This document shows, piece after piece, positions 1 through 64,000 of a DNA stretch of 64,000 nucleotides (positions are counted from its first letter, which is position 1; each line of letters begins with the position of its first letter). The translations under genes were made by a program, and so were the position numbers. The notes under the pieces were generated by a model. That model was not told where the DNA came from. It made no database searches and saw nothing but the letters and a program-made list of their open reading frames with translations. The stretch comes from a candidate division FCPU426 bacterium (GTDB lineage: Bacteria; Oederibacteriota; Muellerivitia; Muellerivitales; Muellerivitaceae), in assembly GCA_963847625.1 (NCBI GenBank), contig CAWKAR010000027.1, positions 224,001 through 288,000 on the forward strand. Reading direction: 5' to 3'.

Positions 1-2
1 TA

Positions 3-1919
3 GAGCAATATTCGGACGGCCTTAAAGGAACATCCGAAAAAAAGGAAAAGCCGGAACCAAAAGCGAAAGTAAAAAAGGAAAAGGAACCAGCGGAAGAATT
101 CATTCCGGAAGTCAAGATCGTTTCCTCCAAGTACAGGCCCCTCTTGACCCCGGAGGAGATCCAAGAGGCCTTGGAAGCTGCCTCAAAAGCGGAAGAGGTG
201 GCGGTCGACACCGAAACCACCGGCTTGGACTCCTTGACGGCCGAGATCGTCGGCGTTTCCTTGGCCTGGAAAGAAAAAGAAGCGGTTTATATTCCTTTCA
301 ACCAGCGGTTGGAAAAAGAAAAGCTCCTGAAATTTCTCAAACCGTTCCTGGAAAACCCGAAAATCAAAAAGGGCGGGCAAAACAGCAAGTACGACTGGGC
401 GGTGTTCAAGACCCACGGCATCAACCCCCAGGGATTCGCATTCGACACGATGGTGGAAAGCTACCTTTTGGATTCCTCCAGCCGCCAACACAACTTGGAC
501 GCCATCGCCCTCAAACATTTCAACTACACCAAGATCCCCACCGAGGCAGTGATCGGAAGCGGCAAAAGGCAGATTACCATGGAGAAGGTTCCCCTGGAGG
601 CCATCACCCAGTACGCCTGCGAGGACGCGGATTTCACCTTCCGGGCCCACGCCCTTTTCGCGCCCCGCATCAAAAAAGAAGGGTTGGACCAGCTTTACCA
701 GGAAGTGGAACTGCCGCTCGTGATGGTGCTGGAGGACATGGAGCGAAAGGGAATCTCCATCGACGTCAAACTGCTCCAGAAACTGTCCGGCGAAGCGGGG
801 GAAGAGCTGGAAAAGCTCACCAAGAAGATCTTCAAGGAAGCCGGTGAGGAGTTTAACATCGGCTCCCCTCAGCAATTGGGAAAAATTCTTTTCGAGAAAA
901 TGCAGGTTCAACGGATTTCTGGAACCCGGGTGAAAAAGACCAAAACAGGCTATGCCACCGACGTGGATGTTTTGGAGTCCCTCAAGGGCATCCCGGTGGC
1001 GGACATGCTTTTAGACTACCGGCAAACCGCCAAATTGAAGAACACCTACCTGGACGTTTTGCCCACGCTGGTCCATCCCCGGGACGGCCGCATCCACACC
1101 TCCTACAACCAGACGGTAACTGCGACGGGCCGGCTTTCTTCCACCGACCCCAATTTGCAGAATATCCCCATTCGCTCGGAATTCGGCCGGAAGATCCGCG
1201 CGGCTTTCGTGGCGGAGGGCCCCCAAAAAACGCTGATCTCGGCTGATTACTCCCAAATCGAATTGAGGGTCCTGGCGCACATTACCGAGGATCCGAACCT
1301 GATCGAGACTTTCCAGAACGAAGAGGATGTCCATGCGCGCACCGCCTCGCTGATATTCGGGATGCCCCTGGAAAAAGTAACGCCGGGCCAGCGGAGCCAG
1401 GCCAAAACCATCAACTTCGGGGTCATCTACGGCATGGGCCCCCAACGGCTGGCCCGGGAGAACGGCGTCACCATGGCTGAAGCCAAGAAATTCATCGAGG
1501 AATATTTTGCCAAGTACCCCGGCATCCAAAAATTCACGACTGAGCAGGTGGAAACCGCTAAAAAACAAAATTATGTGTCGACCATCCTGGGGCGCAAACG
1601 GCTTATCCCGGAAATCCATTCCACTAACATCGGGCTTCGGATCAACGCGGAGCACATGGCGGTGAACACGCCCATCCAGGGGTCAGCCGCGGATCTGATC
1701 AAGGTGGCCATGGTCCGGCTTCATGAGAAACTCAAACAAAAAAAGATGGAAACTGCCATGCTTCTGCAGGTGCACGACGAACTGGTTTTCGAGGCGCCGA
1801 AAAACGAGGTGGAGAACGCCAAGCAGATGATCGTCCATGAAATGGAAAACGCCATGAAACTGAAAGTTCCCCTCAAGGTCGACGTGGGGGTGGGCAAGAA
1901 CTGGCTGGAAGCCCACTAA
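3..1919 (+). CDS. polA: DNA polymerase I, 5'-partial (3'-5' exonuclease and polymerase domains)
   Basis: Family A polymerase motifs DTETTGL, TATGRLSS.DPNLQNIP, DYSQIELRVLAH, AKTINFGVIYG and QVHDELVFE. The frame is open from base 3, so the gene starts before the window. Confidence 0.98.
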   Translation, partial: EQYSDGLKGTSEKKEKPEPKAKVKKEKEPAEEFIPEVKIVSSKYRPLLTPEEIQEALEAASKAEEVAVDTETTGLDSLTAEIVGVSLAWKEKEAVYIPFNQRLEKEKLLKFLKPFLENPKIKKGGQNSKYDWAVFKTHGINPQGFAFDTMVESYLLDSSSRQHNLDAIALKHFNYTKIPTEAVIGSGKRQITMEKVPLEAITQYACEDADFTFRAHALFAPRIKKEGLDQLYQEVELPLVMVLEDMERKGISIDVKLLQKLSGEAGEELEKLTKKIFKEAGEEFNIGSPQQLGKILFEKMQVQRISGTRVKKTKTGYATDVDVLESLKGIPVADMLLDYRQTAKLKNTYLDVLPTLVHPRDGRIHTSYNQTVTATGRLSSTDPNLQNIPIRSEFGRKIRAAFVAEGPQKTLISADYSQIELRVLAHITEDPNLIETFQNEEDVHARTASLIFGMPLEKVTPGQRSQAKTINFGVIYGMGPQRLARENGVTMAEAKKFIEEYFAKYPGIQKFTTEQVETAKKQNYVSTILGRKRLIPEIHSTNIGLRINAEHMAVNTPIQGSAADLIKVAMVRLHEKLKQKKMETAMLLQVHDELVFEAPKNEVENAKQMIVHEMENAMKLKVPLKVDVGVGKNWLEAH

Positions 1920-1954
1920 CGGATGAAGAGTCAATAAATCCCGGGAGGGGATTC

Positions 1955-4096
1955 GTGACGAAAAAGGCGAAATGGTTCTTCTGTTTTGTTTTATTCGCCC
2001 TCTCGGGCATCGGAAGCCAGTTTCTATTCGCCACCTCGGGAGAGACCCTGGTTTGGGGATTGGGCTTTCCGTTTTTTCTTTTAGCCTTGGTCTTATTCGG
2101 TTTTTTGACTTCCTCCCTTCCGCCTCAATCCATTCCCGAAGAACCCCTGCCGCCGGTGACGGCGTTCGGATTATTCGGGGCGGTCGCGGCGCTGGCGTTG
2201 TTTTTCGGAACCTTCCGGATTTTGCTTGAGCCCCCCGGGTTTTTCGTCGACCAGGGCTCCATGGGTTTGGATGCTCTCCGGCTTTTAAAGGGGCATTGCC
2301 TCCCGCCGTTCCATTTAATCTACCTCAACAGCCCGCCCCTCATTATTTATTGCCTGGCCGCGTGGTTCGCGCTTTTTCCCGCTACGACCCTTTCCCTGCA
2401 TCTATTCTTTTTAACGGTGTCTTGGGCGGGAATGCTTTTTTTTTACTGGTTTCTCCGAGACCTGGGCGGGAAACGATGGGCCCTGACCGGTTTGGCGGTT
2501 TTGGCGGTCATGAGATGGTATTTCCTCGTCGCGCGGGACGGGTTTCCCAGCATCGAGGCGCCTTTTTTTACTTTTCTCGTTTTGCTCTTTTGGTGGAAAG
2601 CATTGCAGACCCGGAATATGGCCTATTACGCCCTGGGGGGCTTTTTTTTAGGGGCCGGGTATTATGCTTACCAGTCCCTGAAAGTCCTACCTTTGTTGGT
2701 GGTGATCCTGGCCCTATACGAAATAAAAATGAAAATTCCCGGCCTGCGATGGAAAGGAACAGCCCTCATGGGGGGTGTGTTTTTGGCCGTAGCTTCGCCA
2801 GTTCTCTATTCATGGATCCAACAGGGGAGCTTGGGGGCCCGGGAATCCTTCCTTTGGATCGGCCAAGAAATAATCACCAAAAAAAGCCTCGCGCCACTTT
2901 TTAAGAACCTGACGGATTGGGCCTTGATGTTCAACCGCCTGGAGGCTCCCTATCCCTTCAAGTGGGCCGAAGGCCACCGGCTTTTGGATGATTCCGCCTC
3001 TTTTTTGTTATGGATCGGTTTTTTCCACGCCCTCAGGTATTGGAAGAACAGGGCCTGTTTTTACTCGTTCACCGGATTTCTCGTGATGAGCCTTCCTTTG
3101 ATTTTAGCCTCGGACCGCCTGATGGCCGAAAGGATCGCGGGAGCCGCGCCTTTCGCAGCCTCCTTGGCCGCGCTACCGGTGCTGGCGCTTCTTCGCGGGA
3201 CGAGGGAGAGGCTGGGACGGGTCCCAAGCCTCCTTTGGGTTTCCTTGGCTTTGGCTTTCGCCCTCTCGGTTTACCAGAATTACGACGTTTATTTCCGCCA
3301 GCAGGCGGGCGACCGGGACAACTGGCACAGTTTCACGCCCGAAGCGACCCGGGTCGCGGAAACGGTGGTGTCTCATCCGGGCGTGGCCTATGAGCTGGCC
3401 CCCTGTTTTTGGGGACAGGAAACCGTCAAATTTCTTTGCTTCGACCAAGCGGGCAGGGTCCGGCCGCTCGATTTGCAACAAGCCCTCCGTCCGAAAGCGC
3501 CCCCCCCTGGAAATCTTTGCTTCGTGTTGGACCAGGGGAAAAGACCGACCCTCGAACTCTTGAAAAAGGTTTACCGGGGGGGCGGGGAAGAAGAACTAAA
3601 AGATCCCTGGGGCGTTCCCATGGCTTATTTATATTATTGGAGGGGCGGTCCGGGGAGGGAATGCCGCCCCCTGGAAGAACGGGGCCTCTTGGGGCGCTAC
3701 TTTGAATCGGGGGACGGTTCGGGAAGCCCGAGCGCGGTACGCTGGGATCCCCTCCTGAATTTCACGCACCTGAGCGATTTTCTCGTTCCGGGCCCGGGTT
3801 TCTTCGTCCAATGGAACGGGGTTTTGAACGCGCCACAAAAGGGGAAGTACGGGTTTTCCATTCTTTCAAAGGACCATGGAAAGCTTTGGGTGGATGGCCG
3901 TCCGGTGATAGATACCTGGGTTTCGAGCCAAGCTTCCATCAAACTTTCAAAGGGAGAGCACCGGATTGACCTTTCAGATGGAAGGACCAGGTTCGGGGAA
4001 ATCCGAATGGATTTCCACCTGCTGTGGATGCCTCCTGGCCAGTCCCACTTCAGCTTGGTTCCTATGATGGCTTTCGGAAAGCTCCCGCGGCACTGA
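1955..4096 (+). CDS. GT-C fold (GT39/ArnT-like) membrane glycosyltransferase with C-terminal PA14 domain
   Basis: Many transmembrane segments, a PPGFFVDQ loop, and a C-terminal PA14-like segment (GLLGRYF...FFVQWNGVLNAP..GKYGF). Confidence 0.75.
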   Translation: MTKKAKWFFCFVLFALSGIGSQFLFATSGETLVWGLGFPFFLLALVLFGFLTSSLPPQSIPEEPLPPVTAFGLFGAVAALALFFGTFRILLEPPGFFVDQGSMGLDALRLLKGHCLPPFHLIYLNSPPLIIYCLAAWFALFPATTLSLHLFFLTVSWAGMLFFYWFLRDLGGKRWALTGLAVLAVMRWYFLVARDGFPSIEAPFFTFLVLLFWWKALQTRNMAYYALGGFFLGAGYYAYQSLKVLPLLVVILALYEIKMKIPGLRWKGTALMGGVFLAVASPVLYSWIQQGSLGARESFLWIGQEIITKKSLAPLFKNLTDWALMFNRLEAPYPFKWAEGHRLLDDSASFLLWIGFFHALRYWKNRACFYSFTGFLVMSLPLILASDRLMAERIAGAAPFAASLAALPVLALLRGTRERLGRVPSLLWVSLALAFALSVYQNYDVYFRQQAGDRDNWHSFTPEATRVAETVVSHPGVAYELAPCFWGQETVKFLCFDQAGRVRPLDLQQALRPKAPPPGNLCFVLDQGKRPTLELLKKVYRGGGEEELKDPWGVPMAYLYYWRGGPGRECRPLEERGLLGRYFESGDGSGSPSAVRWDPLLNFTHLSDFLVPGPGFFVQWNGVLNAPQKGKYGFSILSKDHGKLWVDGRPVIDTWVSSQASIKLSKGEHRIDLSDGRTRFGEIRMDFHLLWMPPGQSHFSLVPMMAFGKLPRH

Positions 4097-4255
4097 ATTT
4101 TCCCGGATTCATGTAACTTAAAATTCGGAAAACCCCGAGGCTTGACCGGGAAACCATATAGCCAAAACCCCTTAAGCGTCCCTTCGCGGGAATGTATCTT
4201 TCAGGTTTTCCTTGCATGCTTCCGGCAGCAAGGCGTAGTTAACCCCATCTCGCCA

Positions 4256-4741
4256 CTATTTCACCAACTGCAGGTCGGGGTTTTGGGTTCCGTACTGGGT
4301 GGCACTTAAATCAACGTCCTCCGGCGGACTTTGCTTGTAAAGCCGGTAAGCGGTGGCAAGGGCCTTATAATAATAAAAGCCGAATTCCAACTTGTCCCTT
4401 TCGACCTTGTCAAATACCACCGCGTTGGCCCCGATTTCAGCGGCTTTCTTTTGGAATCCCTGGATGAGTTTTTCATAGGACCATTGGGAATTCGGAGGAG
4501 TCAAGAGGGTGCCCACCGCGACCGATTGAAGGTCGGGAGGAAAAGCGTCCTTGGAGAGGAAAAAGTAAATTTCGTTGGGTTGCAGTGCGGGCAAGGAAGC
4601 TTGGGGATCGAACTTTTTTACCACTGCCGGGTATTCATAAAGGAGGGTAAATCCACAGCCGCCAATGCTCAGCGCCAATCCGGCGAAAAAAAAGAAACTA
4701 AGGAAGTTATTAGACCCGCTTGGTTTAAAAGTGTTTTTCAT
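4256..4741 (-). CDS. Hypothetical lipoprotein
   Basis: Hydrophobic signal ending IGGC; KKAAEIGANAVV resembles YbjQ-like folds. Confidence 0.65.
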   Translation of the reverse strand: MKNTFKPSGSNNFLSFFFFAGLALSIGGCGFTLLYEYPAVVKKFDPQASLPALQPNEIYFFLSKDAFPPDLQSVAVGTLLTPPNSQWSYEKLIQGFQKKAAEIGANAVVFDKVERDKLEFGFYYYKALATAYRLYKQSPPEDVDLSATQYGTQNPDLQLVK

Positions 4742-5194
4742 TTTTTATTCTTTGACCCGGCTGCCATTTTACCCCTGCCGGTGTTGGGCCCTCGTCGTGG
4801 ACAAGGCCGGCCCGGGGAAATCATATCACAGGAATTGGTTTAGGTTTGTTTCATCATCGGAACAAAACTGGTTTTCAGGATCAGATTTTTGCGAGAGGCC
4901 AGGCCCTCATTTTTTTGTTTGGGATTATTTGACTTAAGATCGGGTTGGCAACCTACCACCATTCCATATTTAAAAACGATTCTTCCCCAATGCATTCCCC
5001 CTAATAAAAACAAGTTAGGAATTTCATCATTCTCGACAATGAAAGGAAGAAAGCTCAGGAATAGAAAAGGAAATTCCTTGGCATTTGGCGAAAACCAGAA
5101 TAAAAACGTGGTGAATTAACCCGGCCTAACGTCTAAAATCTGGTTTCAATATAAACCCTTCGGCCTTGATTGAGGCTGGAGTAGGAGGAATTTC

Positions 5195-5817
5195 ATGCTT
5201 CAAGCCATCAAGGCTTTCGCCCTCTTGGGGGGGAATGGGTCCTTTACCTATTATTAGCTTTGTCCATCTGGAGTATCGCAGTCATCTGGGACCGGTTTTT
5301 CCTGTTCCGGAAAAAAGCCAAGGACGCCCAAATGCTGGAAGAGAAGATTCCTTCCCTCTTCGCCCAGGGGCAATTCGAGGAAGCGCGGGAACTGGTGGAA
5401 AAATCCGATTCCCCCGCGGGAGCCATCCTGAAAGCGGGATTGTCCAACCTGTCCGCTGGGCCCGTCGCCTTGGAGCAAATCATGGAAAGCCAGAAAATCC
5501 TGGAAAAAATGGCGATGGAAAAAAACCTGCTCGTGCTGGGCACCCTGGGTAGCAACGCACCTTTCATCGGCTTGTTCGGGACCGTCCTGGGAATCATCAA
5601 GGCGTTCAACGACCTGGCCCTGGCCGGCACCTCGGGGCCGACCGTGGTCATGCGGGGCGTCTCCGAGGCCCTGGTCGCCACCGCGGTTGGGCTCCTGATA
5701 GCCATCCCCTGCGTGGCCGCCTTCAACTACTTCCAAAACCTGGTCAAGCGCTCGCTCTTGAACGCCGACCGGCTTTCGGGACTGCTCCTAGCCTACACCC
5801 CAAGGGAAAAGGGATAA
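5195..5817 (+). CDS. exbB: ExbB/TolQ/MotA proton channel, frameshifted at a G7 tract (5227-5233)
   Basis: Motifs GTLGSNAPFIGLFGTVLGII and EALVATAVGLLIAIP. AGGAGG precedes ATG 5195, which joins the main frame only if the G tract is G8. Confidence 0.85.
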
Positions 5818-5821
5818 GAAC

Positions 5822-6226
5822 ATGGCCCATACCCGCCACGACCCCGACGAGCCGATCACCCAGATCAACGTCGTGCCGCTGGTGGACATCATGCTGGTGC
5901 TTTTGATCATCTTCATGCTGACGGCCAGTTTCATCGCGACACCTTCCGTTCCGGTCCACCTGCCCAAAGCTTACACTTCCGACCCGTCCCTCCCCCGGAG
6001 CATCTCGGTGGTCCTGAACACCAAGGGCGAAATCTTCTACCAGGGCAAGAAAATCGTGAGGGAGGATTTGCCCAACCGCTTGCGGGGTTCCGCTGCCACG
6101 AACCCGGAACTCCGGGTCGTGCTTTCTGCGGATGATACGGTGACCCACGGCAAGGTGATCGAGGTCCTGGACATGATGCGCCAGGCGGGCATCACCCAGG
6201 TCGCCCTGGGAGTGGAGAAACCTTGA
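5822..6226 (+). CDS. exbD: Biopolymer transporter ExbD
   Basis: INVVPLVDIMLVLLIIFM motif, directly after exbB. Confidence 0.93.
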   Translation: MAHTRHDPDEPITQINVVPLVDIMLVLLIIFMLTASFIATPSVPVHLPKAYTSDPSLPRSISVVLNTKGEIFYQGKKIVREDLPNRLRGSAATNPELRVVLSADDTVTHGKVIEVLDMMRQAGITQVALGVEKP

Positions 6227-6819
6227 GAAGCCCCGCTTTCCTTTCCGTCCGCCCCCTGTCCTGGGTTTTGTCCCTGGGGATTCACGCGGCTTTCATCCTG
6301 GGGGTCCTATGGCTGGCGCGCCCCCGCCTCCTGGACCTGACCATGGTCACCCTGGAATCGGCACAGGCCAAAGCGACGGCCTTTTTCCAACCGGCGAAAG
6401 AGGACCTTTGGCAAAGGCCCATGTTGAAGATCACCGGAAGGATTCCACTTCCGAAACCTAAACCCGAGCCAACGCCTCCGCCGCCCTCCGCCCAGGCGGT
6501 CCCCTCCTCGGGGGAGGGAATCGGCCAGATCCGAACGGTGGCCCAAGTCAGCCAATTGCCCCAATTCAAGAACCAGGTCCAAGCTGTTTACCCGGAAGCC
6601 GCCAAGAACGCGAACCTCGAGGGTGTCGTAATGCTTCAAGTGGATATTGACGCCAGCGGTTTCGTCATGGACGTGAAGGTGATCCAAAGCTTGGGTTCCG
6701 GGTGCGACGAGGCGGCGGTTAACGCCATGAAGCAGTCCACATTTTCACCGGCCATGGCGGGCACGGAAGCGGTGCCGGTGAGGATCCGGATTCCTTACCG
6801 GTTCAAGATCAACGGATGA
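6223..6819 (+). CDS. tonB: Energy transducer TonB
   Basis: N-terminal TM helix with SLGIH, Pro-rich spacer, YPEAAK..NLEGVV C-terminal domain. Confidence 0.9.
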   Translation: MRSPAFLSVRPLSWVLSLGIHAAFILGVLWLARPRLLDLTMVTLESAQAKATAFFQPAKEDLWQRPMLKITGRIPLPKPKPEPTPPPPSAQAVPSSGEGIGQIRTVAQVSQLPQFKNQVQAVYPEAAKNANLEGVVMLQVDIDASGFVMDVKVIQSLGSGCDEAAVNAMKQSTFSPAMAGTEAVPVRIRIPYRFKING

Positions 6820-7163
6820 AATAAAAAATAAGTTATGTCATTGCGAGATGTGAGCTATGCAGCGTGGCAATCACAGTTTGTGGGAGGTTTGCACTGTGAG
6901 TTTAATTCTTTTTTCGCCCCCTTCACTCAAGCATTCATTTAATCCGCAGGGGTGAGTTATTGAACGCTTGTACGCTGACTCGCTCCACACATTCCCCGGT
7001 GGGTTCTTGAATTAAGGGCATGTTGGAGTGCCCATAGATTCTCGAGAAGTTAGGCGCTTATAGGGTCTCCCTTTCGTTCACTGGTTTCGTGTTAAGTCGG
7101 GCTATTTGAATGATGCTCTCTTGATGGGGGCGGAGATTTTAATAAAGGTAGGCATTTAAAGGA

Positions 7164-9602
7164 TTGAATTTGAAAAGATTTAGAAAATACTTTTGGCTAA
7201 CCCTTTTGCTGTTACTCGGCTTTTGGAATTCCGCGAGTAGCCAGGAATTGATCCCCGAATCTATCCCGACCGCCGGCCCGGCCCAATCGGCTGAAACTCT
7301 TTATCTTTTATCAGGCCGGATCTTGGAGAAGGGAACTAAGGACCCGGTCCTGGGCGGAAGTCTTTTCCTGGAAGCAGCGGGAAATACGCTCCTTGCGGAG
7401 CCGGCGTCCAACACCCCGGAGGCCCAAACCAACCAGACGCCGGTTCCGGACATTACCCCCGTTCCGACCCCGGTGACCTACTCGGCGGACGCGGACTTGA
7501 AAGGGAATTACAAGGTTTCTGTGCCGGCGGGTACCTACCGTTTGGTCGCCGCGGGGGAAGGGTTCAAAAAAGTCACCCGGGCTTCTTTTCCCATTGGAAA
7601 AAATACGCATAAGGATTTTTATCTCGACCGGGAAGGCTTCACCTTGCCCGAGGTTTTGGTGACCACCACCAAGGTTCCCAAAACCCAGGTCAGTCACGAG
7701 TCCCTATCGAAGGCTGAATTAGTGGAAGTGCCTGGAACGCAGGAGGATGTTCTCAAGGCCCTTCAAGCCCTTCCGGGTGTCATCACCGCCGGGTCCCTCA
7801 ACGGTCAGCTTTTGGTACGGGGAAGCGGGCCCAATGACAACCAGTATTACGTGGATAACATCCCCATAGGGTACCCCTATCACTTTGGCATTGTCTCAAC
7901 ACTGGATTCAAACCTGGTTAAAGACATCGATTTTTATGCCGGCGGGTTCGGCCCCCAGTACCCGAATTCCATGGGCGGCCTGGTGGATGTCACCCAGAGG
8001 GATCCCAGGTCCGACCGCTGGGGCTTTCGCGCGGATGTGAACCTGTTCCTCTCTGAAATCGAATTCGAGGGGCCCATTAACCCGGAAAGCTCCCTGGCTA
8101 TTGCCGGGCGCCGGAGTTACCTGGACCTTTTCATCAAGGATTTTTCCGGATCGGGAGCCACCATCCTGGTGCCTGATTTCTCCGATTACCAGGTGAAGTA
8201 CAGCTACAACTCCTCCCCGAAAATCCACTGGGATTTTCTGGCCATGGGCAGCGCCGATTCCATCAGCGGGGATATCTCGAACTCAGCGACCTTCGCGGCG
8301 AATGACCCGGAACTTGCGGGAAATTTCAACTTCACCAACGGTTACAACAACCAGGGGATCAATTTCAGGGACCTCCTGGACGACCAGAACAGGATCACCA
8401 ACGCCCTTTACCACACGGACAGCTATTTGAACTTTTCCCTGGGACCCGGACTCTTCGAGAACAATTCCATCGAGGATTTCGGGGACAAGTTTTCCCTCGT
8501 CCATGATTTCAACCCCGACGCCAGCCTGGAAGGGGGAATTCAATACGACCATTTCGTCAACGATTTGAGCGCCTATTACGCCGTTTACACCGACCAGAAC
8601 GGCCAGCCTAACGGAACCTTCAACCTGACGACCGCGCCCAAGCTCAGTTCCACGGGTACCGTCAACTCCGACGATTTTTCCGCCTACCTAGACCAGAAGT
8701 TCAAGGCCCTCGAGAAAAAACTGGAAATCTCGGTGGGTGCACGGGCGGATTACGTGAATTCGGATTCCACGGTGTTCCTCACCCCCCGGGCCGCGGCCGC
8801 CTACCATTTGACCGCGGACACCACCCTGAAGGCTTCCTTAGGCCTGTATGACGAGTCCCCCGACCGCATCCTGGGCGCGCCATACCTGGACGCGGGACTG
8901 GGCAACCCCCACCTGGCGCCCGAGCAATCCATCGACACGGTTCTGGGCGTGGAGCAAAAGCTGAACGATTCGGGACTTCTCTTCAGGGTCGAGGGTTACA
9001 AAAAGGATTTCTCCAATTTAATCGTCGCCAATCCCATCCTCAGTCCAGGCCAGGCCTATATCAATACCGGCTCGGGTTACGCCCAAGGGCTGGAAATTTT
9101 TCTCAGGCAACCACCCACTGAACGTTTCTTCGGCTGGATCGCCTATACCCACAGCCTATCCCAACGGCAGGATTCCCCTTCCGGCCCGACCTTTCCCTTC
9201 GAATATGACGAGCCCAATGGCCTGATTGCGGTGGGAACCTACAAATTTAATCCCGGATGGGACATGGGATTCAAGGTCCTCCTTGACGCCGGGCTTCCCT
9301 ACACCCCTGTGGCTTCTGCGGGGCAAACCGCCGTGACCGTCAACGGCCAGCCCACCACTATTTACGTGGCCCAATACGGCCCCACGGACTCGGCCCGGCT
9401 TCCAGCTTATAAAAGGCTGGATTTTTCCACTTCCATCAAAACCACCTACGACACCTGGGAATGGAAGGTCTATTTGGATATAGTCAACCTGCTTGGGACC
9501 AAGAACGTGCTGGGTTACCAGTACAACAACACTTACACCCAAAAGACGGAGCGGGACGACCTGCCGTTCCTGCCTTACCTGGGTTTAGAGGTGAAGTATT
9601 AG
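7164..9602 (+). CDS. TonB-dependent outer membrane receptor
   Basis: Signal peptide, carboxypeptidase-regulatory-like N-domain, plug motifs (LQALPGV, LLVRGSGP) and beta-barrel C-terminus; follows exbBD-tonB. Confidence 0.92.
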   Translation: MNLKRFRKYFWLTLLLLLGFWNSASSQELIPESIPTAGPAQSAETLYLLSGRILEKGTKDPVLGGSLFLEAAGNTLLAEPASNTPEAQTNQTPVPDITPVPTPVTYSADADLKGNYKVSVPAGTYRLVAAGEGFKKVTRASFPIGKNTHKDFYLDREGFTLPEVLVTTTKVPKTQVSHESLSKAELVEVPGTQEDVLKALQALPGVITAGSLNGQLLVRGSGPNDNQYYVDNIPIGYPYHFGIVSTLDSNLVKDIDFYAGGFGPQYPNSMGGLVDVTQRDPRSDRWGFRADVNLFLSEIEFEGPINPESSLAIAGRRSYLDLFIKDFSGSGATILVPDFSDYQVKYSYNSSPKIHWDFLAMGSADSISGDISNSATFAANDPELAGNFNFTNGYNNQGINFRDLLDDQNRITNALYHTDSYLNFSLGPGLFENNSIEDFGDKFSLVHDFNPDASLEGGIQYDHFVNDLSAYYAVYTDQNGQPNGTFNLTTAPKLSSTGTVNSDDFSAYLDQKFKALEKKLEISVGARADYVNSDSTVFLTPRAAAAYHLTADTTLKASLGLYDESPDRILGAPYLDAGLGNPHLAPEQSIDTVLGVEQKLNDSGLLFRVEGYKKDFSNLIVANPILSPGQAYINTGSGYAQGLEIFLRQPPTERFFGWIAYTHSLSQRQDSPSGPTFPFEYDEPNGLIAVGTYKFNPGWDMGFKVLLDAGLPYTPVASAGQTAVTVNGQPTTIYVAQYGPTDSARLPAYKRLDFSTSIKTTYDTWEWKVYLDIVNLLGTKNVLGYQYNNTYTQKTERDDLPFLPYLGLEVKY

Positions 9603-9836
9603 ACCAACCCAACCCTTACCACACGGCCCTTCGCACCGCAGCGAGGGGCCGTGGACAGAGGAACAGCTAAGAAAATAATTTTAAATTAGATCATCATTAA
9701 TAGTTGCGTCTTTGCGTTTCTGTGGTGTATTAGACCTTGAAATGTGGGGCCCGCCCATGCGTCTCGGGGTCCCGGCTCAAATCACCGAAATAGAATTGAG
9801 CCGCGGTTGAAGGGCTTTTGAGGCTGGGAGGCGAAA

Positions 9837-10223
9837 TTGGCGAAGAAAAAAAAGAATAATAAAAAGATGATATTTGCAGTAAGTGTTCCCGTCGTTTTTT
9901 TAGTTCTCTTGTATTTTATCTTTCAATGGCAAAGTGGAAAAAAAGTAAGCACTGACGGCGGAAAAACACTTGAAAATCCGGGCCAAATAAATTTGTTGTT
10001 TATTGGTTTCAAGATCAAAAATTTTCGATGGCCGGCCAATATAGTTGAACTGGAAAATTACCTGAAAGAAAACAAAGAAAAAGGGGATTACGATTTAACG
10101 GCCTATCAAAACTTGACTTTCACGGAAACCCCCCAGAAAACGCTTAAAATCCATTACGACGGTTACGAAAAAGGGAATGTCACCGCGGGACCGTATGACG
10201 CGGAACTTAATATGGGCCCCTAA
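9837..10223 (+). CDS. Hypothetical membrane-anchored protein
   Basis: Basic N-terminus followed by one TM helix; GGAGG upstream. Confidence 0.6.
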   Translation: MAKKKKNNKKMIFAVSVPVVFLVLLYFIFQWQSGKKVSTDGGKTLENPGQINLLFIGFKIKNFRWPANIVELENYLKENKEKGDYDLTAYQNLTFTETPQKTLKIHYDGYEKGNVTAGPYDAELNMGP

Positions 10224-10296
10224 TGTGTTTATCGCAAGTTGCTCCATTTCAGATAGAGGAATATGATATTTGAAGATTATCTTGCCGGAGGCGTTC

Positions 10297-11409
10297 ATGC
10301 GCCGTTTTTTATATCTAATGGCTTTCGGTCTTATCCTTTCCCCCCTTTTGGGATTTTTCCCGATCGCTTGCAGCAATAAATACAGTGTTACCCCTGCCAA
10401 GACCACACCCATACAAGCCACACCCACACACGTTAATGGCGGCGTGGTGACAACCTTGGCGGGGTCAGGCTCCGGGACATTCGCCAACGGTACGGGGACC
10501 GCTGCCTCCTTCAATTTTCCCACCGGAGTCGCGGCCGACCTGCAGGGAAATGTTTACGTCGCGGATTTGGGCAACAACCTGATCCGGAAAATCACTCCCG
10601 GCGGAGTGGTCTCGACCCTGGCGGGCACGTTGGTGGCCGGCTACGCCGACGGACCCAGTAGCATCGCGTCCTTCTTTTTTCCCCAAGGAGTCGCGTCCGA
10701 TTCCTCCGGGACTGTTTACGTTGCTGATCAGTACAACAATTACATCCGAAAAATTACTCCCGGCGGGGTGGTGTCGACCCTGGCGGGGATAGGGATCCCC
10801 GGGTACGCCAACGGACCAGGGAAAGTCGCATCGTTTAATTTTCCCGAGTACATCGCGGTCGATTCTTCCGGATATCTTTTTATCGGGGATACCGTGAACT
10901 CCATGGTCAGGGAAATTACCCCCGCCTGCGTCGTGTCGACCCTGGCGGGGTCAGGGGCTTTTGGGAACGCCAATGGGCCGGGGAGCACCGCGTCGTTCTC
11001 GGGTTTATGCGGAGTCGCGGTCGATCTTCTCGGAAATGTTTACGTCGCGGATACCCAGAATTGCCTGATCCGTAAAATCACTCCCGGCGGTGTGGTTTCA
11101 ACCCTGGCGGGGAATGGTTTGGTCGGTTCCGCCGACGGGCTGGCGACAGCGGCTTCGTTCAATAACCCCAGCGGGGTAGCGGTTGATTCCTCCGGAACTG
11201 TTTATGTCGCGGATACATTGAACAACCTGATCCGAAAAATTACTCCCGGCGGGGTGGTGTCGACCCTGGTGGGGTCAGGTTCCGCAGGATCCAACGATGG
11301 AACCGGGTCTGCCGCATCCTTTAATAATCCCTTCGGAATCGCGATTGATTCTTCGGGAATTCTTTACGTCGCCGATACTTTGAACAATTTAATACGAAAA
11401 ATACAGTAA
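10297..11409 (+). CDS. NHL-repeat beta-propeller lipoprotein
   Basis: Lipobox PIAC and six repeats of FN.P.GVAVDSSG.VYVAD..NNLIRKITPGGVVSTLAG. Confidence 0.9.
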   Translation: MRRFLYLMAFGLILSPLLGFFPIACSNKYSVTPAKTTPIQATPTHVNGGVVTTLAGSGSGTFANGTGTAASFNFPTGVAADLQGNVYVADLGNNLIRKITPGGVVSTLAGTLVAGYADGPSSIASFFFPQGVASDSSGTVYVADQYNNYIRKITPGGVVSTLAGIGIPGYANGPGKVASFNFPEYIAVDSSGYLFIGDTVNSMVREITPACVVSTLAGSGAFGNANGPGSTASFSGLCGVAVDLLGNVYVADTQNCLIRKITPGGVVSTLAGNGLVGSADGLATAASFNNPSGVAVDSSGTVYVADTLNNLIRKITPGGVVSTLVGSGSAGSNDGTGSAASFNNPFGIAIDSSGILYVADTLNNLIRKIQ

Positions 11410-11571
11410 TCATCATTTGAATCCTGTTTTAGGAACACATCTTTCCACAGATCTTTCCAGCCGCCGGCATCTTTTCAGGACTTAATCCAAGTTTGTCAGT
11501 CCCCTCCGGCTCGGTTAAACTATCCCTGCCACTGGTGAGATGCGGCAAAACCCTTTCGTGAAGGAAAAACA

Positions 11572-12513
11572 ATGCCTGGTAAGCGCCGAATGATCCCTTG
11601 CCCCGCTTGCGGCGAAAAGGACCGCTTCACCGACTATTGTCCCGCGTCGTTCCTGAGGGGAGATATACGTTGGATCAGGGAGTGCGGCAACTGCCGTCTG
11701 TCCGTTCTATGGCCCCTGCCCACCCCAGGGGAACTCAACACTTATTACAACCAGGGATATTACAATTTCAACCGCCATAGCGAGGAAGGGAAGGGCTATT
11801 ACTACGCCCGCATGCTGCGGCGCATCCGGGGAAAGGGCCGGATCTTGGATATCGGCTGTGCCACTGGTTTTTTCCTGAGCGGGATCCGCCAGAATTGCGA
11901 CTGGGAGGTCTACGGCCAGGAAAGGGGAAAAGAGGCGGCAACCTACGCCCGCGAGAAAATGGAGCTTCCCATAAAGGACGTTCCCCTGGAAAAGGCCCAT
12001 TACCCCAAAAATTTTTTTGATTTCATCCACCTCAACAACGTCCTGGAGCACGTGACCGATCCCGCGGCGGTGATGGCCGAGGTGGGCCGCATCCTAAAAC
12101 CGGGGGGACGACTTTATTTGGCCGTTCCCAACGGAGGGGTGGACCGGCACGGCTACCGGGATTACCACCTCCGAATGGGGGAACGCGCGGCCAGCATGGA
12201 TGGGCACTTGTATTTCTTCAGCCCGCTGTCGCTATCCTTTCTCGCCCAAAATGCCGCTCTTCGAATCGAGAAATTCTACAGTTGCGGCCTCAAGCGGGCC
12301 ATGCGCGTCCTGGGTTTATGGCCCCGCAAGCGGGGCTGGGAGCGCGTCTACCAGGGAAGGGAGCCAGGCGAGAGCAGCGTGGAGAGGGCAGTTGAGGTGG
12401 GCCGTTCCTATCCCCGGCTTTATTACCTGTTCAAGCATGGCAAGGAACAGTTGTTGCGGTTTCCTTTTTATTTCCACTGGACCTACGATTTCAACCTTTA
12501 TTTGATGAAGTAA
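11572..12513 (+). CDS. Class I SAM-dependent methyltransferase with N-terminal CxxC Zn-ribbon
   Basis: ILDIGCATG, VLEHV, ILKPGG; CPAC and CGNC. Confidence 0.9.
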   Translation: MPGKRRMIPCPACGEKDRFTDYCPASFLRGDIRWIRECGNCRLSVLWPLPTPGELNTYYNQGYYNFNRHSEEGKGYYYARMLRRIRGKGRILDIGCATGFFLSGIRQNCDWEVYGQERGKEAATYAREKMELPIKDVPLEKAHYPKNFFDFIHLNNVLEHVTDPAAVMAEVGRILKPGGRLYLAVPNGGVDRHGYRDYHLRMGERAASMDGHLYFFSPLSLSFLAQNAALRIEKFYSCGLKRAMRVLGLWPRKRGWERVYQGREPGESSVERAVEVGRSYPRLYYLFKHGKEQLLRFPFYFHWTYDFNLYLMK

Positions 12514-12552
12514 CGATGCGGCTTCGGGGACCATGCAAACGCGGGAAGGATT

Positions 12553-13341
12553 ATGCCGGTGAAAAAACCTGTTTTATCTGTCGTCATCATCACCCTCAAT
12601 GAAGAGAAAAAGATCGGGCGCTGCCTGAGGAGTTTGAAATTCTCGAAGGAAACCTTCAGCCGCCTCGAAACCATCGTGGTGGACGCCCGAAGCGGGGATA
12701 AAACCGTGGCGTTGGCGAAATCACTCGGCGCGAAAACCTTTGTCCGTCCCTGGAAAAGCTATTCGGACCAGAAAAACTGGGCCTTGGAGCGCTGTTTGGG
12801 CGATTGGATCCTCTCCCTGGACGCCGACGAGGAATTGACCTCCGAACTCATAGCCGAGATTGAAAAACAGGTTCCTTTGACCCCGGCGGAGGTGGATGGT
12901 TATTCCTTCAAAAGGCGGGCGTTCTTTTTGGGCCGCTGGATCAGGTATTGCGGCTGGTGGCCGGATACCCAGAGGCGGCTGATCCGCAGGGGTTCGGGGG
13001 CCTTTACGAATGAGCCGGTGCATGAAGGGTTGGAAGTGAAGGGTAAAACCCTGGAGCTAAACGAACCCATGAACCACTACACCTACGATTCCATCCGCCA
13101 GTACCTGGATAAAATGAACCGCTATTCTGATTTGGCCGTTTTGGAAATGAAACCCAAGAAAATCCGGTTTTGGTGGTTTTATTTGATCTTTGCCCCCTTC
13201 TTCACCTTCATCCGGATGTATGTTTCCCGGCGGGGGTATTTGGACGGCTGGCATGGTCTAGCGGTTTGCGGACTATCTACCTTCAATGATTTCGTGATTT
13301 GCGCCAAGTTGTGGGAGAAAGTGATTTTAAAGCGCAATTGA
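12553..13341 (+). CDS. GT2 glycosyltransferase (WaaE/KdtX-like)
   Basis: SVVIITLNEE, WILSLDADE, VHE, HYTY motifs. Confidence 0.9.
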   Translation: MPVKKPVLSVVIITLNEEKKIGRCLRSLKFSKETFSRLETIVVDARSGDKTVALAKSLGAKTFVRPWKSYSDQKNWALERCLGDWILSLDADEELTSELIAEIEKQVPLTPAEVDGYSFKRRAFFLGRWIRYCGWWPDTQRRLIRRGSGAFTNEPVHEGLEVKGKTLELNEPMNHYTYDSIRQYLDKMNRYSDLAVLEMKPKKIRFWWFYLIFAPFFTFIRMYVSRRGYLDGWHGLAVCGLSTFNDFVICAKLWEKVILKRN

Positions 13342-13402
13342 ATTCAAGGAAACAATTAACTCAGTTAAACTATTCGGGTACACATGAGGTACTCAAAGGA
13401 GA

Positions 13403-14344
13403 ATGCGAATGAAAAAGAAATTCTCGATTTGTTCTGTTGTGACGCTCATCTCCATTTTATTTTTGACTTCACCCGCATCGGCGCAACTGAAGTATAAGAA
13501 ACAAGAAATTTTGCGTTTGAATTGGGGCGAAAACCCGGGACAAATTGGAAAAATAGAACGCCACAAGACTGGGGAAGCCGGCGTTTATCCATCCAGCCTG
13601 GGAATCGACGCAAAAAGTAATTTTTATTTATTGGACACCGTTAATCAAAGAATCCAAATTTTTAATAAAACAGGAGCGTTGCTCCGAACGGTTGACGCCG
13701 GGGAAAAAGGCGTCAAAGAAATGGTGGTGGATGAAAAAGGGAATATTTTTTTACCCTATCGTACGCCGGAAGAATTTTATAAAGTTTCAATGATAAAACC
13801 GGACGGCAAAGTGATCCGCACAAAAGAAGTTTGGTCGGGTTTAATCAGCGACGGGATCATTTATGATTCCAAAGGAAATTCCGTTTCGGCGATCGAGCAA
13901 TATTCCCCGACGAAGTTCGGCATTTCCCCTAAAATTATTCCCGTGCTTGACCTTGCGGAATGCACAAAAACTGAAATCGGCATAAATTATTCGCGGATAA
14001 AAAAGCATTATAAAAAAAACAACATATTCACGAGTAAGACCGTGGTACTCATACCTTTCAAAAATGGAATGAGTACCCACCCGCAAGTTCTGGGAGTTGA
14101 TGAAAATGGGAATGTATTTGTTTTATACAGTTTTTTTCCAAGGCCCGGGGCCCAGACTTTAGCGGCGGATAGTGTTTACGTTTACTCGCCGGACGGCCAA
14201 TGCCAGGATGATATTCCCGTAGAAGTGGAAAAGCGCACTTCTGAAAGCCCTAACTCAAATTTATTCAAAGTGGATAATAAAGGGAATCTCTACCAACTAT
14301 GTTTGTTAAAAAATGGCGCCCATTTATTTAAGTGGTCTCGTTAA
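13403..14344 (+). CDS. Secreted beta-propeller-like hypothetical protein
   Basis: Signal peptide ending ASA; repeated xVDxxGN segments. Confidence 0.65.
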   Translation: MRMKKKFSICSVVTLISILFLTSPASAQLKYKKQEILRLNWGENPGQIGKIERHKTGEAGVYPSSLGIDAKSNFYLLDTVNQRIQIFNKTGALLRTVDAGEKGVKEMVVDEKGNIFLPYRTPEEFYKVSMIKPDGKVIRTKEVWSGLISDGIIYDSKGNSVSAIEQYSPTKFGISPKIIPVLDLAECTKTEIGINYSRIKKHYKKNNIFTSKTVVLIPFKNGMSTHPQVLGVDENGNVFVLYSFFPRPGAQTLAADSVYVYSPDGQCQDDIPVEVEKRTSESPNSNLFKVDNKGNLYQLCLLKNGAHLFKWSR

Positions 14345-14567
14345 TCATTCAAAGAGGATCCGCTTTTTGCCCGTGAACCCATGGGTCAAGCCATTCTTGC
14401 GCGTTCAAGCAACTCTTCTTTCCCCAGTGTCTTCCCTTCCGATTCCGAATATTGGCTCGATTCGATAAAATCAAAGGGTTTAAAATATTTAAAGAAGGGC
14501 AGGACAGCGCTGAGTTAGAATGTTAAATTAAAGCTTGTCACTGGATTAACCGAGGCGAAGAAACCAC

Positions 14568-15161
14568 ATGGTTTGGAAAAAACATTCTCTTTGGGCGGCG
14601 ATAATGCTCGCATCCGCCATTTTTATTTCATCCGGTTGCGGCTCGCCCAATCCGGCCCCTCCGAAACCCGGGGGATTGCAGGTGGGGGATAAAGCTACGG
14701 ATTTCTCCCTTTTGGACTCGGACGGCCACACCGTGACCCTTTCAAATGTCAAGGAAGGATGGTACCTCGTCCTTTTTTTTTACCGCGGCTATTGGTGCTC
14801 GGCCTGCCTGAACCAGTTGTTGAACCTGAAACAGGATTTCCCCAAATTTGCGGCATTCCATGCCGCGGTGGTTGCAGTCAGTACGGACAGCGTGGAGGAC
14901 AGCAACCATTTCAACCAACAATGGCGGTTTCCCTTTCCCCTGTTTTCGGACCCGCGGCTCCACTTGATCGACGATTACGGGGCCCGGCATCCCGAGGGGC
15001 ACGAAGGCAAGGATATCGCCCACCCGGCTGTCATCATCATCGATCCCCAAAAAATCGTCCGGTATAAATACATCGGGAAATTCGCGACGGACCGTCCCGA
15101 AGACGATGAAATCCTTTACACCATTCAGCAATTGGAAAAAAACTTTCCCCCGGCCCAGTAA
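14568..15161 (+). CDS. AhpC/TSA peroxiredoxin-like lipoprotein
   Basis: VGDKATDFSL, FYRGYWCSAC, lipobox SSGC. Confidence 0.85.
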   Translation: MVWKKHSLWAAIMLASAIFISSGCGSPNPAPPKPGGLQVGDKATDFSLLDSDGHTVTLSNVKEGWYLVLFFYRGYWCSACLNQLLNLKQDFPKFAAFHAAVVAVSTDSVEDSNHFNQQWRFPFPLFSDPRLHLIDDYGARHPEGHEGKDIAHPAVIIIDPQKIVRYKYIGKFATDRPEDDEILYTIQQLEKNFPPAQ

Positions 15162-15176
15162 ACGGTAAATCCATCC

Positions 15177-15914
15177 ATGAGAACCGGTTTCGAAGCGAAG
15201 GGCGGGCCGGTTGGAATCCTTCTTTTACACGGCTTGAGCGGTACGCCGGAAGAGGTAAAACCCTTGGGTGATTACCTGGCCCAAAGGGGGTTCTCCACAT
15301 TGGGGCCATGGCTTCCGGGACATGGCACAAACCCGGTGGATCTGGCGAAAACAAAATGGCAGGATTGGGCGTCAAGTTCCCGGGAAGCCTTGGAATCCCT
15401 CCGGCAACACTGTCCCAGGGTATATGTCGGGGGCCTTTCCATGGGCGGGGTCTTGGCCCTCCACTTGGCGGCCCATTACCCGGTTTCGGGCCTGATTTCC
15501 ATGGCCGCGCCGGTTCGGATTTCCGACTTTCGTTTCAAAGGCATCGCTTTTTTCCGTTTCCTCCAATGGAGGACCTCCCAATTGACCGGGGGCGTCCTGA
15601 ACCCGGCTGTTTCTCACTTGACCTATCCCTATGTCGCCACGAAAAGCCTACACGAACTCAAGAAATTGATGGACCGGGTTTGGAAGGATTTAGCCTTGGT
15701 AAAAGTTCCGGCATTGATCATCCAGGGAAGGAAGGATTCCATGGTACCACCTGATAATGGCGGCTTAATCCACCAGCGGTTGGGTTCCACCCTGAAACAC
15801 CTCCTTTATCTGGATAGATCCGACCATGTGGTGACCTTGGACTATGACAGGGAGACCGTATTTGAAAAAACGCTATGTTTTATCCAGTCGGATGGAATTC
15901 GAGTTAATGCGTGA
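15177..15914 (+). CDS. Carboxylesterase (alpha/beta hydrolase)
   Basis: LLLHG, GLSMGG nucleophile elbow, D and H of the catalytic triad. Confidence 0.9.
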   Translation: MRTGFEAKGGPVGILLLHGLSGTPEEVKPLGDYLAQRGFSTLGPWLPGHGTNPVDLAKTKWQDWASSSREALESLRQHCPRVYVGGLSMGGVLALHLAAHYPVSGLISMAAPVRISDFRFKGIAFFRFLQWRTSQLTGGVLNPAVSHLTYPYVATKSLHELKKLMDRVWKDLALVKVPALIIQGRKDSMVPPDNGGLIHQRLGSTLKHLLYLDRSDHVVTLDYDRETVFEKTLCFIQSDGIRVNA

Positions 15915-16091
15915 GATTGGCATCCTTTAACTTCCGAAAGGCTGATAATAATTGACAGGTATTGTCCCGACTCTTATGTTAAAAAGTAAGAAATATCCGT
16001 AAAATGGTAGAAACCGCGAGGCAATGTAGTTTCTAATAAATCATCGGCTTGAAACGATAACTTCATTCATTCGTTCCTTCGGCAAAGGATT

Positions 16092-17009
16092 ATGACCCAC
16101 CATTTCCATTCCCATTTCAAAAAGAAAATAACCATCATGGTGATTCCCCATGACGGCGGGAAACCCATCCAAATCAAGTCGAATTTTTATACCCTTTACG
16201 CTTTGATTTTGGTTTTGGCGGGGATCCTCGCTTGGGCGGGTTTGATCGTCCACAAAGACGTGGATTACCATTTGGCACTGATGACCCAACAGCGTTTCAA
16301 GGCCAATATGCAGGAGATCCTGGGCGAGTTGGAAAACAACCGTGTCCTCCTTTCGCGAATGTCCCAGGTGGACGTCCAGTTCCGGAAACTTTTAAAATTG
16401 GGCGACCGCAAACAGGTCCTGGCCTATAACGGAATGGGCGGGCCGACCGAGGAGGATTCCACCCGGTTGTCCCAAATCCTCCAGGAGAAAAACGACCAGC
16501 TCATGGGTAAGATCGACGCCAGTTTGAAAGGCACCCACCAACAAGCCGCCCTTCAGGAGGCCAGCTTCAAGGAAATAAGCGTGTTCCTGGACAAGCAACG
16601 GTCCATCCTGGCCGCCACTCCCTCCATTTGGCCCATCAAAGGCTGGATTACTTCCGGTTTCGGGGCGCGGGCTTCCCCCCTGACGGGTGAACCGGGAAGG
16701 CACATGGGGGTGGACATCGCCAACGAAATCGGCACACCCATTCGCGCGACCGCCGATGGAATGGTGACTTACGCCGGCTGGGAAACGGGTTACGGACGTT
16801 TGGTGGCTATCGAACACGGTTATGGCTATAGCACCAGGTACGGCCATTGCTCCCGCCTGGAAATCCACGTGGGGGACGAGATAAAAAGGGGACAGATCAT
16901 CGGTTACGTGGGCTCCTCGGGACGGTCCACGGGAAGCCATTGCCATTACGAAGTGCGCATCCACGGCATTCCGGTGGACCCGGAAAAGTACCTTCCACAG
17001 GATAATTGA
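16092..17009 (+). CDS. M23 family peptidase with TM helix and coiled coil
   Basis: HMGVD and HCHYE zinc-binding motifs. Confidence 0.93.
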   Translation: MTHHFHSHFKKKITIMVIPHDGGKPIQIKSNFYTLYALILVLAGILAWAGLIVHKDVDYHLALMTQQRFKANMQEILGELENNRVLLSRMSQVDVQFRKLLKLGDRKQVLAYNGMGGPTEEDSTRLSQILQEKNDQLMGKIDASLKGTHQQAALQEASFKEISVFLDKQRSILAATPSIWPIKGWITSGFGARASPLTGEPGRHMGVDIANEIGTPIRATADGMVTYAGWETGYGRLVAIEHGYGYSTRYGHCSRLEIHVGDEIKRGQIIGYVGSSGRSTGSHCHYEVRIHGIPVDPEKYLPQDN

Positions 17010-17025
17010 GGAAAGGAAGACAATA

Positions 17026-17421
17026 ATGAGTTTATTTCACTGGGGTGATGGGAAGGCCATGGGAAGCGTGGATACCATCATCGGCCACGACACTTCGTTG
17101 CGCGGGAGTTACCATTCGAAAAACACCATCCGGGTGGACGGGGAGATTTACGGGAATGTCACCAGCGAGGATGGGATTATCGTCGGGGAAAAGGGAATGG
17201 TCCGCGGAAACCTGACGGGGAAAGCCATTTTCATCGGGGGAAAGGTGAAGGGAAACATCATCGCATTCCAAAGGCTTGAGTTGCAGAGCACGGCCCAAAT
17301 CGAGGGGGATGTTACGACTCCCGTCCTGGTGATCGATGACGGGGCGATTTTCGATGGAAACTGCAAAATGGAGGAAGAAAACAAGGTCGTGGACTTGTCT
17401 AAAACGTCCCGTGAATTGTAA
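17026..17421 (+). CDS. Bactofilin (polymer-forming cytoskeletal protein)
   Basis: TIIG...IRVDGEIYGNV...GAIFDGNCKM; the M23-bactofilin pairing is well known. Confidence 0.92.
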   Translation: MSLFHWGDGKAMGSVDTIIGHDTSLRGSYHSKNTIRVDGEIYGNVTSEDGIIVGEKGMVRGNLTGKAIFIGGKVKGNIIAFQRLELQSTAQIEGDVTTPVLVIDDGAIFDGNCKMEEENKVVDLSKTSREL

Positions 17422-17443
17422 GTGAACCCATGGAAATCCAAGA

Positions 17444-17472
17444 AAGGGGCGCTGACCAGCGTCCCTTTTTTA
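17444..17472 (+). terminator. Intrinsic terminator
   Basis: Stem AAGGGGCGCTG/CAGCGTCCCTT followed by a T-tract, just after the bactofilin gene. Confidence 0.75.
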
Positions 17473-17539
17473 TTTCCCGGGTAGGTTTCCGGAATCAACC
17501 CTGTGCTAAAATCCCTTGGGCTTTAAGAAAGAAAAAACC

Positions 17540-18709
17540 ATGAAAAAGAAAAAACCGAAAGGTATTTACCTCGATTGCGCGGCCACGACCCTCCAAAAAC
17601 CGCCCCAGGTGCTGAAAGCGCTGGTCCAATACGCCACCGAAGTGGGGGTTTCCCACGGCCGGGGGGCTTATCGCAAGGGGATCGAGGCCAACGAGCTGGT
17701 TTTCCAAACCCGCCTGGCGTTAGCCAAACTGTTCAACGTCCAGCGGATGGACCGGATCCTTTTCATGAAAAACGTGACCGAAGCGCTTAACACCGCTTTG
17801 AAGGGATTCCTGAAAAAAGGGGACCACGTCGTCCTCTCCAGCTTGGAGCATAACGCGGTCATCAGGCCCTTGAACAAGTTGAAGGCCTCCCAGGGTCTGG
17901 AATACACCTTGGTGCCGGCCAACAGCCAAGGCCGCCTGAATCCCTACGACTTCGAAAAGGCCCTCAGGCCCAACACCCGGATGGTCTGTCTCGTCCACGC
18001 CTCCAACGTCACCGGCAATTTGAGCCCGGTGGAGGAAGTGGGGGCCCTTTGTTCCAGGAAAGGGATCGCTTTCCTGTTGGACGCGGCCCAAACCGCGGGA
18101 TTGGTCCCCCTTTCGATGAAGGACCTCCATGTGGATTTTCTCGCCTTCACCGGCCATAAGGGCCTGATGGGCCCCACAGGAACGGGGGGACTGGTTGTGG
18201 CGCCCCAGTGGAACCTGGATTCTTTCCTGGAAGGGGGAACCGGATCCAACAGCGATAAGGAGGAACAACCCCAAAATTGGCCGGACAAGTTCGAAAGCGG
18301 GACCCAGAATTACTGGGGACTGGCTGGCCTCAAGGCGGCCGTGGAATTTCTCCTGAAATCAGGGGTGGAAAGTGTGCGCAACAAAGAGGAAGCCCTGACA
18401 GGGCTATTCCTAACCGAAGTGGGAAAAATAAGAGGGATAAAAGTATACGGTTTGCCCGGCGGCACGGGCAAGGAAAGGATCGCAGTGGTTTCCCTCAATG
18501 TCGAGGGAAAGGACCCTTCCGAAGTGGGGTTTGAATTGGACGAGAAGTATGGAATCATGACCCGGGTGGGATTGCACTGCGCGCCCCTGGCCCACCGAAC
18601 CATCGGGACCTACCCCGTCGGAACGGTGCGGTTCAGCTTCGGTTACTACAACACCGAGAAGGAAATCGAGAAAGCCTTAATGGCTTTAAGGGAAATGACG
18701 AAAAAATAG
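17540..18709 (+). CDS. Cysteine desulfurase family PLP enzyme (class V aminotransferase)
   Basis: IYLDCAATT, DAAQTAG, FTGHKGL, RVGLHCAP. Confidence 0.92.
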   Translation: MKKKKPKGIYLDCAATTLQKPPQVLKALVQYATEVGVSHGRGAYRKGIEANELVFQTRLALAKLFNVQRMDRILFMKNVTEALNTALKGFLKKGDHVVLSSLEHNAVIRPLNKLKASQGLEYTLVPANSQGRLNPYDFEKALRPNTRMVCLVHASNVTGNLSPVEEVGALCSRKGIAFLLDAAQTAGLVPLSMKDLHVDFLAFTGHKGLMGPTGTGGLVVAPQWNLDSFLEGGTGSNSDKEEQPQNWPDKFESGTQNYWGLAGLKAAVEFLLKSGVESVRNKEEALTGLFLTEVGKIRGIKVYGLPGGTGKERIAVVSLNVEGKDPSEVGFELDEKYGIMTRVGLHCAPLAHRTIGTYPVGTVRFSFGYYNTEKEIEKALMALREMTKK

Positions 18710-18813
18710 TAGTGCGTCAATTTAGCTGTCATTGCGAGCCCCACGCACCGCAGCGTGTGGCAGGGGTGAATTATGTGGCGGGCTTGAAGTGGTTGGCCTT
18801 TGGCCAACCATGC

Positions 18814-19952
18814 TAGTGTAGTGCGTCCTAAATAACTTTACTTAACAAGAGATCTTGCCTATCATATTTGTAAATGAGGCACGCAGAAGCCATCGCTTTG
18901 TCACCGGAGGAACGCTCCACGTTGGATACATGGGCCACGGGGAGAAAACTTCCCTTCCGGCTAGTCCAACGGGCCCGGATTATTCAAATGGCGGCCAATG
19001 GAGTTTTTAGCCAGGAAATCGCCCGAAAATTGAAAATTTCCCGTCCCACTGTTCAACTGTGGAGGCAGAGGTTTCTGGCCCTACGATTGCCCGGATTGGA
19101 GAAGGACGCTCCTCGTCCTGGCCGTATCCCCCGCATTCTTCAGAAACAAATCTCCGCAGTTATTGAAGCTACCCTTCACACAACCCCTGCCAACGCCACC
19201 CACTGGAGCACGCGCAGCATGGCCAAAGCAAAGGGTCTCAGCGAAGCCACAATCCGAAGAATCTGGAAGCGGCACAACCTAAAACCACACTTAATCGAAA
19301 CCTTCAAGCTCAGCAAAGACAAGCGGTTCTTAGAAAAGTTCCACGATGTGGTGGGGCTTTATTTGAATCCACCCGACAAGGCGTTAGTTCTATGTGTGGA
19401 CGAAAAGAGCCAGATTCAGGCTTTGGATCGCACTCAACCTATGCTGCCATTGCGTCCGGGCATTCCAGCCCGTCAAACCCACGACTACAAACGCAACGGG
19501 ACAACAACTCTGTTTGCCGCTTTAAGTATGTTGGATGGCAAAGTCATCGGAGATTGTATGCCTCGGCACCGGCATCAGGAATTCATCCGTTTTTTGCAAA
19601 TCATTGACGTCAAGACACCTTCTGACTTGGCTTTGCATCTGATCGTGGACAACTACGGGACTCACAAACATCCCAGGGTCCAATCTTGGCTAAAACGCCA
19701 CCCGCGATTCTGCCTTCACTTCATTCCTACTTCCTCGTCCTGGCTCAACATGGTGGAGCGTTGGTTCCGCGAAATCACGGACAAACGGATTCGCCGTGGT
19801 TCCTTCAATAGCGTGCCGGATTTGATAGAGGCTATCAGGCAGTTCATTGAAGCCAATAACCAAAAACCGCACGTTTTTATGTGGACGGCTTCGGCAGAAA
19901 AAATCTTGGCCAAAATTACCAAATGTAAAGAAGCGTTAGACGCACTACACTA
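18814..19952 (+). mobile_element. IS630 family insertion sequence
   Basis: Inverted repeats TAGTGTAGTGCGTC / GACGCACTACACTA; both ends lie in CTAG (TA target). Confidence 0.93.
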
Positions 19953-19953
19953 G
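18874..19953 (+). CDS. IS630 transposase
   Basis: HTH domain plus DDE motifs CVDEKSQIQAL, VDNYGTHK and SWLNMVERWF. Confidence 0.95.
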   Translation: MRHAEAIALSPEERSTLDTWATGRKLPFRLVQRARIIQMAANGVFSQEIARKLKISRPTVQLWRQRFLALRLPGLEKDAPRPGRIPRILQKQISAVIEATLHTTPANATHWSTRSMAKAKGLSEATIRRIWKRHNLKPHLIETFKLSKDKRFLEKFHDVVGLYLNPPDKALVLCVDEKSQIQALDRTQPMLPLRPGIPARQTHDYKRNGTTTLFAALSMLDGKVIGDCMPRHRHQEFIRFLQIIDVKTPSDLALHLIVDNYGTHKHPRVQSWLKRHPRFCLHFIPTSSSWLNMVERWFREITDKRIRRGSFNSVPDLIEAIRQFIEANNQKPHVFMWTASAEKILAKITKCKEALDALH

Positions 19954-20181
19954 GGCCGTAGGCCCCAGACAACCCCAGTTTATGGGTGATTTTGGAATGT
20001 ATAGTTTCTGGCATTATTTAAACTTAGGTTGCTTCGTCATAGACGTCCGCCTATTCGGCGGACATTTCCTCGCAATGACACCTAAATCAAATAAAAAGCC
20101 TCCCTTTGGTTATCCAGCTTGATTAAGGTTTGCCAAAAAGCATAACATTCCAACATTATTTGATGAATTCCGAGGTTTGAA

Positions 20182-21291
20182 ATGAAGATCGGTGTAGCGA
20201 TGAGCGGAGGAGTGGATTCTTCCACGGTTCTTGGCCTTCTGAAGGAACAGGGCCATGAGGTGGTGGGCTTGACCCTGAAAATCCTTCCCTGCGAAATCAC
20301 ACCGGGTGAAAACGGCGCCGTAAGCGTGAAGACGGCCGGGCCCCAGGGCCAGCGTTGTTGCTCGGTCCAAGACATCCAGGACGCCCGGGATGTCGCCTTG
20401 AAGGTGGGGGCCCCCCATTACGTGAACGACGGTTTGGATGTGTTTAAGGCCCGGGTCGTGGAGCGCTTCCTGGACGAGTACGAACAAGGGTTGACCCCCA
20501 ATCCCTGTGTGGAGTGCAACCGCTTCGCCAAGCTGCCCCTGCTGCTCCGACAAGCCCTATCCCTGGGTTGCGAAAAACTCGCGACTGGACATTACGCGGG
20601 TCTGGAACAGGAACCCGCCACGGGCAGATGGGTCCTCCGGAAGGCGGCTGATCCCGATAAGGACCAAAGTTACGCCCTTTATAAGCTCAGCCAAAAAATC
20701 CTCTCCCGGCTCCTTTTTCCCCTGGGGGAATATAAGAAGGAACAAGTCAGGGTGGAGGCCAGGCGTTTGGGGCTGAATACCGCCGAAAAACCCGAAAGCA
20801 TGGAAATTTGTTTCGTGACCCAGGGAAACTACAAAACCTTCGTGAAACAGCACCGGCCCCGGGCCTTCGTGCCGGGCAACATCGTGGATCGGGAAGGCAA
20901 AATTCTCGGGCGCCATGAAGGCATCGCCGGTTACACCATCGGCCAACGCAAGGGTTTGGCCCTGTCGGGGGGGCCTTATTACGTGAAAAGCCTCAACCCT
21001 GATACCGCCACGGTCACGGTAGGCCGGGAAGAGGATGTTTTTACAAAAGAATTCCAGGTGGGGGAGTTGAATTGGGTGGCTTGGGTGTCCCTTACAGAAC
21101 CAAGGGAAGCTCAGGTCAAAGTCCGGTATAGGACCCAGGCCCAACCGGCGGTGTTATATCCGGAAGGCGACCAAAGGATAAAGGTGGTCCTCGAGGAGCC
21201 GGCCAGGGCCGTGACTCCCGGCCAATCGGCGGTTTTTTATGATGGAGATAAAGTAGTAGGCGGAGGGGTTATCCAAAAGAATGGGAATTAG
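20182..21291 (+). CDS. mnmA: tRNA 2-thiouridine(34) synthase
   Basis: AMSGGVDSS, TPNPCVECN, ATGHY, KDQSY, TIGQRKG, TPGQSAV. Confidence 0.97.
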   Translation: MKIGVAMSGGVDSSTVLGLLKEQGHEVVGLTLKILPCEITPGENGAVSVKTAGPQGQRCCSVQDIQDARDVALKVGAPHYVNDGLDVFKARVVERFLDEYEQGLTPNPCVECNRFAKLPLLLRQALSLGCEKLATGHYAGLEQEPATGRWVLRKAADPDKDQSYALYKLSQKILSRLLFPLGEYKKEQVRVEARRLGLNTAEKPESMEICFVTQGNYKTFVKQHRPRAFVPGNIVDREGKILGRHEGIAGYTIGQRKGLALSGGPYYVKSLNPDTATVTVGREEDVFTKEFQVGELNWVAWVSLTEPREAQVKVRYRTQAQPAVLYPEGDQRIKVVLEEPARAVTPGQSAVFYDGDKVVGGGVIQKNGN

Positions 21292-21498
21292 AATGAAAAC
21301 TTTCGTCCTATTCATTCCCGTTTCCCGCTCAAGAGATTGACGTTTTCCCGGGAAATTAATTCCAGCGGAAGAACGGCCGGCAAGCATCTATATAGGAACC
21401 CATTCATACCGCGAATGGGTTTTCATAACAGTTTTAAACCCGGGAAACAAAGGATTTTTGTTGTTTTATTCAATCTGAATATGGGTATAATTTTGGCC

Positions 21499-22065
21499 AT
21501 GATTTCAAAGCTTTCATTCCTGAAAACCACCTTTATTTTCCTGGCCCTGATCTGTTTTTCGGGGCTCACGGCATATCCCCTCATTCCCAAAGCCCATGCG
21601 CTTTTTTGGGAGGACGATACTGACAGCAATGATCCCAAGGAAGTGATCCGCCGGCCGGACCATTTCGGCCTATTCGACTGGGTGGATGACATCGGAAAAA
21701 CCGAGAAGGAAAAACATTACCGTGATATGGACAATCCGGACTCTGGACCCGGGGTGAACAGCGGTGCCAGGACCCTGGAAGTGGTCACCTCGGGAATCGT
21801 GGGGTTTACCGCGGGTTTGTTCATCGCGAACCGGGTTACCACCGACCAGACTCAGATGACCACCAACCTGTTCATCGGGGGTTCCATCGGTTTGGGAGTG
21901 GGGATCGTTGTCGGGGCCCTCATCATGCCGCGGGACTACGAGGTGGACCAACACGTGCGGATCGAATACCTGAAAGAGCGCCAAGCCTGGCTGCAGGACC
22001 CTGTCCGACTCGACCTTCAAAAGGCTTTTCGCCCTACGGATTTCGCTTTTTCCCTCAGCTTCTGA
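21499..22065 (+). CDS. Hypothetical exported/membrane protein
   Basis: Signal-like N-terminus (AHA) and two Gly-rich TM helices; start codon uncertain. Confidence 0.65.
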   Translation: MISKLSFLKTTFIFLALICFSGLTAYPLIPKAHALFWEDDTDSNDPKEVIRRPDHFGLFDWVDDIGKTEKEKHYRDMDNPDSGPGVNSGARTLEVVTSGIVGFTAGLFIANRVTTDQTQMTTNLFIGGSIGLGVGIVVGALIMPRDYEVDQHVRIEYLKERQAWLQDPVRLDLQKAFRPTDFAFSLSF

Positions 22066-22115
22066 TTCCCGCCGGTTTTTTTCCGTAATTTTCCCTTGGG
22101 TCAAAGAGGTGTATC

Positions 22116-23309
22116 TTGCCGTCTTACGTTCGAATAAAGCTGAAACCAAAAGAGGAAGACCGTTTGCTGACGGGCCATCCCTGGGTCTACGCCAATGAAG
22201 TGGAAAAACCCCCCGGAATCATTTCACCCGGCACCCTGGTGGAGGTGGTCAGCTCCAAAGGCCTGCCCGTGGGACGGGGGGTGGCGAATCCCGCCTCCAA
22301 AATTTTGGTCCGGCTGTTAACGCGCGACTTTGGACAGGATATCGATGAAACCTTGGTGAAAGAAAGGATCCAAACGGCGCTGAAGGTCCGGGATGGGCTC
22401 CTTGAAAAGAATCAAACAAACGGCGTCCGGCTTCTCTTTGGGGAAGCTGACGGCCTGCCTGGCGTCATCGCCGACGCTTTCGGGGAAACCGTGGTTTTAG
22501 CCTGCTTCAGCGCCGGACTCAAGCCGTTCATTCCCGTTATTTCCCAAACCCTCCAGGACCAGGGATACAAATTTATCTTCGAAAAAAGCGTGGGAGAGGT
22601 TTGTAAAAAGGAAGGCATGGCTGAATTCCAGGGTTGGCTGACCGATCCCGGGCCCATTCCGATCCTATTGACCGAGGGAAAAGCGAAATTCCGGATACAG
22701 CCCGAGCAGGGCCAGAAAACAGGGTTCTACCTGGATTTCCGGGAAACCCGGTTGCGTTTGCAGCAATTGAGCCGGGGGAAAAAAATACTGGACGCTTTTT
22801 GTTACACCGGCGCCGCGTCCATCCAGGCGGCCCTGGGGGGGGCCCTTGAGGTTTGGGGGCTTGATTCCTCCCAAGCGGCGCTCGAGGAAGCGTCGGAAAA
22901 CGCCCGCTTGAACGGCGTGGAAGGCATCGTGCGTTTCGAGAAAAACGACAGTTTTAAGGCCCTGAGGGAATTGAGAAAAGAGGGAAAATATTTCGATGGA
23001 ATCCTCCTGGATCCGCCGCCCCTGGCCAAAAGCGCGCATGATGTTCCGGCCGCGCGGATCGCGTTCAAGCGGCTGGTATCCCAAGCCGTGGATCTTTTGA
23101 ATCCCGGCGGTTTCCTGATCCCGGCTTCCTGCTCGCACCATTTTTCCTGGACGATCCTGGAGGGCGTTGTCCGGGACGTGGAGGAGGAATCCGGGCGATC
23201 CTTCAAGCTGTTGGACCGGTTGACCCAGCCGCCGGACCACCCCATCCTGTTGTCGATTCCGGAGACGGAATATATAAGGGTTTTGATTTTATCCGAGGTT
23301 CTCTATTGA
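22116..23309 (+). CDS. rlmI: RlmI-like class I SAM rRNA methyltransferase
   Basis: PUA motif GHPWVY, EADGLPG, GQKTGFYLD, LDPP, SCSHH. Confidence 0.85.
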   Translation: MPSYVRIKLKPKEEDRLLTGHPWVYANEVEKPPGIISPGTLVEVVSSKGLPVGRGVANPASKILVRLLTRDFGQDIDETLVKERIQTALKVRDGLLEKNQTNGVRLLFGEADGLPGVIADAFGETVVLACFSAGLKPFIPVISQTLQDQGYKFIFEKSVGEVCKKEGMAEFQGWLTDPGPIPILLTEGKAKFRIQPEQGQKTGFYLDFRETRLRLQQLSRGKKILDAFCYTGAASIQAALGGALEVWGLDSSQAALEEASENARLNGVEGIVRFEKNDSFKALRELRKEGKYFDGILLDPPPLAKSAHDVPAARIAFKRLVSQAVDLLNPGGFLIPASCSHHFSWTILEGVVRDVEEESGRSFKLLDRLTQPPDHPILLSIPETEYIRVLILSEVLY

Positions 23310-23396
23310 ATCCAATGCGGTTAAAATACATTGAAGGGTTGTTTCCCCGGCGGGTTTACTGAAGGGCTTTCATCTTAAATAGGAGAATGAATTTTA

Positions 23397-24557
23397 GTGA
23401 AGATCCTGGTCACCGGTTGCGCGGGTTTCATCGGGTCGCATGTGACGGAAAGGCTCTTAAAAGAGGGCCATAACGTCACGGGAGTCGACGACTTCGATAT
23501 TTATTATTCCCGCAACCAAAAGGAAAAAAACCTTCTTCCCGTCCTCATGCATCCCAACTTCAAGCTGGTAGAGGACAACCTCGCCACCATGGCCCTCGTG
23601 AAGGTCTTGAAGGGCACGGAGGCGGTCGTCCACCTGGCGGCCCAGCCCGGAGTCCGGGGTTCGTGGGGATCCTCTTTCCACCGTTATATCACCAACAACA
23701 TCCAAGTCACCCAGAAGTTGTTGGAGGAATCCAAAACCTTAAAGTTAAAACGTTTCGTTTATGCTTCCTCGTCTTCCGTTTACGGGGACGTGGGGGACTC
23801 GCTGAATGAGGAAATGAAGTGTCAACCCGGGAGCCCCTACGGGGTCACCAAGCTGGCCGCGGAGCACCTTTGCCGGGTATACCACCAGGAATACAAGATG
23901 CCCACCGCGGCCTTGAGATTTTTCTCGGTATACGGCCCGGGCCAGAGGCCGGACATGGCTTTCCACCGGTTTTGCCAAAACATCCTCCACGAGGCCGCCC
24001 TGACACTCTACGGCGATGGGAAACAGGTCCGGGATTTCACCTATGTGGACGACGTGGCGGAGATCGTCGCGGCGGCGTTAACGGCGGACGTAATAGGCGA
24101 GGTCGTGAACGTGGGAGGGGGATCGCCCGCGACCCTCCTGGAAGCGGTGGCATTGTTGGAGGAAATCAGCGGCGTTGCCTGTTCCAAAACTTTCCTGGAG
24201 AGGCAAAGGGGGGATGTTTTCGCCACCCGCGCGGATACCTCGAAATTGGAAAGGCTGTTCGGCCTCAAACCCAAGACCACCCTGAGGGAAGGCCTGGCCC
24301 GCGAGTGGGAATGGATGAAGCAGTTCGTGCAAAGCGAGGACGAGGAAAGGGCCATCAAGGCCAAAATCCAGCCCATCCTGGGAGTGGATGAAGCCGTTCT
24401 CGCCGAGGCCAAATCGGACGAGAAGGCGGCCAAGAAGGCCGCCCGCAAGGCATCCGCCAAGGCCAAGAAAGAACAGGCGGCCGGTGTGGCGGATATTTCA
24501 CCGGAACCCAGCGCGGTTTCCCAACCCCCGGATGCGCCGGAGAACCCGGTTTCGTAA
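23397..24557 (+). CDS. NAD-dependent nucleotide-sugar epimerase/dehydratase
   Basis: GCAGFIG, HLAAQPGVR, YGVTK, RPDMA. Confidence 0.93.
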   Translation: MKILVTGCAGFIGSHVTERLLKEGHNVTGVDDFDIYYSRNQKEKNLLPVLMHPNFKLVEDNLATMALVKVLKGTEAVVHLAAQPGVRGSWGSSFHRYITNNIQVTQKLLEESKTLKLKRFVYASSSSVYGDVGDSLNEEMKCQPGSPYGVTKLAAEHLCRVYHQEYKMPTAALRFFSVYGPGQRPDMAFHRFCQNILHEAALTLYGDGKQVRDFTYVDDVAEIVAAALTADVIGEVVNVGGGSPATLLEAVALLEEISGVACSKTFLERQRGDVFATRADTSKLERLFGLKPKTTLREGLAREWEWMKQFVQSEDEERAIKAKIQPILGVDEAVLAEAKSDEKAAKKAARKASAKAKKEQAAGVADISPEPSAVSQPPDAPENPVS

Positions 24558-24794
24558 CGGTATCTAAAAAACGTAAAGCAAAACTACGGTTTAGCCACAG
24601 ATTCAGGGGATACAATTAAGATAGGTAAAATAAAAAGGGCTTTAAATATTTGTATTTCTTAAATCCCATGAATCCCATGTATCCGTGGCTAGGTTTTATT
24701 TAGGATCGATTTGGTTTTTAATGAATTATCTTTGATGAGGCTCTGTCAACGGCCCTTCGCTAGGATGCGAAGAGTTTTGAGGTAAATTAAGGTT

Positions 24795-25997
24795 TTGTTA
24801 GTTTCTTTTAACCGGGCGGCCCCTATTCGAAACTCAAAACAAAACAAGCATTCCCCCCGGAAAATTAAAATCGCCCATATCATCACCCGTTTGGAACTGG
24901 GCGGCGCCCAGCAGAACACCCTCTATTGCTGCGCACACCACGACCGGCGTAAATACGAGGTGATCCTGGTCAGCGGCGTGGGCGGTTATTTGGACGAAGA
25001 AGCCCGGAAGGTGAAGGACTGCAAGACCTATTTTATTCCCGAGTTGAAACACCCCATCCATCCCCTGTGGGACCTACTCGCCCTGAGACACATCACTAAA
25101 ATCCTGAAATTTGAAAAGGTGGATTTGGTCCATACCCACAGCTCCAAGGCCGGGATCCTCGGGCGTTGGGCCGCCAGGCGTGCGGGTGTCCCCCGAATCA
25201 TCCATACAGTCCATGGTTGGGGGTTTTTCCCTGGCCAGTTTTTCCTGAAGCGTTGGTTGTACCAAACCCTGGAACGCTGGGCGGCCCGGTTCACGGACAT
25301 TCTCATCGCGGTCAGTGGGGATAACAAAAAAGAAGGCTTGAGGGCCGGAATCGGAAGGGAAGAACAATACCGGGTCATCCACAGCGGGATTGATCCGAAA
25401 AAATATATGCTCCCACGGTCCGCGGCCCTCAAGGCCCGGCGGTTTTTCGGCTCGCAAGGAAGGCTGGTGGTCCTGGTCCTTTCCAACTTCAAAAGCCAAA
25501 AATCGCCCCTGGACGTTGTCCTTGTGGCGGCCTGCTTGGCCGCGGAAATCCCCAATGTCCTCTTTCTTTGGGCGGGGGATGGTGATCTCCGATGGGAGGT
25601 CGAAAAATCGATAATGAAATATCGGCTGGAAAATAACATCAATCTATTGGGGTGGAGGGAAGACGTGGCGGAGCTATTAGCGGCTTCGGATGTCCTGCTT
25701 TTGACCTCCCTTTACGAAGGCTTGCCAAGGGTAGTGCTACAGGCTATGGCCGCAGGAAAGCCGGTCGTAGCCACGGCCGTTTCGGGCACTCCAGAGGCGG
25801 TCCTGGACGGCAGGACGGGCTATCTTCACGCTCCCCATGATGTGGATGGCATGGCCAAAAGCCTTTGCAAGATTTTATCCGGTAAGAAACTTGCCCTGAA
25901 AATGGGCAAGGCGGGGCGCCAATCTTTAAGGGGAACCTTTATCATCCAAAGGATGCTTCGGGAAATCGAAAAGGTTTACCGGGAATTGACCCGGTAA
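24795..25997 (+). CDS. GT4 glycosyltransferase
   Basis: LGGAQ, HTHSSKAG, EGLPRVVLQAMAAGKPVVAT; start codon uncertain. Confidence 0.92.
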   Translation: MLVSFNRAAPIRNSKQNKHSPRKIKIAHIITRLELGGAQQNTLYCCAHHDRRKYEVILVSGVGGYLDEEARKVKDCKTYFIPELKHPIHPLWDLLALRHITKILKFEKVDLVHTHSSKAGILGRWAARRAGVPRIIHTVHGWGFFPGQFFLKRWLYQTLERWAARFTDILIAVSGDNKKEGLRAGIGREEQYRVIHSGIDPKKYMLPRSAALKARRFFGSQGRLVVLVLSNFKSQKSPLDVVLVAACLAAEIPNVLFLWAGDGDLRWEVEKSIMKYRLENNINLLGWREDVAELLAASDVLLLTSLYEGLPRVVLQAMAAGKPVVATAVSGTPEAVLDGRTGYLHAPHDVDGMAKSLCKILSGKKLALKMGKAGRQSLRGTFIIQRMLREIEKVYRELTR

Positions 25998-26017
25998 ACG
26001 CTACCGGCATAACCGGA

Positions 26018-26166
26018 TTTCTGGTAAACGGAAGCCGCATTTCTGGTAAACAGACCCCCGTTTCTGGTAAATAAGGTTGGTTTTTTGGTAAACACCCGCT
26101 GGCATACCCGGATTTCTGGTAAACGGGGCCCGGGTTTTTGTTAAACCGGATCGTTTTTTGGAAAAC
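26018..26166 (+). repeat. Phased array of 7 x TTT(C/T)TGGTAAAC-like cores
   Basis: Cores at about 26018, 26040, 26061, 26082, 26113, 26135 and 26155, with variable linkers. Confidence 0.85.
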
Positions 26167-26280
26167 GCCCGTCGGCCTGCCCTGAGTTCATCGAATGGGC
26201 ATGCTGATAACACCGTGGGACAAACCTGTAGTACAATTATGGCCTTCGGCTTTTAATATGAGTGAGGCCTATCGGATATG

Positions 26281-28675
26281 ATGCCACGCCATCCCCTGGG
26301 ATTCATCCTCGCGGTTCTTCTGTTGGCGATGCCTTTCGCCTGCACAAAAAACTTCTCCACCCCCCCTATTTCCCCCGCTGGGCCTGCCCCGACCTTGACG
26401 GCCACCGTCCCCCCCCTCTCCGACGGGCACTATTAGCCCGAGCCCCACCAACACCCCTACCCTGACCGGGACGATGTCGCCCACCTATTCCCCGACGGGG
26501 ACACCCACCGGCACCCCGACCAATACGCCGTCGCCTCTGCCTTCGCCCCAGGGGGTGCTGGGATGGCTGAACCCGTCCTCCAATCCCCAGATCTTCTGGG
26601 CGACCGACCCCAGTCCCGAGGTGACCGGGTACCGGCTTTACATAAGCAATAACGGGACCAGCTACTCTCCCACCAGCATTTTCAGCAAGACCGGGACCTA
26701 CATGTACGTGGACCACAGTATCGGCACCACCTTCAACTATTATTATTACGTCGTGGCCACAGGCACCCGGCCGGACAGCCCGGCTTCCCGGGTGGTGCAC
26801 GCCATATCCGGCACCACCGCCTCCAACAGCCTGACCCTCACCGCCTCCAATTCCACCACGCCCGTTTATTCCATCACCAATGGAACCGTGGCGGGTGCCA
26901 CGCGCAGGGTCTGGCTGACCTTCCAAACCTCCAACGTGTTCGTGGATTGGGTTTGGGGCGAGGAGGCCGCCGTGCTGACCAGCGTGAATTACGGCTACGC
27001 CGCCACGGGCATCACCTACCAGCCGGCGGCCGTGCTTTCAAGCGGCACCCAGTACGGCTTGCTCGTCCATACCTTCAACGCCAGCAACTGGGATATCGAC
27101 GTGAGCACCGTGCTTTTCACGCCGGCCGTGACGCCCACCGCCAGCCCCACGCCAACGCCGACCCTCACGTTGTCGCCCACTATTACCGACAGCCCGACCG
27201 TCACCCGGTCGCCGACGAATTCGCCCACCCCCACCCCGACCGTAACACCTACCCCTCCCCCAACGGTGGTGGCGACGCCGTCCAGTTCACTGGTTCTCGC
27301 CGATATGGAGTGCGATTGCCCCTCCCTTTACCCGCAAAACGGCATCAATGGGTTTTTTTCCACCTCCAACGATACAATTGGCTCCACGGTTTGGCCGCCC
27401 GCCGGCTCTTACTTCGTGATGTCCTCTCCTGGGTATAATTCCAGCTACTGCGCCAGGATCACCGGAACCGTGGCGGCTCCCGGGGCGGCGCAAACCTGTA
27501 CCAACTCCTTCGGCCCTGTTATCACCTATAACAATCCCTTTGCGTCCATGGAAGCCAATTTCGTAACACAGGGAAGCTATAACATCCCCTCGAGCATCAC
27601 AGGCATCGCTTTCAATATGAAGGCATCCTTTACCAACACCTGCATTACGCCGGTAGTGCGTTTCATGGTTTACGACACAATCACCACCGCCACTAACGAC
27701 GCCAATGGCGTCAACCTGCCCATCACGGTTCAAGGTTCCTGGCTGCCTTCGCCAGTGACGGTTTTTTTCAATCAAATGACCACTACGGGAAAAACGGGCG
27801 GCACGCCACAGACACACTCATTCGACCAAGCGCATGCGGTCCAGTTTCAATGGCAAGTGAACTACCCCTGCAATTTCGACATATCTGTTGATAATGTCAC
27901 GTTCATTACGGACTCCCCTCCCGCGGCGGCTAACCCCCTGCCCGGTTCATCGGGTTGGCCGGTGTCCTTGATTGATAACTGTGAACAAGGCTCCAACTTC
28001 AGCCCTCCCATAGCCAACCGGGACGGGGGACCCTGGTTTACTTATCGCGCTACGAATATCAACCCGCCTGACGTGATATGCCCTGGGGCAGGCTACCCTT
28101 TCCAAATGAGTCCGGGGGGTGGTCCCCTCAGCCCGCAATACGCCGCCCATGTGACCGGCACCATGAGTTTCCAGGGAACTACCCAGGGTTATCCGGGTTT
28201 CGGCGTTCATTTCAAGGGGGCGGATTCATGCGGGTATGACCAGGTTTACGATATCACGCAAGGCGGTTCATACAACTTTACCGGGATACAGTTTTACGTA
28301 AAGGTGGGATCAAGCACAATGTTTGGTTTTCAAACTTTCATGATCGAAATACCTGATGCGTCGACCGATCCGAATATCGCAAGTCCGACATGCCAGAATT
28401 ATTTATATGCTTGTAACGGAAACAAGGGAACATTGTGGGATATGGCTACAGATCCCAACAATTTATGGGGTGGAGATGTATACGACACATGGCTAGGCCC
28501 CGTTAAGATTCCCTTTAGTAATTTTACTCTTCCGAATTGGGCCACTAATAATCCCGTCAAAGCGATTCAACTTAATCAGGCGGTTGGCGTTCAATTTCAG
28601 GATGTTTATACCAATGGCACGCAGACTACCGCGGGTAATTTTGATATTTGGATCGACGACCTTAGTTTCTATTGA
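26281..28675 (+). CDS. Large surface lipoprotein with Thr/Pro linkers and CBM11/CIA30-like domains, frameshifted at a C8 tract (26409-26416)
   Basis: ATG 26281 gives the signal MPRHPLGFILAVLLLAMPFAC, which joins the 733-aa ORF only if the tract is C7. The protein ends FDIWIDDLSFY, as in CBM11-like domains. Confidence 0.75.
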
Positions 28676-28932
28676 TCGGCTGGGGTTTTGAACCTCTCCC
28701 TGGACCGGCCCTCCTTCCTGAAATAGCCCCCTCATGGTTTGCCTGTCGGCATAGGCTGATACCACTGTCGGCATGGATGGCCTGCCCAACATCGTAAGCT
28801 AACCCAGTTCCCGGCTTTACCGCGTTTACCGGGTTCCCTTGTTCCCGGGCCTGCCCCGAGTGTTCCAGTGGTTCCAGGCCAGCTAGCGGTGAGTTTATCG
28901 AACCTGTTCCGGAGTTCCCGGGTTCCGTGGTA

Positions 28933-29805
28933 CCTAATAGCAGATTTCGGGGTGCCTAGTAGCAGGTTCGGCGGATCTGTGGGCACGATCCGGGCGCCCT
29001 GTGGGCATGAGCCGGTGGCCCTGTGGGCATGTGTCGGCGCCCTGGGGGCATGGTCCGGGAGTCCTGTAGGCATGGGCCGGTGTCCCCTGTAGGCATGGGC
29101 CGGGAGTCCTGTAGGCACGGCGCAAGAGTCCTGTAGGCACAGGCCAGTACCCCTATAGGCATGGGGCGTGCCGCCTACTGGCAGGTCTGGGCTACCTACT
29201 GGCAGATCAGGGCTGCCTACTGGCAGTTCCGGCGGTGCCTACTGGCAGGTTCTGGGCTACCTACTGGCAGGTCCGGCGAACCTACTGGCAGGTTTCGGGC
29301 TGCCTACTGGTAGAATCGGCTGTACCTACTGGCAGGTCGGGGCCGCCTACTGGCAGCTTCCGAGTCTCCTACTGGCATGTTCCTCCAAACCCGTTAAACG
29401 GGGCGGAACCCATTAAACGAAGCTGGGCTAACCCGTTAAACGGGATGGAACCCATAAAACGGAGCCGGGCCAACCCATTAAATGGGACGGAACCCATTAA
29501 ACGGAGCCGGGCCAACCCGTTAAACGGGGCGGAACCCATTAAACGGAGCCGGGCCAACCCGTTAAACGGGGCGGAACCCATTAAACGGAACCGGGCTAAC
29601 CCATTAAATGGGGCGGAACCCATTAAACGGAGCCGAGCTAAGCCATTAAACGGGACTTAACCCATTAAAGAGGGTGCCCTGTAAGCCTGTAAGCCGGTAA
29701 GGCGGTAAGTCGGGCGGTAAGCCTGTAAGTTGATAAGGTAGGCTGTAAACCTGTAAGCCCTATCCGACAGGGGCCCCGCCTTTCCGACAGGGCGTCCGTC
29801 AGGCA
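28933..29805 (+). repeat. Modular phased repeat array, copy 1
   Basis: Blocks in order: 2x CCTA(A/G)TAGCAG, 9x CCTGT(G/A)GGCA, 10x CCTACTGGCAG, 14x CCC(A/G)TTAAACG (19/23 bp alternation), an 8-bp CCTGTAAG run, then TCCGACAGGG. Confidence 0.95.
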
Positions 29806-29872
29806 GCTTTGGTAGACAAGCCGCCTGCCCCACGAAGCTTCAGCATAGTGGGGGGTTCCAGGGGCCTGGGAC

Positions 29873-29975
29873 GGCAATCCTAAATTCTCAATGTTAAATG
29901 TTGAATTATCGAGGATTTCCGAAATGCGGAAATCTAACCTAAATTTATAATTTAAAACTCAACATTCAAAATTGG
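29873..29975 (-). repeat. AT-rich heptamer-armed palindromic element
   Basis: Its reverse complement aligns with 54288-54388. Confidence 0.7.
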
Positions 29976-30108
29976 CTTTTAATGAGTTCCCGGGTTCCCG
30001 GCTAGCCAATAAATTGGGTTTTGGCTGGGTCTCTGGGCCCCTTCGGGAACCTCAGGGCAGGTCACTGTGGTGAAAAGTGGTTTTTCGACGGCCTTTAAAA
30101 CCCGATTT

Positions 30109-30158
30109 TCCAAAGAATTCCCGCCTTTTATTCCAGAACGGTAAAATATTGGTACTTC
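30109..30158 (+). repeat. 50-bp exact direct repeat with 55755-55804; contains a -10-like TAAAAT
   Basis: TCCAAAGAATTCCCGCCTTTTATTCCAGAACGGTAAAATATTGGTACTTC is identical at both sites. Confidence 0.9.
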
Positions 30159-30343
30159 CAAGACGATTGTGAGGATGAGCTTGCCCTGACATGTCTCCCG
30201 GAGTTGCTTGCCCCTCGACATGTGTCTCGAAGCTTGAGCGTAGGGACAAGCCCGAAGGGGGTAGTGGGATAACGAAAGGAGAGTGAAATGAAGGAAGTCC
30301 AACTCAGGGACCTAGGGTGTACAAAGAAATTAGAGTCAAAAAA

Positions 30344-30892
30344 ATGACAAGTAAAATATCCCAAAACCAAAACAAGCTTAAAAAATATTTATTCGAAACG
30401 ACCGCCAATTTTCCAACTATTTGGCTTTCAAAAGGCAAGGAATTAAAAAAAGGCGCCGATGTACTATTGGCATCGGATGCCAATCATTTATATTTGTTTT
30501 TAATCGCTTTTTCTTTTGAAAATCTTTTAAAAGGGATTTTGATATGTGGTGGATTAAATAGAAAAATCAAATTATTAACTCTTAGGAAATGGGAGGGTTT
30601 AGGCCACGACTTATTACATCTTTCAAAGAAAAGTAATATTTCTATAAGTAATCATGAAGAGAAAATCTTAAAGCGGTTAACGAATTATTCAATGTGGGGA
30701 GGGCGTTATCCTATACCAGTTGATCCCGAATATTACCCAGAAATAATAGAGTTCCCCAAAGGATCACCTATGCCAAATATTTACTTCGAAAGCAGCGATC
30801 CCCAAACTATTAATAAGTTATATGAACGTTTTGAAAAAAATCTTCAATTGAAAATAAGATATTTAGGAAAAAATACTAATAAATACTCCTAA
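30344..30892 (+). CDS. HEPN-like domain protein (low GC)
   Basis: FENLLKG, GHDLLHL and GRYP match the HEPN helical pattern. Confidence 0.6.
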   Translation: MTSKISQNQNKLKKYLFETTANFPTIWLSKGKELKKGADVLLASDANHLYLFLIAFSFENLLKGILICGGLNRKIKLLTLRKWEGLGHDLLHLSKKSNISISNHEEKILKRLTNYSMWGGRYPIPVDPEYYPEIIEFPKGSPMPNIYFESSDPQTINKLYERFEKNLQLKIRYLGKNTNKYS

Positions 30893-31052
30893 ATGCGTGT
30901 AACGCTTAAATGATGAGAATGGATTGTCCGCGACAGGGAAGCATTTATAACGATTCGCAAAATCGTCCGTGATGGGGTCATTTCTGACTATTTGCGAACC
31001 ACTTCAAAACGAACAGTTCGCAAATCGCAAGGAATCGGGAGGTTACGAGACT

Positions 31053-31823
31053 ATGAAAAAAATCATGATTTTTATTTCACTTTATACTTTTAGTTTTTTT
31101 CCCTGGGGTGAACAATCATTTGCGCATGTAGATTCCCAGCTTTCACGCCAAAAAACAATCAACATCAAAGATTACTTTATTGCGAATCAATATCCCCTTA
31201 ATCCAGCGATAGAAGGGATAGAGGGCAAAATCGAGCTTTTGCAAGATAAAGCCTTCAAAAACTGGAAAAACCCAGGCAGTCGTAAGGAGGGTAATTTCCA
31301 AATGGGTGAGAACTACGCGAAAAATTTTGAGCCTGCGCTTTTACGGTTGCGGAATAAAGAAGGTCGAATCGTGGAAACGATAAATTTAAAGAGCGTTTGG
31401 TATGATCCCATTTGGATCAACCTTGGGAAAGAGGACCTTTACGGAACTGGACGTACCTCCTATTTTGTCCAACAAGATAATGAAATTGGATCTGGCATAG
31501 CTCAAGGCACCTATTGCCGTTATTTTGACGTGGTAAAAGGACATATTGTCTGGTTGAAGTCAAAAGACAGAAAAACTGGCAGGATTCATTCTATCGATCT
31601 TAATTTAAATATGCTCTGTGTTTGGAAATCTGTTCCTTCGCCCAATGGTAAAGGAAAGGTTATTCTTCAGAGGTTCGCGGAATATTCCCGGAAAAATCGC
31701 CATGGTATTACCCACTATGAGCGCTATGAGTTTAATGGGCATGAATGGATTAAATACGAGAAAATCGTGCATGAGGCTGTTGATTCCGAAACCGAACTTT
31801 CCGGTATCGAGGCTTTTCATTAA
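31053..31823 (+). CDS. Hypothetical secreted protein (low GC)
   Basis: GGAGG ribosome-binding site; signal peptide MKKIMIF...SFA. Confidence 0.7.
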   Translation: MKKIMIFISLYTFSFFPWGEQSFAHVDSQLSRQKTINIKDYFIANQYPLNPAIEGIEGKIELLQDKAFKNWKNPGSRKEGNFQMGENYAKNFEPALLRLRNKEGRIVETINLKSVWYDPIWINLGKEDLYGTGRTSYFVQQDNEIGSGIAQGTYCRYFDVVKGHIVWLKSKDRKTGRIHSIDLNLNMLCVWKSVPSPNGKGKVILQRFAEYSRKNRHGITHYERYEFNGHEWIKYEKIVHEAVDSETELSGIEAFH

Positions 31824-31911
31824 TTTATTTTAAGAATTATCACAAATTTAGTGGTTCGCAAATCACTGAATCCGGGGAGCCGGTTTAATGCCCGTTAGAG
31901 AGGTTAGCTTC

Positions 31912-33225
31912 ATGAATAAGTTTTTAATATCGCGGCTGGGAATTCAGGGTTGGATATGGATGATTTTGGCGGTTGCCTTCTTTTTCCCCATCCAAGGTTG
32001 CTTCAAGCCAGCGGGGAAGGTGATCCGGGTCACCACCTGGCTGGGGGAGCCGCATTTCCATCTGCTGGCGGATACGGTCAAGGACTTCGAGAAGCAACAC
32101 CCCGGTTACCAGGTGCGCCTGGAATACGTGCCTTACACCAGCTATGAGGAAAAAATCACCTCGGAAATGGCGGCCGGGACCACCCCGGACATCCTCATGC
32201 TGGCGGTGAATAATTACGTGGACCTCCAACTGCGCGGGGTGCTGACGGACCTGACGGATTTCGCCCAGAAGGACGGAATGGACCTGAAGAACGATTATCC
32301 GGGGGTCGTCAAACGCTTCAGCCCCGGGGGCCGCCTTTACGTCCTGCCCCAGGACACCTCGCCCATGGGGTTGGTCTATTACAACCGAAAGGCCTTCCGG
32401 GAGGCGGGATTGCCCTATCCCAAGGCCGATTGGTCCTGGCCCGAGCCCTTTCTTTCCATCTGCCAGAAGTTGATGAAGAAGGACGCCTCCGGCAAAGTCA
32501 CGCGCTGGGCCTTTTGCGACTCCTGGATCACCAATTGCGATAATTTCCTGTTCAGCAGCGGCGGCAATTTCGTGGACGACACCGAGCATCCCACCCGGCT
32601 GGCGCTGGACACGCCCGAAGCCATCCGGGGCTTCCAGTTCTACTGGGACCTGATGCACAAATACCGGGTGGTCCCGGCCCCGGCCGCCATCCAGTCTTTC
32701 GGGATCGGCAATTCGGTGGCGGCCATGTTCATGAACGGCACGGTCGCCATGATGGATTCGGGCCTTTGGGAGACCCCCAATTTCCTCAAAACCAAGGGCC
32801 TCGATTTCGACGTCGTCTCTTTCCCGGCCGGCCCCACGGGCCTCCGGCGCTGGGCGACCGGCGGCGCGGGGTTCGCCATCGCCGCCACCTGCAAGGACAA
32901 GGCCCTGGCCTGGGAAGTGGTCAAGATTCTGTGCTCCGAAACGGCCGTGGCCCAGCTGGCGGAGACGGGGTGGGTCCTGCCGGCGGACAGGAAACTGGCA
33001 GCGTCCGACGCCTTCCTAAAGAGCCCGGGGGCTCCCAGCAAGGCCATCCTGCTGGATATGCCGGACCACAGCGTTTATGAGCCCTTCCTAAAGAACTGGT
33101 CGGAGATTTATTATGGGAACGTCAATGCCGCCATGGATAAGGCCTGGGAAGGGAAGCAAACGCCCTCGGAAATCCTGCCGGGACTGACGAAGGAGATCAA
33201 CAAGAAGTTCTTCAACCAGAAATAA
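31912..33225 (+). CDS. Sugar ABC transporter substrate-binding lipoprotein (orphan)
   Basis: Lipobox IQGC; FEKQHPG, TTPDIL, YYNRKAF.EAGLPYP (SBP family 1). Confidence 0.9.
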   Translation: MNKFLISRLGIQGWIWMILAVAFFFPIQGCFKPAGKVIRVTTWLGEPHFHLLADTVKDFEKQHPGYQVRLEYVPYTSYEEKITSEMAAGTTPDILMLAVNNYVDLQLRGVLTDLTDFAQKDGMDLKNDYPGVVKRFSPGGRLYVLPQDTSPMGLVYYNRKAFREAGLPYPKADWSWPEPFLSICQKLMKKDASGKVTRWAFCDSWITNCDNFLFSSGGNFVDDTEHPTRLALDTPEAIRGFQFYWDLMHKYRVVPAPAAIQSFGIGNSVAAMFMNGTVAMMDSGLWETPNFLKTKGLDFDVVSFPAGPTGLRRWATGGAGFAIAATCKDKALAWEVVKILCSETAVAQLAETGWVLPADRKLAASDAFLKSPGAPSKAILLDMPDHSVYEPFLKNWSEIYYGNVNAAMDKAWEGKQTPSEILPGLTKEINKKFFNQK

Positions 33226-33393
33226 AAATATAGCAAAAGATTTCTAAACTGGGGTTGCTTCCTCATAAACGATCGCTAAAGAGAATGGTTGGCCGGTTCG
33301 AGACCAATCCAGGGAGGCCATAATAACGATGGGAGATAAACTCAAGGGTGTGTTAATTGCAGTTATATCCGTGGTTACTTTTATTTTATTGTT

Positions 33394-34448
33394 CCCGAGT
33401 TCCATAAGTAAGTGCAACACTTAGTGTCTGAAGAAGGCCGCATGAATAGGATATGCGGCTATGAAAAAGAAATACAAGCATTTAAGCGTTGAAGAAAGAG
33501 ATCATTTATCCGTCTTGAAAGGAAAGGGTCTTAGCCTTCGAGCCATTTCCCGCGCCTTGAAGAGGTCTCCTTCCACCCTCTCCAGGGAACTCAAGCGCAA
33601 TGCTCCCCCTATCCGTTCTGGTTATTATCTTTCTCATCGAGCCCATCAACGGTATGTTGACCGCAACCAACAACGAGCACGCCGTTTACGCCTGAAAACA
33701 AAACGAATTCGTGCCTACGTCCGTCGTCAATTGAAACGAGGCTGGTCACCAGAACTCATTTCAGGTCGATTAGGTCACCTACGGCCTAAGCAAACCATTG
33801 GTCCTGAAGCTATCTATCAGTGGGTTTACGCTGAAGCCACTGAGCTGATTCCTTGCCTAGTTCGACACCACCGGCGACGATTCTCATTTGGCCACAGCCG
33901 TAAGCACGCCAAAAACCATATCCCAGGCCGTGTTTCCATCGATAAGCGCTCCGAGATCGCCAATCAACGCAAGCAATTCGGCCATTGGGAAACCGACACC
34001 ATGGTCTCTCGTCAGAGTAAAGTGGCTATGCGGGCTCTCGTCGAGCGTCAAAGCCGTTTTTCCAAGTTGGGAAAGCTCAAACGAAAGACCGCTCGCCAAA
34101 TGAGTCATAGCCTCAACCGCGCTTTATGCCGCTTCCCTCAAGACGCCCGCTTGAGTCTGACCTATGACAACGGAACCGAAAACACCAACCACTTGGAAAC
34201 CAACCACGTGCTTGGTACAAAATCCTTTTTCTGCGCCCCTTTCCACAGTTGGGAAAAAGGTACTGTGGAAAATACTATCGGTCTTGTCCGCCGCCATTTG
34301 CCTAAAAAGACTGATCTTGCTAAAGTGTCCTTCAAAGAATTCAGGGCCATAGAAAGATGGCTCAATAACAGACCCAGGAAATGTTTGGGCTTTAAAACTC
34401 CGGCGGAAGTCTTCCGGCGAAGTGTTGCACTTACTCCGTGAATTCGGC
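33394..34448 (+). mobile_element. IS30 family element, copy 1 (1055 bp)
   Basis: Imperfect 26-bp inverted repeats ending AGTAAGTGCAACAC; GTT duplicated on the flanks. Confidence 0.95.
33461..34441 (+). CDS. IS30 transposase
   Basis: STLSRELKRN, GWSPE, GHWETDT, TYDNGTE, NNRPRKCLGFKTP. Confidence 0.96.
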   Translation: MKKKYKHLSVEERDHLSVLKGKGLSLRAISRALKRSPSTLSRELKRNAPPIRSGYYLSHRAHQRYVDRNQQRARRLRLKTKRIRAYVRRQLKRGWSPELISGRLGHLRPKQTIGPEAIYQWVYAEATELIPCLVRHHRRRFSFGHSRKHAKNHIPGRVSIDKRSEIANQRKQFGHWETDTMVSRQSKVAMRALVERQSRFSKLGKLKRKTARQMSHSLNRALCRFPQDARLSLTYDNGTENTNHLETNHVLGTKSFFCAPFHSWEKGTVENTIGLVRRHLPKKTDLAKVSFKEFRAIERWLNNRPRKCLGFKTPAEVFRRSVALTP

Positions 34449-34719
34449 GTTTCTATTTTTGAGAAGATATGAAGGGAAGCTTTTGTTCATTATGTTTGGA
34501 TACACGTTAGTATTTTATGGATTTTGGTTTCTGATATTTAAGTATTTACTGCGGATTCGAACAGTAGATGAATATTTAAAACTAGCCATTATGTGTTTAT
34601 TCATCATTGGGACGAGTGCAGGGAGTTATGTTTTGATTGCTATGGGAGTAGAAAAATTTGTGGCTACAGAGTTATTTGGGATAATCCATCCGTTAATAAA
34701 ACAGCCAACCACATATTAC

Positions 34720-36422
34720 CCCGGATTTCCCAGATGAAATTACCTTTCGAGTATAATAAGGCGTCGTTTGGCCATACAAACAAAGGTTTTTCTTCACTTT
34801 GGGGACCACGAGAGGGGGGAATGCAATGGGTGAAAGGGGAAAAGACGCTCTTCGGGTGGTTTTTGATCCTGGTCTCAAGCTGGAGTTCCATGGCGCGAAG
34901 GTCACTTCCGATGGCGGGTTGATTCCCTATCGTGAACTCGATGAAGCCTTTGGTTTGACTGACAGAACGGAAAACCTTCTGAGGGATCGGCGAACCGGCA
35001 AGAATACGCAACATACGATGACGGCGCTTTTGCGGCAATCAATCTACAGCCGCCTAGCCGGTTACGAGGACACCAACGACGCAGAACGATTGAGTGTTGA
35101 TCCGGCGATGCGGCATGTGATCGGAGGACGGGCCAAGGAAAAACAAGCTGCCTCCACCAGCCAGATGGGACGTTTCGAGACGGAAGTTCTCACCCAGTCG
35201 AAGAACCAGACCGGTCTGATTGACCTATCTGGCCAATGGATTGATGGTGTCCATGAAAAAAAGCCCATCCAGCAGATTATTCTCGACATGGACAGCTCCG
35301 TGAGTGAAACCTACGGGGACCAAGAAGGTTCCTTGTACAACGGTTACTTCGGCTGTACCTGTTACCATCCCCTGTTTTGTTTCAACCAGTTTGGCGATTT
35401 GGAACGGGCAATGTTGCGCAACGGCAATGTGGCCAGCGCCCACGAGTGGCGGTCGGTTCTTGAACCAGTGGTTGTCCGTTATCGGGGTCTTTCCATCAGC
35501 CGTTTTTTCCGGGGTGACGCGGCCTTCGCCCGTCAGGAACTATACGAGTACCTAGAAGACGAAGGATACCTTTATGCGATCCGCCAACCCGCCAATGGCG
35601 TGCTACAAAGAGAAATTGAGCCATTTTTGACCCGTCCCGTGGGCCGCCCTTCCCACAAGCCGGTTGTCCGGTATCACAGCTTCCAATACCAAGCCGTCAG
35701 CTGGGACAAACCCCGCCGCGTGGTGGCGAAGATTGAGCATCACAACGGCGAACTTTTCCCGAGGGTGGGTTTCATCGTGACGAACATGCGACGACCGGCA
35801 CCCCAGGTGGTGAAGTTCTACAACGGAAGAGGTACGGCTGAGCAATGGATCAAGGAGGGAAAGTACGCGATGAAGTGGACAAGACTAAGCTGCCACGACT
35901 TCGCGGACAACCAAGTAAGGTTGCAACTATTTGCACTGGCTTACAACTTGGGCAACTTCCTTCGCCGTCTAGCCCTGCCAGAACTGGTGAAGCATTGGTC
36001 GCTGACGACGTTGCGAGAAAAACTTATCAAAATCGGAGCTAACGTTATCCGCCATTCGCGGTACGTGGTTTTCCAGATGGCGGAGGTGATGGTTACCCAA
36101 CGCCTGTTTGCTGAAATCCTTGGACGGATAAGGCTACTGGCGATGGTAAGGCCGCGAGCGCCAGTACTGCGATAACCGCAGGAACACTTCATGGCTTCAA
36201 CCGGATCAACCATCGTGGGATAGGTGTGCGTTCACAACGAGAATTGGCTTTCTGGAAGGTCATTTTCAACTTTTTTGGGGCACAGAAACCCTTTTTTGGG
36301 CTCATTTCGCTGGCCTTGGGCCAGAAAATTCCGGATACGGGTGGAAGAAGCGGGGGGGGGAATATAATGAGAAACAAATTACCCGGCAATGTTTTCAGAG
36401 AAGGTCATCTGGGAAATTCCGG
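34720..36422 (+). mobile_element. IS1380 family element (1703 bp)
   Basis: 18-bp inverted repeats CCCGGATTTCCCAGATGA / TCATCTGGGAAATTCCGG; 5-bp ATTAC duplication. Confidence 0.93.
34826..36175 (+). CDS. IS1380 transposase
   Basis: VTSDGGL, AGYEDTNDA, LDMDSS, RGDAAF, YNGRGTAEQWIKEGK. Confidence 0.95.
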   Translation: MGERGKDALRVVFDPGLKLEFHGAKVTSDGGLIPYRELDEAFGLTDRTENLLRDRRTGKNTQHTMTALLRQSIYSRLAGYEDTNDAERLSVDPAMRHVIGGRAKEKQAASTSQMGRFETEVLTQSKNQTGLIDLSGQWIDGVHEKKPIQQIILDMDSSVSETYGDQEGSLYNGYFGCTCYHPLFCFNQFGDLERAMLRNGNVASAHEWRSVLEPVVVRYRGLSISRFFRGDAAFARQELYEYLEDEGYLYAIRQPANGVLQREIEPFLTRPVGRPSHKPVVRYHSFQYQAVSWDKPRRVVAKIEHHNGELFPRVGFIVTNMRRPAPQVVKFYNGRGTAEQWIKEGKYAMKWTRLSCHDFADNQVRLQLFALAYNLGNFLRRLALPELVKHWSLTTLREKLIKIGANVIRHSRYVVFQMAEVMVTQRLFAEILGRIRLLAMVRPRAPVLR

Positions 36423-36848
36423 ATTACATATTTTGGGTCATTGCGATGATTTGGTGGCTACTGGCCATTGTGATTGCTGTATTTAGGATTGCCAAGGATA
36501 GAAATCGCAGAAGAAAACCAACATCGATTATTATGCGTATTATTGGAGGTTTGGTCAGTCTATTGTTTCTAACAGGAGCGACAATGATGTTGGGGACGGA
36601 AAAAGAGCTATTTAATCCAGATTTGGTGAAACCACTATTACCCTTTTTATTTGCGGGTTTGCTATTCGGGGGTTATGCGTTTTTTGGTATTGATTTAATA
36701 GATTCAGACAAAAAACGCTAACTTGTTGGTAAGAATTCTGCAATAAGTCCAATATTCGCGGCCTTAGGCTTGAATTACCGCGAATTTGACGGTTCGAAAA
36801 TGGTTCGACGGGCTCACCAGAATCTCGTCATGCTGGGGACGGTTGAAA

Positions 36849-37007
36849 ATGTTTAAACAATTGAATTTATTAATGAAAATCTCAATATCTTTAGTTTTGT
36901 CGTTTTTATCTGTTCTAATCGTTTTCTTAATTTGGAAAATCACAATTGGTAAGGCGATTTCATCCATGTTGGTTTTAGCCGCTCTATTTTTCTTTGTGCT
37001 TTTATAA
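36849..37007 (+). CDS. Small membrane protein, possibly a remnant
   Basis: Two hydrophobic stretches, very AT-rich, next to IS30 copy 2. Confidence 0.4.
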   Translation: MFKQLNLLMKISISLVLSFLSVLIVFLIWKITIGKAISSMLVLAALFFFVLL

Positions 37008-37047
37008 GTTATTAATTTTTTATCTGTTTATAACGAATTTAATAGTT

Positions 37048-38102
37048 GCCGAATTCACGGAGTAAGTGCAACACTTCGCCGGAAGACTTCCGCCGGAGTT
37101 TTAAAGCCCAAACATTTCCTGGGCCTGTTATTGAGCCATCTTTCTATGGTCCTGAATTCTTTGAAGGACACTTTAGCAAGATCAGTCTTTTTAGGCAAAT
37201 GGCGGCGGACAAGACCGATAGTATTTTCCACCGTACCTTTTTCCCAACTGTGGAAAGGGGCGCAGAAAAAGGATTTTGTACCAAGCACGTGGTTGGTTTC
37301 CAAGTGGTTGGTGTTTTCGGTTCCGTTGTCATAGGTCAGACTCAGGCGGGCGTCTTGAGGGAAGCGGCATAAAGCGCGGTTGAGGCTATGACTCATTTGG
37401 CGAGCGGTCTTTCGTTTGAGCTTTCCCAACTTGGAAAAACGGCTTTGACGCTCGACGAGAGCCCGCATAGCAACTTTACTCTGACGAGAGACCATGGTGT
37501 CGGTTTCCCAATGGCCGAATTGCTTGCGTTGATTGGCGATCTCGGAGCGCTTATCGATGGAAACACGGCCTGGGATATGGTTTTTGGCGTGCTTACGGCT
37601 ATGGCCAAATGAGAATCGTCGCCGGTGGTGTCGAACTAGGCAAGGAATCAGCTCAGTGGCTTCAGCATAAACCTACTGATAGATAGCTTCAGGACCAATG
37701 GTTTGCTTAGGCCGTAGGTGACCTAATCGACCTGAAATGAGTTCTGGAGACCAGCCTCGTTTCAATTGACGACGGACGTAGGCACGAATTCGTTTTGTTT
37801 TCAGGCGTAAACGGCGTGCTCGTTGTTGGTTGCGGTCAACATACCGTTGATGGGCTCGATGAGAAAGATAATAACCAGAACGGATAGGGGGAGCATTGCG
37901 CTTGAGTTCCCTGGAGAGGGTGGAAGGAGACCTCTTCAAGGCGCGTGAAATTGCTCGAAGGCTAAGACCCTTTCCTTTCAAGACGGATAAATGATCTCTT
38001 TCTTCAACGCTTAAATGCTTGTATTTCTTTTTCATAGCCGCATATCCTATTCATGCGGCCTTCTTCAGACACTAAGTGTTGCACTTACTTATGGAACTCG
38101 GG
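37048..38102 (-). mobile_element. IS30 family element, copy 2; transposase has a nonsense mutation
   Basis: Near-identical inverted copy of 33394-34448; TGG>TAG at 37673-37675 splits the ORF. Confidence 0.95.
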
Positions 38103-38622
38103 TTATTCAATTTTTGTGAATTGTTGGCATATGGGAAGTCATGAATCCGCATTATTATGGAAATGTTACTGCCCTTCGGGTGAAGGCGTGGCGATCAAAT
38201 CAAGTTACGGAAATTTAGCAGAAAGTTTGAACGTAGAAAAAAATCAAATATTCCATATTGGGATAGTTAAATATATTGATTACAAAAATGAAATGATACC
38301 TGAAGGAAATTTATTTTTTAATTTTTTACATAAGAGACTTTATTTCAAAAGCGAAAGGGAATTGAGAGTAATTGCTTGGATAGTTGAACGGAAAGACGGA
38401 ATGCCGTTGTTTGAACCAACAAGCCCAAACTTCGATATTGATGATACAAAATATTTCGGTTTTTATTTCCCCGTTGATTTAAACAAATTAGTAGAAGCAA
38501 TTTATTTACCACCTTCTGCCCCTGATTGGTTACTGGATTTAACAAGAATTCAACTCAAAAATGCAAATCTAGGTGAAAAGCCAATAATAAAATCTGGATT
38601 GGATGATAAGCCAATAAATTAA
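38103..38622 (+). pseudogene. DUF2971-like protein, 5'-truncated by IS30
   Basis: FVNCWH...ESALLWKCY, GVAIKS, HKRLYFKSERELR; the ORF-track start lies inside the IS. Confidence 0.65.
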
Positions 38623-38816
38623 AGCTCAAAATATTTTTAATAAATAGATTTTCACCAAGAAGAACAAAAATATTAGAAAGGTATCCATGCGGGCCAGAGT
38701 TCTAACTGTCCACCACGGGGAGCCGTTTAAAAAGTGGGAAAAGGGGAATTTTGGGGGAACTTTCGGGGAATAAACTGGGAAATGGGGGATTAAGCAGGAA
38801 TCCCTTGTAAAAGAAA

Positions 38817-39243
38817 AGTTCTAAATGCGTCCATGAAGGCCAGCCAATTAAGCCCCACTTTCTCATTGAGAAAGTGGGGCTTAATTATTTGAAGTGAAAG
38901 GATTCGAACCGGGAGGGGTTTGGGGAACAATTGGTCCCCGCGTTGTTCGAAGGGGTACACAGGGGGTTTTACCCCTGTGAGTGAAGCGGTTCGTATCCAC
39001 CGCCCCGGCCATTTCTTCATATTCGGATTAAAATGAGTAAATGACTTGCACAGCTTTCCAACTGAAGTTCTATATGTATCCGTGCAGGGCGGCCAATTAA
39101 GTCCATCCTCAATAATGGAGGATGGACTTAATTATTTGGAGTGGAAGGATTCGAACCTGGGGTACATAGGTTGTGTCCCTATGGCTGTTAGAAGTACACA
39201 CAGGGAAAATACTTCTGTGCGCAAAACGGTTCGACAATCACAA
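38817..39243 (+). repeat. Two tandem structured units (att-like site, long hairpin, GGATTCGAACC...CGGTTCG element)
   Basis: Units at 38817-39011 and 39066-39243 are colinear; a partial third copy lies near 42195-42302. Confidence 0.8.
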
Positions 39244-39455
39244 TTCGCATGAAGGAGAGGCCGTGGGTAGGCAGGGTTGTCATCATTCTCCCTTCCATGT
39301 CCGCTCCATCGCTTCGGACCCCGCCAAGTAAAATAAAAATTGTTTGAATAGTTAAAACATACGAATGACGCGCTCTGACTCCTCCGATATACTAACGAAA
39401 TACAAACAGAATCGTGTTCTTCAGTGAACGGTAAGAAATAAATGACATTGGAATC

Positions 39456-39644
39456 ATGCGACTTGACCGGCCCCGTCCATCGCGCCCAATGGGTCCGAGA
39501 GATGGGCCGAAAATGGGGCGCCTGGGGTTGGTGGTGAAGCTGGCGTCTATTCCCGTTCTCCAAAACGTGGTTCTCAAGCGCTTCGGCCAGTTGCAGTATT
39601 ACTCCAAGCACATGGGTGAACTCCCAGGCGGGAACAGACAATGA
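39456..39644 (+). CDS. 62-aa ORF coupled to the radical SAM gene (small peptide or gene remnant)
   Basis: ATGA overlap with 39641; in-frame stop upstream at 39432. Confidence 0.4.
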   Translation: MRLDRPRPSRPMGPRDGPKMGRLGLVVKLASIPVLQNVVLKRFGQLQYYSKHMGELPGGNRQ

Positions 39645-40840
39645 AAAAACCAAGTTTTTTCTTATGCTACTTTGAGACGACCCGGCAATGCGACCAGGGC
39701 TGCCCCAACTGCATGACCAAGCGGACGGAGCCGCCGATCAAGACGGAGCTCTCCACGGAAGAGGCGGAGCGCCTGGTTCTGGATGAACTGAGGATCCTCT
39801 GCCCAAATGGAGCGGTCTCCTTTTCCGGCGGCGAGATTCTGCAAAGGCCCGACCATCTGGAACTCATCACGCACAACGCCCGAAATGGCCTGTACACGTT
39901 TGTGAATACCAGCGGCCAGGGCCTCGATTCGGCAAAACTCAAGCAGCTCAACCGGGCGGCCGGCAACCGGCTCACCATGGGTTTTTCCCTGGATTCCGTT
40001 CAGGAGGACGTCCAAGAAAAATGCCGCTCCGGCAACCTGGAAACCCTCGAACGCCTCTTTAAGATCTGCGATGAGAATAGGGTCCCCTTTTTCGTCCTGG
40101 TGACGGTTTCAAAACAGAATCTTGGCTCCCTTCGACGCACCATGGACTGGTTGTACGAGAAAAAGATCGCGGTGATCCGATCTCCCTTTGTGCCCCGAGG
40201 CGCGGCGGCAAAAGCCCGGCATTTATGCTGCGACCGCGATGACATGGAAAGTACGGTTTTTCCCTCCTTACGGGACAATCCTCTGTGCTATGTCAGTTAT
40301 ACGCCTTTTTTTGCCGCCCCAGACGCGATGAACCTGACTCTCGGCGGACGAGAACTGACCCTGGGCAACTTGGGTTGCCAAGCCGGCCGGACATTCATCG
40401 GCATCAACGCGGAGGGCGACGTGGCACCCTGTGTTCATCTGCTGGACAGCCCAGTCACCTGCGGCAATGTACGCGAGCGGCCCTTGTCCAGGATCTTCCA
40501 TGAGTCCGGGATCATGCGCGCTCTGCGTCATGAGCGTCCGGCAAAAGGCAAGTGCGCCCGCTGCCGCTATGGTGATTCCTGCCGCGGCTGCCGTTCCCTG
40601 GCTTATTACCATACCGGCGACTATCTTGCGGAAGATCCCTCCTGTTTTTTCGAGCCTCAGGACGTCGGGACGCGAAGCCCTCATGAAGAGTTGCAAACCG
40701 CCAACACCCGCGTTTTTCTGAATCACCTCGTGCGGAACCGCCCCTGGAGCGGAATCTTCGGTTCTTGGGGCCGGCTGGGCGTTTTCCTGCTGAATCTCAA
40801 GGCCGTGGTCAAGGGTTTTTTGAGGATCCGTTTTCTATGA
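39641..40840 (+). CDS. Radical SAM protein with SPASM domain
   Basis: CDQGCPNC, SFSGGE, CQAG...GDVAPC, CARCRYGDSCRGCR...C. Confidence 0.93.
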   Translation: MKKPSFFLCYFETTRQCDQGCPNCMTKRTEPPIKTELSTEEAERLVLDELRILCPNGAVSFSGGEILQRPDHLELITHNARNGLYTFVNTSGQGLDSAKLKQLNRAAGNRLTMGFSLDSVQEDVQEKCRSGNLETLERLFKICDENRVPFFVLVTVSKQNLGSLRRTMDWLYEKKIAVIRSPFVPRGAAAKARHLCCDRDDMESTVFPSLRDNPLCYVSYTPFFAAPDAMNLTLGGRELTLGNLGCQAGRTFIGINAEGDVAPCVHLLDSPVTCGNVRERPLSRIFHESGIMRALRHERPAKGKCARCRYGDSCRGCRSLAYYHTGDYLAEDPSCFFEPQDVGTRSPHEELQTANTRVFLNHLVRNRPWSGIFGSWGRLGVFLLNLKAVVKGFLRIRFL

Positions 40841-42180
40841 GGATCCTCTTGATCAAACCCAGATGGTTCGTCAAAGACGGAGTGTACCGCTTCCTCACCC
40901 GGGTGACATTCCAATCCCTTCATTTGGGCATTCTGGCCGCTCTTTCGGAAGGGAACGACGTGAAGGTGATCGACCAGGATTGGGATGAAGTCCCTTTTGA
41001 CGCGGACTTCGATTTGGTCGGGCTCACCGCCACAACGTTCACCTCTCAAAGGGCGTTTGACATCGCGGATGTGTTCCGAAAGAGGGGCGTTCCGGTGGTG
41101 ATCGGCGGAGTTCACGCCTGCCTGATGCCGGAGGAATGCCTGCAGCATGCGGACGCGATCGTCATCGGCGAGGCGGAATACGTATGGCCCCAACTGCTCA
41201 AGGATGCCGCAGCCGGCGAGCTTAAAAAAACCTACCGGCAGGACAAGCCCACCGACATGGATGACGTGCCGGTCCCCCGGCGGGACCTGCTCAGGCAGGA
41301 TCCCCGGGTCGGCATGATCCAAGCAACGCGCGGCTGCAATCATGCCTGCCGGTTCTGCTACCTGCCCAGTGTGCCCTGGCACCGGCACCGCCAGCGGTCG
41401 CCGGACAAAGTCTACGAGGAAATCAAGGGCATGAAGCAGAAGGTCCTCTTTTTTGTGGATGACAACCTGTTCGTGGACGAGGAATACGCCATCGCTTTGT
41501 GCGAGAAAATCGCGCCTTTGAAAAGGGCCTGGTCGGTCCAGGCGCCCACCACCGTCGCCCGCAACCCGAAGCTGCTCAAGGCCATGCGAAAATCCGGCTG
41601 TTTCTTCGTTCAGGTCGGGTTTCAGACCGTGCATCCGGACTCATTGCGGCAAGCCGGCGTGGTGCAGAACAAGATCGAGAACTATCAGGAGGCCGTGCGG
41701 CGGTTTCACGAGCACGGCATTCTGGTGCAGGGGTTCTTCATCTTCGGCTTCGACAACGAGGATCAGCGCATTTTTGAGACGGCGGAGTCCACTATCAAGA
41801 GGATGGGACTTGAGGACGCCCTGCTCTATATCCTGACGCCCTATCCCGGGACTCCGATCTATGATCAACTCAAGAGCGAGGGGCGCCTATTGCTCCATGA
41901 ACGGGAAAATTACGGATGGGCCAATGCGGTGTTCAAGCCGGCCCTGATGACGGCTCAAGAGCTGGAAATGGGCGTGCAGCGGACCTACGAAAACCTCTTT
42001 CACTTTTTCAAGCGGCGCGCGCCGATGCAGATCCTGAAGTGGCTGCCTTTCTTTATGCGCCATCCCAGCCTTCTCACGCTTGTCTTGCGGGCGTTGAACC
42101 GAAAAGTCAAAATCATTGAGCGGCCAACCCAACAAACCGGTGATTCCGGTATTTCAACGGCGGCTTCCTGCCGGCGGTGA
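40837..42180 (+). CDS. B12-binding domain radical SAM protein
   Basis: VVIGGVHA, VIGEAE, TRGCNHACRFC, TPYPGT. Confidence 0.93.
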   Translation: MRILLIKPRWFVKDGVYRFLTRVTFQSLHLGILAALSEGNDVKVIDQDWDEVPFDADFDLVGLTATTFTSQRAFDIADVFRKRGVPVVIGGVHACLMPEECLQHADAIVIGEAEYVWPQLLKDAAAGELKKTYRQDKPTDMDDVPVPRRDLLRQDPRVGMIQATRGCNHACRFCYLPSVPWHRHRQRSPDKVYEEIKGMKQKVLFFVDDNLFVDEEYAIALCEKIAPLKRAWSVQAPTTVARNPKLLKAMRKSGCFFVQVGFQTVHPDSLRQAGVVQNKIENYQEAVRRFHEHGILVQGFFIFGFDNEDQRIFETAESTIKRMGLEDALLYILTPYPGTPIYDQLKSEGRLLLHERENYGWANAVFKPALMTAQELEMGVQRTYENLFHFFKRRAPMQILKWLPFFMRHPSLLTLVLRALNRKVKIIERPTQQTGDSGISTAASCRR

Positions 42181-42378
42181 AACCAATTGTTTCCGCTGCC
42201 CCGGGGTGGATAGCGAACGGCCGAACCGTGAAAGGTATGGGGAACCATTGGACCCCATGCTGTCCAAAAGGGTACACAGGGGGTTTTACCCTTGTGAGCT
42301 CACTCAATAAGGAACGGGAGTTTTCCGGCAAATGTTTTATGGTACGATCAAGTCTTTGGAATAGGTTGGATTGAAAAA

Positions 42379-44823
42379 ATGAATTTACGGGAGGCCGCCT
42401 TGAAACCACGTTTTCTTTTGGCTGCTCTTTTATCCTTCGCCTGTGTGACTGTCGCCCGGGCGGAACTGAAGCTGCCCGCGATTTTCGGGAACCACATGGT
42501 TCTCCAACAGGGCAAGAGCGCGGTTTGGGGCAAGGCCGAACCGGGGAAAACCATCACGGTTTCCCTGGCGGGCCAGGAGGCTTCCGCGAAATCCGGCTCG
42601 AAAGGGAACTGGAAGGTTGAACTTCCTCCCCTAGAGGCGGGAGGTCCCTATGACCTGGTGGTTTCCGGCGACGGGGCGGTGACCTTGACCGATGTGCTGG
42701 TGGGCGACGTGTGGCTCGCTTCCGGCCAGTCCAACATGGAATTCGCGATGAAAACCACCCACGACGCGGATGTCCAGATTCCCAAGGCGGATATCCCGCA
42801 AATCCGGTTTTTCACGCTTGATCATGCCACTTCCGCCGCCCCGGCGGACGACGTGAAAGGTTCCTGGAAAGTCTGTACGCCCGAAACCGTCAAGGATTTT
42901 TCAGCGGTGGCCTACCATTTCGGGAAGGATATCCGCGAGGCCCTGAAAATCCCCATCGGGCTCATCAAAAGCGCTTGGGGCGGAACCTCGGGTGAGTGCT
43001 GGGTGCCCCGCGACGCGCTGGACCGCGAACCCCGGTTCACGAAGCTCCTCAAGGATTGGGACAGTAACCAGGAACAGATCAAGGGCTGGACGGTCGGGTT
43101 GCCCTATGAGCTCCAGCTATCCGACATCCGGCTCACCCCCAAGGACGAAAACGGCAAGGCAACGCCCATCCTTCTTGAAAAAGACAAAAAAGGCCTGGGG
43201 GGGAACTGGAACTGCTCCGTGAACCCCGGTTCCACCGGGGCCTTCGCCGTCAAGGGCAAGCGCCCCGAGGGCGGGATCGCCGCGACCCTGTCAGGACTCA
43301 TGAAGGGGATGGGCTGGATCACCCTCACCGGGTCCCTGAAGGCGGACAATTCCGCGGTGGACCTGGGCGAATACGGCTCCATCGAGTTTTACGCCAAGGG
43401 GAACGGGAAGTACCGCATGAAACTGGGCCAGGCCTCGATCGCGGATTACGATTATTACTCCACGGATATCTTCAACGCCCCGGCCGACTGGAAGCTCATG
43501 ACTTACCCCATTTCCTCGCTCAAACAGGGGGGATGGGGCCTGCCCAAAGCGTTCACCCCGGACGCGGTGCAGTCCCTGGTCTTCACGGTGGAGGTGCCCT
43601 ACAACCCCGAGATCGCCTCGATCGTTTATAACGCCATGATCGCGCCCCTAACCTCCTTCGGGGTCAAAGGGGTGCTTTGGTACCAGGGGGAATCCAACGC
43701 GGGGCGAGCGTCCGATTACCAGGTTCTCCTTTCCACGCTCATCAAAAGCTGGCGTACGGCCTGGGGCAAGGACCTGCCCTTTTTCATCGTTCAACTGCCC
43801 AATTACATGGAACGCAAGTCCCAGCCCTCCGAGAGCTCCTGGGCGGAGCTCCGTGAGGCCCAGTTGAAGACCCTTTCGGTTCCGGGGACGGGGGTGGTGA
43901 CCACCATCGACCTGGGGGAGGCCGGCAACATCCACCCGAAAAACAAGACCGAGGTCGGCAGAAGGCTGTCCCTGGCGGCCCTGGGCCAGGTTTACAAAAA
44001 ACCCGTGGTTTGCTTGGGCCCCCTGTTCGACAGCCTGACCGTCAAGGGCGAAAAAATGCTCCTGAAGTTCAAGGAAACCGGAAAGGGCCTTTCCACCCGG
44101 GACGGCCAACCTGTCACGGGCTTCGCGGTTTCCAACGAGGACGGTGAATTTTACTGGGCCAACGCGAAGATCACCGGCGAAAACACAATGGAAGTCTGGA
44201 ACGATTCCGTGAAGAAGCCCGTGGAAGTGCGTTACGCTTGGGCCGACAATCCCGATTGCAATCTCATGAACGAGGACGGCCTTCCGGCATCGCCCTTCCG
44301 CTTCAGCACCGAGCCGGAAACAGCGGAAGGGGGTAAAGACTTCTTCGAAACCTGGAAATCGCTGGATCAAACCGGCGTCTACGTCGACTCGAAAGGCTCC
44401 ACCATTTCGTTCTCGATGGAGAAAGGCCCTGAGAAGAGGCAAAAGGCCGTCAAACTTACTTTCACCCTTGATTCCGGAGGCTATTGCGGCCTATGGCACA
44501 ACGCTTCCTACGACCTGTCCAAGGCCGGGGCGATCGTCTTCCAGGCCAAGACCACCCTGTCGGGCGAGGTCCAGGTGGCTTTGAAAGATAAATGGAACGT
44601 CCAGTACGTCGCCAAGGTATCGGTGCCGTCGGAGAAGTGGACCGAGGTGAAGGTGCCCCTTTCCTCCTTCGTCAAGGACCCTTATTACACGCCGGATAAC
44701 GCCGAGTTGGGGCACCCCATGGATTTGTCCAAAGTGAATGGCATGAATTTCGGCCCCCAGGCAACCGGAACGGGCGAAATGTGGGTAGGCCCGGTTTCAG
44801 TCGGGGAAGGTTCTTCCGAATAA
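42379..44823 (+). CDS. Sialate O-acetylesterase (SASA) family carbohydrate esterase with CBM11/CIA30-like modules
   Basis: LASGQSNME, WYQGESNA, IHPKNK, VRYAWADNP. Confidence 0.92.
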   Translation: MNLREAALKPRFLLAALLSFACVTVARAELKLPAIFGNHMVLQQGKSAVWGKAEPGKTITVSLAGQEASAKSGSKGNWKVELPPLEAGGPYDLVVSGDGAVTLTDVLVGDVWLASGQSNMEFAMKTTHDADVQIPKADIPQIRFFTLDHATSAAPADDVKGSWKVCTPETVKDFSAVAYHFGKDIREALKIPIGLIKSAWGGTSGECWVPRDALDREPRFTKLLKDWDSNQEQIKGWTVGLPYELQLSDIRLTPKDENGKATPILLEKDKKGLGGNWNCSVNPGSTGAFAVKGKRPEGGIAATLSGLMKGMGWITLTGSLKADNSAVDLGEYGSIEFYAKGNGKYRMKLGQASIADYDYYSTDIFNAPADWKLMTYPISSLKQGGWGLPKAFTPDAVQSLVFTVEVPYNPEIASIVYNAMIAPLTSFGVKGVLWYQGESNAGRASDYQVLLSTLIKSWRTAWGKDLPFFIVQLPNYMERKSQPSESSWAELREAQLKTLSVPGTGVVTTIDLGEAGNIHPKNKTEVGRRLSLAALGQVYKKPVVCLGPLFDSLTVKGEKMLLKFKETGKGLSTRDGQPVTGFAVSNEDGEFYWANAKITGENTMEVWNDSVKKPVEVRYAWADNPDCNLMNEDGLPASPFRFSTEPETAEGGKDFFETWKSLDQTGVYVDSKGSTISFSMEKGPEKRQKAVKLTFTLDSGGYCGLWHNASYDLSKAGAIVFQAKTTLSGEVQVALKDKWNVQYVAKVSVPSEKWTEVKVPLSSFVKDPYYTPDNAELGHPMDLSKVNGMNFGPQATGTGEMWVGPVSVGEGSSE

Positions 44824-44980
44824 ACTTCCGAAGGGTCTTAAACTGATCAATTGGGTGTAGGTTTGACGGATATTGGTATAAGCGTTAAACTTTATGATGG
44901 TTTTATGTTTTAGACGCAGTCCTGTTTGGAAAGAAAGAATCAGGTTGCCTTTGAAAGCCCTTTCTCCTGAACCCTTCCGC

Positions 44981-46573
44981 ATGGCGCGGTGTTTCAGCTT
45001 TTGGATGGCTTGCTCATTCCTTTGTTTTGGCGTGCCTTCGATCGGTTGGCCCCAGACTCCAACCCCCACGTTGACTTCCACGGTTACGGCCGTTTTTACC
45101 CCGACCTCAACCAACACGGTTTGCCCCACCATTAACCTTTCTTCCTCAGGGCTGACCCTCACTTCCGGAACCTATAATTTTTGCGGGGTAACCATCTCCG
45201 GTACTAACACCCCCAATACCAACCTGGTCGCCTTAGGGCCCATCACCATCAATGTCATAAGCGGTGATTTTGTCATGGCAGGAACCGCCTGGTTTACTAT
45301 ATTTGGGATGGTGACAGTCAATGTGACAAACGGAAGTTTTATCTTAGCCGGGAGTAATTTGGTGACGGGCGACGGCAGGGGATACGCGGGAGGAGCCATC
45401 GGCCAGTCTGGAATGGGCCCTGGCGGCGGCGGGGCGGGCAGTGCCAGCGCCGGCGGCGGCGGCGGGGGACACGGCGACTTTGGGGGAAATGGCGGTGGCG
45501 TCCTCAATGGCGGGGCCATGTATGATTCCGGAATCATTCCATTCAATATGGGAAGCGGCGGTGGCGGAAGCGCGGCCGTTACCGGAGGCCCCGCCGGCTC
45601 CTATTTGGCTCTTAATGTTCCCAACGGGCAAGTCAGTATTGGGGCTAACTGCGGGATCATCCTCGTCGGGCTCGGCGGGGGCAGCGGCACCTCGGGCGGA
45701 GGTGGCGGGGCGGGTGGTGTCCTATATGTCCAAGCCGCGACCATCACAGGAGCGGGGGGTGTAGGGGCGCAGGGCGGCCCCGGGGGGACCGGTTCGGCAG
45801 GCGGCGGGGGAGGAGGAGGAGCCGGTGGAATCATCAATCTTTGCGCCTCCGTTGCCATGGGCTACAGCGGGAGTGTCAGTGTTCAAGGCGGCTCGGGCGG
45901 CTCAGGGACACCAGCCGGTTCGGCCGGAGGATTGGGAATGTATTACCATTGTTCCATTTCGGTTTTTCCAACCTACACAGCGACCAATACCCCGACGAAT
46001 ACCATCACGAATACTCCGACAAACACCTCCACTTCTACGGCGACGCCGACGGCCACGCCGACCCCCACGATCACTGCCACCGCGTCTGATACCTTGACTC
46101 CCACGGATACATCCACCTTTACGCCAACTAACACTCCAACCAATACACCCACAGCTTCACCTGCCAACACCCCAACCAACACGCCCACGAATACGCCCAC
46201 AACCACACCAACCGTGACCTTCTCAGCCACGTTGACACCCACGCACGTCCCCATCCCGACTGCGACATCCAGCCCCACGGTGACGCCCAATACCGATCTG
46301 TACCTGGATCAAAATATATTCAACCCCGGTACGGGCCAGCCCCTGGGGCTGACGATCCGGGTGAATAGTCCTGGCCGGGTAAAAGTGATGGTTTTCAACC
46401 TCGCCGGCGAGGAAGTGAGGAAATTAATGGATGCATCCATGAACGCGGGAAACTTCCAGGCGTCCTGGGACGGGCGAAACTCAAGCGGCAATGTTGTCGG
46501 AAATGGGGTTTACTTCCTGGTCATCCAACAGCCTTCGGGCCAAATGGTCCGAAAAGTGATAGTTTTAAGATAA
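44981..46573 (+). CDS. Gly-rich secreted protein with Thr/Pro linker and FlgD-Ig/T9SS-like C-terminal domain
   Basis: Poly-Gly blocks, (PTNT)n, and NIFNP...VFNLAGEEVRKL...WDGRN..GVYF...KVIVLR; start codon uncertain. Confidence 0.8.
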   Translation: MARCFSFWMACSFLCFGVPSIGWPQTPTPTLTSTVTAVFTPTSTNTVCPTINLSSSGLTLTSGTYNFCGVTISGTNTPNTNLVALGPITINVISGDFVMAGTAWFTIFGMVTVNVTNGSFILAGSNLVTGDGRGYAGGAIGQSGMGPGGGGAGSASAGGGGGGHGDFGGNGGGVLNGGAMYDSGIIPFNMGSGGGGSAAVTGGPAGSYLALNVPNGQVSIGANCGIILVGLGGGSGTSGGGGGAGGVLYVQAATITGAGGVGAQGGPGGTGSAGGGGGGGAGGIINLCASVAMGYSGSVSVQGGSGGSGTPAGSAGGLGMYYHCSISVFPTYTATNTPTNTITNTPTNTSTSTATPTATPTPTITATASDTLTPTDTSTFTPTNTPTNTPTASPANTPTNTPTNTPTTTPTVTFSATLTPTHVPIPTATSSPTVTPNTDLYLDQNIFNPGTGQPLGLTIRVNSPGRVKVMVFNLAGEEVRKLMDASMNAGNFQASWDGRNSSGNVVGNGVYFLVIQQPSGQMVRKVIVLR

Positions 46574-46765
46574 AACCAAAGGGCCATAAAACGTGTGTTG
46601 GGCCCACGTTCTACAGGTGATGAAGGGTCCTTCATCCGCCAAAAGCCTCATCTCTCTTCCCAAAAAACCAATAAAAGCCCCCTATTTTTAACCTAATTAT
46701 TTTGAAATAAATCGGTTTTCGGCCGTCTAGAGGGTGAGGAGATAAATACCCTTTAGGTACAGGCC

Positions 46766-47953
46766 ATGAAAAAAACCATTATTTTGATTTTATTAACCCT
46801 TTGTTCGGCCGCCCAGGCCCAGGTACCAGTTCTCAACACCGGTTGTTTCATCAAGAGCGGTGACGGGAACGATCAAATCGTGATGGACAATGGGGTTGCC
46901 GTCAACCGGCAATCCCAGACAGTCACCGATCCGCAATGGGGCCCTTCGGCGGATCCGGGGAATAATTTCTGGATTTCCGACTCGGCAAGCGCCTCGGCCC
47001 CGAAATATCCTCCAACGACGATCGTCTTCAACCGGATCTTCACGGCACCCGCGAGCATCGTCAATTCGGGGGCATCGGTGACACTGAAATACGGGGCGGA
47101 CGACCAGGCGATTTTCGTGCTGTCCAACAATCAAACTGCCGGGACGACTCTCACCAGTTGCATGCAACCCGCGGGATCAAAAGTCTGCCAAGGCGGGCAG
47201 TACGCGATTTTTCCCGCCAGCCTTTTTTCGAGTACCGGCGTGAATACCATCATCATTTACCTCATCAACACGCAAAGCACGGGAATAGGGTCGGGTTTGT
47301 ACGGGAATACCGGCATTAATTACGAATTCTGCGTTTCGGCGCCCCTAAATCCGCCCTCCCCAAGCCCGACCCGCACAGCCACGAACACGCCCACCCCGGT
47401 GAAAACCCCCACACCCACCTGGACAACCACCCCCACGAATACACCGACAAATACCTTGTCACCCACTCCCACGAGCACACCGACCGACACGCCGACCCCG
47501 TCCCCGACGCCGACATCAACCTCCACCAACACGCCTACCCCGACGAACACTTTCACGCCGACGAATACCTTCACCCCCACACCCACGGAAACGCCGACCA
47601 GCACCCCCACCTCGACAGCCTCCGCCACATTCACCCCGACATTAACCTCCACGCCGATACCGCCTTGCAACGTGTTTTACATCTCGGAAAACAAATTCAC
47701 CCCATCCCATGGAGCGGTATCGATTCGTGTTTCCATTTGCCAATATCCAGGCCCCTATTCTCTGATGATTTACAATCCAGCCGGGGAACACATCAAAACC
47801 CTGGATGAACGGTATTTGGAAGCCCCGATTGACGTTTCCTACCATTGGGACGGCAAGAATAAATTCGGGAATCCCTGCGCGAGCGGCGTCTATATTTTTT
47901 ACCTGGCCGAGCCTTTTGCGGTAAATATCAAAAGGGTTGTTCTCATAAAATAA
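46766..47953 (+). CDS. Secreted protein with Thr/Pro linker and FlgD-Ig/T9SS-like C-terminal domain
   Basis: Signal ending AQA, (PTxT)n, [12 protein letters not shown]...WDGKN...GVY...KRVVLIK. Confidence 0.85.
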
Positions 47954-48041
47954 CATCTTCCGTTTTTTTGGTAATTTTCCCGCTCTTGAGGTTTTTTCCT
48001 TTAACATGGATTAGAATGAACCGTGTTTAAAAGGGTAAACC

Positions 48042-49745
48042 ATGATTTGCTTCGGGAAGGAACTCATGCGCTCTTCACGTCAACGGCTATTTCACCAATG
48101 CGGGTTCAATCCTAAAAATTCCCATTGCGCCTTGGGGCCTGCCCGACGTATTTTCAGGTGTCTTCTCGCGCCGTTTCTCCTTACATCATTAATCCTGTTT
48201 GGGGGGCCTTCCTTGACATCCGCTGGTGAGCCGCCGATGTTCCAGCAACCCGTCATCCCGGGTTTCCATCCCGACCCCAGCATCGTAAAGGTCGGGAAGG
48301 ACTTCTACCTGGCCAACAGCTCCTTCGAGTATTTCCCCGGCATCCCCATTTTCCACAGCCGGGACCTGGTGCATTGGAAGCAACTCGGTTACGCTCTGAC
48401 GCGGCCCAGCCAGCTCCCCTTGTCCGGCGCCAAAAGCGGGGGAGGCCTCTACGCGCCCACCCTGAGATACCACAAAGGAACCTTTTACCTGGTCGTCACC
48501 AACGTGGACGGGGGCGGCAACGCCATCTTCACCGCCAAGGACCCGGCCGGGCCCTGGTCCGAGCCGGTGTGGCTCCGGGATTACTACATCGACCCCTCGC
48601 TCTTTTTCGACGATGACGGAAAGGTGTATTACACGCGCCATGAGGACGGCGCGAAGGGCGGGATCATCCAGGCCCCGATCGACCCGGAGTCGGGGAAATT
48701 CCTGACGCCCTTGAAGCCCATCTATAACGACCTGACCCAGGTCTGGAACGAGGGGCCGCACCTCTACAAAATGAAGGGCTTCTACTACCTGATGCTTTCC
48801 GAGGGCGGGACCTTTTCCAATCATGCGGTTTACATCGCTAGGAGCCACTCCCCATGGGGGCCGTTCGACCCCTGCCCCGGCAACCCCATCCTGACCGAGC
48901 GCCGAAACCGGTCCAATCCCATCCAGGACACGGGCCACGCGGACCTGGTGGAGGCCTCCGAGGGAAATTGGTGGATGGTATTCCTGGGGACCCGGCCGGT
49001 GGACGGCCATCCCTCGCCCCTGGGAAGGGAAACCTTCCTGGCGCCCGTCAATTGGACCGCGGACGGTTGGCCCGTCGTGAATTCGGGGAAGGACATTTCG
49101 CTCCGCATGCCTGTCCCCGACCTGCCGCGAGACCATGCCGCGCCGCCCCCTGGCCGGGACGACTTTCACCCGGAAAACCTGGGAGTGGATTGGGTTTTCC
49201 TGCGCAACCCAGACCCCGCCACCTGGTCGCTGGAGGAGCATCCCGGGTATTTGCGGCTGAAGGGTTCCTCCGCCACCCTGGGGGACCAGCTTTCCCCCGC
49301 CTTCATTGGAAGGCGCCAGGAGAGCTTCGGGGGCAAGATCACCACCCGCATGGATTTCGAACCTTCCAAGGAAGGGGAGGAAGCGGGGCTGGTCGTGCGC
49401 CTGGACGAGGGCAACCACTTCGACCTCCTGGTGGGTTGGGTCCAAAAAAGGCTCCAAGTGTTCCTGCGCCAGACCTTGAACGGCGTGGGCATGGTGCTGA
49501 ACCAATCGGAAATCAAATCCGGCACGGTGGACCTGCAAATCAAGATCCGGCCCGACCAATACGAGTTCCTCTATTCCACCGACGGGAAAAATTTCACCTC
49601 CCTGGGCACGGGCTCTTCGGTGAACGTGTCCCCGGCCCGCCTGAACACCTTCACCGGCGCGGTTTTCGGCCTTTACGCCACGGGCAACGGGACCCCCTGC
49701 GGGGGTCCCGCCGATTTCGATTGGTTCCAATACGACCTTCAGTAA
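48042..49745 (+). CDS. GH43 beta-xylosidase/arabinofuranosidase
   Basis: PGFHPDPSIV, YAPTLRYH, IDPSLFFD, EGPHLYK; start codon uncertain. Confidence 0.95.
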   Translation: MICFGKELMRSSRQRLFHQCGFNPKNSHCALGPARRIFRCLLAPFLLTSLILFGGPSLTSAGEPPMFQQPVIPGFHPDPSIVKVGKDFYLANSSFEYFPGIPIFHSRDLVHWKQLGYALTRPSQLPLSGAKSGGGLYAPTLRYHKGTFYLVVTNVDGGGNAIFTAKDPAGPWSEPVWLRDYYIDPSLFFDDDGKVYYTRHEDGAKGGIIQAPIDPESGKFLTPLKPIYNDLTQVWNEGPHLYKMKGFYYLMLSEGGTFSNHAVYIARSHSPWGPFDPCPGNPILTERRNRSNPIQDTGHADLVEASEGNWWMVFLGTRPVDGHPSPLGRETFLAPVNWTADGWPVVNSGKDISLRMPVPDLPRDHAAPPPGRDDFHPENLGVDWVFLRNPDPATWSLEEHPGYLRLKGSSATLGDQLSPAFIGRRQESFGGKITTRMDFEPSKEGEEAGLVVRLDEGNHFDLLVGWVQKRLQVFLRQTLNGVGMVLNQSEIKSGTVDLQIKIRPDQYEFLYSTDGKNFTSLGTGSSVNVSPARLNTFTGAVFGLYATGNGTPCGGPADFDWFQYDLQ

Positions 49746-50093
49746 ATTAAGATGACTATCTCTTCACGACACGTAAAGAAATTTATTTACCGCAGATAAC
49801 GACCGACGTGCTCCGCACGTGCCGATAACGGCTTATAGTTTAAGGCTTTCTCAACCTTATCGGCGTCCATCGGATTTGATCGGCGGTTCCATGCCTTTTT
49901 GCTTTTTGGGCCTTAATGGTTAATCGGCACAATGACATATAAAACAAAGAAAAAGCGTTAAGCTTTTTCCAACCGAATGATTCCCCCCGATATTCTTTTT
50001 GACAGCCTTTCCTTTTAAAACCGATAATAGGCGCCTCATCCAGGATGATCGGACCCATTAAAACCATGCGCAAAATTTTTTCAGGAGGCTTTC

Positions 50094-52325
50094 ATGCGGA
50101 CAGTAAATATGAAACCGGTTTTAATTTTATCCGCCGCGATCCTGGCGGCCGCGGGAATCGCCATGGGCGCTAATTGGGAATCGGCGGCCCAAAAGAGGAA
50201 AGTCGACCGTAAAATCAGCGAAGTGAACCAGGTTGTCCGTCACGGGCTATTCCAGGACAATTTGGAATCCCTGAGAAAATACCAGGTGCCCAGTTGGTAC
50301 CGCGACGCCAAGTTCGGCATTTTCATCCACTGGGGACTCTATTCGGTGCCGGCCTTCGCCAACGAATGGTACTCGCGGAATATGTACCAGCAGGGCGACG
50401 ACGCCTTCAAGCACCACGTGGCCACCTACGGCCCCCAAACGAAATTCGGCTATAAGGACTTCATCCCCCAGTTCAAGGCGGAAAATTACGACCCGGACCA
50501 TTGGGCCGAACTCTTCAAGGATGCCGGGGCCAGGTACGTGGTTCCCGTGGCCGAGCACCACGACGGTTTCGCCCTGTACGACTCGGACTTTTCCAAGTGG
50601 ACCGCCAAAAAGATGGGCCCCAAGCGGGATGTCATCAGGGACCTGGGCAAGGCCGTGCGCAAGGCGGGGCTGGTCTTCGGGGTTTCCTCCCACAGGGCCG
50701 AGCACTGGTGGTTCATGAACGGCGGGATGAAGTTCGATTCCGACGTGAAGGATCCCCAGTACGCCGAGTTCTACGGCCCGGCAGAGCCGGACGACACCGT
50801 CCCCGACGACAAGTACCTGCGCAATTGGCTGGCGCGTTCCTGCGAGCTGGTGGACAAGTACCATCCCCAGGTGATGTATTTCGACTGGTGGGTCGGCGAG
50901 AAACCGGTGTTCAAGCCCTACTTGGAGAAGTTCACGGCCTATTATTACGACCGGGCGGCCCAGAGGAAGAATTGGTCGGTCCTCAACACCAAGGATAAGG
51001 CCTATGTGCCGGGGACTTCCGTCATGGACGTGGAGAAGGGCAAGCTCACAGGCATCAATCCCGAGCCCTGGCAGACCGACACCACCATCAGCATGGGCTC
51101 CTGGGGTTACCTGAAGGACGACCATTTCAAGAAGGCCGACCTTTTAATCCGCAACTTGGTGGATATCGTCAGCAAGAACGGGAACCTGTTGTTGGACATC
51201 GGCCCGAAACCCGACGGCACCATCCCGAAAGAGGAGGAAGAGGTGCTTCTCGAGATGGGCCAGTGGTTGAAGGCGAACGGCGAGTCCATCTATGGCACCA
51301 GGCCCTGGGTGAACTTCGGCGAGGGTCCGACCCAGGAACAGGGTGGCAAATTCTCCGAGGGCGGCGATTACAAGGAAGGGGATATCCGCTACACGCTCAA
51401 GGGCAACACCCTCTATATCATTTCGCTCCTGCCGCCGACCCATTCCATCAAGGCCGCAATGCTGGGCAAGAAAGCCTCGCCCTCCCTGGTGATTCAGGAA
51501 GTTTCACTTCTGGGATCGGAGGAGAAGATCAAATGGGAAAGGAACGACCAAGCCCTGGTGCTTCCGAAACCCGCTAAAAAGGGAGCCATGCCGGTGGTTT
51601 ATAAGGCGGTCCTGAAGGGGGCTTGCATGGGAGGAACCGCGGTTCAGGCCCATGGGCAGACCCTGACCGGGTCAGCCTCTTTCCAGAATTACGATGATAC
51701 CGACCTGGTGAAATCCGTGACCCTTTCCGTTGACGGAAAAGAGGTTGCTTTCAAGGAGGTCACGGTCGCTCCCTCGTCCTCGGGCAAGGTGGAAATCAAA
51801 AGCGAAGTTCCCCAAGCGGGGATCTACCACGTGTCCGTGGAAACGGCCGATTTCCCGGCTTACGCGGCAAAGGTGGCCCTGCCCGCCATGGACCTTTCGG
51901 GGGAGTGGCTTTTCCACAAGGGGGACGACCCTACCTGGTCCAAACCCGACCTGGATGAGAAGGATTGGGAAAAAGTGAAACTTCCCGCCAGTTGGGAGGA
52001 CCATTCCAATTACAAATGCGAACAATGTTTCGGCTGGTACCGGAAGAAGGTGGTGATTCCGGCGGAGTGGAAGGGGCATTCCCTGGTCATTCCCTTGGGG
52101 AAAATCGACGATGTGGATTTCAGCTACCTCAACGGCAAGGAAATCGGGCGCATGGGGAAATTACCGCCCAACTACGACACGGCCTGGAACAAGGAGCGGC
52201 ATTATGAGGTGCCGGCGGGGTTGATCCATTTCGGCGGGGAAAACGTCATCGCCATCCGGAATTACAACGGCCCCGGCGGCGCGGGATTGTACGCGGGACC
52301 CTTGGGACCCATCGAGGTTAAATAG
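50094..52325 (+). CDS. GH29 alpha-L-fucosidase with C-terminal jelly-roll domain
   Basis: WYRDAKFGIFIHWG, EHHDGF, YFDWW, DIVSKNGNLLL. Confidence 0.95.
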   Translation: MRTVNMKPVLILSAAILAAAGIAMGANWESAAQKRKVDRKISEVNQVVRHGLFQDNLESLRKYQVPSWYRDAKFGIFIHWGLYSVPAFANEWYSRNMYQQGDDAFKHHVATYGPQTKFGYKDFIPQFKAENYDPDHWAELFKDAGARYVVPVAEHHDGFALYDSDFSKWTAKKMGPKRDVIRDLGKAVRKAGLVFGVSSHRAEHWWFMNGGMKFDSDVKDPQYAEFYGPAEPDDTVPDDKYLRNWLARSCELVDKYHPQVMYFDWWVGEKPVFKPYLEKFTAYYYDRAAQRKNWSVLNTKDKAYVPGTSVMDVEKGKLTGINPEPWQTDTTISMGSWGYLKDDHFKKADLLIRNLVDIVSKNGNLLLDIGPKPDGTIPKEEEEVLLEMGQWLKANGESIYGTRPWVNFGEGPTQEQGGKFSEGGDYKEGDIRYTLKGNTLYIISLLPPTHSIKAAMLGKKASPSLVIQEVSLLGSEEKIKWERNDQALVLPKPAKKGAMPVVYKAVLKGACMGGTAVQAHGQTLTGSASFQNYDDTDLVKSVTLSVDGKEVAFKEVTVAPSSSGKVEIKSEVPQAGIYHVSVETADFPAYAAKVALPAMDLSGEWLFHKGDDPTWSKPDLDEKDWEKVKLPASWEDHSNYKCEQCFGWYRKKVVIPAEWKGHSLVIPLGKIDDVDFSYLNGKEIGRMGKLPPNYDTAWNKERHYEVPAGLIHFGGENVIAIRNYNGPGGAGLYAGPLGPIEVK

Positions 52326-52463
52326 TAAAAACATTTAACACGGAGTCACACAGAGAACACAGGGAAATAAAGTTCAAAGGCGTGGATGGCAAATACCGAA
52401 TAGCCTTTGAATTGGTCCGGGTTTAGATATAATCTTACTGGTAAGAATACTGGGAGGTGACCT

Positions 52464-52727
52464 ATGACCGTAGCAACTACAAAGCTTTCATCGAAGGGGC
52501 AGGTTGTTATACCTGAATCCATCCGGAAGAGCCTGCGTCTCAAAGAAGGCGACCAATTCGTTGTGGTTGGTCAGGGAGATTCAGTGATTTTCAAGACTAT
52601 CTCTCCCCCCAATTTGGATCAATTAGAAGGCCTGTTGGCGAAGGTGCGGACACAGGCCCGTAAAGCCGGTCTGAGTCGGTCAGACGCAAAGGCCGCCATC
52701 GCTTGGGCCCGGTCCCGGCGGAAATGA
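52464..52727 (+). CDS. AbrB/MazE-type antitoxin
   Basis: TKLSSKGQVVIPESIR. Confidence 0.9.
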   Translation: MTVATTKLSSKGQVVIPESIRKSLRLKEGDQFVVVGQGDSVIFKTISPPNLDQLEGLLAKVRTQARKAGLSRSDAKAAIAWARSRRK

Positions 52728-53122
52728 TTCGAGTCGTAATCGATACAAACGTTCTTGTTTCTGGAGTTTTTTGGAATGGGCCTCCAGCCCGTGTTTTGAG
52801 TGCTTGGCGAAAAAGGGTTTTTCATTGGCTAGTTTCTCCTGAAATTTTGGCAGAATACCAGAGGGCGCTTGGTAAATTGGCTAGTGATTTTCCAGCCGTT
52901 CCGATTGATCCTGTCCTTGAATTAATCAGACTGAATTGCGAACTGGTGAACGCCAAGCCTGTTAGAGGCATTTGCAAAGACCCGGATGATGATAAATTTA
53001 TCGCGGCCGCACTGGCGGGAGGGGCTGAATTCATTGTCTCTGGTGATAAAGCTTTGTTGGATGTTGGGGTTTACCAAAATATAAAAATCATGAATCCGTC
53101 AAATTTCTTGAAAAACCAATGA
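52724..53122 (+). CDS. PIN-domain (VapC-like) toxin
   Basis: VIDTNVLVS, DPDDDKF, IVSGDKALL; ATGA overlap with the antitoxin. Confidence 0.92.
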   Translation: MIRVVIDTNVLVSGVFWNGPPARVLSAWRKRVFHWLVSPEILAEYQRALGKLASDFPAVPIDPVLELIRLNCELVNAKPVRGICKDPDDDKFIAAALAGGAEFIVSGDKALLDVGVYQNIKIMNPSNFLKNQ

Positions 53123-53176
53123 GTTTGTTGTCCACGATTGGGACCTGTGGTGAAACGGATTTCAAAGGAGAAGAAA

Positions 53177-54223
53177 ATGCGAGGAATGAAACTTATTGCA
53201 GCCTTGGGGCTCGGAATTTTACTTTTGGCCGGTTGCGGGCAGAAGAACAAATACTCCCTGAGGATCGGCTTGTCCATGGACACCCTGCGCGCGCCGCGCT
53301 GGGCCCAGGACCGGGACGTTTTCACGGCCAAGTGCCGGGAGCTGGGGGCCGACGTCCTGGTGCAGTCCGCCGACTCCAACGACTCGCTCCAGAACTCGCA
53401 GGGCGAGAACCTCCTCACCGAGGGCATCCAGTGCCTGGTGGTCATCCCCCACAACGCCAAGAGCTGCGCCACGCTGGTGGCGGCCGCGCACAAGATGGGC
53501 GTGCCGGTGGTTTCCTACGACCGGCTGATCCTCGACGAGGACGTGGACGCCTACGTGTCCTTCGACAACATCAAGGTGGGGGAACTGCAGGCCTCCACCC
53601 TGGTCAACATCAAGCCCCAGGGGAATTACGTTCTCATGGGCGGGGCGCCGACCGACTACAACGCCATATTGCTTCGGAAGGGGCAGAAGAACGTCCTGGA
53701 CCCCCTAGTGAAGAAGGGCGACATCAAGATCGTGGGAGACCAGTGGTCCAACGACTGGCTGGCCGTGAACGCCCTGAAGAACATGGAAAACATCCTCACT
53801 CGCACCGACAACAAGGTGGACGCGGTGGTGGATTCCTACGACGGAACGGCGGGAGGGAGCATCCAGGCCCTGGCCGAGCAGAAGCTGGCGGGGAAGGTCC
53901 TGGTCTCGGGCCAGGACGCGGAATTGGCGGCCTGCCAGAGGATCATCGCGGGCACCCAGACCGTGACCGTGTACAAACCCGTCCGGTACCTGGCCGCCAA
54001 GGCGGCCGAGATCGCGGTGAAGCTCGCCAAGCACGAACCCATGCCCCCCACCACCCTCACCACCAACAACGGGAAGAAGGACGTGCCCAGCTATTTCCTG
54101 GACCCCATCCCGGTCACCAAGGACAACATGGCGGACACGGTCATCGCGGACGGATTCCAGAAGATGGAGGAAGTTTACAAGGACGTTCCCAAGGACCAGT
54201 GGCCCCAGCCGAAGAAACAGTAA
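53177..54223 (+). CDS. xylF: D-xylose ABC transporter substrate-binding lipoprotein
   Basis: Lipobox LAGC; RW..DRD.F, SYDRLI, SFDN, GGAPTD.NA, SGQDA, TVYKP. Confidence 0.85.
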   Translation: MRGMKLIAALGLGILLLAGCGQKNKYSLRIGLSMDTLRAPRWAQDRDVFTAKCRELGADVLVQSADSNDSLQNSQGENLLTEGIQCLVVIPHNAKSCATLVAAAHKMGVPVVSYDRLILDEDVDAYVSFDNIKVGELQASTLVNIKPQGNYVLMGGAPTDYNAILLRKGQKNVLDPLVKKGDIKIVGDQWSNDWLAVNALKNMENILTRTDNKVDAVVDSYDGTAGGSIQALAEQKLAGKVLVSGQDAELAACQRIIAGTQTVTVYKPVRYLAAKAAEIAVKLAKHEPMPPTTLTTNNGKKDVPSYFLDPIPVTKDNMADTVIADGFQKMEEVYKDVPKDQWPQPKKQ

Positions 54224-54287
54224 CAAAAGCCGGTAGAAACCTACGGCCTGCTTATTTTCCCCCCACCCGCTGGGATAACAGTGACGT

Positions 54288-54388
54288 AATTTTGAATGTT
54301 AAATTTTTAATTTTAAATTGTGGTGTGATTTTCAGATTCTGAAAATCCTCAATTATTCATAATTTAAAACTTAGAATTTAAAATCGCC
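54288..54388 (+). repeat. AT-rich heptamer-armed palindromic element
   Basis: Homologous to 29873-29975 in the opposite orientation. Confidence 0.7.
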
Positions 54389-54466
54389 TTTATAGGGTTT
54401 CCCTTTCGCTTACTGATAATGTGAACTATCGGGCCATTTGGGTGATGCTCTCATGAAGGGGGCGCG

Positions 54467-55741
54467 TGTAGGCACGGCCCGGTATCCCTGTCTGAAAGGG
54501 CGGTACCCCGGTAGAATTGGCCGGTACCCCAGTAGAAAAAGCCTGTAACCCAGTAGAAGAGCCAGTAGAAAAGATCGGTACCCGGTAGAAAAGGTCTGCA
54601 CCCCGGTAGAAAGCCGGTAGAAACCGGTAGAAAAGTGGGTACCCCAGTAGAAGAGCCAGTAGAAAAAGCCGATACCCCGGTAGAAAAGCTCGGTGCCCCG
54701 GTAGAAAAAAGTCCGTACCCCAGTAGAAAAGGACGATACCCCGGTAGAAAAGCCAGTAGAACCCAGTAGAAAAGTCCGTACCCCAGTAGAAAAAGCCGGT
54801 ACCCCGGTAGAAAGCCGGTAGAAAAGGCCAATATCCCTGCCCGGTATGCCGCCTACTGGCATGGGTCGGAGCCACCGTCGGGCCCTACTAGCAGATTCGG
54901 CGGTACCTAGTAGCAGATCCAGTGTACCTACTAGCAGGTTCCGGGGTGCCTAGTAGCAGGTTCGGCGGTACCTACTGGCAGATCGGGGTCGCCTACTGGC
55001 AGTTTCCGAGTCTTCTACTGGCAAGTTCCTCCAAACCCATTAATCAGGACTTAACCCATTAAACGGAGCCGGGCCACCCGTTAAACGGGGCGGAACCCAT
55101 TAAACGGAGCCAGACCAACCCATTAAACGGGGCGGAACCCATTAAACGGAGCCGGACCAACCCATAAAACGGGACGGAACCCATTAAACGGACCGGACCA
55201 ACCCATTAAACGGGGCGGAACCCATAAAACGGAACTGGGCTAATCCGTTAAACGGGGCGGAATCCATTAAACGGAACTGGGGTAACCTGTAAAACGGGAC
55301 TTAACCCATTAAACAGGATGCCCTGTGGGCACGTTCCGGCCCCACCCTTTCCGACAGGGCTTCCGACAGGCAGACCGTCTCGGGGCCGAAAACCCAGTTC
55401 ACTAGGCCAGAAACCCGGTTCACTAAGCCAGAAACCCAGTTCACTGTGGCCGAAAACCCAGTTCACTGGGCCGAAAACCCGGTTTACTCGTGGGACTGCG
55501 CCCCTGTCCTTAGACACGTGCCGGAAACCCAGTTCACTAGGGCTGAAAACCCGGTTTACTCGGCTGAAAACCCAGTTCACTGGGGCCCCTTTCCGACAGG
55601 GCTTCCGACGGGAGAACCATCCCTTTCCGACGGGTGGGCTGTCCTGTCCGACGGGGTTGACTCAAATTCCGACGGCGGAAACGCTCCATTCCGACGGGGA
55701 CGCCCACTTTTCCGACGGGAGAACCGGCCTTTTTCGACGGG
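54467..55741 (+). repeat. Modular phased repeat array, copy 2
   Basis: Blocks in order: 19x CC(A/G)GTAGAA, 8x CCTA(C/G)T(G/A)GCAG, 14x CCCATTAAACG, 8x AAACCC(A/G)GTT(C/T)ACT, about 10x TCCGAC(A/G)GG. Confidence 0.95.
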
Positions 55742-55843
55742 TAAAACCTGATTCTCCAAAGAATTCCCGCCTTTTATTCCAGAACGGTAAAATATTGGTA
55801 CTTCAAAGGTGATGAAGTTGGCATGCGGTGAGTTTATCGAACC

Positions 55844-55866
55844 GTTCGAGTCCAGCCCGGGGAGCC
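55844..55866 (+). other. tRNA 3'-end fragment (Asn-like); att-type scar
   Basis: GTTCGAGTCCAGCCCGGGGAGCC is a T-loop plus acceptor 3' strand; no 5' half upstream. Confidence 0.7.
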
Positions 55867-56166
55867 TTTTTAAACGTTTAGCTTACTCAGCGATGTTTCT
55901 AAAGGCGTCCACCACGGGGAGCCATTTAAAGAAATTTGGGTCAGGATAAAACTCAATACTAAAAATATTTTAGAATTCCCAGAACATATTACGAATTATA
56001 TTAAAAAATTCTCTCGATGATTTGGACCTGTTTAACCCCAGCTTCTCCCCCCAATTTCTTCCGCGAAGTTCCAACTTGAGTTCCGATGGGAATGATATAA
56101 TGCGCCCCAATCATCCGCCCGGGCCGATGGCAACACCGCCCCGGAATCCCGGTGAGGGAGCCTCCC

Positions 56167-58083
56167 GTGCCCAAGTATTATTGGGTTTTTGTTTTGATCC
56201 TGCTGGCGGCCGCGTTGGGATTGATGCCCACCGCCTGCGCCAACAACGGCCATCCAACGTCTCCAACCATACCACCCACCGCCACTTTCACGCCCACGGA
56301 CACCTCCACCTCCACGGCCTGCCTGAATGCCCAGGGGACCCCCTGTTCTACCACCCCGACTTTCACATCCACGCCGACTTGCACCTTCACTGCCACCGCC
56401 ACCCCCACCCATTCCCCCACTTACACCTTGACTCCCACTATTACCAATACTCCAACGATCACTTTCACCCCTACTGCCACGCGAACGCCGTCCCTGACCT
56501 TCACGATCACCTTCACCCGCACATCCACCCCTACCAACACTTCAACGCCCGGCTTACCGAACGGCATTTTACTTGGATCTTCCTTCGCCCGCGTCGCGGT
56601 GGATATGGGATCGCCGGTCACGGTCATGGTTGTCGTGGTGCTTCTGGACGTCAACAAGGTGCCGGAGACTACCGCGGCGGTTAGCCTGGTAACGGGAGGT
56701 GCTCCGGTTATCGTGCCTTTCAATAGTGTCACGACCACCGGGGGAAACAGCTACGCCTTGTACCAAACTACCGCTTCCTGGACCTACACGCCGGGCCAGG
56801 TCTACACCATCGGGGTCTCTACCTCCATCGGCAACGCTTCGGGTTCATCGGTGGCTCCCGGCGGTATCACGGACGCCCCGGACGGTTCCCAGACTTCCTG
56901 GATGGTGGAAGGGAATGACGACAGTGTCAACGTCCAGCAACAGCCCGGCGGCATCAGCGTATACAAACAGGGACCGGACGTCGATTCCCCGCAGGCCATT
57001 CCCAGTACGGTTTATTCCGCGCCGGCCAGTTATACTCTCTCGACTTCCTGCATGAATATTGTGACCACCTTAACCGGCGCCGCGCCAGGTTCGTCCGTGA
57101 TTGCTTTGGACACTCTTTCAAAGTTATACAATTTCGCCCCCACCTCCACCCCCACTATTACACCTTCTGTTTTATACACGGCTACTAACAGCCCGACTGT
57201 AACTATTACGGGAACCCCCACTCACACGCCCACCAATGCCCCTACCAGTACCCCCACCAACTCCCTTTCAGTTTTCGTAACTATCGGTGGTTCCGGCCCA
57301 CCCGCCAACTTTGTCATTCCGTGGGGGATCAAATATAGAAACGGGGATTTGTGGGTTGTGGAGGACTACAACAAGAATCTTCAGGAATGGACCACCGCCG
57401 GTGTCCAATTGCTTGGGCCCATTTCCGTTTATGGTTCCCCTTCGACCGCGTTTAATTATCCGCGGCAAGACGCAATCGACCCGGTAACGGGTAACGTTTA
57501 TGTGGCGGATTATTTTAACAGCCGAATTGTGGTATTCGATTCCAATGGAAACTTTTTGACCACTTTCGGCCAAACCGAGTTTGGCTCAGGGTTTCCCACT
57601 GGCGTGGGAGTGAACTCAACTGGAACGACGGTTTACACAATGGATGGCACGGCCAAGGCGGTTTACAGCTATACCATAGGGGGCACGCCTTCCAGCCCGA
57701 CGTTTACCAACCCGGCCACTATCATTACCGGGTTATACATTCCGGCGAGTTTGTCCTTGGACAGCGCGGATAACATTTATGAGTCGGACTATTCGGGGTT
57801 TAGGGTCTTGAAATTCCCCCCGTTAGGCGGGAGCGCCTCCCAAACTTTCACGGCTCCCGGCCATCCTGGTTTTACCCCGAACGACGCGACGATCGACCCC
57901 GCGGGTAATGTTTACGTTGTAGACGTAGGCAATCATAACATCGTGGAATTTAACGCCGCAGGCACGGTCATAGGCCAATTTGGAGAAGGGACATTAATTT
58001 CTCCCGAAGGAATCACTAACGACGGGGCGGGTAATATTTATGTGTCTGAGGCCAATCAATGGAGGATCGTCGGATTCCATTAA
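56167..58083 (+). CDS. Lipoprotein with Thr/Pro linkers and C-terminal NHL repeats
   Basis: GAGGGAG ribosome-binding site, lipobox PTAC, NHL repeats (VYVADYFNSRI). Confidence 0.85.
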   Translation: MPKYYWVFVLILLAAALGLMPTACANNGHPTSPTIPPTATFTPTDTSTSTACLNAQGTPCSTTPTFTSTPTCTFTATATPTHSPTYTLTPTITNTPTITFTPTATRTPSLTFTITFTRTSTPTNTSTPGLPNGILLGSSFARVAVDMGSPVTVMVVVVLLDVNKVPETTAAVSLVTGGAPVIVPFNSVTTTGGNSYALYQTTASWTYTPGQVYTIGVSTSIGNASGSSVAPGGITDAPDGSQTSWMVEGNDDSVNVQQQPGGISVYKQGPDVDSPQAIPSTVYSAPASYTLSTSCMNIVTTLTGAAPGSSVIALDTLSKLYNFAPTSTPTITPSVLYTATNSPTVTITGTPTHTPTNAPTSTPTNSLSVFVTIGGSGPPANFVIPWGIKYRNGDLWVVEDYNKNLQEWTTAGVQLLGPISVYGSPSTAFNYPRQDAIDPVTGNVYVADYFNSRIVVFDSNGNFLTTFGQTEFGSGFPTGVGVNSTGTTVYTMDGTAKAVYSYTIGGTPSSPTFTNPATIITGLYIPASLSLDSADNIYESDYSGFRVLKFPPLGGSASQTFTAPGHPGFTPNDATIDPAGNVYVVDVGNHNIVEFNAAGTVIGQFGEGTLISPEGITNDGAGNIYVSEANQWRIVGFH

Positions 58084-58164
58084 TCCTGGAACAAATTTGG
58101 GGCCGGAAAACCTCAACCGTCTTCAGGTAAACCCTTAGTTCAAAATTAAAGAAAGAGTTTTTTT

Positions 58165-58890
58165 ATGGAAAAAAAACATAACGGCGTTTTATACCTGCTC
58201 CTGGTTTTGGTCCCAATCCTATCCATCGGTTGCAGTTCCGGGAACAACCCTGCCTCCCCCTCGGGTTCCGTCACCCCCGATCCGAACGGCCCGATCATCG
58301 AGGCTTTTGTCGCCAACCTAGACATGGTCAGCGTCAATGTCGGCATATTCACCTCAGTCTTCATCGTGGACAACGCCGGCAACCCCGTCACGACTGCGTC
58401 CGTGACGCTGGTCACCCCCGGGGGCTCTTATCCTGCCACTTACACGGGCGTATCCGTGTCAAATCCCCCGCCCAATTGCGGCATCACGGCCATTACCGGC
58501 GGGCATTACGCGGGAAACGCGGTCTATGCGGGGGGGCAAAACTGTACTTTTAAAGTGGGCATCGGCGCGAATACCTATACCGGGAACTTCACGACCGTGA
58601 ACGGCTCGGCCGGCGTTACCACGGGTCCCAGCGGGGTGACCTTCACCTGGACCGGCGGGGGAAACGAGAATTTCATCTCGGTTATTGGGAACGACACCCT
58701 TCAATACGGCCCTAGTCCCGCCATTTCATCCCCTTATATCATCCCGGCCGCTAATTTCGTGAACGACCCGGCCGGGAGCGGAAACGACACCGTGGGACTA
58801 TGGCTGTTCCAGACGAAGATTCCGGCTTTTTCCGGCTGCAAGGCTTCGTCGGTGGCGGGTTCGTTCATCGTCAAGGGGCTTGATTACTGA
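58165..58890 (+). CDS. Hypothetical lipoprotein
   Basis: Lipobox SIGC; resembles the middle domain of the upstream protein. Confidence 0.75.
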   Translation: MEKKHNGVLYLLLVLVPILSIGCSSGNNPASPSGSVTPDPNGPIIEAFVANLDMVSVNVGIFTSVFIVDNAGNPVTTASVTLVTPGGSYPATYTGVSVSNPPPNCGITAITGGHYAGNAVYAGGQNCTFKVGIGANTYTGNFTTVNGSAGVTTGPSGVTFTWTGGGNENFISVIGNDTLQYGPSPAISSPYIIPAANFVNDPAGSGNDTVGLWLFQTKIPAFSGCKASSVAGSFIVKGLDY

Positions 58891-58982
58891 GAGGACCCGC
58901 CCCGGATTGGGCTGGGCCATTTGCAGTGGTTTTTTGAAAACTCTTCCACCTAGTCACCCTCCCCGATTTTTTCCGCGAAGTT

Positions 58983-59714
58983 CTATTGTTTCATCAAATT
59001 GTTAAACGCGGTCCCGCTCAGCCCCTTGGCGATGTCATAGTAGCCGGTGGCATAACCGCCTTCGGTTGTGATGATATTGGCCTGCCAAAGCGTGCTTCCA
59101 TCCTGGGTGGATACCAGGAAATACTCCAGCGCGACCACCCTCTGCCTGCCCTTGTTCTTGAATAGGCTCATATCCCTTTCGATGATGGAACGCCTGCCCC
59201 GATAGTTGATTTTGCGGCCCTTCTGGTTTTCCCGGATATTGAGGGAGCAGGCAAAGTCAGCGTAGTAGTCGATGAGGACGATCAAGGCATAAGGGCGGTC
59301 CCCGCAAAACTTGGCAATTTGGGGGTTGTAAAGGTACTTGGCCGGGCTTAACACGTGCATGAGAAGGGCATTCTGGTAGGTTTCGTTGAAAGGGACCGCG
59401 TCCAAGGACAGGTTCATCTCCGTGGCTTTTTCCTGGAGGGACTGGTTTGTTTCATTGACGGCCTGGACTTTTTCCGCCACGAAATACGGTTTGCCTTTGA
59501 TGCCCAAGAAATCGCTTTGCTTGGAGGCCAAAAACCTGGTATCCGATCCGTTTTCGTGGACTCTCAAGGGGTTGAAATAACTCCCCATGTAGGCGATGTG
59601 CCCGTTCGGGATGTCGAAGCCATCCGCACGGTAATAAAACCCGTTTCCAAGGACGCGGTTGGGGAAGAAGCCCGCAGATATAAACAACAAACAAAACACC
59701 GCTAGTTTTTTCAT
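58983..59714 (-). CDS. Hypothetical exported protein
   Basis: GGAGGA ribosome-binding site, MKKL signal peptide. Confidence 0.7.
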   Translation of the reverse strand: MKKLAVFCLLFISAGFFPNRVLGNGFYYRADGFDIPNGHIAYMGSYFNPLRVHENGSDTRFLASKQSDFLGIKGKPYFVAEKVQAVNETNQSLQEKATEMNLSLDAVPFNETYQNALLMHVLSPAKYLYNPQIAKFCGDRPYALIVLIDYYADFACSLNIRENQKGRKINYRGRRSIIERDMSLFKNKGRQRVVALEYFLVSTQDGSTLWQANIITTEGGYATGYYDIAKGLSGTAFNNLMKQ

Positions 59715-59874
59715 ATCCATTCCTCCGGCCATATTCGCGGTAAAATTGACGTCTCATTTTATTGGGTTCTTCCCAATCCCGATACGCCAAATTGAAGATT
59801 GGAAGGATAGGTGTTTGCCGGTTTGGTTCTTAATTGAAGCGCGGATAGAATGCCTATATTCCCCGGGGGAACCA

Positions 59875-60990
59875 GTGAGAAATTCAAAATCCATTTTAAC
59901 CAAGGTTGGGTTGCCGATATTGCTGGGGGCTGTGGGAATCCTGGGTTTGAAAACTCCGGCGTTGGCCCAGGGGGCCCCGGTTACTTCCTGCGATCAATGG
60001 GCTTGGATTTCCATCGGATCCAATATCGCCGCGACCGACTATTGGAACCTGGCGTCCTGCCCCGGCACGCAATGCGTGGTTTTCGACAGCGTCACCGGGG
60101 ATTTCACGGTGTACGCGGGGAATTTTAACTGCGGCCAAAACGTGGCCTCTTATCCCTCCATTAATTACGGCTGCTTTTGGGGAATGTGCAGTCCCGGCAC
60201 CAACCTTCCCATACTTGTCAGTAACCTCCAATGCGTCACCAGCAGTTGGAATTTTACCCCCACCTATACCGGCCTTTGGGACGCGTCCTACGATATCTGG
60301 TTCTACCCCACCTACGATACGAGCAACGGGCCCGCCGGGGGGGCCGAGTTGATGATCTGGCTGGATTACATGAATGGGACCATCGCCGGGGCCCAAATGG
60401 CGGCCACCCACGTTTCCATCGACGGAAATTATTGGGACGTTTCCATCGGGGGGACGCCCGATTGGAATTATGTCGCCTATCTCGCCAACACCCACGTCAC
60501 CTCCTTCAACGACGAGGACCTCCTGGCTTTCATCCGCGACAGCGTGGCCCGGGGCTATATCCAAACCTCCTGGTACCTTTCGGCTATCGATGCGGGAAAC
60601 GAGTTCAGGACGGCGGGGGTGCCCTTTACTAGCCGGGGGTTCAACGCCACGGTGAATTCCGTTTCCTGCGGAACCCCCACGACCATGCCGACCCCACCCA
60701 ACATCCAACGGGATATTCTGTGGCCCAATCCCTGGGACGGGAGCCGTCCGGTCTCCATTTTCCATACCCTTACGACGCCCGCCGACTCGGTGCGTTTAAA
60801 AGTTTATACCGTGTCTTTCCGGAAAATTTTTGAAAGCGGCGGCCTGGCATCAGGCGCCGGGCGGCAAACCTACAGCCTGTCCTGGAACCAGTTGGGCAAT
60901 GTCGCCAATGGGCTTTATTACCTGGTGGTGGAGGAAGCCCGGGAAGGGAAGGTCACCCGCACAATCCTGAAAACGCTTATCCGCCGGTAA
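59875..60990 (+). CDS. GH12 endoglucanase/xyloglucanase with T9SS/FlgD-like C-terminal domain
   Basis: VASYPSI, DASYDIWF, AELMIWL, WYLSAIDAGNE; C-terminal WPNP...VYT...NGLYY. Confidence 0.88.
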   Translation: MRNSKSILTKVGLPILLGAVGILGLKTPALAQGAPVTSCDQWAWISIGSNIAATDYWNLASCPGTQCVVFDSVTGDFTVYAGNFNCGQNVASYPSINYGCFWGMCSPGTNLPILVSNLQCVTSSWNFTPTYTGLWDASYDIWFYPTYDTSNGPAGGAELMIWLDYMNGTIAGAQMAATHVSIDGNYWDVSIGGTPDWNYVAYLANTHVTSFNDEDLLAFIRDSVARGYIQTSWYLSAIDAGNEFRTAGVPFTSRGFNATVNSVSCGTPTTMPTPPNIQRDILWPNPWDGSRPVSIFHTLTTPADSVRLKVYTVSFRKIFESGGLASGAGRQTYSLSWNQLGNVANGLYYLVVEEAREGKVTRTILKTLIRR

Positions 60991-61027
60991 TTTTGGGGCC
61001 AACCCTCAACACTTAAAGGTTTTTGAA

Positions 61028-61666
61028 AATTTCTCCACGACCAGCGGAGCCTATCAGACCGCTTATGACGGCAATGGCGACGCAATCTTGGCGGAGTTGA
61101 ACCCCTCCGGAAGCAATCTACTCTATTCGACCTACATGGGCGGAAGTACGGGGGATGGAGGTGCTGGCATCGCGGTGGATTCGTCTGGGAATGCCTATAT
61201 GACGGGTTCTGCCTCCGATACAGATTTCCCCATTACAAGCGGGTCTTACCAGACGGTTTTCGAGGGATATCAAGATGCCTTTGTGGCGAAGTTTACTTTT
61301 CCTACCCCAACACCGACGCAGACCGTGGCTCCCACGCTGACCATCACACCCATGGCAACCTCAACACCGCTTCCGTCCTGCGACGAATTCTACGTCTCGG
61401 GAAACGCATTCTCCCCATCCCAAGAGCCTGTCTCGATCTATGTTTCCTATTGCAAGTATCCTGGCAATTATTCATTGCGGATTTATAATTCGGCCGGGGA
61501 ACACATCAAAACCCTTGATGAGAAACATCTGGAAGCGCCAATTGAGGCATCTTACCTTTGGGACGGGAAGAACAAATTCGGCGCTTCCTGCGCGAACGGG
61601 GTTTATATTCTTTACCTAGTCGAGCCTTATAACCGACAAATTAAAAGGGTTCTTCTACTGAAGTAA
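61028..61666 (+). pseudogene. 5'-truncated SBBP-repeat protein with FlgD-Ig/T9SS-like C-terminus
   Basis: The frame reads NFSTTSGAYQT...LLYSTYMGGS...IAVDSSGNAY with no signal peptide and no upstream start. Confidence 0.7.
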
Positions 61667-62342
61667 GTTTATTCCATAGTTAATGAAAACTTTTCCAGCG
61701 GTTTCGAACTGATTCACCCCAGTCTCTCCCCCCGAATTTATTCCGCGACATTCCATAGTTGTCCGTCTACTACCGTCATCACAATGAACATACAAGGGAC
61801 ATAGGTTTCCAGCCTAAATCTTTTTGATCCGTGGGTTTAATCACGGCTTTTGGATTAAAAGCCAAAATTCACCGTCACGATTATTTGCACAAAAACGTTC
61901 CCCTTCCCGCCCAAGACCTTTCCACCCCTGTTTTTATCATTTGTTTATGCGAATGACATTACCAACCTTCACCATTCACCTGGTGCCAACTGCTTACGGC
62001 AGTTGGTACAACCAAATCTTGCCGTTCGCCTTGTGGGCTCACGGCAGGTGTGGGTGAATGGCGGGTAAAACCTCGCCCACGAAGTTGAAAAATGCAACTG
62101 AAAAAACGAATTTATAAGCCGGAATGGTTCTTTCCCTTGGATGGCTTAAATTTTGTTTTATTTTTTTAAAAACCGGGCGTTTTTCCCAGCCAGATCGCCG
62201 GGGAATAACCTCAGAATTTTTTTTATAATTGGGAAAAGTAGTGGTATGCTTATAAAAGAGTTTTTCTTCATATGGCCTGAAAGCCACCCGGCACTCCAAA
62301 GCAACAAACCAACCATCAAACAATTCCGAAGGGAGAACCATT

Positions 62343-64000
62343 ATGGGCAGGAATCTCGGCAGGAAAGGTCTTTTGTTCATTTTTTCCGCCTCATTCTTTA
62401 TTACCCTTTTAAGCGCGAGGTTTGTTTTCGGGCAGACCGTGGGTGTTATCAATAGCAATGGGGATAACAGCGCCGGTTCGCTGGGCGACGCCATCAACAC
62501 ACTGGGTTCTTCCGGCGGAAGCGTCACTTTCGACCCGTCGGTTGGGCCGATCCTTCTAAGCCAATCCCTTCCAACCGCCACAGGTAGCGTGACCTTCTTA
62601 AGCACGGGGTCAGTCAATTCAGCCTTTGTGGCCGGCCAGGACAACAATACATCCCAATTCCTATTCCAGCAGGAGCTCAATGTTGGGAGCAATTTCTCCT
62701 TAAGCCTAAGCAACAACGCCTCTACGGTTAGCGAATTAGATGGCGCCGTAACGGCCGGCACCTGGACCCTGAACAGCGGATCACAGTTCAGCCTCCTGGC
62801 GGGGACCGCCGCGGTAACAACTGACACGGGTAACTCCAATATTACGGGTACTTCCGGGGGTAATGCTTCTGTGACAGCGGGTTCGGTGACGATGAACACA
62901 ATCTTGGGGGGAAACATCACGGCCGGTGATGGACAATCTGTCAGCGTCTCGAGCGGCGATATCGACAGGGGCGGGACAGGGGGTAATGCTTCCCTGAACG
63001 CGGATAATCTTAATGCGGCATCTTCCGCTTTCACTGTGACCGGGGGTGCGGGTGGGATCTCCAACAGTAACGGTGGTGACGGCGGGCAGTCATCAGTTTC
63101 TATCGGTACCGGAGTCCTCTCCGGGGCTTCGACTTTCATCCTGCGGGGCGGCGCCGGCGGGAGTTCGGATCACGGTGGGTCGGGAGGAAATGGGGGAAAC
63201 ACAAACCTAATTACTAACGGGGCCCTTACAATTTCAGGATCCAGTTTAAGCGTTTTGGGAGGAGTGGGAAGCGATAGCAGTAATGAAGATGCGGGCGCCG
63301 GTGGCGGCGTCACCGCAACGTTAGGGTCATTGAATATGGTTCCCGGCGCTTTAGCCTCCCTTACCGGCGGGAACGGTGGCGCCGGTTATGGCGAAGGGGG
63401 TAATGGTGGAAGCCTTCTCTTGACGGCTGGTTCCGTATCGCTTACAGGTCCAGGAACAAGTCTTAACATCACTGGGGGAGCGGGCGGCCAGCAGACGGGT
63501 TCCCAAAGGGCTGACCTTGGGGGGACGGGAGGTAACGCGACTGTTTCCACCGGTGCTTTAGCGACGGGTTCAGGAACTGTCTTTGACATTACCGGCGGAT
63601 TAGGCGGCGATACATCCGCAATGAACATAGGCAGAGGGGGAGATGGAGGTGTTGCCTCTTTTTCGGCGAATACGGTAACCCTTTCAGGGAATATGGGCGT
63701 TACGGGTGGCAACGGCGGTTCTGGATTCTTTGGGGGTAACGGCGGGGCCGCCAGCGCGGCTGCAAATGCCTGGACTATCGGCACTGGTGCAAGCCTTTCG
63801 GTTATGGGAGGAATAAGCGGTAACGGGACCACAGTCGGACCAGGCGGCCAAGCGGCTGTTTCCGCGGGAACTTTGACGATGGACTCTGGATCTTCCATAG
63901 AGGTTTTGGGCGGCGCTGGAGGGAATGGAACTGGAAACCCAGGCGTAATTCAACCAGGACGCGGGGGTTTTGGAATCTTTAAAGCGGGTTCCGTGAGCAT
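62343..64000 (+). CDS. Gly-rich autotransporter/adhesin-like secreted protein, 3'-partial (absent from the ORF track)
   Basis: GGGAG ribosome-binding site, signal peptide MGRNLGRKGLLFIFS..., D.SAGSLGDAIN and repeated GG.GG.GGNA; the segments read are in one open frame running to the window end. Confidence 0.85.
   Translation, partial: MGRNLGRKGLLFIFSASFFITLLSARFVFGQTVGVINSNGDNSAGSLGDAINTLGSSGGSVTFDPSVGPILLSQSLPTATGSVTFLSTGSVNSAFVAGQDNNTSQFLFQQELNVGSNFSLSLSNNASTVSELDGAVTAGTWTLNSGSQFSLLAGTAAVTTDTGNSNITGTSGGNASVTAGSVTMNTILGGNITAGDGQSVSVSSGDIDRGGTGGNASLNADNLNAASSAFTVTGGAGGISNSNGGDGGQSSVSIGTGVLSGASTFILRGGAGGSSDHGGSGGNGGNTNLITNGALTISGSSLSVLGGVGSDSSNEDAGAGGGVTATLGSLNMVPGALASLTGGNGGAGYGEGGNGGSLLLTAGSVSLTGPGTSLNITGGAGGQQTGSQRADLGGTGGNATVSTGALATGSGTVFDITGGLGGDTSAMNIGRGGDGGVASFSANTVTLSGNMGVTGGNGGSGFFGGNGGAASAAANAWTIGTGASLSVMGGISGNGTTVGPGGQAAVSAGTLTMDSGSSIEVLGGAGGNGTGNPGVIQPGRGGFGIFKAGSVS

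Follow-up and report, generated by a model that had tools for sequence, protein, structure and literature searches.

The window, a 64,000-nucleotide stretch of DNA, probably contains a decayed example of a lineage-wide cassette system that would derive from tRNA-targeting large serine recombinase (LSR) elements, with a short serine recombinase as its enzyme. At the level of sequence, the units of this system were shown to be cassettes that recur across arrays, genomes, and genera, with homology breakpoints inside their delimiting sites. The array in the window itself is an old mixed relic, Asn-type on the left and a displaced tRNA-Gln island end on the right, and is interrupted by three IS. 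Most sites of this 30-39 kb array are too worn for activity to be assumed.

Sites and cargo genes in the window

The sequence-only reading had described ten co-oriented copies of a ~30-bp motif in this array. All ten were recovered in place on the + strand, starting 13-69 bp past the preceding stop codons. Scoring used a 30-bp model derived solely from 432 sites in other genomes, and each position was assigned a p value against the shuffled genome (best of 5 offsets). Three copies were strong under this model: 38699-38725 (p 4e-8), 30914-30943 (p 2.6e-7), and 30285-30314 (p 1.8e-6). The copies at 31853, 36791, and 38817/39066 were middling and have BLAST matches to other intergenic relics of the genome. 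The 33295 site has only its 5' flank in common with one other locus (C13:99137; C denotes contigs and G genomes) and carries 7 of the 10 last tRNA-Asn bases. The copy at 36735-36764 is doubtful (p 0.008-0.03), and 38671-38700, taken alone, is also weak. The features are as follows.

30285..30324, + strand: array head site with tRNA-Asn-like left arm, GA core at 30309-30310, and symmetric right arm (B.P' hybrid)
30344..30892, + strand: cargo gene 1, GC 0.31
30914..30953, + strand: site with consensus left arm (19.3 bits), GA core at 30938-30939, and decayed right arm
30952..30983, + strand: extra LSR-tail-type site, absent from the sequence-only reading; 82% to C63:9340-9428, left arm p 2e-5
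31053..31823, + strand: cargo gene 2, 256 aa, hydrophobic N-terminus, GC 0.40
31853..31882, + strand: LSR-tail att relic, antisense RLPGFSDLRT
31912..33225, + strand: ABC sugar-binding protein gene, GC 0.60, host-like
33295..33320, + strand: tRNA-Asn-3'-like (B-type) site, head of the second array, compared with the genome's own tRNA-Asn
33329..36721, + strand: low-GC membrane-protein gene in three pieces, interrupted by IS30 and IS1380
36735..36844, + strand: doubtful site (36735-36764) and degenerate site (36791-36844, with an 18-bp insert at 36802)
36865..38622, + strand: decayed low-GC gene or genes, interrupted by an inverted IS30 copy (37048-38101)
38671..38735, + strand: composite site, tRNA-Gln-type half (CA core) joined to an Asn-type site
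38817..38993, + strand: tRNA-Gln-type attR, antisense WLAFMDAFRT, then a copy of the DNA 3' of tRNA-Gln(CTG) with terminator hairpin and repeat
39066..39095, + strand: another Gln-type site, with a terminator hairpin of its own downstream; interval without a gene
52464..53157, + strand: AbrB-like/PIN toxin-antitoxin (TA) cassette with its downstream site (53128-53157)
55844..55930, + strand: two sites 57 bp apart, with antisense LSR tails WLPVVDAFR and RLPGLDSN

Head sites similar to that at 30285 lie at C3:145634, C33:45245, and C45:10477, and homology to G001 begins exactly at the 31853..31882 relic. At the right end, the Asn-type part of the composite site has a consensus left arm, a tRNA-like right arm, a GA core at 38720-38721, and antisense RLPVVD; the composite arrangement recurs at C21, at C27:124 kb, and in G001. 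Positions 38681-38849 match the terminus of a tRNA-Gln LSR island in G001 at 84% identity, and 38840-38993 match C28:157731-157583 at 79%. The 39066 site, with a CG core, is a paralogue of the 38817 site; the latter and the 38671 site have the CA core seen in tRNA-Gln. The site pair at 55844..55930 appears to be a recombinase-deletion scar. Neither a tRNA nor a recombinase was found in the window, in agreement with the sequence-only reading.

The sequence-only reading had noted one co-oriented gene in each gene-containing interval up to 36.7 kb, with differing base composition. The other array genes and gene pieces have a GC of 0.25-0.40, compared with a host-like 0.60 for the sugar-binding gene, and the intervals at 38725-39095 contain no gene. 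The sugar-binding gene is 94% identical in G001, where it has different neighbors on either side, and is probably a resident between two arrays. The HEPN-like label given to cargo gene 1 found no match in Pfam or NCBIfam but was backed by ESM-Atlas neighbors (0.93; PF05168 in 38% of one cluster), and its product is a probable HEPN-fold protein. In the membrane-protein gene, IS30 occupies 33394-34448 and IS1380 occupies 34718-36425, each with a target duplication. The 3' part of 36865..38622 has a weak DUF2971 likeness (E 0.007, below the cut-off). The four low-GC cargo genes or gene pieces from the 30-39 kb array that were used as queries had no cassette counterpart at other loci. The TA cassette at 52464..53157, labeled AbrB-like by sequence appearance and not by a database match, is present in G001 within a different array.

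The 30-bp site and its cassettes across the family

The motif extends well beyond the window: a 22-bp model found 85 sites in 17 co-oriented clusters of at least two, on 14 contigs of the genome. The profile scan against shuffled controls confirmed the expected enrichment, with 64 positions of at least 18 bits under the 30-bp model vs 0 in the shuffles (palindromes may count on both strands). The sequence-only reading had counted genome-wide scatter as evidence against an array. The copies are scattered to the letter, but because they are clustered and co-oriented, their spread enlarges the finding and does not refute it. The site is present in 21 of 24 other family genomes and in the one sister-family genome searched, with 40-100 sites per single genome, and in 0 of 15 genomes from the rest of the phylum (control with the reversed pattern, 0).

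The consensus, TTGTCCACGACGGG-GA-CCCGTCGTGGACAA, comprises 14-bp inverted arms around GA and has the ends TTGTCC...GGACAA. Conservation is confined to -14..+14, and positions at 16-24 bp are not conserved. The GA core occurs in 70/75, 37/39, and 74/84 sites, found with a search model that itself includes GA. Hybrid tRNA/cassette sites bracket the crossover to CGGGGA, and from these sites and the symmetry, GA is the putative crossover. Variable arm positions do not significantly track the cassette (p 0.09-0.44), so the cassette pairs leave the crossover point unmapped. The paired fraction of the arms equals that of shuffled arms at all positions, and attC-like hairpin conservation was rejected because of this absence of covariation. 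Sites typically lie 20-50 bp past stop codons; in G018, a group II intron sits inside a site. A search of Rfam returned nothing meaningful. The listed sites on contig C2 of G002 face away from dnaA (1.461 Mb), but two sites on contig C4 of G001 do not, and replication polarity is not claimed because these two break the pattern.

The genome's tRNA-Asn ends in ...GTCCAACCCGGG-GA-GCCA, which matches the right half of the site as the sequence-only reading had suggested, although the sites at 38671 and 38817 (CA core) and at 39066 (CG core) are not of the Asn type. In antisense, the site spells the LSR C-terminal motif W-L-P-x-x-D, and on C57 the ends of LSR genes run across sites of this kind (an LSR there has the end KWLPGFNDLRTF). 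The site is a descendant of the att site of tRNA-Asn-targeting LSRs. The view of the sites as tRNA-3'-end-related recombination-site relics that bound a cassette array unlike attC integrons was borne out. Repeated integration at one tRNA attB, the origin proposed for them, did not hold: the tRNA-Asn of this genome is unoccupied, Asn and Gln types are mixed, and 18 of 20 family tRNA-Asn copies have neither site nor LSR within the 1.1-1.5 kb flank examined. An anchoring of the arrays at tRNA-Asn was rejected for the same absence in 18 of 20 copies.

Cassette behavior was analyzed in 391 site-to-site intervals from G000 and the retrieved loci of 10 relatives. The median interval was 834 bp, 375 of 401 adjacent pairs lay on one strand, and the longest ORF was co-oriented in 356 of the 391 intervals. 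A single ORF was present in 241 of 345 intervals of up to 2.5 kb, and most units hold one gene or one TA pair. Cargo types include TA, GNAT, and many proteins without a family (27 of 65 scanned had no Pfam family). In 74 homologous cassette pairs from 29 families, flank identity was 0.54 and 0.64 on the cassette side (random 0.29) and 0.25 and 0.31, i.e., none, outside, which places the breakpoints inside the sites. A common downstream neighbor was found in 0 of 48 homologous pairs. One 1.2-kb cassette is 100% identical in two G002 arrays, another is 99.7% identical between G002 and G022, and a same-genus array (L066) holds two cassettes that are also in two other arrays of this genome.

A short serine recombinase and the alternatives to it

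The short recombinases form 19 clusters of 275-283 aa with 70-100% identity (next matches, 60%), and in a quick tree they are one group (SH-aLRT 99) beside a tRNA-Asn LSR. The G000 copy, at C61:35485-36315, has 276 aa. They contain PF00239 and PF07508 (catalytic and recombinase domains) and no zinc ribbon (PF13408), and no remnant of a C-terminal half was found in 9 short-gene loci. Their invariant motifs are Y16-V-R-V-S20 and D89-R-L-Y-R93; we take YxRxS to be the serine motif and DRLxR to hold the arginines of the serine integrase catalytic domain. The best fold matches were serine integrase complexes, from a moderate structure model (pLDDT 71, pTM 0.44) that was taken for fold class alone. 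A dN/dS of 0.05-0.16 in 14 of 21 pairs indicates that the clade is under purifying selection.

A site or half-site lies within about 40 bp of the short-gene stop in 10 of 10 copies; these do not amount to ten independent cases, as G019 has one junction in common with three copies in G042, and L123 is close to L124. The gene is carried on ArdC/RadC elements in G018, G042, and G045, and is intact in 5 of 31 family genomes. A Resolvase-domain search gave no match in five array-rich genomes (89-99% complete), and a metagenome scan yielded 2 short-clade loci among the best 80 of 565. No recombination event, circle, or empty-site junction was seen; contigs from four sequencing runs, which covered mainly the IS copies, yielded no joints and weigh neither for nor against mobility. 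The short recombinase is a candidate, and likely, cassette enzyme.

This enzyme would contact some 13-14 bp to either side of GA, where it would cut with the usual 2-bp stagger, and the non-palindromic GA would hold every cassette in one orientation. Without the zinc-ribbon/coiled-coil half, it would recombine like with like sites, so that cassettes could excise as circles and enter any chromosomal tRNA-Asn-like or cassette site. It would ride mobile, often ArdC/RadC-bearing elements and work in trans, which would leave most arrays, including that of the window, without it (cf. CALINs without IntI). According to passages of PMC3783163, the serine integrase RD contacts 13 bp and the ZD lies at 16-24; the lack of conservation past -14..+14 fits this RD contact area. 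Parts of PMC5499577 report that LI integrase turns promiscuous on coiled-coil deletion and then performs intermolecular reactions poorly. In the open-access PMC/bioRxiv literature, we found no test of a serine integrase without the whole zinc domain. We lean toward the view that an LSR without its directionality half became a non-directional cassette recombinase, giving one bacterial family a second independently evolved integron-like system, with dozens of scattered arrays, cassettes exchanged across genera, and an enzyme delivered by site-bounded mobile elements. As part of this LSR-derived reading, 276 aa and a 30-bp site would define a natural mid-size serine recombinase class. No description of such a system was found in open-access PMC or bioRxiv texts; unfiltered members may still be present in the LSR tables of PMC10083194.

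It is unlikely that the cassettes are instead mobilized in trans by full-length tRNA-Asn LSRs of visiting islands (SCC-like, perhaps with a directionality factor), the short enzyme being merely its own element's integrase and the arrays its landing sites. Such a role would suit the ArdC/RadC elements that carry the short gene, full-length relatives occur in this genome and family, and the window sites are mostly LSR-tail types, as left by full-length islands; for these older relics, this explanation probably holds. The common site, however, is symmetric, with nothing conserved where the zinc domain would bind, and full-length enzymes normally do not recombine like sites, as stated in passages of PMC3783163. 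Moreover, no full-length LSR was detected in the five genomes without the short gene, and nearly all examined tRNA-Asn loci are empty.

We consider it very improbable that REP-like hairpins, or binding sites of a regulator, have settled after stops as these sites, with genes moved by an HUH (RAYT) transposase or by homologous recombination. The near-palindromic sites do follow stops at 20-50 bp, their arms look shuffled within homologous cassette pairs, and the genome has three Y1 transposases, but the 300-bp flanks of these Y1 (RAYT) genes carry a different repeat (read by eye) and the arms lack the compensatory covariation of REP-like hairpins. Co-orientation, hybrid sites, intergenus site-to-site cassettes, and the fixed link to the serine recombinase stop would also be left unexplained. 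Scarcely credible is a dif-like nature of the sites, with recombination by the one Xer-like tyrosine recombinase of the family, cf. Acinetobacter pdif. In its favor, orthologues of the gene (C60:99799-100836) with 54-100% identity occur in 25 of 26 order genomes searched (G000 included), near the site's range, and the cassette site can be written 11+6+11. Against it, the cassette site agrees with tRNA-Asn and LSR tails, and up to 1.5 kb from the gene there is no cassette site scoring above 13 bits. The gene is rejected as the enzyme because in 21 of 25 loci it is adjoined by what appears to be its own dif-like site, an unrelated AT-rich 11-6-11 palindrome. Tyrosine recombinases in general were also rejected, as 17 neighborhoods had no array and most were of tRNA-island or RIT types. 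The enzyme class behind the sites appears to be serine, not tyrosine.

Comparison with known systems

The pdif sites of the XerC/D system alternate in orientation. The cassette arrays resemble Acinetobacter pdif, as described in part of PMC12907356, in having small modules of genes flanked by short, repeated sites of recombination. In contrast to pdif, the cassette site bears no relation to dif, and the Xer-like enzyme of the lineage has a separate site.

In SCC/SCCmec, a serine recombinase mobilizes recombinase-less neighbor cassettes between repeated att sites, singly or jointly (passages of PMC11470126), and recombinase-less cassettes between what appear to be repeated serine-recombinase att sites are present here. 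SCC cassettes measure 17-48 kb (same passages) and occupy one locus, rlmH (part of PMC13739063), whereas the present cassettes are gene-sized and dispersed (17 clusters, 14 contigs). Ccr is full length (442-558 profile positions), compared with 276 aa here, and the short enzyme reached 18-71 bits on the CcrA/B/C profiles, with cut-offs of 700-900.

The ends of attC are RYYYAAC...GTTRRRY. The present site differs in being a fixed 30-bp sequence without such ends or structural covariation. The likely enzyme here also differs, as a putative serine recombinase. No IntI was found: none of the 18 PF00589 matches in the genome adjoins an array, and the four of them scanned against NCBIfam scored no higher than 80 bits on TIGR02249, for which the cut-off is 265. 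Moreover, each chromosome carries many short arrays, and the recombinase gene is in antisense at the 3' end of the array. The likeness to integrons and CALINs, as portrayed in sections of PMC8618304, lies in tandem co-oriented one-ORF or TA cassettes that each end in a recombination site, in TA, GNAT, and unassigned cargo, in many arrays without a recombinase, in the group II intron inside a site (G018), and in exchange between arrays. Integrons, the textbook cassette system, are detected with IntI and attC models, and searches of that kind would miss the present arrays. Should the short enzyme be responsible, cassette arrays would have arisen twice, the second time from a different recombinase chemistry.

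With the LI/A118, Bxb1, phiC31, and SPbeta integrases, as covered in parts of PMC3783163, PMC5499577, and PMC10083194, the short enzyme shares the catalytic and recombinase domains, a gene adjoining att, and putatively a central dinucleotide. It differs in having neither zinc ribbon nor coiled coil, and in one symmetric 30-bp site vs the 40-50-bp attP/attB pair given in those parts. The quality filter of a large LSR survey kept 400-650-aa proteins alone (methods portion of PMC10083194), so the short clade would have been dropped. A 276-aa enzyme with a 30-bp site would be of a size useful for genome engineering, and the system, if true, would offer a natural means of testing whether, as the model holds, serine integrases owe their directionality to the zinc-ribbon/coiled-coil half.

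A cassette system bounded by 30-bp sites

The full site was TTGTCCACGACGGG-GA-CCCGTCGTGGACAA, with two 14-bp arms inverted about the GA core. Alignments of sites from the source genome (G000), its congener G001 and G002 showed information only at positions -14 to +14 and no covariation between the two arms, which argues for a double-stranded protein-binding site; the site looks like one of these rather than a folded attC or a REP. The right arm was independently conserved in G002, though it lay mostly outside the search model. An origin from RAYT elements was rejected, as RAYT flanks carried a different repeat. A 28-letter pattern, searched with up to 2 mismatches, matched in 21 of 24 other family genomes and in the single genome of the sister family, but in none of the 15 genomes examined from other families; a reversed control pattern gave no matches. 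The exact site was also present in L306, a locus whose record is labelled Candidatus Firestonebacteria.

With a 22-bp model, G000 contained 85 sites of at least 18 bits, in 17 clusters on 14 contigs. A 30-bp model, trained on 432 sites that were all from genomes other than G000, scored 64 positions of G000 at 18 bits or above, whereas three shuffles yielded none. Site-to-site intervals were analyzed in G000 and in the array loci, not whole genomes, of 10 relatives (with slight overlap in two locus pairs). Their median length was 834 bp (n = 391), adjacent sites lay on the same strand in 375 of 401 pairs, and the longest ORF was co-oriented with the sites in 356 of the 391 intervals, its stop codon mostly 20–50 bp upstream of the core. 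Intervals up to 2.5 kb (n = 345) held one ORF in 241 cases and two in 76. Of the 130 cargo proteins listed from G002 and G018, 65 of G002 were scanned. They included GNATs, HADs, immunity-like proteins and components of eight TA cassettes, and 27 of the 65 lacked a Pfam match.

Removing 3 pairs (overlapping loci; a repeat) left 74 pairs of cassettes that were homologous over their whole length and fell into 29 families. Their identity reached the sites on the inner side and ended outside them, and none of 48 cassette pairs had a downstream neighbour in common. A 1.2-kb cassette was identical in two G002 arrays, and a TA cassette was 99.7% identical across genera. One G001 array, located between orthologues of C13:99074 and C13:101840, held two TA cassettes; G000 had other genes at this place, and carried these cassettes on contig C55 and at window 52464-53157. 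The gene-content differences between the two genomes thus ended at the sites, as demanded by a check that the sequence-only reading had proposed. At the level of compared sequences, this comparative evidence shows a cassette system. Variable arm positions were not significantly associated with cassette identity (p 0.09–0.44), so the cassette pairs do not map the crossover point.

An HflX-family GTPase was carried as a cassette in two genera (L077:7147-8463 of G002 and L206 of G022, 91% identical). On the 2-Mb contig C2 of G002 (L074, L075, L081, L082, L084, L085), the listed sites were oriented away from dnaA (1.461 Mb); two sites on C4 of G001 broke this orientation.

The array of the window

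Features of the window array, left to right (window positions)
30285: head hybrid site, left part, preceding the HEPN-like gene
After the head site: low-GC HEPN-like gene, then a site and an extra site (30952)
After the extra site: gene with a hydrophobic N-terminus and no assigned family, then a large serine recombinase (LSR)-tail site at 31853
After 31853: sugar-binding gene, host-like GC of 0.60
33295: tRNA-Asn-like head site, right part
After 33295: membrane gene, interrupted by IS30 and IS1380
After the membrane gene: two worn sites
After the worn sites: decayed gene, interrupted by a second IS30
After the decayed gene: composite Gln/Asn site
38817: tRNA-Gln-type attR

The sequence-only reading had described the region as single-gene cassettes between tRNA-3'-end-like att sites, with ten listed stretches. 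Each stretch was located where it had been placed, 13–69 bp 3' of a stop codon, and the window (G000:C27:224001-288000) indeed contained no tRNA and no recombinases other than IS transposases. GC of the array region was 0.38–0.49 (sugar-binding gene and IS1380 excluded) versus about 0.54. A model built from seven of the window stretches had its top matches elsewhere in G000, outside the window. On the 30-bp model, 30914, 38699 and 30285 were strong, whereas 36735 was weak; 30952, absent from that list, was intermediate.

The sugar-binding gene, previously counted as a cassette, is probably resident because of its host-like GC and its G001 counterpart. The latter was 94% identical and had the same site before it; there, the site closed another series of low-GC genes, and the DNA differed from the stop codon onward.

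Window 38681-38849 was 84% identical to an LSR-island end in tRNA-Gln(CTG) of G001, and window 38840-38993 was 79% identical to the flank of G000's own tRNA-Gln(CTG). These matches directly support tRNA integration relics, but for tRNA-Gln; tRNA-Asn itself was unoccupied in G000, as were 18 of the 20 family copies for which flanking DNA was available. Among the low-GC cargo, the four genes or pieces searched had no counterpart carried as a cassette in the array loci compared. The window array is old, mixed and probably inactive; young arrays are elsewhere, outside the window. The earlier observation was confirmed in part, and its interpretation was partly supported and extended.

Window 26474-28675 was occupied by a 733-aa ORF with a C-rich low-complexity part, paralogues on C44 (81%), C42 and C57, and no Pfam/NCBIfam match. 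Directly after it, and before the array, nested short tandem repeats (28730-29760; units of 21–22 bp and 42 bp) filled about 1 kb. An intergenic repeat with tRNA-T-arm-like inverted ends (38880-39010 and 39135-39235) recurred at window 42222 and 3' of tRNA-Gln(CTG) on C28. In L022 (G000:C27:121.3-127.8 kb), an array had tRNA-Gln-type sites with a CA core, and two of these sites were joined without a gap to Asn-type ones, which suggests a parallel Gln-type cassette family with Asn-type landing sites. Two inverted partial tRNA-Asn 3'-arm copies just downstream of tRNA-Asn (L015:10345-10590) recurred at the start of C12 (G000:C12:60-290).

Origin of the site and candidate enzymes

The 3' end of the G000 tRNA-Asn was GAGTCCAACCCGGG-GA-GCCA. 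Hybrid sites had either a tRNA-like left arm and a symmetric right arm (C33:45245; window 30285) or, in many copies, the consensus left arm followed by GCCA; hybrids in both directions place the exchange within CGGGGA. Such sites were spanned by the ends of two LSR genes on C57, which read KWLPGFNDLRTF and KWLPGLDSNW, and tRNA-antisense tails of that kind ended many full-length relatives. The consensus of the sequence-only reading was this LSR C-terminal tail in reverse, and window 55844-55930 read WLPVVDAFR and RLPGLDSN. There is good support for descent of the site from the att sites of tRNA-Asn LSRs.

Next to an array on C61 was the gene of a 276-aa serine recombinase whose only domains were the catalytic and the recombinase domain. 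The gene ran antisense to the cassettes, and about 6 bp separated its stop codon from a site. This short recombinase is not a one-off truncation. A protein search limited to 151–483 aa gave 19 clusters of 275–283 aa with 70–100% identity, the next matches dropping to 60%. The clade formed one group (SH-aLRT 99 in a quick tree) neighbouring a tRNA-Asn LSR. Its catalytic motifs were invariant, and dN/dS was 0.05–0.16 in 14 of 21 pairs, those with computable dS. No remnant of the missing half was found in 9 short-recombinase loci. Downstream DNA was available for 10 copies (7 intact, 3 truncated at the N-terminus), and in each of them a site or half-site lay no more than about 40 bp from the stop; a contig end truncated one, and a group II intron interrupted another. 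In G045, a 7-kb unit with the short recombinase and ArdC and/or RadC was itself bounded by two sites within an array. In LI integrase, the recombinase domain contact area is 13 bp and the zinc domain lies at positions 16–24 (passages of PMC3783163); without the coiled coil, this integrase is promiscuous, but inefficient between molecules (passages of PMC5499577). A zinc-ribbon-less enzyme and a 14+2+14 site would be mutually compatible. Judging from sequence, the short recombinase is likely the cassette enzyme.

The intron occupied L229:7608-8984 (G018), inside the site adjoining the short recombinase, and is reminiscent of introns that target attC. ArdC and/or RadC accompanied the recombinase gene in G018, G042 and G045; ArdC was absent among the four neighbours scanned in G000.

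Evidence against this assignment is that the intact gene was present in 5 of 31 family genomes, and that site-rich G022, G011, G023, G006 and G016 (89–99% complete) had no Resolvase match. Either the short recombinase would visit such genomes and act in trans, as proposed for CALINs (in parts of PMC8618304), or the cassettes would rely on a different enzyme. Contigs from four sequencing runs, mostly over the IS copies, yielded neither circle nor junction reads. The best alternative among those considered was a family-wide Xer-like recombinase. It was rejected, since in 21 of 25 loci its gene adjoined a separate AT-rich 11-6-11 palindrome and there was no cassette site near the gene; gene and palindrome look like a separate single-Xer/dif system.

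The single Xer-like gene (G000:C60:99799-100866, L023; orthologues L024-L047) was conserved in this order. Its dif-like palindrome directly preceded the start codon in those 21 loci, and arm variants remained palindromic. Another perfect dif-like palindrome, identical to it in the inner arms, lay far from the gene (G000:C55:22827-22854). G000 encoded 18 tyrosine recombinases, and none had the canonical XerC/XerD size of roughly 300 aa. Eight tyrosine integrases or pieces were paralogous (C3, C4, C16, C30, C36, C52, C56, C60); the six intact ~360-aa copies and the C30 copy were 57–67% identical, and several adjoined different tRNAs, as one island family with many tRNA targets.

Comparison with known systems

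No description of such a system was found in the literature searched, whose scope excluded subscription papers and supplements, or by a term search of part of PMC13323075. The cassette system works like integrons and CALINs, but tested negative for IntI and attC. The short recombinase derives from LSRs but lacks their directionality half, and falls under the 400-aa floor of the quality filter described in the consulted part of a large LSR survey (PMC10083194). Tandem SCC-like cassettes, as presented in sections of PMC11470126, resemble the arrays, which differ from them in cassette size, dispersal and enzyme.
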